NCBI GenBank assembly: GCA_951406725.2
Contig: OX597819.1
Span: 83,328,001-83,392,000, forward strand
From: Octopus vulgaris
Lineage: Eukaryota
Length of the DNA stretch: 64,000 nucleotides
Reading direction: 5' to 3'
How positions within the stretch are numbered: the first letter of the stretch is position 1; every line of letters starts with the position of its first letter. A program made the position numbers and the translations under genes. The notes under the pieces are model-generated. The model searched no databases. It saw nothing but the letters and a program-made list of their open reading frames with translations, and was not told where the DNA came from. Shown here in pieces: positions 1 through 64,000 of this stretch.

Positions 1-25
1 TCAACATTATGAATACTATATATAA

Positions 26-423
26 GGCGGCGAGCTGACAGAAACGTTAGCACGCCGGGCGAAATGCTTACCGGTATTTCGTCTGCCATTACGTTCTGAG
101 TTCAAATTCCGCCGAGGTCGACTTTGCCTTTCATCCTTTCGGGGTCGATAAATTAAGTACCAGTTACGCACTGGAATCGATGTAATCGACTTAATCCGTT
201 TGTCTGTCCTTGTTTGTCCCCTCTGTGTTTAGCCCCTTGTGGGTAGTAAAGAAATAGGTATTTCGTCTACCGCTACGTCCCGAGTTCAAATTTCGCCGAG
301 GTCGACTTTGCCTTCCATCCTTTCGGGATCGATGAAATAAGTACCAGTTTAGGCATTGGGATGAATGTAATTGACTATCCCCCATCCCCCAAAATTTTCA
401 AGGCCTTGTGCCTTGGGTAGAAA
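26..423 (+). mobile_element. tRNA-derived SINE family A, composite form (head-core-tail1-core-tail2)
   Basis: A-box-like ggcggcgagctgacagaa and B-box gagttcaaattcc; core gaggtcgactttgcctttcatcctttcggggtcgat occurs twice. At least 12 related copies are in the window. Confidence 0.85.
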
Positions 424-433
424 TAACTATTAA

Positions 434-467
<34 letters not shown>

Positions 468-1318
468 TGATTTCTTTTGCTTTTGTCTAACGAGATGCGC
501 ATGGATTCATCGATCATATATTAGATTTTATTAAACGTGAGTTATTTGAACCATGTATTGTTGAAGCAATCTTAATAAAAGATTAGATGTAATGCAAAGC
601 CCCCCATTTTTAGACTTTATACATATTTATGCACAAACACTCACATGCACACACATATACATACATGTATGTGTGTGATGGTGTGTGTGTGTTTTCGCGC
701 ACGTGCGGACGTATTTATGGATACATACATATACACAAACATATGTAAAGTGATATCAATTACTGAAAATAAAGAGGAAAGATGTATTATCTTACATTGC
801 TTGTTTAAGGATCCAATATTATTTCGGAGAAATATTGTCACTGTCGGACTATTTTAGATCTGCCGGTGACACTATATTTTTTCAAACCCTTTCTTTATGT
901 TCTCTCTTGTAGTTGAAAAAGGGAATCGTTCCCGTAATTTTATAAGATCGTTTAACAACTTTCGTAAGGTCATACGATATGCATTCTCTTTATTTTCAGT
1001 TAACATCAGTTCGCATATTTTGCCTAATTTATTGTCTGCTCAGTCGGGGGTAGTAGTCGGTCATATAGATAGTCGTGTCTTACTTGTCTAACTAACTATA
1101 CTGCTATACTGGAGTGGACGTTTTAACAATCCAACTGTAGATTACATCAAATATATATTTTTCAAAACCTAATCACTGTTTTTTTCAAATAACTACATCG
1201 ATTTTTCTGTTCCTTAAACTTAAATACTTAAATTTAAATATTGCGAAACCTCACTATGGATTAAAGAAGAATATAAACACATTCTTTTTATACTGTTGGT
1301 ACGACAGAATGGAAAAAG

Positions 1319-1815
1319 GTGTGCCGACAGACACTCGTGCTAATCCATGAGGCGGGCAAGACCGGCAGCGGTAATACCACCTCGGTATTCTATAGAGGGC
1401 TGGTAGAGTTTAAGAGCGATGACGTCCTTGGAGAAACTCTGGGGCTCGATGAGAGCCAGCTAACCAACCTGTTTCATAGAACTTTCAGGCCGGGGTACTC
1501 GGATAACTACCAGAAATCCCTGACCTGGCAGTGCTACAGGAGCGCGTTACCTGTTCGCAACAAATTGTCTAGGCATGGAATGTCTGTGTCACCGGCATGC
1601 CCAAGGTGCGGGCAAGACCATGAAACCGATCTGCACACTCTTGTACAGTGCTCGGAGCTTTCGGGCTTGATAATTTACGTAGAACACGTGTTGTCGCATC
1701 TAGGAAGAGTACAGCTATCTGCTGAGTTCTATGATAGCCACTCGGACTATCAAAAGAAGGTGAGGCATTTTTTTTATGTACAGCTGCAGTGTTGAAAGAG
1801 TTTGTATGGAGCCAT
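1319..1815 (+). mobile_element. L1/Tx1-clade LINE ORF2 C-terminal fragment (zf-RVT)
   Basis: W.CYRSALPVRNKL.RHG....PACPRCGQDHET.LH.LVQC is the zinc-knuckle region of L1/Tx1 ORF2. Confidence 0.75.
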
Positions 1816-1910
1816 GATAAATCTCCAACATCCGAAACTTGGAGTTTTATCATGGCTACCGAATAATTGTCACTGAATAATTGTCACTGAATAATTGTCA
1901 CATATTACAT

Positions 1911-1931
1911 TTACATATATATGTGTGTATA

Positions 1932-1992
<61 letters not shown>
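1911..1992. repeat. (TA)n microsatellite
   Basis: Direct observation. Confidence 0.95.
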
Positions 1993-1996
<4 letters not shown>

Positions 1997-2503
1997 GTCA
2001 CATATTATCTTATGGTTGTAACGACTTACACGTGTAAGAAACTGCACAGAAAATCAAGCCCGGTTACATATGCAACTGCTCATACTTTGCAGTGAAACCA
2101 TGTGTAAGTCATAACAACCATAGCAATATGCTGTGTGTAATTACAAAATAAAAGGAAATAAATCTTGAGGATGAACAAGTCTCCATATTGTATATCGTTA
2201 TAATTATTGCTAATATGCACTCCAGAATATATTACCTCCAGAGAAGCGAACACGGAATTACCCATTGAAGAAATATACAAACTAATAATAGTCATAGACG
2301 TTAAATACCAATCGATGCGGTTAGCCGTAACCTGGAACATAACTGAGAGCAACCATGGTTTCCACCCTGGTTGTGTGTGTGTATTAGAGAGAGAGGGGGG
2401 GAGAGAGAGAGCGTGTATGTAAGTGTAGGTGTGCGTGTGTATATGTGTGCAAGTATGCGCATGTGTATGAGTATAGACAGACATACAGATACAGACAGAC
2501 ACG

Positions 2504-2568
<65 letters not shown>
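2504..2568. repeat. (GATA)n microsatellite
   Basis: Direct observation. Confidence 0.95.
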
Positions 2569-2570
<2 letters not shown>

Positions 2571-2787
2571 AACTACGTGCTTTCTCTTTATATGTATACA
2601 TAGAGATATGTTAATTGTATGTTTTATAACATATAGTGTTCTGTCTATCAGTTATGTATGTGTATTTGCAATTATTTTTATAGGTTTTCATCATACACCT
2701 TTGTATATACAGAAAGTATCTAAACTTATGTACTTCTGAAAGTGGATTTTATCCTTCAACCTTTATACACCACTAGTTATTGTGCTT

Positions 2788-2936
<149 letters not shown>

Positions 2937-3317
2937 TTTTACGACTTTTCCATGCACGTAAACGTTTTCCCAAATAAACTTGGACTTGATATTTTTAAGC
3001 TCTGAAGAAGCTATAAGGTAATGACAAGCACTCGGTTCTAAGTGCACTGCGTTTTATGGCAGAAACAGCTTTAAGCTAATGATGTTCATTAAATAATTTC
3101 CTGTTCCTTTGTCATATATATAATTTCGTGTGTGTGTGTGTAAGTGAGAGGAACTATATCATATACAAGCAGATATCGAATTTCTCAGGGTAAAATGCCA
3201 AGGCTGGTTCCTTCGGATGGTACGTTTTTTTAGTAATCTACCCTAAGCTCTCATCCGATGTTCCAGCTTATTTCTTGGCTACTTTGAGTGTGAAAAATAA
3301 TATTAAAATGGGGAGAA

Positions 3318-3570
3318 TGAAGAATTTGAACATTCAAACTTTTTGTTTATTTATAGTTAGAATAAAAGTCCGACACGTGTTTCGAACACACCAATCGCAT
3401 ATTATTGCATATTCATATTCAGCGAGTTATTTACCCTGAAAAGACTGTACCAATAATACATAAATCACTGCATATGAATATGCAACAATATGCGATCGGT
3501 GCGATCGAAACACGTGTCGGACTTTTGTTCTAACTGGAAATAAACAAAAAGTTTGAATTTTCAAATTCAT
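3318..3570. repeat. Inverted Penelope pseudo-LTR pair containing a hammerhead-like motif
   Basis: ~110 bp imperfect inverted arms (3318-3430 / 3460-3570). cc-CTGAAAA-stemII-GAAA-C-ACGT-GTC-gg lies at 3434-3520, next to a Penelope coding remnant. Confidence 0.75.
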
Positions 3571-3589
3571 CTGTGCATATATATGTACA

Positions 3590-4565
3590 TATATATGTTC
3601 AGAATCGAGTACCTAAACTCTTCTTCGCTCTACTCGAAAAACATTTTCCTAAATCTAGCCTCCTTAGAAAAATATTTAAACCTCCGCCCCCCCCCCCCCC
3701 CCACCACCACCACCACCAATCTATAAAATTGTCCTACTCCACTACCGCCAACATTGCCAAAGTTATCCGACATCTTAACAATAAGAAACACAGAAATCCG
3801 CAACCAGCTAAAATCCATCCTAATAAATTAACTCAACATAACCCCCAGCTCCATACATATAAACCCAAAACACCAACTGACCCCCTTTAACAACGCTAAC
3901 CCTCATAACTCCAACTATAAATCACTACTAACACCATATCCTTATATTTATCACAACACCCACTATACCTTTTGTAAAAATAGAGAACGACAGAGAAGAT
4001 ACCACCGGGTACAATAATTATCATATTATACAACTCCACAACACAACCCTCAACTCCTTAAATATTGATCTTAACGCCAGCAATAATAACGATCCTGACA
4101 TCGATTCCTCACTAAATAGCAATCCTCTCACAAGTTCATCCGGAACACCCACTACAAACTCATGCAGCCTCAGACGTCCAGCCTCTTGTCCGTTGTCTCA
4201 CAAAAAACATCGTTTATAAGTGTCTAGTATCAACTGCCAACTGTAACTACATATATATCGGTTCATGTAGCACCACCTTCAAGGCTAGAGTGAGCAACCA
4301 CTACCCCAGTTTCAAATCCCAAACAAAATCCAACAGTACATCGTTATCTCAGCTTATCAATAAACTAAAGTTTGATTCAACTCCTTACACTCACAAGTGG
4401 ACCATAGTCACCCAAAGCTATACAGCAGCCATAATAACAAGTGTGATCTCTGCATAGCCGAGGTCTTGGCTACTTTTCAATCCACGGATTGTCTTAATAA
4501 ACGCAGCAGTATAATTTTTACCTGCAAACATCAATCACTAAATCTATTCCCAAAATACAAATAAC
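3590..4565 (+). mobile_element. Penelope-like element remnant (RT C-terminus and GIY-YIG endonuclease)
   Basis: LLEKHFPKSSLLRKIF..IKLSYSTTANI, then NIVYKCLV.....YIYIGSCSTTFKARVSNHYPSFK...W.IV...CDLCIAE...LNKR...CKH; frameshifted. Confidence 0.85.
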
Positions 4566-5276
4566 AACAACCCCACCCCGCTTTTCCCCGCTAGCCTTCA
4601 TAAATTTTCCCTCTTATCTACCCTCACTACCATTGAATATTAAACCGACAATATATCTTCCTTTTAATTCTTTATTGTCATTTACATACTTCTCTCTGTA
4701 TTTCTCCTTACCGTTTAAAATTTTTTCTCTTATTTCACCTGCCTCCCGACTCCTACCCCACTCCCTTCGTAAATTTACAAGTACATATGCCAACATATAC
4801 CTCTAATACTTTACACTGTAAACACGCTCACCGCACACAATATACATTCCTCTTTTGAAATCTAGTAGTTGCCGCCACGAATTTTCCCTATTCTTTCTTG
4901 CTTTCTTCATGCACATATATTTTTCTCCCCTTGGCCAAAAACATTTTCACACTCTCTTCCTTCCACGTTATTTTTTTCTAATACCACTTACCTTGCTAAT
5001 TTCTGTGATTTGGCCAAAACAGCCCTATTGAATATTACCGGTCAAACGACCGTGCTTAAATTCCTCATTCTATTGTGCTTTCTTCATGCACACTTATTTC
5101 CCCAACCTTTTCCCTCCACATTATCTTTTCTTCAAATACCACTGCTCTTCCCTCTTAATAAACCACAATCTTCCCTCTTAATAAACCATTATAGTCCCTG
5201 AAAGTTGTTTTTTATATCTACTACAGACTACTTAAAGCTTTCTTCCTGCATCTCGATCTCTGGATCTTACATTTAT

Positions 5277-5378
<102 letters not shown>

Positions 5379-5479
5379 AGATGTATATACACATACATAA
5401 TTGATGATGGAAGTCCACTCATGACCGAGGAAAACCATTACTGACCTTTAGGAACATTGTGCGCTTAAGACTACCTTAT

Positions 5480-7422
5480 ACTTTACTCTTACGGTTCTGT
5501 TGATGACTAACGAGCCCTGTTCTTCACAAACATACACTACTGCAAAAATTGCAGACTAAGCCTTCCCTATGCATTACATTAGCAGTGCGTTTTTGAGCAG
5601 CACGCTTAAATTCTTCATGAAGAATACGTGCTCTTTCAAAAGTATCAACTCCCTCCTTTACTTGTTTTCTCCAACCGTGGCGATAACAAGCATTGCTCTC
5701 CCAATCAGCCTCCTGCATTTCACAGGCCTTTAATGAGGCCTTTACACAGTCCTTAAATCGCAGTCTTGGACTCTGTCGGGATCGCTTTCCACTAACAAGT
5801 TCCCCATATAACATCTGTTTAGGAATCCTGCTAATCATACATTCTAACAAGGTGTCCGGTCCAACGTAACCGGTGTTTGTGCACCAATCGCCTCAATACT
5901 CAGGATACAGGCTTTCCTCAGGACCTGTGTATCTGGAGTTTTTAAGGTCCAGCCAACGTTCAGAATGTTTCAGACGTTTTTGATGGAAGCGTTCAAGGTC
6001 CTTTACATGACGTTTGTAAATGGTACATGTCTCACATGAGTAAAGGAGTGATGTCAGTACACGTGCATGGTACACAACAATTTTTGTTAACCTTGTGATG
6101 CCATGGTGGGACCAGACACGAGACTCAAGAGACCTAAAGTAATCAGTTGCTCTCTGCAACCTGAAAGATATTTCATCATCCAGGGAGCAAGAACGGTTGA
6201 GTGTGGTGCCCAGGTAGACAAACTTGTCAAACACTTTCAGTATTGTTCCTTCAACGAAGATAGCTGGTTCCACATATGGGTTTCCTGATGCAGACTGGAA
6301 CATTACAAAAGTCTTGTCCAGGCTAATGCTGCGTCCAAATTCCTTACAAGAAGCAGAAATATGATTCACATGTATTTGCATATCATCTGCTGCATGAGTG
6401 ACAATCATCTGCATAAAGTATGTCATAAATAAGAGACTGGAAAACTTTTGAATTGGCAGCAAATTAACGCAGGTTAAAAAGACGGCCAGAAGGTCGATAC
6501 TAACATTTATCCCAGGAGAGCTGTCCACATCAAAAGCATGAGTAAGAGTAGCAGCAAAGTACAGAGAAAAGATAGTTGGAGCAAGGATGTTACCCTCCTT
6601 GACACCATTCTCTACAGGAATTGGTCCCGTCATGCCACCACCAACATTGACCCAAGCCTCCATCCCATCATGAAATGATTTGATTAATGATACAAAGTGA
6701 TCCGGACATCCAAGTTTGTCACGTATTTTCCATGGAGAGACCCTATTCACAGTATCAAAGGCCTTGGTTAAATCAATGAATACCTGGACAAGATCCATAT
6801 TCTGCTCATAGCACCTTTCCTGCATCTGTCTCGCTGTGAAAACCATATCCATCGTTCTTCTTCTAGATCGGAAACCACATTGAAATTCAGACAGGACATC
6901 ATTTACAAGACACCAGTTCAGGCGGGTAAGAAGAATACTTGCCAGAACCTTGCCAGCAGCTGATAGTAGGGCAATACCTTTAAAGTTGCCACATTCTACT
7001 CTGGCTCCCTTTCCCTTATAGAGAGGAAGAATAATTGCATCCTCCCAGTCCTCAGGCATTGCACCATCCTTCCAGATTACACTATTAAGTTCATGAAGGG
7101 ATTGTATGAAGTAATCACCATCAAATTGCAGTCCAAATGCCATTCTTACCAGGTGCCTTACCAAGATCCAATTTACTTATGCTGTCATTACCTCATCTAT
7201 TGGGAGCGTGGAATTTTAGGAGCTAATGACAGGTCTCTTGCATAGTGTCAATCACTGCTTCGTCCACAACTGACTTACGGTTTAGGAGTTCAGAAAAATG
7301 TTCTCTGTTGATGTAGTAAACAGAGTGGAAGACACCTTGGAAAGCAAGGGCACTGATGCAGAGCTCTTAGGCCCATAAACTTGCTTCATAAAATGGTAAA
7401 AGCTTCTTGCTGTCATTTTCAT
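5480..7422 (-). mobile_element. RTE-clade LINE, 3' half (reverse transcriptase), decayed
   Basis: ORF 5893..7164: W.DAII.PLYKGKG...CGNF.GI.LLS.AGKVL, QCGFR, FIDLTKAFDTV, GVK.G..LAPTIF, F.YLG. ORF 5524..5850: RIPKQMLYGEL..GKR...RFKD..KASLK. Confidence 0.92.
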
Positions 7423-7930
7423 TAGGTCACTTGTGAGGCTCTCATGTGTGCTACAGGTAACATGGAACTCAGTACAATCTATTGCTTGGTTGGATTGTTG
7501 GTGACTAAACAGGCAACTCCACCAGGCTAAACTAGTGAGGAGGGTTGCTAGAAACCCAGCAGGACTAAAGACAAGACCTATTAAAATTCAACGACTATCT
7601 AGCAATAGCACGCAGAAATTCCAGGATGGTGTCTCGTGTGCTGGAAGACAACTGGGAGTGAGGTACCCCTTAGCTCTTGTTGAAGCATGTCCCTAGGAGA
7701 AGGCTACTCTGATATAAAATCAGATATGCAGAGGATAGCATTGGACATTTTGGGCATCTTTTGCTAATGCTTGAGATCATGGCGCTCCCACATCCCTGAG
7801 CCAGCAACTCATATTGGCACTAGACATCTTGCCTCACCTTGTCTCTGGATAATGTCAATAGAGTGGAGAGGGTCTGTGAGGTGTCGTTCAAACCCAACTG
7901 AAACTAAAATTTTGCACAGGCATTGCTGAC
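7423..7930 (+). mobile_element. Probable RTE 5' leader/UTR, inverted relative to the RT half
   Basis: Collinear with 22081-22570 (aggtcact..ggtaacatg..gactaaac..gtgaggagggt..ctaggagaa..ttgcacaggcattgc) and abuts the RTE RT fragment. Confidence 0.6.
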
Positions 7931-7987
7931 TTTTTCCTTTACATGTGCAGTGCTTTTCTTCTTTCTTTTTATGTTTTTTTATATATA

Positions 7988-8116
7988 CAGGGTGATTCAA
8001 AAGTCGCCATACATAAAAACAATTTATTTTTTATAAGAAACATTTTTTTTTTATTTAACTGTTTCTTATTTAAAAAATAAATGTTTCCTATGTATAGTGA
8101 CTTATGAATCACCCTA
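7988..8116. mobile_element. Tc1/mariner-type palindromic MITE
   Basis: TIRs cagggtgattcaaaagtcgccatacata / tatgtatagtgacttatgaatcacccta with TA flanks. Confidence 0.75.
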
Positions 8117-8124
8117 TATTTATA

Positions 8125-9404
8125 CTAGCAGAGATACCCAGCATTGCTCGGGATTAAAATGGCATAGTTGTGTTGAAACATGTGATACGGGAACGTGCAG
8201 TATTGACGACAATACATTTGTGGAGTAACTGATGGGCTAATTTGACTGACACGTCAAGCGTCCGTTTGGAGGATTCCAGGCCCTAACCTGTCATGGAAAA
8301 TTGGGGGTGGGGTGCGTAATTTTTGAACGTACTGAAAAGCTGTCAGTGGATATACTTTCCCTTGTGGCGGTCAGCGTTACGTCTAACACGTATGGTTGAC
8401 AGTCGAATGAACGTCGGTGTAATGAAGATATTGTACGTAAATAGGTACATTCCGGAAAGGGGCTGCAATGGGAGACGGCAATGGGGAAATGAACTGTTGA
8501 AATGTTGCAGAAGGCGAAGGATTGACGTTGGGTTGCTGGTGTGGCTGTAGAATAAGAAACATAAACTGAGCCTATGCAATCACATTAGAATATATAGTAA
8601 TGAACCACTTGAAAAACTAAGGTTTATTGCGTGATCGGTGAAAGTAATTGGAGAATATGCTTTGATATTAAAGTCCATGACGGAAACTGCTTTGTTGGTG
8701 CAGTCTTCGGGATTTGTTAGTATTATGCCGAAATGGTATCCATCTTCATCATTCACAAAGAGCAGTGGATACTGGAGCGCATCATAGGATCTAGCAATTC
8801 CTATAAAACCTCTTGGTAAACAATATTCTTTGCTTTCCTTTGTGGAACAAATGCAAATAGATTTTTTTTATTCGCACTCTAGAGCAGCCAACATATAATT
8901 GCCCGTATGAGAAACCCGAATCTTCCAAGTGAAGTCCTGGAATTTATTGATAGACATTGCGAAGCTGATACAAATAGGAAATTGCACTCTTCTGAATGAA
9001 AAAGAATTTCTACTCCCGATGGAATGAGAGGAAAACATCCTCTCTTTTTCCACCTCCACAGAGAATGGTGGCCTCAGTAACATATGACATGATCTTCTTT
9101 ACCACCAGGCATGTCCCATTCCTCAATAACATTACTGGAGTTCCCACTTTAAGTTCCAATCTGTGGGGAGAAAGTCCTGGAGGCTCCAATGAACTGAGAA
9201 ATTCTGTTGGATAATTTACCACCTCTTCTGGATCTGGAATTGTATCAACTGAATTATAGATGTGAGGACTTACAGGAAGGTACTGCAGCAGCTTCACATT
9301 AATTTTACTTACAGTGCTGTGTTTTGGAGCCAGTATTACTCTTTCACGCAGCCAATTGAGATTGGGATGATTTTTCGATTAATTGAGGATCTTCTCTTTA
9401 GAGA
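8125..9404 (-). mobile_element. Non-autonomous Helitron with RepHel fragments
   Basis: A|TC start at 9404; subterminal cccgagcaatgctggg hairpin and CTAG|T end at 8125. PIF1-like helicase motifs YPTEFL.SL.PPGL.PH.LELKVGTPVMLLRN, QFP....FAMSINK and FSYGQLYVGCSRV; Rep motif SYDALQYPLLF. Confidence 0.85.
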
Positions 9405-9789
9405 TATTTTGTCAAGAAATATGATGTAATAAAATAAGATGACAATTGTATATTAATAATGAAATGTCAATAAAAAAAGGTAAATAATATCCATATCTTA
9501 TCAAATTTTAAGAAATACATGCAATGAACTGAGATGACACTGTTATATTAATAATTAAATGTCAATAAAAACATTAATTAATATCAATATTTTAAAAATA
9601 TGAAAAACGTTCAGCGGATTAATCGCGCAGGATGTAAGGGTGACAATCAATTTCTGAAAGTTACTTTGCAAAAAGCTACCTCTCTTCTCCACGTAACCCA
9701 GGAAAGGATGTTTTCTGCTCCCAGAGGACCCGTTACTCATTATGTAAAAAAAAAATTAAGATTCTAAAAACATTTCTGGAACATAAATA

Positions 9790-10432
9790 GGGAAGATGAA
9801 TAGCAATGACTCATGCTTCTGTAGCTTTGCGAGAAATGCGAACTTTACATCACAAGCACTCATTTTATGCACAGAGGTGATCACACAACAACGTGGATGT
9901 ACCCAAAGTCTAAAGATTGGTACTTGCTGGATTATGTCATTATTCGCAAGCGTGACACCTGTGACATTTGTTATGTCAAGTCCTTTCATGGTTCGGAGTG
10001 CTGGATGGACCACAGCCTGCTGCGAGCAAAGTTTCGGATGATGATCAGACTGAAAGAAAGAAGAGGGCCAGTTGGCATTCCTTGGCGTCTAAATGTCCAT
10101 AAGACATGTGACGCTGTGGTGAAGATAGGGCTTCAGAATCGTTTATCCAGTACTGAAAATACTGCAGCGTGGAAAGATTTTCAAGACCAGGTTTTTCAAT
10201 GTGCAGCTGAAACACTGGGGTACGCTACTGCCAGACACAGGGACTGGCTTGATGAAAATGATGCGGAAGTTCAGCGACTGCTGGTGATAAAGCACCATGG
10301 CCACAATGTATTACTGCACAAAGGACTTTCAGTTGTGCAGCGAAATCTAGCACTTGCCCACTACAGTAGTGTAAAATCACTACTGCAGCGATCTCTGCAG
10401 AATACATGGCGAGAGGGTCTTGCTCGTGATGT
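9790..10432 (+). mobile_element. RTE LINE APE-endonuclease/linker fragment
   Basis: TTWMYPKSKDWYLLDYVIIRKRD...GSECWMDHSL and HRDWLDENDAEVQRLL are typical RTE endonuclease C-terminus and linker motifs. Confidence 0.85.
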
Positions 10433-10611
10433 TCATCATCCGGAACTTTGTTCGCACCAGGCTGTGGTCTGCCCAGCACTGCGAACCATTAAAGGACTTG
10501 ACATTACAAATGTCAGAGACGTCATGCTTGCGAATGATGACACAATCCAGCAAGTGTCAAACTTTAGACGTTGGATGCAAAAATACATACATACATACAT
10601 ACATACATACA

Positions 10612-11060
10612 GTACAACGAAATAAGAACCAACAGCATGGTAGAAGCCATAGCTACTCATAATAAAAAGGATTACTAGTGGATTGTCTCTGTGAAAACCT
10701 CAATAAAATGTAAGCACAACAGACCTGATATAATGACTTGGGATAAAGAAGAGAAACTATGTATAGTTATGGAAATCAGTTGCCCAGTGAATGTTAACAT
10801 AAAACTGAGGATCAGTGAAAAACAGAATACCTATGCTGAACTTTTGAGAAATCTGCAGTTACTCTATCCAGATTACAGAGTTCAGGTTTATACCTGTAAT
10901 AACTTGAGCACTAGTATATGTAACACACTACGTGAATACCAATCTTGAGAAATTAGGCTTCTCAAAACCAGAAAGGAGGATTACTTTATCAGACTACAGA
11001 TCCAATCCATCACTGGAACTGTAAAAATCTGTAAAACTTTCCAGAAGTTTATCATTTAAG
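10612..11060 (+). mobile_element. R4/Dong-clade LINE 3' fragment (restriction-like endonuclease)
   Basis: CKHNRPDIMTWDKEEKLCIVMEISCP...EKQNTYAELL...LQIQSITGTVKICKTF is a PD-(D/E)xK RLE domain. Confidence 0.8.
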
Positions 11061-11126
11061 TATATCTGAGCATGTACAAGTACATGCATGAGAAGGCATA
11101 CATAAAACAAAACATACAAATCTGCA

Positions 11127-11260
11127 CACATACATACATACATACATACATACATACATACATACATACATACATACATACATGCATACATACATACATA
11201 CATGACATACATACATACATACATACATACATACACTCACACACTCACACTCATACATAT
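11127..11260. repeat. (CATA)n microsatellite
   Basis: Direct observation. Confidence 0.9.
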
Positions 11261-11320
11261 ATGGTAGTTTTAGTATATACTTTTCTCATACTTTAACATT
11301 TTTTTTTATTTTGTTTTTTG

Positions 11321-11490
11321 TCACCTCGCGCGCGTAAGCGAAGGCAGGGTATTGTAATCACTCGTCTTTGTCTGTTTGTCTGTGTGTTTGCAAAATTACT
11401 AGAAAACGGCTAAACAGATTTTTACCAAATTTGGCAGAAATTCTCATTGGGTAAGTGGCTCGAAATAATGAAAATTTGGTTCGATTACTT
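11321..11490 (+). mobile_element. Helentron/HINE-like non-autonomous element fragment
   Basis: tcacctcgcgc..gaaggcagggtattg followed by (gtct/gttt)n and aaaacggctaaacagatttttaccaaattt, the DINE-1/HINE-like layout. Confidence 0.5.
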
Positions 11491-11705
11491 TCAAACAACA
11501 TACATAAATAGAAACATATTGATAGAAATGGTAAGACAGCGAAAGAATGAAAGAGACCTCGATATTATGTAAATAGAGGAATTTATCTGTAAATGTAATG
11601 GCGGCGTGAATTTCCACCCGGACATCCGAAACTCGGAGTTTTATCATGGCTACCCAATAATTGTCACATATTACATTTACAGATAAATAGAAACATAGAT
11701 ATGCG

Positions 11706-11709
<4 letters not shown>

Positions 11710-11765
<56 letters not shown>

Positions 11766-11775
11766 TGTGTGCGTG

Positions 11776-11824
<49 letters not shown>

Positions 11825-11825
11825 G

Positions 11826-11899
<74 letters not shown>

Positions 11900-11902
11900 T
11901 GT
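11710..11902. repeat. (GT)n microsatellite
   Basis: Direct observation. Confidence 0.95.
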
Positions 11903-12272
11903 GAAGGCGCGTGGCTTAGTAGTTAGTTATTAATGATTTCCTACGCTGACAGAAGATTGCATATTATATAAGATGAATATAATCGATTAGAAGCGTTTTG
12001 CAAGAAATATTAATGGCACTTATTTAATCAACCCTGGAAGAATGAAATATCAATGCCGTCCCCAGTGGGATCTAAATTCAAAGCGTTAGGGGTGGGGGAG
12101 TCGATTATATCAACCTCAGTACTTGACTGATTCTTTATTTATTGACTCGGAAATGGGGCAAAAATAACATTTGAACTCAGAACGTAAGGCAAAGTAAGTA
12201 ATCATCAAATCCTAAAGTATTCTTATCCACTCATTCTACTGATTCTCTCACCCGTCCTCCTTACGCTACTAA

Positions 12273-12673
12273 TAATCCTTTCTACTGGAAGCACAAGGCC
12301 TCTAATTTGGGGAAAGGGATTAAGTCGATTACGTCGACCTCCAGTGTTTCACAAGTACTTATTTCATCGACCCCGAAAGCATGAAAGACAAAGTCGACCT
12401 CGGCGAAATTTGAACTCAGAACGTAGCGGCAGACGAAATACCTATTTCTTTACTACCCACAAGGGGCTAAACACAGAGAGGACAAACAAGGACAGACAAA
12501 GGGATTAAATCGATTACATCGACCCCAGTGCGTAACTGGTACTTATTTAATCGAACCCGAAAGGATGAAAGGCAAAGTCGACCTCGGCGGAATTTGAACT
12601 CAGAACGTAACGGCAGACGAAATACGGCTACGCATTTCGCCCGGCGTGCTAACGTTTCTGACAGCTCGCCGCC
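12273..12673 (-). mobile_element. SINE family A, composite form
   Basis: Reverse complement of the 26-423 architecture; TSD-like tcctYacRctactaataat on both sides. Confidence 0.85.
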
Positions 12674-12804
12674 ATCCTCACACTACTAATAATGCTAATA
12701 CAGCCAGCAGTCGGCAATTATGTTCACAAGTGAACAAGGTTTGAATTAAGGAATATATTCTTAAATGTTCGCTTACACTGCATATTAAATTACGAAAATT
12801 TGAA

Positions 12805-12975
12805 GGCGCAGGAGTGGTTGTGTGGTAAGTAGCTTGCTAACCAACCACATGGTTCCGGGTTCAGTCCCACTGCGTGGCACCTTGGGCAAGTGTCTTCTGC
12901 TCTAGCCCTGGGCCGACCAATGCCTTGTGAGTGGATTTGGTAGACGGAAACTGAAAGAAGCCTGTCGTATATATG

Positions 12976-13010
<35 letters not shown>

Positions 13011-13225
13011 GTGTGTGTGTGTTTGTGTGTCTGTGTTTGTTCCCCAAGCATTGCTTGACAACCGATGCTGGTGTGTTTACGTCCCCGTCACTTAGCGGTT
13101 CGGCAAAAGAGACCGATAGAATAAGTACTGGGCTTACAAAGAATAAGTCCCGGGGGTCGATTTGCTCGACTAAAGGCGGTGCTCCAGCATGGCCGCAGTC
13201 AAATGACTGAAACAAGTAAAAGAGA
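12805..13225 (+). mobile_element. tRNA-derived CORE-like SINE family B
   Basis: Head ggcgcaggagtggttgtgtggtaag..gggttcagtcc, CORE-like accttgggcaagtg, internal (TA/TG)n, tail ggcggtgctccagcatggccgcagtcaaatgactgaaacaag. Confidence 0.85.
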
Positions 13226-13729
13226 GTAACTCTCTTCATTACATGCATCAATTTTGGATTAAATAAAAAAAAAAAAAAGAACCGGTCGACAATATTATTT
13301 AGGTCAATATATTACAATTATAGTAAAGTAATTTCCACAGCTTCTACATCTTTAATACGAAGTCAACAAGTAAAAGGCTAACAAACTGTGTATGTATGTA
13401 TGTGGGCGTGTGTGCACGTTTCTATGACCCCCCCCCCTCCTCCCTAATAGTCAATACTTCAGCGGTTTTAAAAACCTTACAAAATTCTGCACCGATTTCT
13501 TCGGCTTCATGCCATAGAATGCTTCATTTTATAGAAGGGTTCATTGAAGTAGCTCGTATGAACTATACCAAATGTATTTATCATCTTGATGTTTTTTGTT
13601 TACCCTGTTTCTATTTGTGGTGCTAAAACTTTTCAAAATGTAGGTTAAAAAACTCTTCATGTAATAACTGTTTTCCTATCGGCGTATATTTTACTTGAGA
13701 ATTATTCTTATATAAATAACTCATGCACG

Positions 13730-13781
<52 letters not shown>

Positions 13782-13813
13782 TACATACATACATACATAC
13801 ATACATACATACA

Positions 13814-13844
<31 letters not shown>

Positions 13845-14006
13845 GCGCAGGAGTCGTTGTGTGGTAAGTAGCTTGTTTACCAACTACATGGTTCCGGGTT
13901 CAGTCCCACTGCGTGGCACCTTGGGCAAGTGTCTTCTACTATAGCCTCGAGCCGACCAAAGCCTTGTGAGTGGATTTGGTAGACGGAAACTGAAAGAAGC
14001 CCGTCG

Positions 14007-14038
<32 letters not shown>

Positions 14039-14265
14039 TATGTGTGTTTGTGTATCTGTGTTTGTCCCCCTAGCATTGCTTGACAACCGATGCTGGTGTG
14101 TTTATGCCCCCGTTACTTAGCGGTTCGGCAAAAGAGACCGACGGGATAAGTACTGGGCTTACAAAAGAATAAGTCCCAGGGTTGAGTTGCTCGATTAAAG
14201 GCGGTGCTCCAGCATGGCCGCAGTCAAATGACTGAAACAAGTAAAAGAGTAAAAGTGTAAAGAGA
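13845..14265 (+). mobile_element. SINE family B
   Basis: Near-identical to 12805-13225. Confidence 0.85.
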
Positions 14266-14704
14266 GTATACATACATACATACATACATACATACATACA
14301 TACATACATACATACATACATACATACATACATACATACATACGTACATACATGCATACATACATTATACTAAATGCAGGTGTAGCTGTATGGTAAGAAG
14401 TTTGCTTCCCAACCACATGGTTCTGGGTTCAGTACCATACCACTGCGTGGCATAGAGGGGATAACAAAGGACCTAGATGATTGGCGATTTGCTATACTTG
14501 AGATGTCCTATCCACCTACGTAAAATCGAGGTCATAAAGGCATCTCTATGCTCCTACACACAATCTGTCCCTGAACAACCTCTCGGCCACAATCCATCTT
14601 CCTAACACCTCCCCCACCCTGAGTTCACCATTCGCTGTATTCCCTTCCCTTCTATTTCCCTATCTATCTTCGCACCCTCGCAAACCTACCTGTACACGAT
14701 GTTA

Positions 14705-14930
14705 AGTCATGCCAACTCACAAGGGCCGGTTTCCCGGTTTCATGGCATATAAACTCCCCAGCTGGACGGGACGCCAGTCCATCGCAGCGTTACTCATTTT
14801 TGTCAGCTACGTGGACTGGAGCAACGTGAAATGAAGTGTTTTGCTAAGAACACAACGCGTTGCCCGGTCCAGGAATCGAAGCCACAACCTTACGGTCATG
14901 AGTCCAACACCCTAACCACTAAGCCACGTA
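14705..14930 (-). mobile_element. tRNA-derived SINE family D (CORE/V-like body)
   Basis: Reverse complement has an A box (cgtggcttagtggttagg), a B box (ttcgattcc) and gcgatggactggcgtcccgtccag. Confidence 0.7.
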
Positions 14931-15653
14931 CTTTCACCTGCACACGATGCGCTCCTTTCCTGCAAGATAACCCCCAAACACCTCCTCCGTCTATTCGAAT
15001 TTAGTCACTACTTCGTCTCCTCTTCACCTCCCACTCTCCCTTCGCAATATCGTGAACTTACCCTCCCACAATCGTTTGATTCTACTTCACTTATGTACCC
15101 CCGCACTCACACACACAAACCCACTGTAGTTTGAATGTACTCTCAGCCCGGATGAAAATTTGATCAAAAGTGAAACATCTGACGTAATCCCACTTTCTGT
15201 TATAGTTAACAATGGGGAGGAAACAATGTATAATAGAATAATTACTGACATGGGAAGTTCTGCTAACTAAAGTGTTGTTTTACCCAGAAATTACAATGAA
15301 CAGAAGTGCAAATTATATTGGCCACAATTTTTAGATTCCCTGCTGCACTCAGCCTTGCATAAAAAAAACATATAAGCTATGAAAAACATAAGAAGCCTAG
15401 TGTGGACAATTTTCTTACATACTGGGTTTGACTAACATATCACTTATATATATATATATATATATATATTCAAGTTAAAAACTGCTAGATGCTATTAGAG
15501 TTTGTTACAAAGATTGCATCAAACGCCAGCTGAAAAAATAGAGATATATTTTAAAAACATGGGTGTGGTGGATGCAGATTTGTTAGCCTGACCTATGAAT
15601 TATTCGCGCGCGAGTACGTTGCTGTGTATGTGAGTGTGAGTTTGAATATGTGT

Positions 15654-15723
<70 letters not shown>

Positions 15724-15746
15724 ATATTTATATATATTTACATATA

Positions 15747-15789
<43 letters not shown>

Positions 15790-15908
15790 CAGCCGAAATT
15801 GCGAGGGTGACCCGGTTCTTGACTGAAGATTAGAGGCTTCGAATGACCTGTCCGTGTTTTTTGTATCGTCTATTTGAATGTTTTGCGTTCTTGTCCCATT
15901 TTGTATTT

Positions 15909-16340
<432 letters not shown>

Positions 16341-16344
16341 ATAC

Positions 16345-16394
<50 letters not shown>

Positions 16395-16620
16395 TAGATA
16401 TATATATATATATATATATATATGAGAAGAACAAATTGGAATAAGCAAGATAAGAAGCGACACATTGGGACAGAGTCACTGATAAGATCACAGAATGTGT
16501 AACGAAAGAACTTCGACAGACATAAACTAAAAGCAATATGAATAAAAACTAGAGTGAAGATGAAAAATAGTGCTTAATTGGCAAAAAAAATCCCATCAAC
16601 ATGTATAACTTCTATATTTA

Positions 16621-16681
<61 letters not shown>

Positions 16682-16747
16682 AGTTATACTTGTATATATT
16701 TATATATATATTTATATATATATATATAAATATAGAAGTTATACTTG

Positions 16748-16779
<32 letters not shown>

Positions 16780-17556
16780 TATATGAATAGTTATACTTGT
16801 ATATATATATATATAAATATAGAAGTTATACTTGTTGATGGGATTTTATATATATACATACATACATACATACATACATACAAACATATATATATACTTA
16901 TATGCAAATATACACACATGCAACACACATTCTTGTGTTTGTGTGTGGTACGGTTTATGTAGAAACTTTAAAATTGAATAAATAAAAAACATCGTACCTG
17001 CAAAAAGTAGAAATGGCACAACAGAAATTAAATTCATTATTGTATTCATCGTTCAACAATGAAACATTAAGTCTTCTCATAGATAGATACCTTATTTCTG
17101 TTCATACATATAATGACGTATCAGTCTATTCTCTGCAGCTATTGGCTAAGGATAATTGTAGTTTGAGGCAGTTCTGATAAAAAATAACCAATGAAGTTGA
17201 TGTGCAAAAAGGACCATTCCATACGGACATCGTTGTGAAAGAAGTTAAAACTTTGTTTTTGGTTTGGTTTGTGTGTGTGTTTCCTTTTTCTGGCTTGTGA
17301 AGCACAAATCTTAAGTGGTGAACAATCTGGACAATTTTTATCTCATTTAAGTACTTTTTATATTCCAATACATACATACATACATACATACATACATTCA
17401 TACATACATACATAGTATGTATGTATTTTATCAAGTTTATGTATAAATTTTCTTTTTATAAGTTCGTTTCCTTTTTACACAATATTAAGACAAAGGCAAA
17501 AATTTTCTGAAGCAGCACCCTCACTAATTTTAACCACCACTGATACATACATAAAT

Positions 17557-17590
<34 letters not shown>

Positions 17591-17599
17591 ACGGAACTA

Positions 17600-19195
17600 G
17601 TATCACTGGGATATCCAGAAGAGAATAAAATTAATGTCACTCTCACATTTTTTGTTGATGACCTAAGGTTATGTTCTAGCAACATGAACAATATCAAGAG
17701 ACAATTAGAACAAGTTACATTTTCACGCAAAATAGAAATGGAGTTTGGGCAAGATAAATGCTCATACATGAAGGCTTATCAACCAGACAGAGAACTTGTT
17801 TGTCAATGGCTTGTCTATCTCCCCTTCTTCTAATGATAAAATCAATAAGTATCATGGAATCGACGAGAACGTTGCATACCCTGGTGCTGTGACTAAAACC
17901 AAAGAGTACTTCTACAAACTCTGAAAAATATGGAACTCAGAGTTGTCTGCACTTAACAAGAGCATATCTCACAATGCCAGTGCTAGTATCAACATTTGGG
18001 ATATTGGACTAGACTCTTGACGAGATTTGCAGCCTGGATATCAAAATTAGAAAGATACTGACCACCACAAACAACTTCCACACCAACAATGTCACCGAAA
18101 GGGTCTATGTGAGACGAAGAGAAGGCAGCAGATATACAAGTCCAGTTCAAACTGCTTTTGAATCTTGTATTGTATCTCTCCGACCATGTTTGAATTCACG
18201 ATGCCAGCGTTTTACATGAGAACATTACATGCAACATGCATACTCATAAGTTACTTTCATTTCATCAACATCTTCAGGGTTGGGGAAATACTGAAAACCA
18301 GATCATTGCTCGACACTCAACAAGCTCCATTTCACACTTGACTCAGTTCAAACACCTGTAAATCAGAAACCCCAATTAGTTCAGAGCTGTAATTTGCCAC
18401 CTACTCTATAGAGATATAAGTAATAGCACACGCACAATTTCAGCTAGATCAAACAACCATCGAAAGTACGAGTAGCTTCTTGTATCGTGTTAGATACATT
18501 ACATTCCACTTAGAAGGATATGCCTTCGCTATCCACGAACAGGAGATACCTGATAAACAAGGAAGACAGAAACACCACCACACGTCCACGTTGTGATAGA
18601 AAGTGTTGGCTGTGCTATAGCAGTGTGGAAGATATCACCCACATTATAAGCAGCTGTCCAAAAACGTCTACGAGACACTATCTACTCCTGAAGCATGATC
18701 TGGTTGCAAAGACTTTTTACAATGCTATCCGCAGGACGGACTCTCTTGATTGATATACCAAAGGCACGTCAGAACCAGAATGTATTCACACCTTTAGGTA
18801 CAAGAGATGCTGGTGGAATACTTCAATAAAAACAGCAATTAAGTGCAAACACCCAATTATTATTCTGATATTGTTCTGTTGGACACGGGACAAAAGTCAG
18901 CACTTTTGTAGAGGTCTGCTTCCCAGCGGATATGAATGTTCCGTCAAAAGTTCAGGAGAAGAGAACATTCTTGGTGAATTAATACGGAACTTGCAGCTCT
19001 TGTACTCTGGCTATAGATTTTCATTTGTACCTATCATTATAGGTGCATTAGGCAATTTATCTAAAGATTTACACAAAAACCTAGAAATAGAAATTTTTCG
19101 AAGAACGAGCAAAAGAAACATGCGCCTTCTCCAAATTCAATCTATAAGCGACATAATGAAGATTTGTAAGGCAATCCAAAGATCCTCTATCTGAG
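17600..19195 (+). mobile_element. R4/Dong-clade LINE remnant (RT, CCHC knuckle, RLE)
   Basis: FVDDL..EMEFGQDKC; KY.GIDEN..KIWNSELSALNK; CWLCYSSVEDITHIISSCP..HYL..KHD; FSFVPIIIGALG; many stops and frameshifts. Confidence 0.8.
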
Positions 19196-19662
19196 ATTCT
19201 TTAGATAAATATAGGTATACACACTTGGTTGTATGCATCAACAGTTCAATGAACACACCACCTCAACCACATATTTACATATTGATTATGTAAAGATTTC
19301 AAGTTACTCCCCACCCCATTTCAAACTACTTCCCGGTAATGTGAAATCGATTTCAGATTACCGGTGAGGTAACCTGAAACCGATCTCAAATTACATCCCC
19401 CACCTCGCTGTTCACATTGCTAAAATAATAAATTCTAAGACTAACAACTCCTGATATTTTTATTACATTATACACGGATTACATTTAAGATTGTAAACTA
19501 ATCTTAAAATATGAAAATAAGACAAAATATTAGATTTTTTAAAACACTTTTATGATGCGCTGATAAAATCATGTCGAATATCAGAGATTTTGTGTTTGCA
19601 ATTGTTTTTAAATAAAAACTTTTTTTGCTTTTGTTAATGAGAAAGTGATTTGGATTAGAGTA

Positions 19663-19706
<44 letters not shown>

Positions 19707-20271
19707 CAAGCAAAACGCCACTCGTCCAAGGGACGGTGCTGTGTTGTCAAACATTTAAACCAAATTTTCTCAAAACAACTTGTCCGACCGTTCCATGGGC
19801 CTCCCCTTTGAGAAACACTGATTTAACACTGATTCGAGACACCAGCAAAAGAAGAAATAAAGATAGACTTTTTTTCTATTCCAAAGAAAAACGATTTTAT
19901 TCACACAAATGTGCAACCCAGGAGTTTAAAGAACCAGTAATGATAAGGCTGCTGACTGGGAAAACACAAACATTGTTTAAACAGCAAGCTTGGCATGCAT
20001 TTTGCGCAAACTGCACGTGCATATTTCTTGCGTACGCGTAGTATCGATCGCAACAGCTGATGTACTTGCGCGTACAAATGCACGTTTCCACGGCTTTATC
20101 GATCGCTTTCTCACCTAGAATCGATTTTTGTAATTTTTTCAAGATTTATACACGCCCTGATACCGTCGGTATCTACATATCATATTTGAGCGCAATCGGA
20201 TGGAGGATGCCCGAGATCCTAGAAGGCACACACAGACAGACAGACAGACAGAACGGATTTTATATAAGAGA
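19707..20271 (-). mobile_element. Non-autonomous Helitron-like element
   Basis: A|TCtcttatataaaa start, (tgtc)n near the 5' end, subterminal hairpin cgtcc-ctt-ggacg and CTTG|T end. Confidence 0.65.
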
Positions 20272-20509
20272 TGTAGCAGATTGATGTTGTATATAGTGGA
20301 CTGAGTTTAGTTGACAGAATATATCGATAAGAGATTGACTTGAAGAACGATATGTTTTACATAGAAACCAAAATTTATTTATACATTTTAAATTGGTAAT
20401 GAAATGTATTTATATACATTAAAACATCACTGCGGTTTCTTTTTTTCCAATTTGGAGCTCAGGTATCTTGATTTTCGTAATTTACTTTTCGTTTTTTACT
20501 TGCTAGTGG

Positions 20510-21460
20510 TTGCTCAATATATCGAGTGAGGTTGGTAACCTTTACTTTCTTTTCAACTACTTTATTGTTATTTGACAGTCGATAGGTATTTTTGCCACAA
20601 ACTTCTACAACAGTGGAAGAACCTGTGCAGCGTTCCATAAAAGTCTTCCCTTTCTGTTCTCTCGAATTAGGCTTTTGAGTAGAACTTTATTTTCAATACT
20701 GAGCTGTTGTTGCTCATGTTTACTATCGTATTGTTCTCTTTGAACAGACTGAGCTATTCAAATATTGGAGGCTACTCAAGAAATCATACTGACCCAAATA
20801 GCTGTCATAACTTCAATTTTCTGGATATAGATTGACCATTTCCAAAACTGTCCTTATCTTTGGCAGATGGGTTGTGCTGTAGTTCAACTGGAAGTGTAGC
20901 TTGCCTGCTGTATAAAATTTGAAATGGGGTAAAATGTGTTGAAGAATGTTTGGTTGTTTGGTACGCAAACAGAACTGCTGGTAAGCATTCAACCCAGTTG
21001 CCACGATCCTCAAAGGAATTGATAAAAGCATATTTTATAGTGCGATTCTGTCGCTCCACGAGGCCACTCGCTTGAAGGTGATAAGCACTTGTTATGTGCT
21101 GCTGTGTTGCTGTCAGTTTATGTAGTTCTGCAGACACTCTGTTTACAAATTCTCTTCCTTGGTCATTTATCAGAATTTTTATACAGCCATGCCGACAAAT
21201 AACATCCTCAAAGAGACACTTTACCACAGTTTTCGCTGTGTGATCTTTCAGAGGTCGAACCTCAAGCCATTTGGAAAAGTAATCCATTGCAACAACAATG
21301 CAACAATAACTATCATCTGTTTTGGGCGAATTGGTGATATTGACACCAATTTGTGCCATCATTTCATTTGGGACAGGAACAGGATGAAGCTCTCCAACAT
21401 TAATTTTGTGAACAGGGCTCACCTTTTGACACCGAACTCTTTCATGCACACGTAGACTCA
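20510..21460 (-). mobile_element. Gypsy-type/Ginger1-like integrase remnant
   Basis: CQK..ELHPVPVP...IGVNI..DYFSKWLE..CRHG...INDQGREFVN...TSAYH.QASGLVERQN...TPF..LY.R...LP, followed by a decayed GPY/F-like module. The first catalytic D appears as N. Confidence 0.85.
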
Positions 21461-21486
21461 CACACTTACACATAGAACCGACTACA

Positions 21487-21525
<39 letters not shown>

Positions 21526-21729
21526 TCACATGCACAACACACATGCAAGAAAGCATACTCACAATCACACGTGCAAACATGCACTCCCTGATAGAACCAA
21601 CTACATCATACAAACATACATCCACACACATTCACCAGAACGCACATGCGCAAGTACACACAAGAACAAGCAAAATCACACACATGCATTCTTCCTTTCT
21701 CTCGGTATTAAGTACAAGTAAAGCAGACA

Positions 21730-21975
21730 TACTTTGGGCAATTTATTTATTGCTTTCAAAAACTTTTCAAGGACGATATTTTCTTTATTCTGGTGTTATT
21801 TTCCGTTTACACGCTCCTTGTTAAGGTTCCATCATAAAAATATTTTCGTCTATTCCTAAGTACTTTTAACATTCACCATTGGATATTGGGGATAAAATGG
21901 CCATTGATTGTAATGTTATTGGATGGTCATGTAGTCCTCTTTTGTTTTGCGACTATGTATGAACATTTATCCTGA
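21730..21975 (-). mobile_element. R4/Dong RT fragment
   Basis: Reverse complement encodes KYLGIDENI...NKERV..TRIKKI, homologous to 17845-17975. Confidence 0.55.
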
Positions 21976-21990
21976 TCACTCTCCACATGA

Positions 21991-22028
<38 letters not shown>

Positions 22029-22080
22029 ATGTATGTATGTATGTATGTATGTATGTATGTATGTATGTATGTATGTATGT

Positions 22081-22630
22081 CAGGTCACTTTCAAGTGCTA
22101 CTGGTAACATGTAACCCAGTACAACCTGTTGCATGGTCGGGTCGTCGGCGACTAAACCGGAAACCCCACCAAGCTTGCTTGGTGAGGAGGGTGTTTATTG
22201 GACACCCTGCGGGATGAAAAACAAAACCCGTCAAAGGGCGGAGGAACTCTTGAGAGTCAACGGTCATCCAATAAATGTCTTAAGGCTGTATCATGCGCGG
22301 GGACATAGAAATAATCGGACTGAATACCCGATCGCGCGGTTAAACCATTGGGAGTGAAGGACTCCTAGCCTTTGTTAGGGCATCCTTCTAGGAGAATGTA
22401 GCTCAGGTAACTGGGATAACTCCGACATAAAACCTGCGACTCAGTGGTTACCGATGATGTTGACTTGTTCTTCTTTTCGAATTATGGCTGCTGTTGCTTA
22501 GTGAGTGGGATTGACTCAGTGCACAGCCTTTCCTCACTTTTAAAAAAAAATCTTCTTGCACAGGCATTGCACGATAACAACATCGATTAAGCTTCGTGCA
22601 ATGGCCATACTCGATAACGAGGGGGCAGCC
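22081..22630 (+). mobile_element. Structured retroelement (RTE-like) 5' leader without ORF
   Basis: GC-rich multi-hairpin segment homologous to 7423-7930, flanked by (TATG)n. Confidence 0.6.
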
Positions 22631-22804
22631 ACTATGTATGTATGTATGCATGCACGTTTCTACGTATGTATCTCTGAATATTCTTATTTCTTCAAGAGTG
22701 GGTCAGCGCACATCGCAATTTGTTCTTCTCGTCCTCGATGACATAACGTACGCTTATCGTTGAAAAATCAGAGTCTGCGGTAGCCGTCTCGGAAAATATC
22801 CCTT

Positions 22805-23160
22805 TATATAGTTGCTGGCGATATGCGTATCTCTGATCACGAGCAGAAGTAATGGGGGAGCATCATAGCCATGTTGAGAGGAATTATTTGGGGTTTGGAT
22901 AATTCACCTTTGGAAACACGGGTGTTTTGTTCATCATCCTTAAACAACTTTTATTCAGGGAATGGGCTACTCGACCTGAAGAAAATTCTAACAAGGTCAT
23001 GCGTTGTTTATCTTGATATGTGTCGCGCACACATGGTTGTGATGCATGAGCTTGATATACCCTTATCAGACGAGTAGTCGTGATTGATATACTGGGCTTT
23101 GTATATTTTACCCCACTGTCACTTTTATGGCATGCGCTGTTCTCTCACTCAATAATAATA
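22805..23160 (+). repeat. Unclassified dispersed repeat ending in (TAA)n (family E)
   Basis: Reverse complement of 61745-62110 and 62600-62735; ends gcatgcgctgttctctcactcaataataat. Confidence 0.7.
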
Positions 23161-23167
23161 ATGATAA

Positions 23168-23168
<1 letters not shown>

Positions 23169-23198
<30 letters not shown>

Positions 23199-23227
23199 AA
23201 GAAGAAGAAGAAGAAGAAGAAGAAGAA
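23169..23227. repeat. (AAG)n microsatellite
   Basis: Direct observation. Confidence 0.95.
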
Positions 23228-23239
23228 TGATAATTTCAA

Positions 23240-23435
23240 TTTTTTTGCCACAAGGGCAGCTTTGGAGAGGGAATTAAGTCGATTACATCAACTCCAGTGC
23301 GTAACTGGTACTTATTTCATCAACCCCGAAAGGACGAAAGGCAAAGTCGACCTCGGCGGAATTCGAACTCAGAACGTAAAGACGGACGAAATGCTGCTAA
23401 ACATTTTGACCGATGTGCTAACGATTCTGCTCGCA
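23240..23435 (-). mobile_element. SINE family A
   Basis: aaaggcaaagtcgacctcggcggaattcgaactcag core and B box. Confidence 0.8.
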
Positions 23436-23551
23436 TGATAACAATAAAAACCACAAAGTCCCTCAATGCAATATACATACGTTAAAAATGCCATATGTAT
23501 AAGGGTTATAATCTAGAGCACTTATAGCTTAATTCGAATAAATATACTGTT

Positions 23552-23610
23552 ACAGACAGACAGGCAGACAGGCAGACAGGCAGACAGGCAGACAGGCAGA
23601 CAGGCAGACA

Positions 23611-23667
<57 letters not shown>

Positions 23668-23780
23668 ACAGACAGATAGACAGACGGACAGACGGACTGG
23701 CGGACGGACGGACGGACGGACGGACGGACGGACAGACGGACGGACAGACGGACGACAGACAGACGGATGGACGGAGAGAC
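23552..23780. repeat. Compound (GACA)/(GGCA)/(GGAC) microsatellite
   Basis: Direct observation. Confidence 0.9.
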
Positions 23781-23807
23781 AGACTGAGACATACACATAC
23801 ACACGAA

Positions 23808-23952
23808 GGCGCAAATGTGGCTGTGTGGTAAGAAATTTGTTTGTTTTTTTTCTTCCAGTCACATGGTTCCTGTGACTTCTGCTATATCTTCGGGCCTTGT
23901 GAGTGGATTCACAAGAGTGAAACTGAAGAAAGCCTGTCACATGTGTGCGTGC

Positions 23953-23985
<33 letters not shown>

Positions 23986-24180
23986 GAATAGGGGTGGGTA
24001 TCTTGTGTTTGTCCCCGCTTCAGAAATGGTGTGGTTCATTCATGCCTGCGTAACTTAACGGTTCAACATCACAGACCGATGGAATAGATTACGGCTTAAG
24101 AAAAAAATAAGTACTGGAGTTCGTTCATTCGAATAAAATTCTTTAAGGTGTTGCCCCAGCATGACGCTTTCTAACAGAAA
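23808..24180 (+). mobile_element. SINE family B, decayed
   Basis: ggcgcaaatgtggctgtgtggtaag...gccttgtgagtggatt...aaggtgttgccccagcatg. Confidence 0.7.
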
Positions 24181-25089
24181 TTACCAAAAGAATGAAAATA
24201 CGTGTGTCTGTGTGTGTATGTGCGTATGCATCCGGAAATATTGTCGAAGGGAAACAAATGCGTAAAGCAAATATTGAGAGTTCTCTCCCATTTGTTTACA
24301 GATTTGATCCAAAAATATGTGGAAGCTTGGGTTCGTATCTTTTACCTTAACTTCCAATTCAGCCATAACTTTATGATTGAATTTCGTTAACTCATAGTCT
24401 GCCGAAGCCTATCATATTCATACACACTTCAACGCTGCGGACGAGGAAACCGAATAGCAATCCGCGCTGACTCAGATTTAAATATATAAACATAGACCGA
24501 CGCTACAGCAAACTTTCAATCGTCGAAATTCCACAATGAAGTTATTGCTGAATTCGAAGTTAAGGTAGAAGCAAATAGCTAAAGTCCGCAGACGGTGGGA
24601 TCGAATCTGTGATTTGTTGGAAAGCAAATGTCTTAACTACACATTCATCACTACGGCTTCAAATGACAATTTAAGGGAGAGAACTCTTCCTATTCATGTT
24701 CAATATTCCTATTCATGCACACACGCACACATAAATGTGTGTGTACTCTATCTTTTTTCTCCCCTATCATTACAACCACTCGCGTTTGAGCGTGAGTGAG
24801 TGTGCGCGCACGTGTGTGTGTGTAATCTCTTCAAAATACACACGCTTGATTACCTTCCTCTCACTTATTCCTCCTTTTTTCCTGCTGCTTACCATTCGTT
24901 GCCCATTCCATCTTGGGCTTTATCCTCCACTTAAATTACATTTCTCGCCCACTCCAGACAACATAAACTCCACTCACTCTTTCATCCTGTCTCACCCGAT
25001 GCCACTATACCCACACCTCTCCCCCCTCATCCTCATTCCCATCCTTCCTAAACACTATTTCCTCCTGCCTCCTCCCAGCCTATCACCAC

Positions 25090-26095
25090 CCCTCCCCACC
25101 TAACTCACCTTCACCACGCTCCAGTCTGTTGTTTTTCATTCCTCCTGATCTTCCTCCCCCCACTCTTTGAAGCAGAGTGCTCTTTTCTTAGTAAGAGTCT
25201 GCTCTTCATCTCTCTCACTACATCCAGTAACAAGTTTCAGACCTGTGCTGATATCCAACACTTTATGCACCGCGTCAGGCTACAAGCGCTATTCCACAAC
25301 ACTCTACCTGCATCTAATGAAGAAAACTGCTTCACCAGCCTGGGTCGCCGACCATCTTACTGGATGCCAGCTTCTGGCTAGTTCCAAGCAGTTGATCAAT
25401 TTGCAAGCATCTGCCAATGTGTTGTTGACCAGTTCAAATTTTGCAAGAGTTCCTGACATTTCAACATTACCCTGGCTGAACTCTCGACCCTTCACTGTCT
25501 CTGATGCCGCAACAAAGGTGGAACTGTAGTGGTGTGGCATACAGACCTTTACAGGGTTGAAGCTCTCCGTCAACTTCAAGACACCTATTTCCCTCTGCCC
25601 TCCAACCTAATGCCTAACTACCAACCGACTGTGTCCTCCACCATTCACGACCTCATTTCCTCCTCCCGTCTTCCTCCCACTGCCTCCAACCTCATTGTCC
25701 GTACCCACCTCCACTATTTACTTCCCAAAATTCACAAGCCCAACAAGCCTGACCACCCCATCGTCTCCACCTGCAACTGCCACACTGAAATGATCTTGAT
25801 CATGGTCCTACCTCTCTAGTGGTTTCCCTACCCACATACATTCACAACACCAATCATGTTCTCTATCTGTTTCTTTCTCCTTCCCTTCTGGCCCCTCTCA
25901 ACTTCTGTTCATTCTTGACATTAAATCTTTGTATACGGTAATCCCACACAACAAAAGCCTTTTTGCACTTAAACACTTCCTTGACCTTCGGTCAGACCTT
26001 CAACCTGACACCTTCACACTTCTTCGTTTGACCAAACTTGTCCTCTCCCGCAACTCCTCGTTCACGAGTGAGTTTTACCAAAAGAAACTCAATGG
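25090..26095 (+). mobile_element. Penelope-like element RT remnant
   Basis: KGGTVVVWHTDLY..EALRQL; YLLPKIHKPNKP..PIVS.CNC.TE; DIKSLYTVIPH...ALKHFL...LLRL..LVL. Confidence 0.85.
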
Positions 26096-26464
26096 GCAAG
26101 GCAAGAGTGATTCCATCTCATATAATAAAAGTTCACTAGAAACATTAATGTTCGAGTGAACTGTGATTATATAGGATGGAAACAAAGATAATCACTTAGA
26201 ACTGTCTATTCTCTGAGGCTTTGAGCAAATATAACATATTATACATTTGTGCCTCCAGAGGAAAAGAAGAACTACATGTATTGGCAACAAAGAGATTGGG
26301 AAAATAGAGGACACCAAAAGTATTAAAATTTGAACCTAGTGAGGTGCTTGATACTGTTTTGGTGGGTGTGTTTTAGCGACTGCAGTGAACCATTGTAAAA
26401 GGTTATGATAAGAGCAATAATAAACTACTTAACAACACAGAAAGCATCTTCTCTGATTACTGCA

Positions 26465-26505
<41 letters not shown>

Positions 26506-27192
26506 TATATATATGAAGAAATATTTCTAAAACCAACATTGATCCGAGCTGAATATTTTTCATAAAAACAAAGCTTGAATACATCTTTATAAAAAACAGA
26601 CAGGAAGTAAAAATTTACAACTCTAAAGCATAAATAATAAATGCTGCATATCAATACTTGTTTGTACGCTAGTGTGACCAAGAAATATAACCTCCGAGCA
26701 AGTCAAAGATATACAGGAAAGTATAGAAATAAAATAAGTAAGTATGTTCTGTTGGATGTGTATGAACAGTGTGCATGAAAGACAAGGCACAAGTGAGCTG
26801 AGAGAAAAATAGGTTAAAGAAAAGCTGTATTGGTATGGACATCTGATCTGTATGAAGAATGACATTTGGGTGAATCAGGCTCAAGCAATCCAAGTTGAAA
26901 GAGTTTAAGGAAAAAGAAATTATAAGAAGAAATGATGAAAGTTTATCTCAAGATATTCAGTCTAATAAAAGAAGTGACAGATGATTGCAACAAATAGTGT
27001 ATCACTGAATTGGGACAGACCTGGTTAATTCATGCCAGAATAAAACAATATTTCTGACTGAAAATGCATGGATGATGGTATTTCAGCTGAAAATGTGAAT
27101 CTAAGTATTGTAATGCATTCAGTTTGGCCTTCTATTGTTAATATCTAATTAAAGAAAAAAATTTTTAAATACTTTAATAGTGTACAAAAATA

Positions 27193-27198
27193 TTTATT
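27193..27198 (-). promoter_or_regulatory. Candidate polyadenylation signal (AATAAA) of GPATCH3
   Basis: First AATAAA on the minus strand, ~35 nt after the stop. The AT-rich context makes it weak. Confidence 0.35.
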
Positions 27199-27232
27199 TC
27201 AATATAAAAATAACTATAATTAAATATTCAGA

Positions 27233-27401
27233 TTATTTTCTTCTTTTAAGTTGATAAGGTTCATTTCTTCTAAGTAGGGTCTCTTCAGGATCTGTGATCG
27301 ACGGATTATCATATATAGTTGAAATAAATGGAATATCACAGTCATATTCTTCTCGTTTGCTCATATACCATTGTTTTTTAGACAGTTGTGACTTACGAAA
27401 C
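27233..27401 (-). CDS. GPATCH3: GPATCH3 coding exon 5 (stop)
   Basis: GFRKSQ...FISTIYDNPSITDPEETLLRRNEPYQLKRRK* matches GPATCH3 ISTIYD.P...E.LLRR. A polypyrimidine tract and cag| acceptor precede it. Total CDS is 1821 nt = 606 aa plus stop. Confidence 0.92.
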
Positions 27402-28091
27402 CTGAAAAAGAACAAAAACAAAATTGTGTAATAGGGAAAAATTACTAAAGATGCAACATACACAAAGAACTTTCAGTTAACAATCAATAATTATATGCTG
27501 AATAGTAAACAAGAAGTTTAGAAAATAATAAAGATTGCAAATTGATGCATTCTTCTTTAAATGATTTCATTTTACAGCCTGATCCTGAAAAATATCTACT
27601 GTGTCCTTAAATAAAGCTGATGGAAGGAACAGAGATAGTAATGTGCTGAACTAAATAGATTACAGTACATTATATCACTCCTCCAAGCTCAAATTTCACA
27701 GAAGCCAACATTTACTTTTCATATTTTGGGGATCAGCAAAATATGTACCAGCAATGCAGCAGAGTTGATGCAATTAATTTTACATTTCCCTAAAATACTA
27801 ATCTTGTAACTTAAGTAAAATAAATTATTTACTAAATTTAATTATTAATTAGAGACCCAAACATAGCACCTTTCTTAGCTACATTTGACATGTGTTTTCT
27901 TTTTTCAACTTTGCCTTTAAATCTCTTCTTCCGTCTACATTGTAGCATGCACTGCTTCAACTCCACCATTCATGATCTCAACATGTCTTATATCTATTCA
28001 CTATTTAATTTGATCTGGATATGATTTCAGACAAAAAAACCAAGAAGCATATTTCTCAGAACCAGTGAAGAAGTGAAACTCTTTAACATAC

Positions 28092-28401
28092 CCAATACCA
28101 GACTTGTTGTAGGGATTTTTCCCAAAATTCTCAAGGGCTTCTGCCATTCCAGAAGAAGTGGTTCCAAGTCCTTCGCCTTCTTTCCAGCCAAGCTGTTCCA
28201 TTATTTTACGTCCAAAACCTCTTGTATGTTTTTCAAATTTACCAATTTTTAAATCAACACTGTCTTTATAGCCTGTATCTTCAGAAAGTCTATTTTTCTG
28301 TCTCATGGCTATGAAGTCTCGCCCATCCATGTCCTCAGAGCCTGGTTCATAATAACCACGCATGTCAACATCCCAGTCATCAGCAGTTTGTTCATCAAAA
28401 T
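28092..28401 (-). CDS. GPATCH3: GPATCH3 coding exon 4 (G-patch domain)
   Basis: DFDEQTADDWDVDM...FEKHTRGFGRKIMEQLGWKEGEGLG...KSGIG is a canonical G-patch. Acceptor is ttttag|, donor is GG|GTATGT; 310 nt, phase 1-2. Confidence 0.96.
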
Positions 28402-28824
28402 CTAAAATCAAATTGAATACAAAATTTCAAAGATTTTGAAAATTATGACAAAAATATTTCATAAAATATATCCTGATAAATGCTTCTCTAAATAAATAAA
28501 AACTTCTCTTATGCAATATCTGATATGTTCTTTATCAGTAAACAACTAGATAGATGTACAGTTAATAAGAAAAATAAAATAGATGGGTATTTTAAATGAT
28601 GAAAACAATGCCACAAAACAATGATATATATATATTTAATTATTTATATTCTCCCTTCTATCTGTCACAGACTTACTCTTTCTCACTCCTATGTTTTTGT
28701 CTTTCTCCTGATGGTGGGCTGATATCTGAAACATTAAGGCATTTTCCCTTTCCATTAAAACTTTAATCTAATATCATATTTGTTAAACAATGTCCCTACT
28801 TTGTTGTCTTTTTTTATAGTTCAG

Positions 28825-29064
28825 CACGTAAAAAGCACCAACCAACCATGGCCGTTGCCAGCCTCCCCTGGCACCTGTGCCGGTGGCACGTAAAAAGCAC
28901 CCACTACACTCACAGAGTGGTTGGCGTTAGAAAGGGCATCCAGCCATAGAAACACTGTCAGATCAGACTGGAGCCTGGTGCAGCCTCCTGGCTTCACAGA
29001 CCCTGGTCAAACTGTCTAACCCATGCTAGTATGGAAAACGGACGTTAAACGATGATGATGATGA

Positions 29065-29068
<4 letters not shown>
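28825..29068 (+). mobile_element. Retroposon 3' fragment family C, (GAT)n tail
   Basis: gagtggttggcgttagaaagggcatccagcc...ggacgttaaacgatgatgatg; other copies at 35601, 51295 and 59868. Confidence 0.75.
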
Positions 29069-29106
<38 letters not shown>

Positions 29107-29539
29107 TATATAATTTCACACACCTTATATGCATATACCTGTGTATGTGTGCATGACTGTAAATACACAAATATGTAGATATGCATGTGTGTTACTACAT
29201 ATGTATGTAAATAACAGTTTCATGGGAAGAGAAAGTATCTTAACATTTCAGGTATCAGCCCTTCAGCAGAAGAAAGAGAAAAAGCATAGTGGGAGTAAGA
29301 AAGAGGAAAAGTTGGTGAGAGAGAGAATATATATATATCGCATTTAGTGGTCATATTTCCATCATTTAAACTACATTACCTCACTTCTGTTTTTGCTACT
29401 TGTTAACTATATATATATATATATCTTTTAAGTTGTTTACTTATGCATGTAAGTATTATTCATTGTATATTAAATATTATCATCATCAGTTTTTCCATGA
29501 ATGAATCAATTCAGCCACTCATCACCCATATTCTTGTCT

Positions 29540-29747
29540 ACTCTAGGCACAAGGCCCAAAATTTTGGGGGAAGGGGCCAGTCGATGAGATCAACTCTAGT
29601 ATGCAACTGGTACTTAATTTATTGATTCCAAAAGGATGAAACGCAAAGTTGACCTCTGCAAAATTTGAACTCAGAATGTAAAGACAGACAAAATACTGCT
29701 AAGTATTTCACCCAGCATGCTAATGTTTCTGCCAGCTCACTGCCTTA
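29540..29747 (-). mobile_element. SINE family A with TSD atcacccatat
   Basis: Core and B box on the minus strand; 11-bp direct repeat near both ends. Confidence 0.8.
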
Positions 29748-30446
29748 ATCACCCATATGGAGTACCCATGACCACACACACACTAACAACTAATTCCAGA
29801 TCTTCCCCTCTAAAGTTATTAACTCTCAATCCATGTTTTCCTTGCAGTCATCAAATTGCATCTACTGAAAAGAAATATCAGCCACATCGATCTCACAAGT
29901 CTAGAAGGACAACAAACGTAATGTTCACAGCCCCTTTTGACAGGCCAATACTTAATGAAACGAGCCAAAACATTTTAATTAATTAAAATTACACCGATAA
30001 GGAAGAGAAAAATAACCGTTAGCTTAATTATTAATTCTAGACAAGAAAGTCACGGGGAGACAACTTTGAAATCTAAATAAATATTGCACGGAGACATGCA
30101 GCTGGATGCAAGTTTAAGCTTGGTAAGTATGTTTTGGCTCATTACATTAAGTAGTGACCTATCAGAAGGGACTGTACCCATTACATTTGTAGCCCTTCTA
30201 GTCTTGTAAGATGAATGTGGCCAATATTTCTTTTCAACAGCTATAATTTGATCGCTGCTGCGAAAATACAGAAAGGGAGTGAATACCCATAGAGTAGACA
30301 CTGTGGAATTAGTTGTTAGTGTGTTTGGTCACGGGTAGTCAACAATAAGGGTGATGAGAGGCTGAGTTAATTCATTCATGGAAATCTACATGAAAATTGA
30401 TGATGACAACATTTAATACACAATACTTATACATATATATATATAC

Positions 30447-30573
<127 letters not shown>

Positions 30574-30809
30574 GATGTACTTGCATAGCGAGTGACTTGA
30601 TCTGAGATCGTGTGCTGGAACGAAAACAATTGCAGTGTGGAAGGTGTTTATAAGCCATTTAAGAAACACAAAAACAGTTATATATAAGTAAACAACTTAA
30701 AAGATAGATGCATAGTTAATAAGTAACAAAAAAGTGTATTTTAAATGAAAACAATATCACTAAATGCAGTCATATATACATATACTTTATCTCTATTTAT
30801 CTATCTATC

Positions 30810-30851
<42 letters not shown>

Positions 30852-31765
30852 ACCAACTATTCTTCTTTCTCACTTCCACTACGTTTTTTTCTCTTTCTTC
30901 TGATGAAAGGCTAATGCCTGAACTGTTAAGATACTTCCTCTTTCCATTAAACTGTTATTTATATACGTATGTAGTAACACACATTCATATCTACATATTT
31001 GCATAGTTACTGTCATGCACACACACACACATATAGTATATGAGTGTGTTTTGTATAAATACAATGAACAATAAAAAAAAAAAGACAACACAAGAGGGAC
31101 AAGGTTCAACAAATACGTTATTAGATTAAAGTTTTAATGGAAAAGGACATCAGCCCTCCATCAGAAAGAAGAAAGAGAAAAATATAAAAGGAGTGAGACA
31201 GAGTAAAAATCAGTGAGAGAAATTATATATTGCATGGGGACAAGCAGTTGGATGTGAGTTTAATCTTGGCAAGTATAGTCACCAACTCCTTCCACACTTT
31301 GCAAGGAAAGCTAAAAGGTATTGGTTGCAAATCTGCCTACTTAGTTCTACACCATATTGGGCACTAATCAATACCTTCAGAATGGCACTTTTTTCTCAAT
31401 TATATTCATAACAAGACATTCTAAAACTCCTATGTATGAATCAGAGTTACTGCCTCTAAACTGTTTATTAATATCATACTTATAGGTTCCTATAAGAATG
31501 ATATTGCATTTCGGCAAGGGTGTTGATGAAGTAAATCTATATTCTTTGCCAGCAGCTTCAGCAGCGAACTACATTCACCTCCTGGCTTTAAAGATTGTAT
31601 TTAATTCAGCTGACTCCAATGTTGTGCTACATTATCAATCAACCAAGAATATTCATAGAATTATTTACTATCCTTCAGTTATTCTATATTTTCAGTGAGC
31701 TTTTACTTGGGTTTATCATGAAATATTGCAATTCCGTTAAAGTTTATAATCAATATCATTATGGT

Positions 31766-31828
<63 letters not shown>

Positions 31829-32624
31829 CTATCTCTTTCTTTCTTTCTCTCCCTAAACTGATTTACATAGGTTAGCCAATATTTGAACAATGTGTCCTTA
31901 CTAAGCTGAGACCCTATTCAAATTCAAGAAGATGCTAAGTAATACCAATAAATTTGGGATACCCTTTGCCATACAAAGAATAAAATATGGCCTTCAAGCT
32001 ATTGCCCTTTGAGCTAAAAGGGCAATAGCTTAAAGGACCCATTTTATTCTATGCCCAATTGCCCAAATGTGTATAGTTATATTTCCTACATTAACTGACA
32101 AAGGCCTTTCATATCTAACTGCTTTCTCAACTCACTGCAGTTCTACACTGGTCAACCTAGATATTCAAAAAAGCCTAATGAGTATCTGCATCTTTGCTTC
32201 TTATAGTTTTTCTTTTCCTCTTGATTTTATTGCAAATTTCTTCAATATTATATAATGAGAGATAGAACATCAAACATTCCCAAGAACATTTAGTCCTGAA
32301 CTCTTCAGGGCTTAGGATAAAGAGAAGAAACTGAGAGTAGGGTTCACATTTCCAAGCTTTCAGTACATTTCTAAGCTTTCAGTATCCATATGCATAAACT
32401 GAGTCATTATCATGAATTATACATCCACCCTTAATATTTTTATTGCTCAACAAAACCACTGAGTTTGGTATACTGCCTTCTTTAACAAATAAATGCAACA
32501 TAAATTGTTTTGATTTTAGTTTAGAGCTTCTCTTGCAGTTATTTTCACTAAAGATGAGTAAAATACAGAGAGATAGATGTAATGAGGCTTTTTTTTTTAC
32601 AAAGCTTATGAATATATAGTGTAT

Positions 32625-32975
32625 TTACTGTATTGAAGCATGATAACTAAATAATAATGAAATTATTGTATACAGTCCTCAGGTGCACCACAACTTGTCA
32701 AAAGTGCATATAAAGCATATGCAGTAATGTACAAATGTCTGGAAAGTGAACAGTATATGAGTCAGATACATGCTTGCATGTGTATGGAGGGGAGAAAATC
32801 GGGTGCAGTGTTGGCGAATCTCAGGAAGCATGGAAGTTTTGAATGATGCAGTGCTCCGACAACTAACAACTGATGCCGTGAAAAAATGTTTCCGAAAGTC
32901 ATGGGAGCTGTGCTGTTTTCTGACTTTGTAAACATGTCCACGGGTGTTAGACAGGTGGAGTTTGAAAAGGTGCTA
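32625..32975 (-). mobile_element. CR1-clade LINE 3' end
   Basis: Reverse complement encodes LFKLHLSNTRGHVYKVRKQHSSHDFRKHFF..SVVS..S.ASFK, a CR1 ORF2 C-terminus, followed by a 3' UTR. Confidence 0.7.
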
Positions 32976-33274
32976 AAATTAAATTTACAATCAATAAATA
33001 TATATATATATGTATGAGTTATAACATAATTATGAAGATTGTGTGGTGTCCATGAACAAAGTATACCACTCTACATACTTCTATTTATCTAATGGTAAAA
33101 TAGATAGTAAATCCATTCCATAATAGAACAGGTAATAAACATCAAGTCATAAAAATATCTACTCTAATAGTGTGTGCATTTTTTTGTTTTTGCATACCTA
33201 TGCAGGTGTTTATAAAATCAGTGATGCACATTCTTCTTCTTAATATTATTATTAAAATTATATATTTTTGCTCT

Positions 33275-33680
33275 AAGGTGGCAAGCTGGCAAAATTGTTA
33301 GCACATCAGGTAAAATACTTAGTGACATTTCATTCATTGTTACATTCCAAGTTCAAAATCTGCCAAGGTCAACTTTGCCTTTCAATCTTTCAAGGTCAAT
33401 AGAATAAGAACCTGTTCAACACTGGGGTCAATGTAATTGATTTATCCCCACCCTCCGAACTTGCTGGCCTTGTGCCAAAATTTGAAATCATTACAGTAGT
33501 GAGCTGGCAGAATTGTTAGCATGTCAGGCAAAATGCTTAGCAGCATTTCTTACATCTTTACATTCTGAGTTCAAATTCCAGAGGTTGATTTTGCCTTCCA
33601 TCCTTTTGGAGTTGATAAATGTAATTGACTAGCCCTCTCCCCCCAAAATTATAGGCCTTGTGCCTTTAGTAGAAAGGATT
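33275..33680 (+). mobile_element. Two tandem SINE family A copies
   Basis: Two heads (33275, 33500), each with gttcaaa B box and ggccttgtgcc tail. Confidence 0.75.
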
Positions 33681-33796
33681 ATTATTATTATTATATGTAG
33701 TATTTTATAAACAAGTTGAATAACTGGGGAAGAAAAAGAAGTAAACTTATATTTATATTGCAAGGAAAATATGAAATAAAAAAATCTTGCCCTTAC

Positions 33797-34807
33797 CACC
33801 TTCCTCTTGTTGCCAATACTGAGCATCAGTGTAAAAGACCAAACCACTACCACCTTTCTCCCATTTCAGTTCAATATCATCTTCAAACAATCGTTCTTTG
33901 TTTCGTTCTTGGCCACTTGGATCATCATGCAATGCTTCATGGCGTTCCCACTCTTCACAATAATCAGCATCTTCTTCAGAATAATCAGAACCACGATCAA
34001 ACTCAATCATTTTTTCTTCAATATTCAAAGCCATTTTTCTCTTCATTTCAGCGATATTTTGTTTTCTCCTGGCTTTTTCCTCCATTTTCAACCGCCTTTT
34101 TTCTGAAACATCAGTTTTTTGTGATATTTTAACATCATTTTTCTCCAATTTATCACAAACTATCCTACCATTTGAGTGTGGAAGGTGGATCTGAATTTTA
34201 TGAGAGCTATGAGGGTTTGCACCAAAATGAAGATTCTCAGAGGTAGTTAAAGAAATGTCAGTACCATTTTCTCTGCTTTCATTATTAGCAGATACACCTA
34301 AATGACAGCTGGTGCTAGCATCAATATTTGCATCAGTTCTTAGACTATCATTACAACTTCTACTACTATCATCATCAACAGTAGTATTAGTTGTAGTAGT
34401 AGTTGCTTCATTTGTATTTTCTTTTTGTCTTTTACTGAATTGATTTTTTATAAGATTTAATTTCCTTTTGGAAAGATTTTTCTGAAAATTTTCATTTCTT
34501 GAGCCTGTTTCAAGAGTGTTACCAGAACTAGGAAGACACTGTATATCATAGTCACATGGAACACGTCCATATATGTTGTTATAAGTTACTTTAGGAAATT
34601 CAAGTTGCAATTTACTGATAATCCTTGGTGGTAATTTGCATTGATTGATTAATTCTAAGAAAACATAAGTTGGAGTGCCTACATTTCCTTTTGGCATAAC
34701 AGTAGGTGCATGGAGTTCAGGAAGGTTTTCAAGGTCAGTCTTTGTAAATACTTCGCGATCTTCAGGAATTTGAGTTTGTTCCTCTCTGGTTTTGTATGGA
34801 ATCTGGT
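33797..34807 (-). CDS. GPATCH3: GPATCH3 coding exon 3
   Basis: Contains LPELHAPTVMPKGNVGTP..VFLELI..CKLPPRII.KLQLEFPK and EEWERHEALHDD..GQER..E.LFE..IELKWEKGGSGLVFYTDAQYWQ. Acceptor is ttttcag|, donor is G|GTAAGG; 1011 nt, phase 1-1. Confidence 0.95.
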
Positions 34808-35600
34808 CTGAAAATACCAAAAGAATAAGTCTTTGTATAATACAAGGATCCAAAGGTTAGAAAGAAAGATATTACATTCAATTTTCATAGATTCTTAATG
34901 AAAAAGAACTCTTTATTCAGTTAAAATTAGTTTTATCTGTACTTTCATTTTGTATTTTATTAATTCACTATTCATCCTGCCACATGAGGGTAAAAAATAA
35001 TTTTCAAAACAGTCAAACACAAAGGAGACATTATATGACAATCTCAAGGTTTTGTATGTGGGTCAACATAATAACCAGCCAGGCTGGACATTAAAAAAAC
35101 TCTACTACACATACACACATATAGCACATTTTAAGGTTAGATACTCTCACTATGCATATATCATGCATTTTTACAGATCATGGGAGAACATCTACAGTCA
35201 TTAAATCTTGACTACAAACACAATCAAATTTCTTCTAGCTGATCTGATTTCAGGACATCAATTGTACTTGATCAGTCTCTGGATGAGTGAATTGAGACAT
35301 CAAGAGTTAAGTAGCCATATCAGAAATATAAAGAAGAACCTCTATGAGTTAGCTGTTGAATACCTTATTTCATCATTTGCTCAAGTAGCATATTAATTTT
35401 ATACAGAGCAGTGGATATGTCTGTTTAATAGTGTGCCATAATAAATACAATAGTATTTCATTTTCTTCTTCTCAGTTCTAAATTCAAATCTTGCCAGAAA
35501 CCACTTTCTCATTAATGTACTGATGTCAGGTAAATTATCTACACTGCTTCTCCTATAGAAATTGGTTTCATATCTATGTACACAACCAATATTCTAATTC

Positions 35601-35737
35601 ATCATCATCATCGTTTAACGTCCGCTTTCCATGCTAGCATGGGTTGGACGATTTTGACTGAGGGCTGGCGAACCAGATGGCTGCACCAGGCTCCAATCTT
35701 GATTTGGCAGAGTTTCTACAGCTGGATGCCCTTCCTC
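35601..35737 (-). mobile_element. Retroposon 3' fragment family C
   Basis: (cat)n cgtttaacgtccgctttccatgctagcatggg. Confidence 0.75.
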
Positions 35738-35910
35738 AAGATGAAAAGCTGATAGTTAAACAATAAGTAATGTAACTGTAATTTTTATTCAACATAAATC
35801 AACTATTTATTTTTCAAGCTAAAAACTAATGCAATCTTTTTCTAACGTATTAAGATCTTTGCCTCTAACACCCAGGTACTTTCATTTCACTTCATAGTTT
35901 CTAAACTTAC

Positions 35911-36072
35911 CTTGAGACTGACAAGAGAAACGTATTTTTCTGATATGACACTGTGACTTCATTGATTCGCCTTTTTCATTAATCCAATGACGTTCATTAT
36001 AGTCAAAAAGGTCCTCAAATCTTGCTTCAGGAACACGAATTACACAGCAGCATGAGGAAAGAGATTTATTAT
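35911..36072 (-). CDS. GPATCH3: GPATCH3 coding exon 2
   Basis: DNKSLSSCCCVIRVPEARFEDLFDYNERHWINEKGESMKSQCHIRKIRFSCQSQ matches GPATCH3 CCCVI...Y..R.W....G....C.IR. Acceptor is tttttag|, donor is AAG|GTAAGT; 162 nt, phase 1-1. Confidence 0.93.
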
Positions 36073-39010
36073 CTAAAAACAAAAAAAAGTGGTTTTTCAA
36101 ACAAAACATCGCTTAAGCATAACAATCTCTGTATATTTGCTTCGTAAATCTATTTATAGCTGGTAAAATAACACCTGAAAAGAAGTTGGAAATCTCAACA
36201 TAAAACAGAAGGATACTCTAAACAAGGCCATGATTATCAAAGAAGAGAAGGATATATTTAAATGCTAATTTGTCATAAGACAAGATAATTATGAATTATT
36301 ATAATGCTACTAAGGATTCAGGAATATGTAGAAGAAATATTCATAGGGATAACAACAATGATAACATATTTTTTCCTTTTACTTCCTACACACCAACAGA
36401 ATATAGATTTCTTTTGATTCTATTGGAAGAATAAAGTAATAATGATTACACAGTACATGGTTTGTAGGTACAGCTTATCATTCAAACAACACCAACACTT
36501 TTGAAATGAAACAGCCATTTTGGATCATGCTTGGAATACATAGAGAGTAAAGTCTTTACAAGGCAGGAAGGACTACCGAGACATAAGATGTAGCCCTATG
36601 TTTTATAGGATATATATATTAATAGCTACTGAAGTAAAGTTGAGATAAAAACATATAAAAGCTCCCTTTTAATCTTTGTTACATCTGAAGAGGAGAAGTA
36701 TGAACCATACTCAATCAGATCATTCTCAGATGAGGAACTTAAAGAAAATATATTTATATCCATGTGTATTTAATCTACCTGTGAAATTAGTTCCATGAAG
36801 GCACTTATCAGCAGCTCGGAAGAGTTATCAAACCAATTGGTTTCACAACTCAACAAGATTTACTGACCCCCTCCCTCTCAAACTACCAATGAAGGCTATT
36901 TAAAAAAGGAACAAATATGTAAGTACAAATTCATTTACATATTGTTACAAGTTTGATAGTTGCAAACTATCAAAAAAAAAAACCTTCATAGGCAAAATTT
37001 CACAGCGGGTCTAAATAAAGTTATGAGTTCATATATTTATTTAATGTCAATGTAGCTTGGTAAGAGAGAAAGACAAGCTCCAGTAAGCTGACTTGCTGGA
37101 AGTACACTAATGAAAAAAAATCTTAGCGGAAACAGGTAGTACCATGTATGAAGCTTTATAGGTATTAAGAGCAAAGTCTTGACAGGTTGCAAAGTAACAA
37201 ATTTGAGAAGACATGCAAGTATTGTCATTGAGAAGAAATTAGGAAAGCAATACTGACTAAAGGGAATGGGAATAAAACTGAAATGAGTAAATTTTGATTA
37301 GGACTAAGAGAGCTGGTTGTATGCTATAACAAAACATCTTTAACTTTTTTCAACAATACTTTTGCAGTAGTGTGTATGGTTGTAAGTAGCTATAAATATG
37401 CTGGTGCTGATTCTTATGTGATCCAGATAATAAATTATCTTTTAAATCAAAGTAGCAGTGAAGAAAGGATATTATAATGATACATTTCCATACAAACATA
37501 TGAAACCAAAATTTAATCAGCAATAAAATAATAGATTCCAAAGAAACTAGATATGTTCTGCATCAGCAATAAAATTCAACAATTTGTGTAATGCATTAGC
37601 ATGGCTGTGCAGTTAAGAAGTTTGTATCCTAATCACATAATTTCCTGTTCAGCCCTACTGTATCAAAGCTGAAGCAAGTTTCTTCTATTATAATCCCAGA
37701 CCAACCAAAACATTACGAGTTGAGTTGACAGATGGAAGCTGGAAGAAATTCCATTAAAAAATGTGAATTGTATACATTCCCAAATTTCAAATCCCAACAA
37801 ATATAAGGAAGAAACGATTATTTCCTTACTAATAACAGTCTGCAAGGGGAAGATGTGTATACATGTGTGTGGAAATGATATGTGTGTATGTGAGTGAGTA
37901 ACCTTGTCTTGACATCACAGTGTTGTAAACAAGTATTACTGTCATAGAAGCAGTGTCATTTGTTTCTAGTTGCCTGTGAGATATATCTGACCATGAGTAA
38001 ATATTACTTTGCTTGGGAAAAAGGTCAAGGTTATTGAAAGGAAGGGCACCTGGCAGAAGAAAATCTACTATTACAGATTCTGTCCAGCCCATGAAAGCAT
38101 AGAAAAGTAGACATTAAAACAATACTGGCAATGATGAGTGTAATATGTTTTATGCCATGAAGAAGTATGTCTTGGACAGAGAGAGAGAGAGAGAAAGAGG
38201 TCTTATATCTAAGCTGCAAAAATGTGAATGGTCAACTGTCAATCAGTTGATTTTTGCTAAGTTGTAAGTTGAAAACATAAACAAAATAAAGGTAATCTTA
38301 AATTTTAACATGTGTATCCTAACTTTCATCCATTTTATTAGTCTTATGATTAGCAGTCTATATTAGTCATTTCTGTAGGTGGAAATTATTGATAAATGAA
38401 GAAGCAGAGGCATAAAATTAGAAACTCATAGTCAGAAATCTTGCAGTGTGGGCTCTATTTAATTTCATATTTCTAGTTCATTTTTAACTATTATACTTGG
38501 TGCTAATCAGTTTCATTCTTTTATTAGTTTTGAAAATTCATTTTTTAATGTGCATGAACAGGATTTTTTTCTTTTTCTGATCACAAATATTTGATATCAG
38601 TTTACTTGTGTTTATATTCTGTAGGAGCAATCTTTTGTCTTAAATACATATATCTGCAGGACTGAAAGTGAAACTAATCAATCTGGGAAAATACAAAAAT
38701 AGACTTGCATTTACTGAGTGAATGGAACAATACTTAAATGTCATTTATTAAATCATTTATTTACTAACCTATTAGTTTTTTTTTTTATATTTATTTATTA
38801 AAATAGTTAATTATTTTAATAGTAACACTTGTTTCAACTTTAAAGACAAAGTTGTTGAAGTATCTTCAGAAGGCCTACAAATAAAATAATAACCATACTG
38901 TCACAATTCTATAAACACGTTACAAATTGGTTATGTGAAGAATAATTTTAATAGGAAGGATTGCCAGAAAAATATACTAACCCCTAAACAACAATAATAA
39001 TAATAATAAT

Positions 39011-39708
39011 AATCCTTTCTACTAAAGGCACAATGCATGAAATTTTGTGGTAAAGGCTAATCAATTACATTGACCCCAGAGCTAAATTGGTACTTATTTG
39101 ATCAACCCTGAAAGGATGAAAGGCAAAAATCAACCTAAGCATAATTTGAACTCAGAACATAAAGATGGATAAAATGTCACTTGGTATTTTTCCCATTGTG
39201 CTAACGATTCTGGGAGCTCTCCACCTTAATAATAATAATAAAAATCCTTTCTGCTATAGACACAAGACCTAAAAGTATGGAGGAGGAGGTTAGTCGATTA
39301 CATCAACCACAGTGCATAACTGGTGCTTATTTCATTGACCCTGAGAGGATGAAAGGCAAAGTCAACCTTGGCAGAATTTGAACTCAAAATGTATGGATGG
39401 TCAAAATACTGCTAAGCACTTTGCCCAGGGTGCTAACGATTCTGACAGCTCACTGCCTTAATAATAGTAATAATAATAATAATAATAATAATAGTTTCAA
39501 ATTTTGCCATGAGGACAGCAATTTTGGGTGAGAGGATAAGTCAATGACATCGATCCCAGTACTCAACTGGTACTTATTTTATTGACCTCCGAAAGGATGA
39601 AAGGCAAAGTTAACCTCAGAGAAATTTGAACTCAGAACATAAAGATGGACTAAATGCCATTAAACATTTTGACTGGCATGCTAACAATTCTGCCAGTTCG
39701 CCACCTTA
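39011..39708 (-). mobile_element. Three head-to-tail SINE family A copies separated by (TAA)n
   Basis: Units at 39011-39228, 39243-39461 and 39493-39708. Confidence 0.8.
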
Positions 39709-40047
39709 ACAATATTTGAAAAAAAAACAACACAACAACAACAATAATGATAATAATAATAAAATTGGAAGTATTCCTAAGAAATTACAAAAATAAATCT
39801 GAAAAGATTTAACCAAAGAGAATATCAAATTACTATATTTCCATTTAATAAGTGACTTTTTTAAGCATTTGTATATTTGTTCCACTTACTTGGGAAACCA
39901 AGTGACACTCTTTTATTTTAGGTACATATATTTCCAAGACTAAAAATGAAGCTAAAGAATTAATAACACTGTGTAATTTTTTTTTTGTTTTATCATTACA
40001 TTATTTTCTATTTGCTTCTATCTAGAAATCAAAGGAAATGATTATTA

Positions 40048-40327
40048 TTCCCTTCAAACTTTGCCTTTGTGACCGGAATATCAATGTTTTGAAACTGACC
40101 AATTTTTTCCTATTACATTTCAGACAGACTCAGCACTGAGTTGCTGAAGCAGAATTTTCTAGAGCTTTCTAGAAGTTTCAAGAACTTTCTGAAAGTTTCA
40201 AGAATTTCTACAATGTTCTGGCAACCTAGATGGCAATATAAATGCAGGATTCATAAGCTCAAGAGTTCAGTTTACTTCTAGCTGTCCAAGTGGAGACAAG
40301 TTTGAGGAAAACAAAGTTTGAAGGAAA
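40048..40327 (+). mobile_element. TA-flanked MITE carrying an HSE array, TATA and Inr
   Basis: TIRs ttcccttcaaactttg / caaagtttgaaggaaa with TA on both sides. Confidence 0.7.
40151..40272 (+). promoter_or_regulatory. Heat-shock-type promoter cassette (HSE array, TATAAA, TCAGTT)
   Basis: 11 phased alternating nGAAn/nTTCn pentamers at 40151-40205 (2 imperfect), TATAAA at 40237-40242, TCAGTT at 40267-40272. Confidence 0.6.
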
Positions 40328-40750
40328 TATCTACCATTTTTCATACTTTCTAAGAGATAAGCAAATAGGAAATATCAGTTGCTACCCAAGGACAATAATC
40401 GTGTTACACAGTGTAATTTGTGTTAGAGACATATTATCTGCAGGACTAAAATAAAACTAAGCAACCTAGGGAAAATACAAAGTTAGAGTTGGTGGCAATC
40501 CTTAGGAGGAAGTATCTCATGTGTCAAATGAAAAACCACATGTTTTATCCATGTGTTCAACAATTTCCAGAAATTAAAAAAAAATTTTTTTAATACTTTT
40601 CCATGTGTTGGTGAGGCTGACATTGACTTTGATTTACACAAGATAGCTGAACTGTCAAACAAGCAATCAAACACATTCACTCACTCTCACAGACACATAT
40701 GTGCATATACATCTTTTTTTATGCTTTTACAAATCACTTATGCTTATGTA

Positions 40751-40781
<31 letters not shown>

Positions 40782-41519
40782 GCAGGCATCCCCAATGTTA
40801 TGGCTACCTCTACCTCAGGTTACAGCATTTCATGCTTGCGGAAATTGTTAAGTATGATCATTAATTTTGGATACGGTCTGTAATTTCACCCTTACGGAAA
40901 CTTAGATTGCCAGTTTTAAATTGTTAATAATTTAAAACTACACTTTCTTCTTAGCTCAATTGCCACTCACATGTTAGTTAAAAATCAAAGTATATATTTA
41001 ACAATTTGCAAAACTATCATCACATTAAACACATGTATATATAATGTACATAATGTGACTATGTACACACACACACACATACATACATACATATGAATGT
41101 TGTGTATGTATGTGCGTGTTTCTATCATCAACATGAACACAACCACCAACATAATATATAGTACATAAGCAAATTCATTTCAAAGAAAAACATAGAACGT
41201 GGTATCCTAGTGTACTTTAAAAGTTGAATGAAATGTCATTGATGTTTGGTCTTTGAGGATTGACTTGAGACTAAGCCCCAACATCAATACAACACCACAT
41301 CGCCTGCATTACCAGCCCACCATTCCTAACATTTAAACCAATGCAACCCACCAACTTTAGAATCCAACTGGCTACAACAGATATCAGCATGTATACCAAC
41401 ATTTGTGTGTATGAGTGCTAAAAATCCAAGTGTCTTTCAAGGATTACACAAATTTCACTCTAACTCTCATTTGCAATTCAAATAAGAAAGCATAGATAAC
41501 TAAGAGCCTTTTCAGAATA

Positions 41520-42200
41520 GTTTACAAATGTTTTTGTCCTTCTGTAGAAAAGTATAGTGCCAGACATATTTATTTCCAACAAAGCATTGCTTCTTTTAGA
41601 CAATGCACCAAGCCACCCAGTCAACTTAGATCAGTGCTACTCAATGTGGTGGTCCGCGGACCGGTGCCGGTCTGTGAGCCATCAGCTGCTGGTATGCAGC
41701 GAGTTTCCAGAAAAGAAAGAAACATTATAAAATGCTTATGTAATATTCTATTATTTCTTTACAAAATAAATATAAGAGTAAAAAATTGTCAACTTTTATA
41801 ATATTCATTATATATATTGCTTCTGGTATAAATTAATATTACTAAGAAATATTACCGGTCCCTGGCACATTGAAAAAAAAACTGCCAATACGTCACATCA
41901 GATAGTTTGAGAAGCACTGACTTAGATGACCTTTCTGATCATGAAAGAGTAGAATATTTCCTCAAGAATACTTCTTTGCTCCAGTAGAAAGATAAAGGTG
42001 TGGTAGCTAACTTCAAGGCATATTTTATTAGAATTTTCAAACAAGTTATGAAAGCAGTTGGCAGGGAGGATAAACTTACAGTTAGAAATTTCTGAGTTGG
42101 CACTAACAGAGAAAGGTCTTCAGGTTATTGCTGATAACGATTTTAATTGTGAACATAACATAAAAATTACAAGAGAAGTTTACAATAAGCTGAGTTCCTA
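41520..42200 (+). mobile_element. pogo/Tigger DDE transposase remnant, interrupted by a hAT MITE
   Basis: KALLLLDNAPSHPVNL[insert]DDLSDHERVEYFLKNTSLLQ*KDKGVVANFKAYF. Confidence 0.75.
41632..41919. mobile_element. hAT (Charlie/Buster-like) MITE
   Basis: TIRs cagtgctactcaa / ttgagaagcactg with a perfect 8-bp TSD ACTTAGAT. Confidence 0.88.
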
Positions 42201-42492
42201 CATTGAGCTATACAAAGAGATGATGCACTTATATTTATGTATTTTTTTGAGTATGGATATTTGTGTAAGTATATGTATGCATGTTTATGTGCATATATGT
42301 ATGTGATATACACATACTTACATACACAAATATACATACAAACATACACAAAAAATACATAAACATACGATTCAGCTGAAAAAAAAAAAAGAAAATTTTA
42401 CGGAAATTGCAGAACAAGTATTTCCAGTTTTGATATAACATCTCCGAAAGATCGCCAAATGATGTGTGTGTATCTATGCGTAAGTATATATA

Positions 42493-42553
<61 letters not shown>

Positions 42554-42554
<1 letters not shown>

Positions 42555-42960
42555 GATCTTTTCGGTTTGAACGGCAGTTTTTACCATAATTTCTAGGTAA
42601 CTAAAAAATTTTAAACTTCGTATACTGGTAGAATGTGTTTATAAAACATCTTTTTCTCTTGGCTTTATAGAGAAAATTCTATAGTTTGTAAGATATTTGT
42701 TGGATTTTTTTCTTCAATTTCAACCTATCAGTGACGTCTATTGAGTTAAAAAGCATTACGTGCCATATAAATTATGTCCCTCGTTTAAGAAACAGATTGG
42801 GTTTATTTACATTTGTGAAGAAAAATAGATACCCTTCCCCCACCCCTAACTAACCCTAAAACAGATTGAAATGCAATAGATCGATACTAGGGTCATAATT
42901 ATGGGTGACAATTTCATGACACCGCTAGAAAAAAAACTGCCGTTCAAACCGAAAAGATCC
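42554..42960. mobile_element. MITE with perfect 29-bp GG-initiated TIRs (Merlin-like?)
   Basis: ggatcttttcggtttgaacggcagttttt / aaaaactgccgttcaaaccgaaaagatcc; inserted at a (GA)n tract; TSD not resolved. Confidence 0.8.
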
Positions 42961-43777
42961 ACAGAGAGAGTCTGTATTCGACATTTCAGCTATCTCGTGG
43001 TAATGGAAAACAATGTCGGCATGTACAAGATTCCTCATAAGTCTACCAATACGGTACTGTTATCACCAAGTTACTCCCAATTGTGCAAACCTAAAAGCTA
43101 AAGGTATTTTCAGGGCCCTGTCGCAATTTTATTCTCACACGACGTGCACCAAGAATACGTCCTTTTCTAAGACAGTAGGGTGTTATATGAGGGAGATACG
43201 ACGATTTTGCTATGTTTTGTTTTGTTTTATTTTTTCAGCTAATTAGTATTTGAGATCCATAAAAGTATGGGACGATTACATAACTAGAGACATCTAAAAG
43301 TTCATTAGATGTTTGGCATTCTTAAATCAACGCAGAACATCTTAGAATGACTAGGTGAGAGAAGTGTAAACACAAGAACAGTAACTCTTACTATTAAAAG
43401 CTGAAGTTGTCAAAATCTACCTAAATTACAAGTCCTCTGGTGAAAAGTGTACTGTAGACTTCAGCAAAATTAATGCTTTCTCTGAGAGTATTTTTTTAGC
43501 TTCTTTATAAACATAACTGATAAGAACTCATGTTTTCTATAAGAGCTAACATATGGTTATATCAATTACTTTAAAACTGAAATAATCATAAAAGATGGCT
43601 GTAATTATCTTTAAAGCCCTATATTTGTTTGGGGGAAAATTTGAAAAAGAGAAAGAGAGATTAATAAAGAGGGAGTCATGTAAAAATAATATTCTAAAAA
43701 ATTAAATAAGTGCTTTCATAAATGGTAAAATACAATGTAAAATTTAAAACATAAACATGTTAGTGTTTACATCTAAC

Positions 43778-43946
43778 CATGATTGTTAGGCAATTGTTTC
43801 TGCGGTAGTCTCTTCACTTCAGGACGATGACGATAATGAAAACAGTCAAAGCCATCGGTTTCAACAATAGAGGAAAAAAAGTTACGTAAGTCTTTCGAGT
43901 GATATTTTGCAGGGATGTTTCCAACCACCGCATGTATAACAGCCAT
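43778..43946 (-). CDS. GPATCH3: G patch domain-containing protein 3, coding exon 1
   Basis: Not in the ORF track; translated by hand: MAVIHAVVGNIPAKYHSKDLRNFFSSIVETDGFDCFHYRHRPEVKRLPQKQLPNNH. It matches the GPATCH3 N-terminal motif (IP..LRS..LR.YFS...GF.CFHYRHRPE). ATG context is caaaATGg; donor is G|GTTAGA; 169 nt, phase 1. Confidence 0.93.
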
Positions 43947-43960
43947 TTTGCGAGTTCAGC

Positions 43961-43968
43961 TGACGTCA
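43961..43968. promoter_or_regulatory. Palindromic CRE (TGACGTCA) just upstream of the GPATCH3 ATG
   Basis: Exact CREB/ATF consensus ~15 nt upstream of the start codon; an AAAATGGC (YY1-like) motif overlaps the ATG. Confidence 0.45.
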
Positions 43969-45202
43969 TGAGGCTAACATGAATAATTCTAATTTTCGTA
44001 TTGCAGAGCTGAAGATTCGAGTCGGACAAACTGGACATATGAACCAGTCTCTATATTAGTCAAAACCAATAAACTTCACATATACTAATGATAAGCCTTT
44101 AGTAAACTATGAAAGTCATGATGTCTAAATAATAATTGTGATAATATTTTTATGAATATCTTAGTATAGAGTCGTGTTGTTTTAGCATCAGCTATGAAGT
44201 AAAAACACCTAACTTGCTGTAAAACCAAATTAGGTGTTATGATGAAAATAAGTTTCACTCGAAATTGTACATTTTATTACCTAACATGAATGTTTTGTTA
44301 TGCTAATATACATCAAATGCTTAACTAACCACATGGAACACTTACAGAGAAATGCTTGAATACGAAAGTAAGGCTTTCAAAAATTCAGGACTATTGAAAC
44401 CAATGCAGTTTATGAAATGTACTTTCGTAAAAAAATGAGGTCCAGTTATCTTCATATATATTCAACTAAGTATTGTGTATTTATGCTCTCAATTATTGAT
44501 AAAAACACTCACCTCCATGCTTATAATTCACGCTATTCTGTATACACACGCACACATTATTTACGTGTAAACTGCTGTTGATTTGCATTCACTCTGAAAC
44601 TAGTGTTTACAAATACATTGAACATTTCCTTTTATCCCCTTTCGTCTCATCTCGAAAATAATAGTAATGGTTTTATATTTTATTTTAATTCTTTCTGTCA
44701 CTTTGAAGTTTTGATGCCATCTCCCTATAGGGTGGTCCGAAAGTCCTGTCACCCCCAACCGAAAAGTAATAAGAATACTAGAGGAACAATATAATAATAT
44801 CAAACACATGTAATAATGGCTTTAGTATATTCACTTTCATTGACACTGACACTGTCACACATTGAGAAAGTATGAATGCCATCATTTTCGTGGTACAAGA
44901 TGATGCGGTGCCATGACCTGTGTCGTTTTACGAAGCTGTGTTTTGGAGATAGTTGCAAAAGCTGCCGAAACAGCGTCCTTCGACTGTTGGGTATTCTGGT
45001 GTCGCTCTTGTTGAGTTCAAATGCCATCATAAACATATAAACATGATATTCGTTTTGCCTCTTGTTTAACTACAGCTAAGTCTTGTAGACTTAAAACATA
45101 CCCACCGCCACAACCTCTCAACATATGGGAAAATATATTACAAATCTTTTCAAACTATCGATGGCCAGATAGCCGTCCAACAGTCATGGGCATTCACATT
45201 TT

Positions 45203-45323
45203 GGTACTACTTAAGAAGAGTGGTCCCGGTGCGCGTACTCGTGCATCCGCGCTAGCTAGTCGTGACTAGTCGATCCTACAACGACTACCTAGCGCACCGG
45301 GACCACTCTTCTTAAGTAGTACC
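45203..45323. mobile_element. 121-bp Merlin-like MITE
   Basis: Perfect 32-bp TIRs ggtactacttaagaagagtggtcccggtgcgc and a perfect 8-bp TSD CACATTTT. Confidence 0.85.
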
Positions 45324-45457
45324 CACATTTTCCTATGAAAGATCAGACCTAACTGTTCCTGAGACACGATCATCTTACAACCAACCAGTTTCACAATTAT
45401 AGTAGATACATATTTACGGCGTCACTTCCCAATGAATAGGAAAAGTAAATTTAATTA

Positions 45458-45623
45458 CAGTAATCCCTTGCTTTATCGTTGTTTAACGCTTACATCGATT
45501 CCTAGGTGGTGGTGTTTTGCATTATAATAAATATACAGTAAAGTACTGTTTCTACTTCGCATATTTTTACCTATCGCCGGGGTTTTTTGGAACATAACAC
45601 CCGTGATAGTCGAGGGATTACTG
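45458..45623. mobile_element. pogo/Tigger-type MITE
   Basis: TA|cagtaatccct ... agggattactg|TA. Confidence 0.75.
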
Positions 45624-47984
45624 TAGTTCTTTAGCCCAAAGTCGGTCCTGATGTAGATTATATAATTAAAGACATTCCAGTCATAACCTTGTCATCATTT
45701 TCTCGGACATTGTATATCTTGGGCAATATTATCTAATGTTACCATTATGTATCAAAACAGAAAGGTATAAGATTGAAGGAAATTTTACTACTATTTCTAA
45801 CTGGTCGAGTGCTTCGCAAAATAAAGTAGTTGTTTCGTTCAGCCCTAGGTCTGCCTTAATCGAGCTAGAATCATCAAAAGCATTCTAGCCATGACTACCT
45901 CGTCTTTTTCTTACGTATATGGAATACAGACCACTTTAAAAAAAAAACGTATTCCCCCACCCTTTTAAGCGATGGGAATGATTGAGAGAGACTTGGCTAT
46001 TATTTGTTGCGAGTTGAGCAATCATATAAGTTCTCTCTCCCTAATATCAAGTATTATTATGAGTCATTACTATCTCACATTACATGCCAGTAGCCTTGAC
46101 CAGTAGAATTGCAGTTTTGGGAACCACGCCTAAACTATGAGCAAGAGAAATACATTTAAGAATGAATTAAGAAATATGTTTAATAGCAATGATGCATACA
46201 TATATACAGCCTTAATGGTCACAAGCTACTTTATGTTTGAGTTAATTATTTAAAGATATTGTTCTTGTTTGAACCTGGTAAAGTGATCGTTCTTTTTTTC
46301 TTTTTTTTACTAGTTCTTAAATCGAAAATGAGAAAATTTAAAAAGGGACTTTTATTTATCGACGAAAATCTTTAACAGATTTAAATATGTAGTTTCCTCT
46401 CCATGCTACTTTATGTTTGGGTTATATATTCAAAGATATAGTTGCTTGAACTTGGTGAATCAATCGACCTTTATCTCATTTGATTAATTGTCTATAGCTA
46501 GTTTCTTCTCACAGATATGCTATGGAACGTAGCAGTTGTTCTTGCTAAATAGTAGGCTAACTTATAAGGATTGTATGCAAATTGTACGAAGAATAACATT
46601 GTCTTTCAACTTCAGAAAACGTCAAAGATAACAGCAGCCACAATTTTCTCAAATCACAACCTGCTGTATTGTCAAATGAACTCACTTCTACAAAAAATGC
46701 TAAAAGACGCTAAATATGAGAAAAATTACTTTTTTTAAAAAAGAAATGTTGCTAAGCCTTTACTTCTATATTTGTCTAAGCAATTAAATCCTTTAGGATA
46801 TCCAGTACTGGTATTTTGTTTGTGAGTTAGATATCTGTCCACTTTGCGAATTTTATTTAGTATTGCTTTAAGAAAACCACAATTTTCTCAGTACTTATAT
46901 CGTTTTAGAGAAAACAGCTCAAAAAGCTTTTAAGTTGTATTTCCTTATTTTATTTTGACAACTTACAGGCTACTGAATAATCTTCCTACTTTAATATTTG
47001 AATTTGGTAATATTAAGAGATTAGGAATAAGTACTGCCATGTCTCTAGTCTCTAAAGGAATCTTCACTATTAACATCTTAAAATTTTCTATCCAAAATTT
47101 TTCAGTATAAGTTAGTATTTAAACAAATGAATGCTATTATATTTTAATTAGATACTTTATGCATTATTATTATTTAAATTCTTTGATTCCTAAAGAGAAA
47201 TGATTGAATTATTTACATGTTTCAAAACTTTTCTACAAAAAAACCCATGATGATCTTCAGTAGGTTATATTTCCCTTGTAATCATTGTCTGAGCTTTTTG
47301 CAAAGGAAAACGAGTATTTTGAGATGTTTTCCTAATATTTTCCTTTAAATAGCTGTCATCATCTTCATAAGCATCATTTCTGTTACTTTTCTCTCAAGTT
47401 TGTAACCAAATTAGGTTTAGGATCCAAAAATTCAATATAAGAAATAAGATTAAGAGGATCTAGTCTGCTAACAAGCAGACTAGATCAAATGAGAAGAATT
47501 TTTAAATATCTTAGTTTATCCATTATGTTTGATTAAAAAAGGGTTAAAATTCGATGTAAAAGTAAAAATTATAATACATTTCATATAACAGCTGAGCAGT
47601 AAAGTATTTATCTCTTGTATACATAATTTTAAAGTGAGTTTGTTATTCAAGCTCCTGATTCAAAATTATATTATACATAGTACATTCAATTCGTAACTGT
47701 CTAGTTGCACAAATGTTTAAAATCTGTATCGTTACTAACAATATATAATTGGCTATAAGCCATTTTTCTAGCTAATAAAGAAAGTTTAATTTCTACTGCC
47801 CAAAATTCTAAGTTTCTAAAGAGAGATTCACCCAGTGGCGGCTCATATATAGGCACTGCGGAACTGCAGCACCCCCTGTTTCTACTCCATATTATCAATA
47901 GCATTCAATATAATGAGTCCTTTTTCAAAAATACTGATTTCAGCTTAAGCGATAGGACACCCTCTTGAATTTTATGATGATCCT

Positions 47985-48290
47985 TTTTTGTCAGTTGAAG
48001 AATTAGCAAGCAAGCTCAATTCAAGCCATTCAATTGTTCACCACCATCTTCAACAGCTTGGAAAGGTGCCCAAACTCAGAAAATGAGTTCCCTGTGATTT
48101 GACAAAAGTCAACCAAAAATCGTAAGTGGACATCTGCTCATCTCTTCACTTTCCTGAACTTATCTCGCTCTTTTTGACCAGATTAGTGTCTAGTGATGGA
48201 AAATATATTTTTATGAAAATTTTAAGTGATGCAGGCAATGGCTTAGTTGTGGAGAACAGGCTAAGCCACAACCCAATTTTAATGTATATT
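47985..48290 (+). mobile_element. mariner transposase fragment
   Basis: SVEELASKLNSSHSIVHHHLQQLGKVPKLRK*VPCDLT (WVPHEL) and FLTRLVSSDGKYIF (first D). Confidence 0.7.
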
Positions 48291-48829
48291 AAGGACATAC
48301 TGGAAAATTGGGTTTACTAAAAGCGTTCAATGCAAAATAAAGACTGAGTAGTATGAAAAAATAGTAGATATGGTGAGTGTTTGATGGATAGTTTTCAGAT
48401 TTGCATTAAAATACCATCAAATATTAATTTTGGTTTCCTAATTATTCTGCTTACTTATTATTATGTTAAACTTGAAAGTTTTGATTATCTTATGATAGTA
48501 ATTAATTAGGATTTCATTTATTTTATTTAAAAGATTATCATCTTTTAGTAATATTTGAATAGATCCATACAAAGTCAACATTCGCACCAGTAACTGTTTT
48601 TTGTTAGTGTAACACTTCTAATACTCAAGTTTGGAGTCAATACCTCTTGAATTCAAACACCAAATGTGATCGGCCAACAATGTCAAATGTACCAATTTAG
48701 AATTAGTGAATAAATCTTTATGAATCTACTTTTGAAGGTATGACGCCTATGTTGTGTAAACTATAATTTCCCTTAAATAATTCTCATTAAGAGGATATCT
48801 TTTAGCAACTCTACAACTACAGGAACATA

Positions 48830-49790
48830 AATTAATGCTAGAGAGATAGAAGGAATCACCCCAGAGTTAGAAATATCAATTTTCCTCCAGAAATAAGGAA
48901 AATCCAAGAGAATATATTTAGCCCTCAGCAAAGGAACTTGAAACATGTAAATACACCTAATATGCTTAGACAGTAACGCCAGTCTTCTAACAATTCAAAT
49001 ATAATTAGTAACACTGACAATCCACTTCAATGTAATTAGAATGAACATTTTTTAGACTCAGACCACAGAAACAGGAGTACACGTTAGAACAAACATACAA
49101 GAAAAACCCCAAGTAATAAACGTATCGAAGAAAACTTTTTCAATAACAACAAAAACAATCAACATACTAGCAAAGAGACTAAAATCTACCCCAACCCCAC
49201 ACAGATCTAATCAGACTGAAATCAAAGATGATATGGAATTTTGCAGGAAATTGTGATTTATAGAAGCATTACTTAACTATAATAACAATAATAATTCACT
49301 TGTTAAAAACAAAAGCAATTATCTTCCTTGCAAAAGGGTAGGAATAAAACATTCAATGACTTTTGTGACCACATTTTTAATTTCTTCTATAATACCTATT
49401 TCTTTACTACCCACAAGGGGCTAAACACAGAGAGGACAAACAAGGACAGACAAACGGATTAAGTTGATTATATCGACCCCGGTGCGTAACTGGTACTTAT
49501 TTAATCGACCCCGAAAGGATGAAAGGCAAAGTCGACCTCGGCGGAATTTGAACTCAGAACATAGTGGCAGACGAAATATCACTAAGCATTTCACCCGGCG
49601 TGCTAACGTTTCTGCCAGCTCGCTGCCTTATTTCTTCTATAATACCTTACACAAAGTATTTACTCAAACCACAGAACAACTGAATGGAAAAACCAATAAA
49701 GGAAGTGCTGTAGTACTGATGGACACAGAATGCTACAAAGACTTAGTACTGTCCGTGCTAGAAAATGATTCCTATATAACAAATTTTTAA
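48830..49790 (+). mobile_element. Penelope-like N-terminal remnant interrupted by a SINE
   Basis: VINVS..LAK.LK.TPTP..FCRKL; NKGSAVVLMD..YKDLV (ADKG motif). Confidence 0.65.
49395..49629 (-). mobile_element. SINE family A monomer with 18-bp TSD
   Basis: atttcttctataatacct at 49380-49397 and 49630-49647. Confidence 0.88.
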
Positions 49791-49799
49791 TTGAAACCT

Positions 49800-50320
49800 A
49801 GTCTTCTCTATGCATATCCCATGAGAGAATTGAGAATATTCTACACAATGAACTTGGTATGGTGAAGGTTTTTGCTTGGTGAGTGCCATGTCTTTTGACA
49901 CCTGATCAAAAGCACATCTTTGAACATTCCCTAAACCAGGATGAGTGTCGGCTTCATCACTTTGAGCCAGAGACAATCCATACAATGGAAATGCCCCTCC
50001 TCACCTACAGGGAAGCTGATGGCCTTTGTTTATTAGAATCCAAAAGGCATTGTGTTTATTTAGTATCTTCAAAAGACCCGCACCATCAATGGAGGGTACT
50101 ATGCCAATTTGCTGAGGCAGTCATGAAAGGCTATCAAGACCAAACACCCAGGAAAACTGATGAAAGGGATCTTGTTTCATGAGGACAATGCTCCAGCACA
50201 CAAGTCCTTGCTTTCAATGGCTGCTGTGCATGACTGTGGCTTTGAACTGGTGGATCACCCTCCCTATTCTCCTGATTTGGCCCCATCAGACAATCATCTG
50301 TTCCTCAACATGGAAAACAT
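49800..50320 (+). mobile_element. mariner transposase remnant
   Basis: *VPCLLTPDQK, QDE..HHFEPET, LFHEDNAPAHKS, HPPYSPDLAPSD. Confidence 0.8.
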
Positions 50321-50914
50321 TCATTGTTTCTAGGATTGTGGATAGAAATATAGGGTTGTATGTTTAAATTGGGTGTATTATTTTTTTATTTCCATTATTG
50401 TCTGGATATCACTTGTCTTCATACATTTTATCCCCTCATCTCTCAGCTAATATGGTTTTAAGTTCATGAAGTCATAGGCCCCCAGGTATTTTTATTAGAC
50501 ACTATTGTGAAAATCCTGGGCTGCATTCAGCTGCAATGTCAGCTATGGTATGGTTTCTATGGCTGAATGCCCTTTCTTGGGCCAACCACATTACACAGTG
50601 TACAGGGAGCTTTTTCATGCAATCAGCACTAGTGAGGTCAGGTAATTTGTAAGGCAAGAAAGTACAGTTGAAGGAAGAAGGAAAAGGCCCCCATGACTAA
50701 ATAGGAAGTAGAGGTGTTATGAGTTTAACATGTTTTTGGTGGCATGAGTTAAATAGTAGTTATTACTCTGAGTCTGTGGATTTATAATAGATGTTGGTTT
50801 CAATTTGCTTATTGACTTTTTTTTTTTTGAAATATCAAAAAATGGAAGTTTTTCCTTGCAATGTTCCATTGTGAATTGAATGTAAGTATTTTTCCATTCA
50901 ACAATGTTTTAAAC

Positions 50915-51280
50915 TCAAATCAGGCTGATGAAGATACTCTCATGGAATGTGACCAAATTAAGTTTATTTTTCAAAATAGTACCCATTGTGGCCCACACAC
51001 TTCTTCCATTGGTGTTGCAGTGCTTGGATTTCATGGGTGAAGAAGCTTTCATCCTGTTGGTTAAAAAAGTCATCAACAGTAGATATGATATCATCATCAC
51101 TATGATACTGGTGTTTTTTTCATGTTGAGGAGCAGAAGATAGTCAGATGGGGCCAAATCAGGAGAATAGGGAGGGTGATCAACCAGTTCAAAGCCACAAT
51201 CACGCACAGCAACCATTGAAACCTGTGTATTGGTACATTGTCCTGATGAAACATGATCCATTTCATCAGTTTTCCTGGTT
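50915..51280 (-). mobile_element. mariner 3' remnant (opposite strand)
   Basis: FHQDN, HPPYSPDLAPSDY, QWKKCV...GDYFEK*. Confidence 0.8.
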
Positions 51281-51852
51281 ATCTATTTCTTTTATCATCA
51301 TCATCATCATTTAATGTTTAATTTCCATACTAGCATGAGTCGGACAGTTTGACAGAGTCGGGAGAGTTGCTGGGCTGCATTGAGCTGCAGTGTCAGCTAT
51401 GGTATGGCTTCTATGGCTGAATGCCCTTTCTTGGGCCAACCACATTACTCAGTGTACAGGGAGCTTTTTCATGCAACCAGCACTAGTGAGGTCAGGTAAT
51501 TTGTAAAGCAAGAAAGTACAGTTGAAGGAAGAAGGAAAAAGGCCCCATGACTAAATAGGAAGTAGAGGTGTTATGAGGTGGGAGGTGGTTGAAGGTCAAG
51601 TGTTGTGGTATTAAAATGCATGACAGAAAACAGCTGAGTTGCTTTGCTGTAGAGAAGATACATGGCTACCCAACTACATCATATAGTGGTAGGTGAGAGT
51701 TGCTATGTATTCATTTATTTTTAGTTGTTTTATGTTGCATTTTGATTTGAAATGAAGTGTGTTATTGGAGAAGGACTGTTTGTGTATGAACATATATGGG
51801 TGAGTGAAGGAGATGGAATGACAGAAGTCAAGTATGATGATTCACATACACA

Positions 51853-53068
51853 CACACATAACAGAAGTAAATAGACATCCCATAAAACATCAGTTTGTTT
51901 ATTATAACTTGTAAAGGTTTATATTTTTTTATGTTTCAGGTTCTATATGTTTAATCATGCCACATACAAAAGAAGCCTTGGAACTGTCTGAATTTCAAAG
52001 AGGCTGTATTGTGGGTCATTCTGAAGGTGGACATAGCATAAAATCACAGAAAACCTTGGGATCCCACTTTCTACAGTCAATAGAGTGATTGTGCAATTCA
52101 CCAGAGAGGGGAAGGAGTCCACATCACCTCACCCAGATTGACCAGGGCCCTCTGACAGGACCCTTCTCTTTGATAAGAGAAGTGTAGAAAACAATCCTCA
52201 TTGCAAGACCTCTGACATAGTAGAGCAAGTTGATGTCAGTCCCAGAACAGCTGTCAGGTATCTCCACAAACTTGGTTATTATGGCAGGGCAGCAAGACGA
52301 AAGCCACTTCTTCAACCAGCCAACATCAAGTTGAGTAAAGTTTTGGCCAGTGAGATGATGGAGAGACCACTAATATTTTGGGACACTGTTATATTCTCTG
52401 ATGAATACAGATTTGCTGTATTTCCTGACAGTGGTCGAGTGTTGGCCTGAAGACTCAGTGATCAAGAACGTGATGTGAAAAGATTGCAACCAACAATGAA
52501 ACATGGCAGTTATTCTGTGATGATCTGAGGAGCAATTTGGAGCAATGGTTGATCAGAGCTGGTGGAGTGTGAGGGAAACATAAACTCAGATAAATATGTG
52601 TCCATATTGCAGAAAGGACTCCTTCCAATCTTCTCTAGTGGTGAAATGATTAAAGAAGACTTTTTATTTATGGAAGATGGGGCTGCTTGTCATGGCTAAA
52701 ATGACCCAATATTTGTTGAATGAGAATGGCACTAAAAAGCTTCTATGGTCAAGCCAGTCACCAGATATGAACCTATTAAATACCTCTGGGGCATAATGGA
52801 TAGGAAACTTCATAAAAAGAACAAGAAAGCATCTTCAAAGCCAGATCTTTTGAGATTACTGCACAAAACTTGGCAAGGAATTCTGTAAGAGAATATTCGT
52901 CATCTGATCAGTAACATGCCTAATAGGGTCCTTGCATTGAAAAATGCAAAGGGCATGTCTACTAAATATTAAAAATCCACACTATAACAATTAATAAATA
53001 ATTTGAATGTATAATTTCAGATTTAAATAAATGAGTATAAGGGTGTCTATTTACTTCTGTCATGTCTG
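51853..53068 (+). mobile_element. Full-length decayed Tc1 element
   Basis: TIRs caSacatRacagaagtaaatagaca. Transposase 51957-52972: ELSEFQRG.IVG, RKPLL, VIFSDE, KHG..VM.WG, FMEDGA.CH, W.SQSPDMN, NAKG..TKY*; several stops. Confidence 0.88.
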
Positions 53069-53082
53069 TATATGTGTATGCG

Positions 53083-53141
<59 letters not shown>

Positions 53142-54760
53142 AAATGAGATGACAAAGAAATAAATGATTATCTTATGAACTTCATTAGCACACACTCATA
53201 CTACACACACACACACACACACACACTCACACACACACACACACATATACGGATGTGTCTATAAGTTAGTATAGTTAATTATGTTTATGTAGATAAATGT
53301 GTGCCTGGAATTAATGATGGGGTTAGAAGCTGTGGCTAATGGAATAATGGAAACAAGTAATTAATTGAATTTGAATCCAAGGTTGAAATACATTTCTTTG
53401 CTATTAATAGCAGCTTGTTACTGAATCTTAAAACCAGAGAAAATATATGGGACATAAAATACAAAATCTAGAGGGAGAGAAAATTAGATGGTATGAAAAC
53501 ATGGCAAATGAAAATGAGGGTTACAGGAGATAATGAAGGGGGAAATTTTGAACAGGTATGGAGATCTGAATATGTGTCCGAGTGATAGTGGGGGTGAGGC
53601 AGAGGATTTGTGATATATTTGTTTATTATTCATCATACGTGTGTGTGTATGTATCTATATGTTTGTATAGCTAATTGTGGGTGAGTGAATGTGTGCATGT
53701 GCATGCATGTATTTGAGTGGCTGTGTGGAATATAGTGGAAGTTATTAAGGATAGCTAATTGAATAATGGAATCGAGTAAATAATTATAATTAAACTCGAA
53801 ATGTGTGTGTGTGTGTGTAGCTAGCTAGCTTGATAGACAGACAGACAAACAGATAGATAGGATGGATGGATATTGTTTATAATATCAGCTAATGGTAGCT
53901 CGCCTCTTGGAATCTTAAACCTAAGGTTCAAATGCCTGGGTTTGTATGAAATGAACAATATATAATGGTTCGATGTGAGTGGAGAAAAACACGAAAAAGA
54001 CTCAGTAAAGGGATTTTAAATAAGTGTGGAAATATAAATGTGTGTGTAATGAAGGAGAGAAGTGTGTTCTACCATAACTCTGGGCCAACCAATACCTTGT
54101 GAGGAAATTTGGTAGACTAACATTGAAAGAAGCCAAATGTGTGTGTGTGTGCATGCGCATGTATGTGTGTGAATTTTTCCAATACTAAACTGACCTATGG
54201 CTCTTGACAGTGATGTTACCGTTCTTGGGTGCAATACAACTGGTGATGTTTGTTGACATTTCTTATCAACAAATCATCCACAAGGTTTATGCTTCTGAAT
54301 TACCCTGGAATAAAAATCCTTTATTTGAAAAACAGGTAAAGGTTGACAACATGAAGTGCTTCTAGCTGCCAAAATCTTGTCTCGTTTTTTTCTCATCAAA
54401 GACATGCAAGCATAAAAAAGACCTTGTCCATCCCTCATGAATTCTGACATTTAAATTCTAGTTTTGAGGTTCAAATGAAAACAAAACAATAGACACAAAT
54501 AAATGGGAACTTGAATAACTTCATGAAGAAATAAGTGTGCCTAGAGATAAATTTATGCACAAATATATACATACATGCATATATACACAAGTGTATATAT
54601 GAGAAAGTAGATGATACATACATGTAGACACATATACATGCAAATATGCAAGAAAACTTATAAGTACCCATATTTGTATAATAATATATAATCAACCACT
54701 ACAGTGTCCAGTCTTTGTTGTGGTATGATGGTTTGTGTGCCTCAGTGGCAGAGATATTTA

Positions 54761-56068
54761 CAAAGTGGTATCAAAAATTTCCTGGACTAGTTCTGTAGTG
54801 CACCAAGAGATGATAGCACACAGCTGCACGTGCAGTGACAGCCAGCAATGACCTTCATAATCCAGTGTGCTAAGTGACATCACTGTGTTTATTTTGCAAG
54901 TTGTGAAATTTGTGTTTTTGTGATCACGTGTATGCTGTAGTCTGTGATTTTGTCTTGGACAGGAACAAAGAGCCAACGTGAAATTTTGCAATAAACTTGC
55001 GAAGTCTGCTACAGAGACTTTGAACATGCTTCAATAAGCTTACAGTGATGTGACAATGGGTTGTACACAATGTTTTGAGTGGCACAGTTGCTTGAAAAGC
55101 AGAAGAGTGTCCCTGGAAGGCAGTAAATAACCTGGAAGAACTGCCACAGGTGTCACCCCCAAAAATGTAGTATTTACTTTTCTACTCTTTTACTTGTTTC
55201 AGTCATTTGACTGCAGTATGCTGGAGCACCACCTTTAGTCGAGCAAATCAACCCCAGGACTTATTCTTTGTAAGCTTAGTAATTATTTTATTGGTCTCTT
55301 TTGCCAAACAGCTAAGTTACGGGGATGCAAACACACCAGCATTGGTTATCAAGCGATGTTGGAGTGACAAACACACACACACACATATATATATATAAAT
55401 ATATACGACGGACTTCTTTCAGTTTCCGTCTACCAAATCCACTCAAAAGGCTTTGGTCGGCCCAAGGCTATAGTAGAAGACACTTGCCCAAGGTGCCACG
55501 CAGTGGGACTGAACCCGGAATCATGTGGTTGGTAAGCAAGTTACTTACCACACAGCCACTCCTACACTTATATTGTGCATTGAGAATTCATCCTCCAGAG
55601 CCAGACCATCAAACAAGAGTTCTACTGCAATGTTTTGAAGCATTTGAGTGGGGACACTCAACAAAAGCAACTGGATCTATGGAGCATGAAAAATTGGATC
55701 TTCATAATGACAATGCACCCTGTCACTGAAACTCATGAGTTTCTCGCTAAAAACGACATGGTATCACTTCTGCACCCACCCTATTCACCCAATTTAGCAC
55801 CAACAGACTTCTATCTCTTTCCCAAGATGAAAATGCAGCTCAAAAGTCACTGTTTTAACACCTTTTTTGAGATCAAGAGTGAATTACAGAAGGTTCTCAG
55901 CTCATTTACAGAAAACAACTTCCACGCTGGATTCCAAAAGTGGCAGGAATGCCAGGACCAGTGTATTACTGCATCAGGTGACTATTCCAAAGAAGATGAT
56001 GTTAAAACTTTAGTAAATAAGATATTTTTTATTAAACATAACTAGTCTGAGAACTTTTTGGTACATTG
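54761..56068 (+). mobile_element. Internally deleted mariner element interrupted by SINE B
   Basis: Imperfect TIRs with TA flanks; EQRANVKFC.KL.KSATET.. and HNDNAPCH..HPPYSPNLAPTDFYLFPKMK. Confidence 0.82.
55178..55565 (-). mobile_element. SINE family B
   Basis: Reverse complement of the 12805-13225 consensus. Confidence 0.8.
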
Positions 56069-56074
56069 TATGCC

Positions 56075-56350
56075 AATGGAGAACAAGCTCCTGGTAGGAC
56101 ATCCCATGCCAGACAGGTCAAAGGATAGAAACCAGACATACGGACCAGCTCTTCCCAGAGATAAAAAATGGTTTGCATCAGACCAACACCCCTACCTAGA
56201 AAACTTCTGTTACAGAAGCCTTGATGATAATTCAAAATCAACAAGATCTGGGAGAGGAAGCAGAAAAGATAACCCAGAGTGAAGAACAACAGAGAAAGGT
56301 CATTGATGGTCTATGCCGCATAGAGAGTGAAGAGCCAAAGTAAGTAATGA
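56075..56350 (+). mobile_element. RTE-derived short element, (TAAG)n tail
   Basis: Ends gatggtctatgccgcatagagagtgaagagccaaagtaagtaa, resembling an RTE 3' terminus. Confidence 0.45.
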
Positions 56351-56387
56351 ACACTCAGGCATGGACACAATTCATATATGGGTACAG

Positions 56388-56800
56388 TCAGAGCTGTGTG
56401 GTAAGAAGCTTACTTCCCAAACACATAGGTCCAGGTTCAGTCTCACTGCATGGCACCTTGGGCAAGTGTCTCAGGCCATCCAAAGCCTTGTGAGTGGATC
56501 TGGTAAACAGAAACTGGAAAAAGCTCATCGTATGTATATAGGTATATGTATGTATATATGTGTGTGTGTATGTGTCTGTGTGTGGCTGTGTCTGTTTGTC
56601 CCCTCCTGCCATCACTTGACAACTAATGTTGGTGTGTTTATGTCCCAGTAACTTCACAGTTTGGCAAAGACAAGTGATAGAATAAGTACTCGGCTTACAA
56701 TGAATAAGTCCTGGGGCCAATTTCTTTTACTAAAACCCTTTAAAGTGATGCTCCAGCACAGCCACAGTCAAATGACTGAAACAAGTAAAAGAATAAAAGA
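56388..56800 (+). mobile_element. SINE family B, decayed
   Basis: Head, CORE-like block and cagtcaaatgactg tail are present. Confidence 0.8.
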
Positions 56801-57389
56801 ATATACAGAAGTGTGTGTATGTGTGTGCACGTTTAAAATAATTGGCTAGGAATTCTTATATGTACAGGAAACACATAAAATACAAGTACACAACAGCACT
56901 TATGTGGGCTATAAAACAGGTGCAGCTATCAGCATGTATGCATTTTAATGGATCTCTTTTCAATTAATTACTCATTTCCATCATTATCCTATTAGCCACC
57001 CCTTCCAGCCCTACTACATTCCAAACAGATAGACACTCACACATACAGACAAACTCACATTCACCCACACACATCATTAACTATATTAACTTACAGAGGC
57101 ACCTGCACACACACACACACAAACAAACACACTATGACCACTACTCCTTCCTTCCCACTCAAATACACACACATACACACAATAAAACATACAGCCATAT
57201 AAGCATACTCATACTACACTTCCAAATGAAATACATCAAAACCTCAGTGCAAATTTAAAAACAAAGAAAGGAGTGGTTGTGTGGTAAGAAGCTTACTTCC
57301 AAGCCACATGGTTCTGGATTCAGTCCCACTGTGTGGCACCTTGTATATATATATATATATATGTATGTATGTGCATGGGTGCGTGTGTG

Positions 57390-57432
<43 letters not shown>

Positions 57433-57455
57433 ATATATGTATATATATGTATACT

Positions 57456-57860
57456 CTTTACTCTTTTACTTGTTTCAGTCATTTGACTGCGGCCATGCTG
57501 GAGCACCGCCTTTAGTCGAGCAACTCGACCCCGGGACTTATTCTTTTGTAAGCCCAGTACTTATTCTATCGGTGTCTTTTGCCGAACCGCTAAGTGACGG
57601 GGACGTAAACACACCAGCATCGGTTGTCAAGCAATGCTAGGGGGACAAACACAGACACACAAACACACACACACATACATATATATATACATATATACGA
57701 CGAGCTTCTTTCAGTTTCCGTCTACCAAATCCACTCACAAGGCATTGGTCGGCCCAGGGCTATAGCAGAAGACACTTGCCCAAGATGCCGCGCAGTGGGA
57801 CCGAACCCGGAACCATGTGGTTGGTTAGCAAGCTACTTACCACACAGCCACTCCTGCGCC
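57456..57860 (-). mobile_element. SINE family B, young copy
   Basis: Near-identical reverse complement of 12805-13225. Confidence 0.88.
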
Positions 57861-57944
57861 TATTTGTATATATTTTTATTTTTATTTTATTCTATCTAGT
57901 TTCAGCTCACGAGCTGTGGCCATGCTGGGGCATCGCCATTTAAT

Positions 57945-58043
57945 AAATATGGAACGCTTCACGAATTTGCATGTCATCCTTGCACAGGGGCCATGCTAAT
58001 CTTTCTGTATCGTTCCAATTTTAGTATATGTACTGCCGAAGCA

Positions 58044-58044
<1 letters not shown>
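57945..58044 (-). pseudogene. U6: U6 snRNA retro-pseudogene
   Basis: Reverse complement is ctgcttcggcagtacatatactaaaattggaacgatacagaaagattagcatggcccctgtgcaaggatgacatgcaaattcgtgaagcgttccatattt. It has a G deleted in the ACAGAGA box and two CpG->TpG changes, and a (TA)n tract rather than a promoter upstream. Confidence 0.93.
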
Positions 58045-58075
<31 letters not shown>

Positions 58076-58912
58076 TTTGATACTTTGATACTTTGATAGG
58101 TTTCGGCCATTATTGGCCCAGGCCATGTCTAACTTAATAGCACCACATACATACATACATACATACATGTATATATATATATACAAATATATGTATGTAT
58201 ATACATATATATATATATACATATACATATATATATTACTCTTTTCTCTCATCAATAAATCAATAAATGTGTGTGTGTGTGTATGTATGTATGTGTGTGT
58301 ATCTTTGTCTTGATATTGTACAATAGTTGTAAATGACCCTTGCCATCAGACAAGAATGCCATTTCCAATGTAAAAACATATCTAGCCATGAGGGAAATAC
58401 TACTTTGCTAGAAAACATGAAAGTTGGCCAAAGGAATGGTATCTGGCTGTAGAGATTACAGAGATTAAAAATAATCATGGTTTTGAAGAATTTACTTTGT
58501 ATTACCTCGAGATACAGTAACCTGTAGTATAATAATGAGAGAGAGAGAGCGGGGGGACCAGCCAGTAACTTAATTTTAATGAGGCTATATTGGCTCACAA
58601 CCTTAAAAATTATCCTGTTGAAATAAACAAGCTTTGACTGAAAGCAGGAATGCGAGATACAAGATATAGGGCACTGGTATCTAAAACAATCAAGCAATGT
58701 GATGCGTCACTATTCTAATCAGAGGGAGCTTCAACTGTGAAGGGGCGTCCAGTAAGCTGGCAAAAACAGTATATTGTAATTAATAATTTAGTCTTAAAAA
58801 GTGTGAAAATGTATATATTGCCACAGAAAAAGCCATAAAAAATCAGTCAATATTTACGATTCTGCAAACAACCGGGACTACAAATGCTGAACCGCAAATA
58901 AGTAAGGGTATA

Positions 58913-58952
<40 letters not shown>

Positions 58953-59164
58953 CTAAAAATTTATCTTACTATTTTTATTCGTTGTTACTACGTTTATTCA
59001 TACATTGTTACGAAAATTTAACCTTTTAGGCTACTTTCAAGCCTTCGCCATAACTTGATTTATCTTTCCTATCTCTCTCTCTACAAAATTTAACCTTAGG
59101 CTACCTCAAGCCGTAATCCCATCTCTTCCCATCTTTCCGCCATTGGCGGTGCGCCCGCCCCCCA

Positions 59165-59350
59165 CCCCCACCACCAATACCGATGAACACTGTTCTCACC
59201 CCCACCACCAATACCGGTGAACACTGTTCTCACCGCCACCACCACCACCAATACCGGTGAACACTGTTCTCACCGCCACCACCACCACCAATACCGGTGA
59301 ACACTGTTCTCACCCCCCACCACCAATACCAGTATACCCTGTTCTCACCA
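59165..59350. repeat. Minisatellite, 33-39 bp unit (ccaccaccaataccggtgaacactgttctcacc)
   Basis: About 4.5 tandem copies visible. Confidence 0.85.
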
Positions 59351-59867
59351 TCTACACCGGATACGCCTTACTCATCTACACCGTGTACGCCCTACTCCCT
59401 CCTCCTCCCCCACTACCCCTTCTCCTCATATGCTTTCACTGTGAAAAGACAAGCTGCTAGCGCCATAGCTCATCAACTGCCCACCGATCTTACGCTTCGT
59501 CCTGACACTGCCTCATTCCGACCATCCCCTTTAGTACCCTCCCGCCTCGTAATATCCTACGTTTTTATTTCTTAGGAACCTACACCAACCCTTCCTGCCA
59601 TCGTTCCTCCTTACCCCAACCTTCCCCACTGGTTGCTCCCCTATATTACCCGCCTCAACTGGACCCCCCCTCCCCAACTCAACTCTAGAATATCTGTATT
59701 TCTTTCCTCTACCTAATTACGTTACTCAGTGACGATAAATGCTGTGACTACAAAGACCCGGGCTGCTTTCTGCAGCAATTCCACATACCCCCTACCCATT
59801 CTAAGTACCCTGGATCCCCAAAGTACCCCGATCCCCAAAGTACCCCGGACCTCGTTGCCCCCGTGCC

Positions 59868-60110
59868 GCTGACACGTTAAAATGCTCGAACCGATCGTGA
59901 CGATGCCGGACCCTCCAGCCCCTGTGCAGGTGGCACGTAAAAAGCACCCAATCCACTCACGGAGTGGTTGGCGTTAGGAAGGGCATCCAGCCGTAGAAAC
60001 TCTGCCAGATTCAGACTGGAGCCTGGTGCGGCCCCTGGCTTCCCAGACCCGGTCAAACCGTCCAACCCGTGCTAGCGCGGAAAGCGGACGTTAAACGATG
60101 ATGATGATGA
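59868..60110 (+). mobile_element. Retroposon 3' fragment family C
   Basis: Same as 28825-29068, with (GAT)n tail. Confidence 0.78.
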
Positions 60111-60239
60111 TTGATGATATATATATATATACATATGTATGTGTTTGTATGTCTGTGTTTATCCCCACCACCATCGCTTGACAACTGATGCTGGTGTGTT
60201 TACATCCCCGTAACTTAGTGGTTCAGCAAAAGAGACCAC

Positions 60240-61010
60240 AACTTTTCTCTCAAGCTACTTACACTCTGTCAAGTATGCACACTGACGTTACACATCCATC
60301 GGAGCATACTGGCTTCATTCCTTGCAAGCTTCATTCCTCAGCAGTTATAGCCCATGTTTCACTGCCATGTAGCATGGCTGTTCATGCACATGTGTCATAC
60401 AGTCTACCTTTTACTCTGAACAAGAGGCGCTTTGGAACCAGCAGAGGTAAAAGCTCTCTGAACTTTTCCCAGGCTATTCTTATTCTAGCAGCTACACTTT
60501 CAGAGCACCCCCAACCCCCGCTACTGACTTGGTCACCTGGGTAATGAAAACTATCAACTACTTCTAGTTTTTCTCCCTGAAATATGGCAGAAGTTGTTCT
60601 CTGCACATTTTCAGTGTTTATTGCTCCTGAGCATCTGCCACATAGAAAAATTATCTTCCCAGTTAGCCTGCTTTTGATATTGCTGCACCTCTTATGTGTC
60701 CATAGCTTACACTGGGTACATCTTATAGAGTTTGTACCTATGCCTTTTCTACAGATCGAGCAGGGCCATCTACATGAAGGGATTTGTGGTCTGTCTGCTT
60801 TCTATTTATTAGGACTTTGGTTTTAGCTAGGTTGACTCTAAGGCCCTTCAATTCTTATCCTTGTTTCCACACCTGAAACTTCTCCTCTAGTTCTGCTAGT
60901 TACTCAGCAATTAGAGCAAAGTCGTCAGCATAGGGGAGCTCCCTGGGGCATCCTGTCTTGAATTCCTCTGTTATTGCCTGGAGGACTATGATATATAGGA
61001 GGAGCCTGAT
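60240..61010 (-). mobile_element. RTE-type LINE RT fragment with an embedded PHD-like finger
   Basis: ELPYADDFAL..GLRVN..KTKV..WPCSICRKGIG.NSIRC.QC..W.HKRCS...FLC.RC..EVVDSF.Y.G...ARI..AW.KFREL..LHGSETW. Confidence 0.82.
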
Positions 61011-61744
61011 GACTCATCTCTTAAATATAGAACTGTATTAGTCTCCTTTCAGTTTCCATCTACCAAATCCTCTTACAAAGCTTAATTAGCTTGGGTTACA
61101 GGAAAAAACACTTGCCAAAGACGCCATACAACAGGACTGACTCGGAAATCACATGGTTATGAAATGAACGTCTAACTGGCTCAGCCATCCCTACATCTTT
61201 ATTTACAACAGTTAAACCAGGCAATTTAGTATACTTAAATAACTTTGTGCAAATTGAAGGATAATTCAGGATAATTGTACATATTTGCACTTATTTCCAT
61301 TGGCTAAAAAGACATGATGCAGGATTGGATATACTTTCATATAAAGATTTTTAAAGTATTTTATCTGTAAGACAAGTGTAGGATACAGTAAAATGATAAG
61401 TGTAAGATTATTTCCAACAATGGAGAGTTTGTCATAATTTTTCAATATCTCCTTTTCAAGTTGTAGTTAGATTTTTTATGGTAGATCCAATATCTGAAAG
61501 CAGTTTTATAAAGAGCCATATTAAACAGATGGTGAAAGCCATTTCAGAAAGTGAACACTGGCTACCACAGTGAAGTCAGCAAACTTGCTGAATCATCACC
61601 ATACCAAACAAATATTTAGCTGCATTCCTTCCAGCTTTGTGTTCTGAGTTCAAATTATGCCAAGGTCGACTTTGCCTTTCATCCTTCTGAGGTCAATATA
61701 ATTTCAAGCCTTGTGCCTATAGTAGAAAGTATTATCATTATTAT

Positions 61745-62195
61745 TATTGAGTGAGAGAGCAGTGCATGCCATCAAGATGACACTGGGGTACAAATATACG
61801 AATCCTAATATACTCATCATGACTACCTGTCTGATAAGGGTACATCAGGCACATGCATCATAACCATATGTCTGCGACATGGTGATTTCATATTAAGATA
61901 AACTGCACATGACCTTGCCGGTTGGGCCCAGTCGAATTGCCCATCCTGCTCAAAAGGTCCCTGAATAAGGTTTGTTTTAAGGATGATGAACAAAACACCC
62001 ATGTTTCTAGAGGTGAATTATTCAAACCCCAAAGAATTTCTCTCAACACATGGTTATGATGCTTCTCCACTACTTCTGCTCATGATCAGCAATGCACATA
62101 TTGTTTGCCCACTAAGGGACATGCTCAACAGGTTAAAGTCAAGCAACTGACAAGCAAATTTGTGGTATTGAGCAGAATATTTGCTGTAGCCCATT
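61745..62195 (-). repeat. Dispersed repeat family E in (TTA)n
   Basis: Reverse complement of 22805-23160; partial copy at 62600-62735. Confidence 0.7.
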
Positions 62196-62394
62196 AGTAT
62201 GCCGGGTGAAAGGCTTAGTAGTATTTCGTCTGCTGCTATGTTCTGTGTTCAAATTCTGCTTAGGTCAGTTTTACCTTTCATCCTTTCAGAGTCAATAAAT
62301 TAAGTACCAGTTGAGTACTGGGGTCAATGTAATCGACTATTTCAGGCCTTGTGCCTATTGTAAGAAGGATTATTATTATCATTATTATTATTAT

Positions 62395-62580
62395 TGTCTT
62401 TGCACAGCTTCTAATGCCAGTGATGTACTATGGTGTCAGCTGTTCACTACCAGTGAACTAAGGTACCACCCCTTATTTTTTGAGCACCATCCAGAGAATT
62501 CAAGCAGTCCCAATCAGTGCTCTTTTCTACAAGTGCTCAACCCTTATTGCAGCTCCTATTTGTTCCATGTACTTCTCATT
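62395..62580 (-). mobile_element. R4/Dong LINE extreme 3' end flanked by (TTA)n
   Basis: Reverse complement encodes EHL*KRALIGTA*ILWMVL (LQK.ALLGTARILR.VL motif). Confidence 0.7.
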
Positions 62581-63835
62581 ATTATTATTTTTATTATTAT
62601 TATTGAGTGAGAGAGCAGTGCATGCCATCAAAGTGACACTGAAGTACAAATATAGGAAGCCCAATATACCCATCATGACTACCTGTCTGATAAGGGTACA
62701 CCAGACACATGTATCATAACCATATGTGCGCGACCTACTGATCTTATATAAAGGTGCCATGCAGTGGAACTGAACCCAGAACCATGTGGTTCATAAGCAA
62801 GCTACTTACCACACAGCCACTCCTACGCCTATATATATTTACAAACTACAATTTTCAATTATGTTGCTTCAATAAATTGTTATGTCTTGATCTACATTAG
62901 TTAAATGTACCAATCCTATCCAATTTTTGCTTTGTTACAATAGCTTTTCAGAGATGCACTTGTTTGGGCAGTGACTCCAGTTAAAATGACTTCCACTAAA
63001 TAATTGTTTCAATAAGCTATGAAACTTGTAAACATGCATCTTTTAAACAGTAACTAATTAATATGAAAATGGGTGTAGCAACTAATATCCAGATATCCAG
63101 ATAGAACAAATGGACTAATGTACTTTGTCTATTCCTTTCTGATCTATCTTATGACAAGTTATATGACAAAAGATATTATACACTCATCTCTTATCAGAGA
63201 AAGCCATATAGTTATTTATAACATCACAGAAAATCAATATAACACACTGTGGAATATATAAATTTCCTCATAAGACATGCAAGCATAAATAATCATTTAG
63301 TGTATAAACTCTATTCTATTGATTTATGTATATAAGCATATATACAACATATGCATGAAGAACACACACACTCACATACATGCACACACATATACATTTC
63401 GTATTCGGGCATGCATACAAAAATCTGATTGTATATTTGATGTTTAGTTTTTGTAGAACTAAATACATGTATTGTATATAAGAAACGGAATGTTTTGGAT
63501 ATAGTAAAACTATACAGGTTATATAAATATGTATATTTGATGTATACTAGTTTATATATATTTACACCGAAATACCCACCAACATACACACAGACACACA
63601 CACTATGGGTGTATATTTGATAAATGAATTTGGTTATTTTACTACAACATTTACTAATGTTGTATGGTAAATGAAAAAAATATAATTTCAGATATACAAT
63701 TTTCCTCTCTCAAATGCTCTATGTTTATTTTACAAGGATTTACAGCAACAAAACTACAAAGAGCAAGGCAGTTTTCTAACAGCTATAAGCTGGAAAACTT
63801 TTTGAGTTTATACTATGATGTATGTTGCTAATTGT

Positions 63836-64000
63836 AAGAGAGGGTGCTGAAAAGTTCCAGGCTTTAAGGGTGTTGCAAAAGGCCTGGTAGGAGGCCAACC
63901 CTTCTGAGTTCTTTTACAGGGCTTACAAAAACTGAAGGGCTGCTGCAATACATGTGTGAATGTGAGAGGGGAATATCTTGAATGAAGTCATAATTAACTG
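63836..64000 (+). mobile_element. mariner-derived deleted element, runs off the window
   Basis: TIR-like gagagggtgctgaaaagttcc fused to GLQKL..CC..CV..RGEYLE*. Confidence 0.6.

Follow-up and report, generated by a model that had tools for sequence, protein, structure and literature searches.

A probable subclass-1a xrRNA-like fold at the 5' end of RTE retrotransposons in Octopus vulgaris

What kind of RNA stands at the head of an RTE-derived element in the genome of Octopus vulgaris, and what part might it play in forming the 5' end of that element? Passages of PMC8501958 and PMC6765202 describe sister RTE elements that make their 5' ends with ribozymes, and an earlier note on this locus had proposed a candidate ribozyme. 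We examined the RNA in a window, by which we mean the whole analysed stretch of 64,000 nucleotides (contig OX597819.1 of assembly GCA_951406725.2, forward-strand positions 83,328,001 to 83,392,000), and in related sequences from the same genome, metagenomes and viruses. All coordinates are those of the window. The results describe a known fold in a new setting and, judged from sequence, a likely new route to the 5' end of a LINE.

A structured leader on a non-autonomous element

A non-autonomous RTE element begins exactly with the RNA core at 22078..22135 on the plus strand, and autonomous RTE LINE families begin with it as well. The element in the window, assigned to family A, extends from 22078 to about 22650 on the plus strand and comprises an RTE 5' leader, a middle portion, an RTE-like 3' end (approximately 22598-22632) and a (TATG)n tail. 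A (TCTG)n/(TATG)n microsatellite at 21991..22077 (plus strand) occupies the insertion site and is typical of family A flanks. The element has neither an open reading frame nor a tRNA head and is therefore not a tRNA-headed SINE; over the first 200 nt it matches an autonomous RTE leader at 95% identity, and its 3' 51 nt are 76% identical to the tail of that RTE. By this sequence anatomy it belongs with the bipartite non-autonomous RTEs that PMC5786205 describes, sharing the 5'-plus-3' composition without frame or tRNA head but differing in the core itself, as xrRNAs are not described for such elements in the relevant passages of that paper.

The leader is abundant and is associated with coding elements. 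The exact core pattern has 1,608 matches in the 2.8-Gb genome and none when reversed, and 40 copies scored out of 1,131 candidates agree with one another to 97-100% across 226 nt. A structural descriptor was passed by 25 of 30 short family A copies, 4 of 30 old family B copies, and 13/30 and 10/20 loci found by protein search. In families A, B and C the protein search recovered endonuclease frames with this leader lying 700-950 nt upstream, and family C, a young family, retains intact frames of 1123 aa with APE and RT domains (Pfam PF03372 and PF00078), an (ATT)n tail and target-site duplications. Many short upstream open reading frames lie in the family C leader. We take these families to belong to the RTE clade from their anatomy, a single frame with APE endonuclease and RT, a microsatellite tail and target duplications. 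Since the proteins of families A and C are only 45% identical and the first 190 nt of their leaders 88% identical, the leader has been either strongly constrained or swapped. A longer form of the short element occurs at three loci (L010, L027 and L028), where about 100 additional bases precede the tail. At L202:2499-2700 the xrRNA-like head is partly duplicated in tandem.

A related leader of family B lies at 7418..7930 on the plus strand as an old, decayed copy in which the PK1 letters (see below) are lost and 22 positions between 7420 and 7560 depart from the family majority; it scores 42.5 bits with the leader-derived covariance model R1 introduced below. This copy had been read as preserving the layout through compensatory changes (taggt/atcta), an interpretation that the 29 other family copies contradict: most of them have C at 7423 (27/29), C at 7478 (27/29) and G at 7481 (28/29), which marks the changes as private decay. 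The family also keeps the pseudoknot strand, with A at 7486 in 28 of 29 copies. RTE-like frame remnants lie at 5503-7419 (minus strand) and 9813-10583, the first ending where the family B leader starts on the opposite strand. Elsewhere in the window, a U6 snRNA copy (57943-58047, minus strand; 97 bits) carries two changes at conserved positions.

Downstream of the core, a second conserved domain occupies 22136..22240 on the plus strand, with stems at 22144-61, 22167-84, 22188-208 and 22210-30. RNAalifold on six leaders gave 30 predicted pairs, 13 with changes on both sides, and no Rfam family corresponds to the domain, which possibly serves in translation or protein binding. Two hairpins proposed earlier, caccaag/cttggtg and agggtgt/acaccct, are present at 22167-84 and 22188-208; a third (gtcg-tcgg-cgac) is not part of the consensus fold, in which 22144-48 pairs with 22157-61 instead.

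Fold, covariation and likeness to flavivirus xrRNAs

The core is organized as a three-way junction on the plus strand. The strand S1 (U-G-U, 22078..22080) precedes P1, which pairs CAGGT at 22081-85 with ACCTG at 22124-28 and closes the junction (22081..22128). The U-G of S1 is complementary to the junction C-A at 22122-23, giving the pairs U22078-A22123 and G22079-C22122 of a first pseudoknot (PK1), and U22080 is predicted to form a U.A-U triple with A22100-U22120, the right letters standing at the right places for such a three-dimensional contact. Within the junction are the P2 hairpin (22086..22097, CACT/AGTG), whose length and sequence differ among families; a single C at 22098, which is the subclass-1a discriminator by the definition given in PMC8374639; and P3 (22099..22121), in which TACTGG at 22099-104 pairs with CCAGTA at 22116-21 around the loop L3 (22105-15). 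Loop letters CATGTAA (22108-14) pair with TTGCATG (22129-35) to form a second pseudoknot, PK2 (22108..22135), which has 7 bp here and a conserved core of 4-5 bp. Every stem named in the earlier note is present where it was placed. That reading recognized the conserved 5'-end structure but began it three bases late, and so missed the 5' UGU at 22078-80 with its second pseudoknot and base triple.

The subclass-1a descriptor matches the window through UGU 22078-80, P1, P2, C22098, an A-U second pair in P3, the CA junction and the 7-bp PK2; one further match in the window, located elsewhere, is weak and G-U-rich. The three-way junction with a 5-bp P1 was found in the window and in nine leaders, and PK1, the U.A-U letters, the lone C and a PK2 within the range of 2-8 bp are all present in the window. 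The ring comprises 15 nt in the window register, or 17-18 if only the covarying core of PK2 is counted; subclass-1a rings have 15-16 nt. Folding energy alone is uninformative (z of -1.89 on the plus strand and -3.28 on the reverse strand). The segment 22078-22135 appears to fit a flavivirus subclass-1a xrRNA at every feature that sequence could test, provided that the ring is counted in the window register, and we hold with high confidence that the core fold is class-1a-like.

Comparison among nine family representatives provides evidence for the fold. In these, 93% of cells pair and seven pairs have changed on both sides; the covariation score is 0.282, compared with 0.091 in shuffled alignments (none of 500 as high) and at most 0.075 in slid controls, although the number of two-sided changes taken alone does not exceed the shuffles (53/500). 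These changes fall in P2 (three of four pairs, 100% paired), P3 (two of six, 100% paired) and PK2 (two of seven), none of which was fixed by the search pattern. In PK2, 76% of cells pair and the three pairs nearest P1 often fail; the pseudoknot is poor in L243- and L292-type leaders, and in family D a C-A mismatch closes P2. P1 and PK1 never vary among the nine leaders, so that PK1 is without covariation, and S1 is likewise unvarying in 9/9, partly owing to the search pattern. The junction and the loop pseudoknot (22108-14 with 22129-35), both proposed in the earlier note, are upheld by this covariation and are beyond chance.

A scan of the whole window with Rfam returned only a microsatellite-driven miRNA match at this feature. 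When 22060-22300 was scanned, the best of four matches was RF01415 (Flavivirus_SLIV) at 22074-22145, with 22.6 bits and an E-value of 0.069 against a gathering cut-off of 54.5, which is not reached. RF03547 (Flavi_xrRNA) gave no match in the same scan, RF01415 was absent from the equivalent scan of a family C leader and from nine metagenome loci, and a genome-wide search with RF01415 gave no matches among the 64 of 84,788 candidates that were scored. A score below the cut-off is nevertheless compatible with a true xrRNA, because three of four viral xrRNA loci examined here, all genuine flavivirus sequences, score only 27-30 bits on RF01415 and also fall below it.

These viral loci were recovered with a single pattern that had 24 matches on viral contigs, only four of which pass the structural descriptor. 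The four lie near the 3' end of contigs of 10.7-10.9 kb that carry flavivirus DB/CRE elements, three with matches above cut-off and the fourth (L125) below it, together with an NKV xrRNA match of 46 bits; these elements mark the four as flavivirus 3' UTRs. Of the 26 core letters, 20 agree between the window and each of the four first xrRNAs (xrRNA1), the six differences making three compensatory pairs, and 16 agree with two second xrRNAs; the viral loci had been chosen by a pattern sharing those core letters. A further comparison used R1, a covariance model built from the nine non-viral leaders, which scores the window core at 82.7 bits by construction. With this model the four viral xrRNA1s reach 28-36 bits, whereas the best of 20 motif-matched viral controls has 23.7; the two second xrRNAs were not recovered. 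Three chance prokaryotic matches at 21.6-25.6 bits come close to the lowest viral score.

Compared with the subclass-1a xrRNAs of mosquito-borne flaviviruses (RF01415 and RF03547; described in passages of PMC8374639, PMC5760640, PMC8571300 and PMC13161572), the core has the same three-way junction and 5-bp P1, 2-bp PK1, letters for the U.A-U triple, a C separating P2 from P3, a pseudoknot of 4-7 bp made by L3 and a hairpin downstream, and in the window register its ring also has approximately 15 nt. The first four pairs of P1 are equal, its letters being identical except for one compensatory pair, and PMC13161572 reports P1 as fully conserved in mosquito-borne viruses. The PK2 of 7 bp may be set beside the robust type described in PMC8571300, in which PK2 exceeds 5 bp. 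The differences are that the fold stands singly at a retrotransposon 5' end rather than in tandem in a viral 3' UTR, that two pairs flanking the junction are U-A instead of C-G, that L3 is longer and PK2 begins directly after P1, and that an RTE-specific domain follows without DB or CRE; Rfam scores are below cut-off here and activity is predicted. The unrelated plant-virus xrRNAs, which lack a three-way junction, give according to PMC8374639 an earlier example of an xrRNA placed upstream of coding sequence, as they make translated subgenomic RNAs.

Could the likeness be fortuitous, or a passive remnant left by a viral 3' UTR that had integrated? The motif is short and the Rfam E-value of 0.069 leaves room for such a reading, yet distant families covary, and neither DB nor CRE elements adjoin the core in the Rfam scan of 22060-22300. 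In 300 Mb of random sequence there were 11 motif matches and no descriptor passes, a chance rate below 1 in 300 Mb; a loose descriptor was passed twice in 512 kb of shuffled window; and the RTE-lettered pattern had three matches in 596 Gb of prokaryotic genomes, none of which passes the descriptor. The octopus genome gave no Flavi_NS5 match in a search run without a positive control. We consider chance or relic scarcely credible. The one match of the octopus genome to the flavivirus-lettered pattern fails the descriptor, and a search of the viral contigs for RTE proteins found none. A pattern for the downstream domain had ten matches in viral contigs, all judged by their flanks to be chance.

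The proposal of a new self-cleaving ribozyme, which would cut near 22076-78, deserves separate consideration. Its appeal lies in the 5'-end position, at which HDV-like or twister ribozymes are known from RTE families (passages of PMC5786205 and PMC8501958), and in the sharp boundary that a fixed cleavage would also yield. The earlier note had itself found that the RNA fits neither consensus, and this is borne out: covariance models for twister, hammerhead and the other Rfam ribozymes gave no match in the window, in 22060-22300 or in a family C leader. A relaxed HDV descriptor had no matches in families A, B and C, a weak test as it did not recover its own control fold. By-eye mappings of HDV-like and twister ribozymes onto the region were dropped, the Rfam scans being without a ribozyme family and the nested double pseudoknot P1-P4 of HDV with its catalytic C in J4/2 not being found. 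The HDV-like ribozymes at the 5' ends of R2, RTE and L1Tc/Ingi elements (PMC5786205, PMC6765202) resemble this core in position and in likely job, namely release from a host transcript with an uncapped, protected end, but are catalytic, have another fold and gave no match at the window core. The twister T-variant of the Schistosoma Perere-3 RTE, in the account of PMC8501958, shares the clade, the 5'-end placement and co-transcription from host promoters; it differs by its twister fold and cleavage, and partners for its L4/L1 pairing were not found here beyond a GAGGG likeness. The conserved letters are, moreover, accounted for by the xrRNA fold, a non-catalytic mechanical block, and the number of additional bases differs among insertion junctions, from 0 to 4. 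We therefore rate a ribozyme as very improbable, although the underlying idea of a role in 5'-end processing may be right. Cleavage by HDV-like ribozymes leaves a 5'-OH.

Insertion junctions and the formation of the 5' end

The point at which an exonuclease would halt can be compared with the element boundary. Subclass-1a xrRNAs of viruses block Xrn1 without proteins. Passages of PMC5760640 place the Xrn1 halt 5-6 nt before P1 and therefore 2-3 nt before U22078, while PMC13161572 gives two positions before PK1 and PMC7749634, for another virus, 5 nt before the PK1 pairs. From the first of these distances and the family C junctions we predict an XRN halt site at 22075..22076 on the plus strand, 5-6 nt before the base of P1.

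Junctions were assessed at 60 family C loci, of which 48 have the leader start; 13 of these were without a 3' end found, 14 were unclear and 21 had a defined target duplication. Among the 48 copies, the start letters G-U-C are kept in 47, 48 and 48, and the base before the U varies; only copies with intact starts entered these counts. At seven of the 21 defined junctions the flank directly meets the start or overlaps it, at 11 there are 1-4 extra bases (two bases in six, three in two), and three are ambiguous because of microsatellites. The modal number of extra bases is thus 2 (2-3), coinciding with the Xrn1 halt on viral xrRNAs; a ribozyme or start site 2-3 nt upstream would leave like junctions.

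These data bear directly on whether the RNA, while containing a working xrRNA, starts instead at an internal Pol II promoter 1-3 bases upstream, so that the knot would protect it only after decapping. G is enriched at -1 (15/32 in a 32-locus family from another host and 17/48 in family C) and could be a reverse-transcribed cap, hence a sign of such a promoter; long 5' transductions are absent from the 21 defined junctions; and the conserved downstream domain could hold promoter elements. A single added G, however, occurs at none of the 21 defined family C junctions, and 9 of the 11 clear extra sequences begin with T, an unusual start for Pol II. The initiator-like TCAGGT would start inside P1 and lose UGUC, yet UGUC stays while flanks vary. 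An internal promoter is accordingly, in our estimation, unlikely.

An xrRNA-shaped fold might also be retained for another job, such as binding of the RTE protein, ribosome recruitment or 5' junction formation, without stalling nucleases in cells. The variability of PK2, the conserved domain that follows and the short upstream frames of family C are consistent with this, as is the report in PMC6765202 that R2 5' pseudoknots bind the R2 protein. PMC12397905 states that only tandem constructs of flavivirus xrRNAs are functional in cells, single ones being weak, and the leaders here carry a single xrRNA-like core, which counts against the trimming interpretation favored below. On the other side, PK1, the triple and the discriminator C are kept, whose known role is to close a ring about the 5' end, and the predicted halt site is where the boundary of the element lies. 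We regard this reading as distinctly improbable.

We favor the interpretation that the RTE-leader knot stops XRN1/XRN2, excises the element RNA from host transcripts and shields its uncapped 5' end, and we consider it reasonably likely on the sequence evidence. The element would be transcribed inside host RNA by read-through, presumably as part of debranched introns or of decapped or cleaved transcripts. The 5' end would be threaded through the ring, and an XRN enzyme, loading on the upstream 5'-monophosphate, would stall there, two to three bases before the knot. An uncapped, protected RNA would be left, to be translated and used in target-primed reverse transcription, and new insertions would include copies of the 2-3 unprotected bases. 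The knot module and the HDV-like or twister ribozymes that sister RTE families carry would then be exchangeable for one another. A comparable role has been proposed in PMC11331408 for the HDV-like fold of R2, as cap substitute and exonuclease barrier.

Spread among RTE branches and biological meaning

Related cores occur in other hosts. A metagenome scan found at least 120 loci, 29 of which pass the descriptor (one, L222, is mis-parsed); the passing matches listed comprise 17 members of a 32-locus short-element family, a 7-locus cluster and five singles. The invariance of S1, P1 and junction in these matches is partly preset, because the search pattern fixes those letters. Members of the 32-locus family (L227 and 31 related loci) come from another host, begin at the corresponding position, up to which their flanks are unrelated, and are elements of approximately 230 nt with an xrRNA-like head, a short domain and an RTE-type tail; the leader of this type resembles that of octopus family D. 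Among the matches listed, only one passing metagenome locus (L198) lies upstream of an APE frame, which is 26% identical to that of family C. Three further descriptor passes (L279:201-273, L280:287-358 and L229:1295-1363) have the flavivirus-type C-G pairs, and neither viral nor retroelement context was found for them.

Within the octopus genome, a pattern-independent protein search found the leader in one of 30 loci of other RTE lineages (L322, 52 bits), and family D carries it, with another PK2 variant, before a more distant APE-RT frame. In a tree of ten endonuclease pieces, leader-bearing elements stand on both sides of a split with 100/100 support; the tree is without family B, without family D (which has no alignable endonuclease piece) and without reference RTE proteins, and L322 is under half filled. 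Neighboring lineages in the tree include one with a probable HDV-like ribozyme and one with another leader. The former, at L309-L314 (for example L314:1169-1253), scores 19.2 bits with RF02682 (E 0.13), below cut-off. The latter, at L349-L353, is a young family with many intact 1095-aa frames whose structured leader (L350:2300-2480) has no Rfam match, is sharply bounded and lies about 620 nt upstream of the endonuclease start; it is a candidate third 5' module. An old origin with losses and the swapping of modules both fit the distribution of the leader.

In the literature searched, with subscription journals outside its coverage, no report of an xrRNA in a retrotransposon was found. In the portions of two related papers that we draw on, the R2 paper PMC12222951 has the term only in a cited reference and the octopus RTE paper PMC9115989 does not mention ribozymes. 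Section 7 of a 2021 review (PMC8374639) describes xrRNAs as characterized in viruses only and asks whether eukaryotic genomes have them. The octopus RTE leader is a concrete, high-copy and testable candidate for a eukaryotic xrRNA, and would, if confirmed, be a case of a flavivirus-type knot working outside viruses.

A wider proposal, which we offer tentatively and hold to be rather doubtful, is that across marine animals RTE elements rely on a genuine class-1a xrRNA by which host exonucleases carve out their RNA, a third route to LINE 5' ends beside promoters and ribozymes, and that this module and the flavivirus xrRNA are homologous, the module, given its deep spread over RTE branches, being perhaps the source of the viral one. 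Were the octopus candidate confirmed, exonuclease trimming would join the routes to LINE 5' ends and explain the defined RNAs of promoter-less RTE derivatives, and the evolution of the flavivirus 3' UTR would be tied to host retroelements. Over a thousand genomic copies would be predicted to be able to stall XRN1/XRN2 on host transcripts, and the leaders would provide compact natural xrRNAs for RNA-stabilizing tools.

What the first reader, a model, noticed from the sequence alone, without database searches (positions are those of the whole stretch)
40048..40327. MITE carrying a complete heat-shock-type promoter, antisense in GPATCH3 intron 1
Seen: within 16-bp TIRs with TA flanks lies aGAAt tTTCt aGAGc tTTCt aGAAg tTTCa aGAAc tTTCt gAAAg tTTCa aGAAt (11 phased pentamers, 40151-40205). 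TATAAA follows at 40237, then TCAGTT with its A 32 nt after the TATA start. Known: HSF binds three or more alternating nGAAn units, and HSE-TATA-Inr is the hsp70 promoter layout. Inference: a portable stress-inducible promoter that could seed HSF-responsive sites genome-wide and here drive antisense transcription through GPATCH3.
Basis: partly seen in the sequence, partly recalled or inferred. Interest (0 to 1): 0.75.

Follow-up and report, generated by a model that had tools for sequence, protein, structure and literature searches.

The report
Heat-shock promoter of a wandering transposon
This is an old, decaying gene-less copy of a jumping gene that has moved between fish and octopus, and the heat-shock-style switch inside it is the parent element's own promoter, which likely let it switch on under stress in any animal, while nothing shows that this copy regulates the gene it sits in.

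Summary
The motifs are real, but the element was mis-drawn. It is 447 bp (39967-40413), ends CACTG...CAGTG and is flanked by a TAA duplication. That makes it a non-autonomous Chapaev3 (Merrow-like) transposon, not a 280-bp TA-flanked MITE. In longer copies the HSE-TATA-Inr block lies 92 nt (TATA to ATG) before the transposase start, so it is the parent's transposase promoter. Two Merrow-type relatives from other sources keep all 23 motif bases and the spacing; neighbouring bases are 68-74% identical. The array is not needed for mobility: a sibling MITE with the same ends and no array has 1,501 motif matches, against 31 for this form. After context control, copies lose the motifs at background rate. 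This copy has lost its TATA-proximal HSE but keeps five perfect distal units. It lies antisense in GPATCH3 intron 1; nothing shows it is transcribed. HSF-driven transposons are known (ONSEN, Helitrons); ten literature searches found none for Chapaev. The scan's sequence and word look-ups found no earlier report of this element. Heat induction is untested.

The parts
39964..39966 (.). Left target-site duplication TAA, preceded by A
   Evidence: matches the A-TWA-T rule of Chapaev3 in PMC4079192
39967..40413 (+). Whole non-autonomous Merrow-like Chapaev3 element, 447 bp, 91.2% identical to the 458-bp family consensus
39967..40068 (+).
40151..40205 (+). Distal HSE array, 11 phased pentamers, 9 perfect; a 10-bp tandem expansion seen in this octopus subfamily and not in L061, L063 or the second subfamily
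40205..40219 (+). TATA-proximal three-unit HSE (nTTCn-nGAAn-nTTCn), conserved across lineages, broken here by a G to C change at 40211
40237..40244 (+). TATA box (TATAAATG here, TATAAATA in the consensus and the relatives)
40267..40272 (+). Initiator-like TCAGTT; predicted start at A 40269
   Evidence: the start site is inferred, not observed
40292..40307 (+). Deletion junction: the 5' leader stops at 40300, 28 nt before the parent's ATG, and a short filler joins it to the 3' TIR
   Evidence: 33 copies carry this short junction; 9 leave the consensus here
40308..40413 (+). 3' imperfect terminal inverted repeat, ending TTACACAGTG
40414..40416 (.). Right target-site duplication TAA, followed by T
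43779..43946 (-). GPATCH3 coding exon 1 (residues 1-56)
33798..34808 (-). GPATCH3 coding exon 2 (residues 57-393 of isoform X3)

Best explanation
This is a decayed, gene-less deletion copy of a Merrow-like Chapaev3 DNA transposon, and the HSE-TATA-Inr block inside it is the parent's transposase promoter, which likely let host heat shock factor (HSF) switch the transposase on. Shown: the ends, the target-site duplication, the position of the block before the transposase ATG in longer copies, its conservation in relatives, and that a sibling without it was copied far more often. Inferred: HSF trimers bind the proximal three-unit HSE 17 nt upstream of the TATA box, helped by the expanded distal array; Pol II starts at the Inr; a two-exon transposase is made and moves full-length and deleted copies through the long TIRs. 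Also inferred: this intronic copy is a passenger that has decayed without selection and is at most a weak or leaky HSF site.
For: Copies L013, L022 and L178 run from the TATA box into the transposase ATG at 92 nt. The 204-aa piece in L013 is 72-73% identical to fish proteins and other database proteins; the 562-aa P0002 fits Merrow's 78+484 aa. The termini match the published Merrow ends (by eye). Per-site majority of 18 octopus loci against L063: exon 1 91%, exon 2 86%, intron 81%, third codon positions 73%. L061 and L063 each keep 23 of 23 motif bases against 47 and 51 of 69 other bases, with TATA-to-Inr spacing unchanged. Across four lineages 9 of 9 HSE core bases are invariant against 10 of 23 other upstream bases, Fisher p = 0.004 with the TATA anchor left out. 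A second octopus subfamily lost the distal array but kept the proximal HSE and its 17-nt spacer. The array is at the 5' end only (L061 downstream best score 2 of 8). The sibling MITE has 0 of 20 copies with a three-unit HSE or TATAAA and 1,501 motif matches. The host has an HSF DNA-binding exon. After context matching, copies show no motif preservation: proximal core 4.5% vs 6.7%, p = 0.16; distal 7.1%, p = 0.77; TATA 11.6% vs 10.2%, p = 0.47.
Against: There is no binding, induction or start-site evidence. The four lineages form only two clades, so p = 0.004 overstates independence. 21 of 22 more distant Chapaev loci with their N-terminus held lack an upstream three-unit HSE, so the promoter is not general to the superfamily. 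Before context matching the proximal core looked under-mutated in copies (16 observed vs 29 expected, permutation p = 0.008 in 42 copies; p = 0.04 in 26 copies found by a downstream motif), so weak selection is not excluded. 41 of 44 copies still hold three or more perfect units. L063 was taken as Merrow by inference, not by alignment to the published consensus.
Confidence: 0.75

Rival explanations
1. The intronic copy has been co-opted: HSF binds the distal array under stress and drives antisense RNA that dampens GPATCH3, or acts as an enhancer of it.
For: The copy keeps five perfect units in a row, TATAAA and TCAGTT. It points toward exon 1, 3.5 kb away. Both junctions are present in DNA runs X18 and X19, which carry two different organism labels. 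Helitron-borne HSEs do this in Caenorhabditis (PMC6927752, passages).
Against: The copy is 91.2% identical to consensus, inside the family range of 81-93%. Its proximal HSE is broken and TATAAATA has become TATAAATG. An AATAAA lies at 40450, about 180 nt after the predicted start, and would likely end a transcript early. The family shows no motif preservation after control.
Confidence: 0.1
2. The GAA/TTC array is a subterminal transposase-binding repeat, or a palindromic 10-bp microsatellite, that only looks like an HSE.
For: TRF calls it a 10/20-bp tandem repeat, and unit number varies among copies. CMC elements such as CACTA have subterminal binding repeats (recalled).
Against: The array is absent from the 3' end. 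It is absent from the sibling MITE that was copied about 50 times more often with the same ends. The part kept across lineages is the three-unit core at a fixed distance from the TATA box.
Confidence: 0.1
3. The promoter is real, but HSF drives it constitutively in the germline or embryo rather than after heat shock.
For: A transposon must act in the germline to persist (general knowledge). HSF-1 has a developmental programme distinct from heat shock in C. elegans (PMC5066613, search listing only).
Against: Nothing tested here. The tandem expansion of perfect units fits cooperative stress-type binding (PMC2871787, passages). This rival overlaps with the best explanation rather than excluding it.
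Confidence: 0.2

Closest known systems
Merrow (Chapaev3-1_PM), Chapaev3 group of the CMC superfamily (PMC4079192: section 14, passages, supplement parts 1-2 of 3)
   Same: Termini, A-TWA-T target site, two-exon 562-aa transposase, MITE derivatives (MerrowN1_TO, 577 bp, 18 copies), patchy distribution across phyla.
   Different: The paper's main text has no occurrence of 'octopus', 'mollus', 'heat' or 'promoter'. The octopus lineage is 81-91% from the proxy L063 and has an expanded HSE array. Supplement part 3 was not read.
Helitron1_CE and Helitron-acquired HSEs of Caenorhabditis (PMC6927752, passages)
   Same: A DNA transposon with clustered HSEs in front of its own transposase gene; non-autonomous copies carry HSEs to new sites.
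   Different: Rolling-circle, not cut-and-paste. HSF binding, induction and effects on neighbouring genes were shown there; none is shown here, and the common MITE here lacks the HSEs.
ONSEN/COPIA78 and Cryptococcus TCN3/TCN12 LTR retrotransposons (PMC7329337 and PMC12810828, passages)
   Same: HSEs in the element's own promoter tie its activity to host HSF (shown for ONSEN, putative for TCN3 and TCN12).
   Different: Retrotransposons of plants and fungi, with the HSE in an LTR that is copied to both ends.
'Blurry' promoters of Tc1/mariner elements (PMC6446368, passages)
   Same: A proposed solution to the promoter barrier in horizontal transfer.
   Different: Those are AT-rich with weak core motifs; this one has sharp TATA and Inr motifs and a site for a conserved activator.

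Membership tests
Chapaev3 | 3-bp TWA target-site duplication between A and T | tested here: met
   Window copy A-TAA...TAA-T. Of 48 copies, 29 right ends were found (22 TWA, 21 TWAT) and 25 left ends (15 ATWA); 8 of 15 with both ends have identical 3-mers, 7 of them TWA.
Chapaev3 | Transposase motifs C(2)C, LH and H(4)H | tested here: met
   C(2)C in L032 and L193, LH in L193, H(4)H in L037 and L200; decayed in L013. The window copy has no coding part.
Merrow | Termini as in the published alignment | tested here: met
   Compared by eye with supplement Figs S2 and S6.
Merrow | Two-exon transposase, 78 + 484 aa | tested here: met
   P0002 is 562 aa and P0001/P0003 are 484 aa; the intron is at the same place in L063 and in octopus L182, L184, L193, L199.
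Merrow | At least 80% nucleotide identity to the Merrow consensus over 300 bp | tested here: inconclusive
   81-91% against L063, used as a proxy; single decayed copies give 65-86% per aligned piece. The published consensus was not available to align.
Tc1/mariner-type TA-flanked MITE | TA target-site duplication at the element's ends | tested here: not met
   The TA dinucleotides at 40046-47 and 40328-29 lie inside the TIRs; family sequence continues about 80 nt beyond them.
MITE | Under 600 bp, TIRs and TSD, no coding sequence, deletion derivative of an autonomous element | tested here: met
MITE | High copy number and homogeneity | tested here: inconclusive
   54 distinct loci held, 33 with the short junction; 81-93% to consensus. 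Searches give lower bounds.
HSF-responsive promoter | Three or more alternating nGAAn units within about 400 bp of a start site | tested here: met
   definition from PMC2871787; the start site is predicted
HSF-responsive promoter | HSF binding and stress-induced transcription | not testable with these tools
   No raw stranded reads or binding data were available.

The most novel reading that the evidence does not exclude
Merrow crosses between phyla because it runs its transposase from a compact hsp70-type promoter read by HSF and the basal machinery of any animal: a sharp universal promoter, the opposite solution to the blurry promoters of Tc1/mariner. In octopus the HSE array expanded, and promoter-bearing copies were then outnumbered about 50-fold by a derivative that replaced exactly this block, which would fit selection against scattered stress promoters.
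Probability: 0.3. Interest if true: 0.65.

Novelty: new variant of a known kind. Interest (0 to 1): 0.4.

Why it matters
If the promoter works as predicted, it extends HSF-driven transposition from LTR elements and Helitrons to an animal cut-and-paste family. It would also give a concrete, testable answer to how a transposase gene stays expressible after jumping between fish, lampreys, insects and molluscs. The genome holds a natural experiment: two derivatives with the same ends and similar divergence, with and without the promoter, differing about 50-fold in count. The GPATCH3 copy itself is probably of little consequence.

Tried and rejected
RNA evidence: no listed holder is on record as RNA. 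Only contigs could be laid (X1, X2, X19, X20; X18, X19, X20, X3); they cannot show strand, start or level, so expression is open. X20 showed no listed contig across either junction, which proves nothing. Selection on copies: an apparent deficit of changes in the HSE cores vanished against background GAA/TTC triplets; six loci of the second subfamily or a duplicate pair were left out, and 10 of 54 loci did not span the promoter. Copy number: the 1,975 first-look candidates are not copies of this form; they fit the sibling that shares its ends. Pfam has no family for the transposase piece (one weak GRAS hit below cut-off). No relative in viral contigs or plasmids. The ORF at 37829-38113 is not an exon of isoform X3. 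Lead from earlier notes, that LINEs insert at start sites: no such insertion was seen in the 44 copies that span the promoter; partial copies were not checked one by one. The tree is the quick version; the careful search did not finish. Literature: 10 searches found no report of HSEs in Chapaev or Merrow; Repbase reports and most subscription journals are not in the library.

Full report
Observation. Nine of 11 phased pentamers at 40151-40205 have a perfect GAA/TTC core; TATAAA is at 40237 and the A of TCAGTT at 40269. Elsewhere in the window the best 11-unit score is 4, so the array is not chance. The host gene is GPATCH3 on the minus strand, with coding exon 1 at 43946-43779 and exon 2 at 34808-33798, essentially identical to the Octopus sinensis protein. 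The block therefore faces antisense in intron 1.

Boundaries. A search of the own genome gave 43 matches at about 40 loci. The consensus of 24 copies is 458 bp with imperfect TIRs of about 110 bp; copies are 81-93% identical to it and the window copy 91.2%. The window copy spans 39967-40413 between A-TAA and TAA-T. Of 48 copies, 22 of 29 located right ends are followed by TWA, 15 of 25 located left ends are preceded by ATWA, and 8 of 15 with both ends have identical 3-mers. PMC4079192 gives A-TWA-T as the Chapaev3 rule. The ends match its Merrow alignments by eye.

Origin of the promoter. Thirty-three copies share one deletion junction and 9 leave the consensus there. Several of those continue into a transposase ATG, 92 nt after the TATA start in L013, L022 and L178. 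A 204-aa piece of L013 finds 114 longer proteins, the best at 72-73%, including sturgeon and cypriniform fish proteins. P0002 has 562 aa, the length given for Merrow. The motifs C(2)C, LH and H(4)H are present among octopus copies, and the intron position is shared. The per-site majority of 18 octopus loci is 91%, 81% and 86% identical to L063 in exon 1, intron and exon 2, and 73% at third codon positions. This fits horizontal transfer followed by long activity under selection; that reading is an inference, and the host of L063 is unknown.

Conservation of the module. Of 80 metagenome loci, 24 held the N-terminus. L061 and L063 (88% and 96% aa to P0002) carry HSE-TATA-Inr-ATG; 21 of the other 22 have no upstream three-unit HSE, and L076 has three units next to a TATA box. 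L061 and L063 each match the octopus consensus at 23 of 23 motif bases, against 47 and 51 of 69 other bases. A second octopus subfamily lost the distal array but kept the proximal HSE at the same 17-nt distance from TATA. Over these four lineages 9 of 9 core bases are invariant against 10 of 23 others (p = 0.004), but the lineages form two clades only.

A natural deletion test. Laying contigs showed a loose end where the array begins. It belongs to a sibling MITE with the same ends and a replaced middle: 1,501 matches to a 24-nt junction motif, against 31 for a 22-nt motif of the promoter-bearing form (control 1), both with up to two mismatches. None of the first 20 sibling loci has a three-unit HSE or TATAAA. 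The array is therefore not needed in cis for transposition, which argues against a transposase-binding role. By my hand tally 21 of the 31 matches were among the 40 loci, which suggests about 60 copies, probably an underestimate; one search gave 79 candidates.

Fate of the copies. Of 44 copies that span the promoter, 26 keep the proximal core, 21 TATAAA, 26 the Inr and 6 all three; 41 keep at least three perfect units somewhere. Raw rates suggested protection of the HSE cores, but against background GAA/TTC triplets the difference is not significant (p = 0.16 and 0.77), and TATA decays like other TA sites (p = 0.47). The window copy has a G to C change in the middle unit of the proximal HSE and TATAAATG. 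It keeps five perfect distal units. Both junctions are present in runs X18 and X19. An AATAAA at 40450 would likely cut a plus-strand transcript short (inference).

Mechanism. Most likely (0.75): host HSF bound the proximal HSE and distal array, Pol II started at the Inr, and the transposase moved full and deleted copies through the long TIRs; the intronic copy is a passenger. The host encodes an HSF DNA-binding domain. Binding and induction are untested. Co-option at GPATCH3 (0.1) and a look-alike repeat (0.1) are the main rivals; germline rather than heat-driven HSF use (0.2) overlaps with the main reading.

Comparison. It works like Helitron1_CE, whose transposase gene has upstream HSEs and is HSF-1-induced (PMC6927752, passages), and like ONSEN (PMC7329337, passages). 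It is a member of Chapaev3 by target site, termini and transposase motifs, and Merrow-like by ends and gene structure; the 80% criterion was tested only against a proxy. It differs from blurry Tc1/mariner promoters (PMC6446368, passages). Ten searches found no HSE described for Chapaev or Merrow; Repbase reports could not be seen. The scan's own look-ups by sequence and by words found no earlier report of this element.

Verdict. The locus is an ordinary decaying transposon copy. The family-level result, a conserved hsp70-type transposase promoter in a horizontally transferred cut-and-paste element, is a new variant of a known kind. Interest 0.4.

Noticed in passing
G000, L207-L226 (1,501 motif matches): A sibling MITE of about 490 bp has the same first 200 bp and last 105 bp as this element. 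About 190 bp of unrelated sequence replaces the HSE-TATA-Inr block, starting at the first units of the array. The source of the filler is unknown.
   Followed up: partly
L167/L184, L171/L199, L192, L193, L200: A second Merrow-like subfamily in this genome has a different upstream region, no distal array, the same proximal HSE and TATA, and a longer TATA-to-Inr distance.
   Followed up: partly
L053, L058, L059; P0104, P0026: Another octopus Chapaev family is 88% identical (majority, 468 of 531 residues) to a mantis shrimp (Oratosquilla) protein, and the Merrow-like copies group with a second Oratosquilla protein in the quick tree although they are closer by identity to the fish protein (85% vs 81%). 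Possible transfers between crustaceans and octopus.
   Followed up: partly
L076:477-520: A distant Chapaev element (45% aa) has three perfect HSE units 14 nt before TATAAATA; it may be an independent or ancestral HSE promoter. Background is 8 three-unit hits in 165 kb.
   Followed up: partly
L034-L060: At least three further Chapaev3 families in this genome, 2,485 first-look candidates for the transposase piece; the upstream regions printed showed no HSE array by eye.
   Followed up: partly
window 45221-45325: A near-perfect palindrome of about 100 bp lies 1.3 kb upstream of the GPATCH3 start codon.
   Followed up: no
window 38995-39700 and 42549-42961: Very high-copy repeats flank the element in intron 1: tandem SINE-like units, and an inverted-repeat element with ends GGATCTTTTCGGTTTGAACGGCAG.
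   Followed up: no
window 5893-7176, 9825-10625, 20805-21605, 55584-56045: Decayed RTE-like reverse transcriptase and endonuclease, integrase-like and mariner-like reading frames (labels recalled).
   Followed up: no
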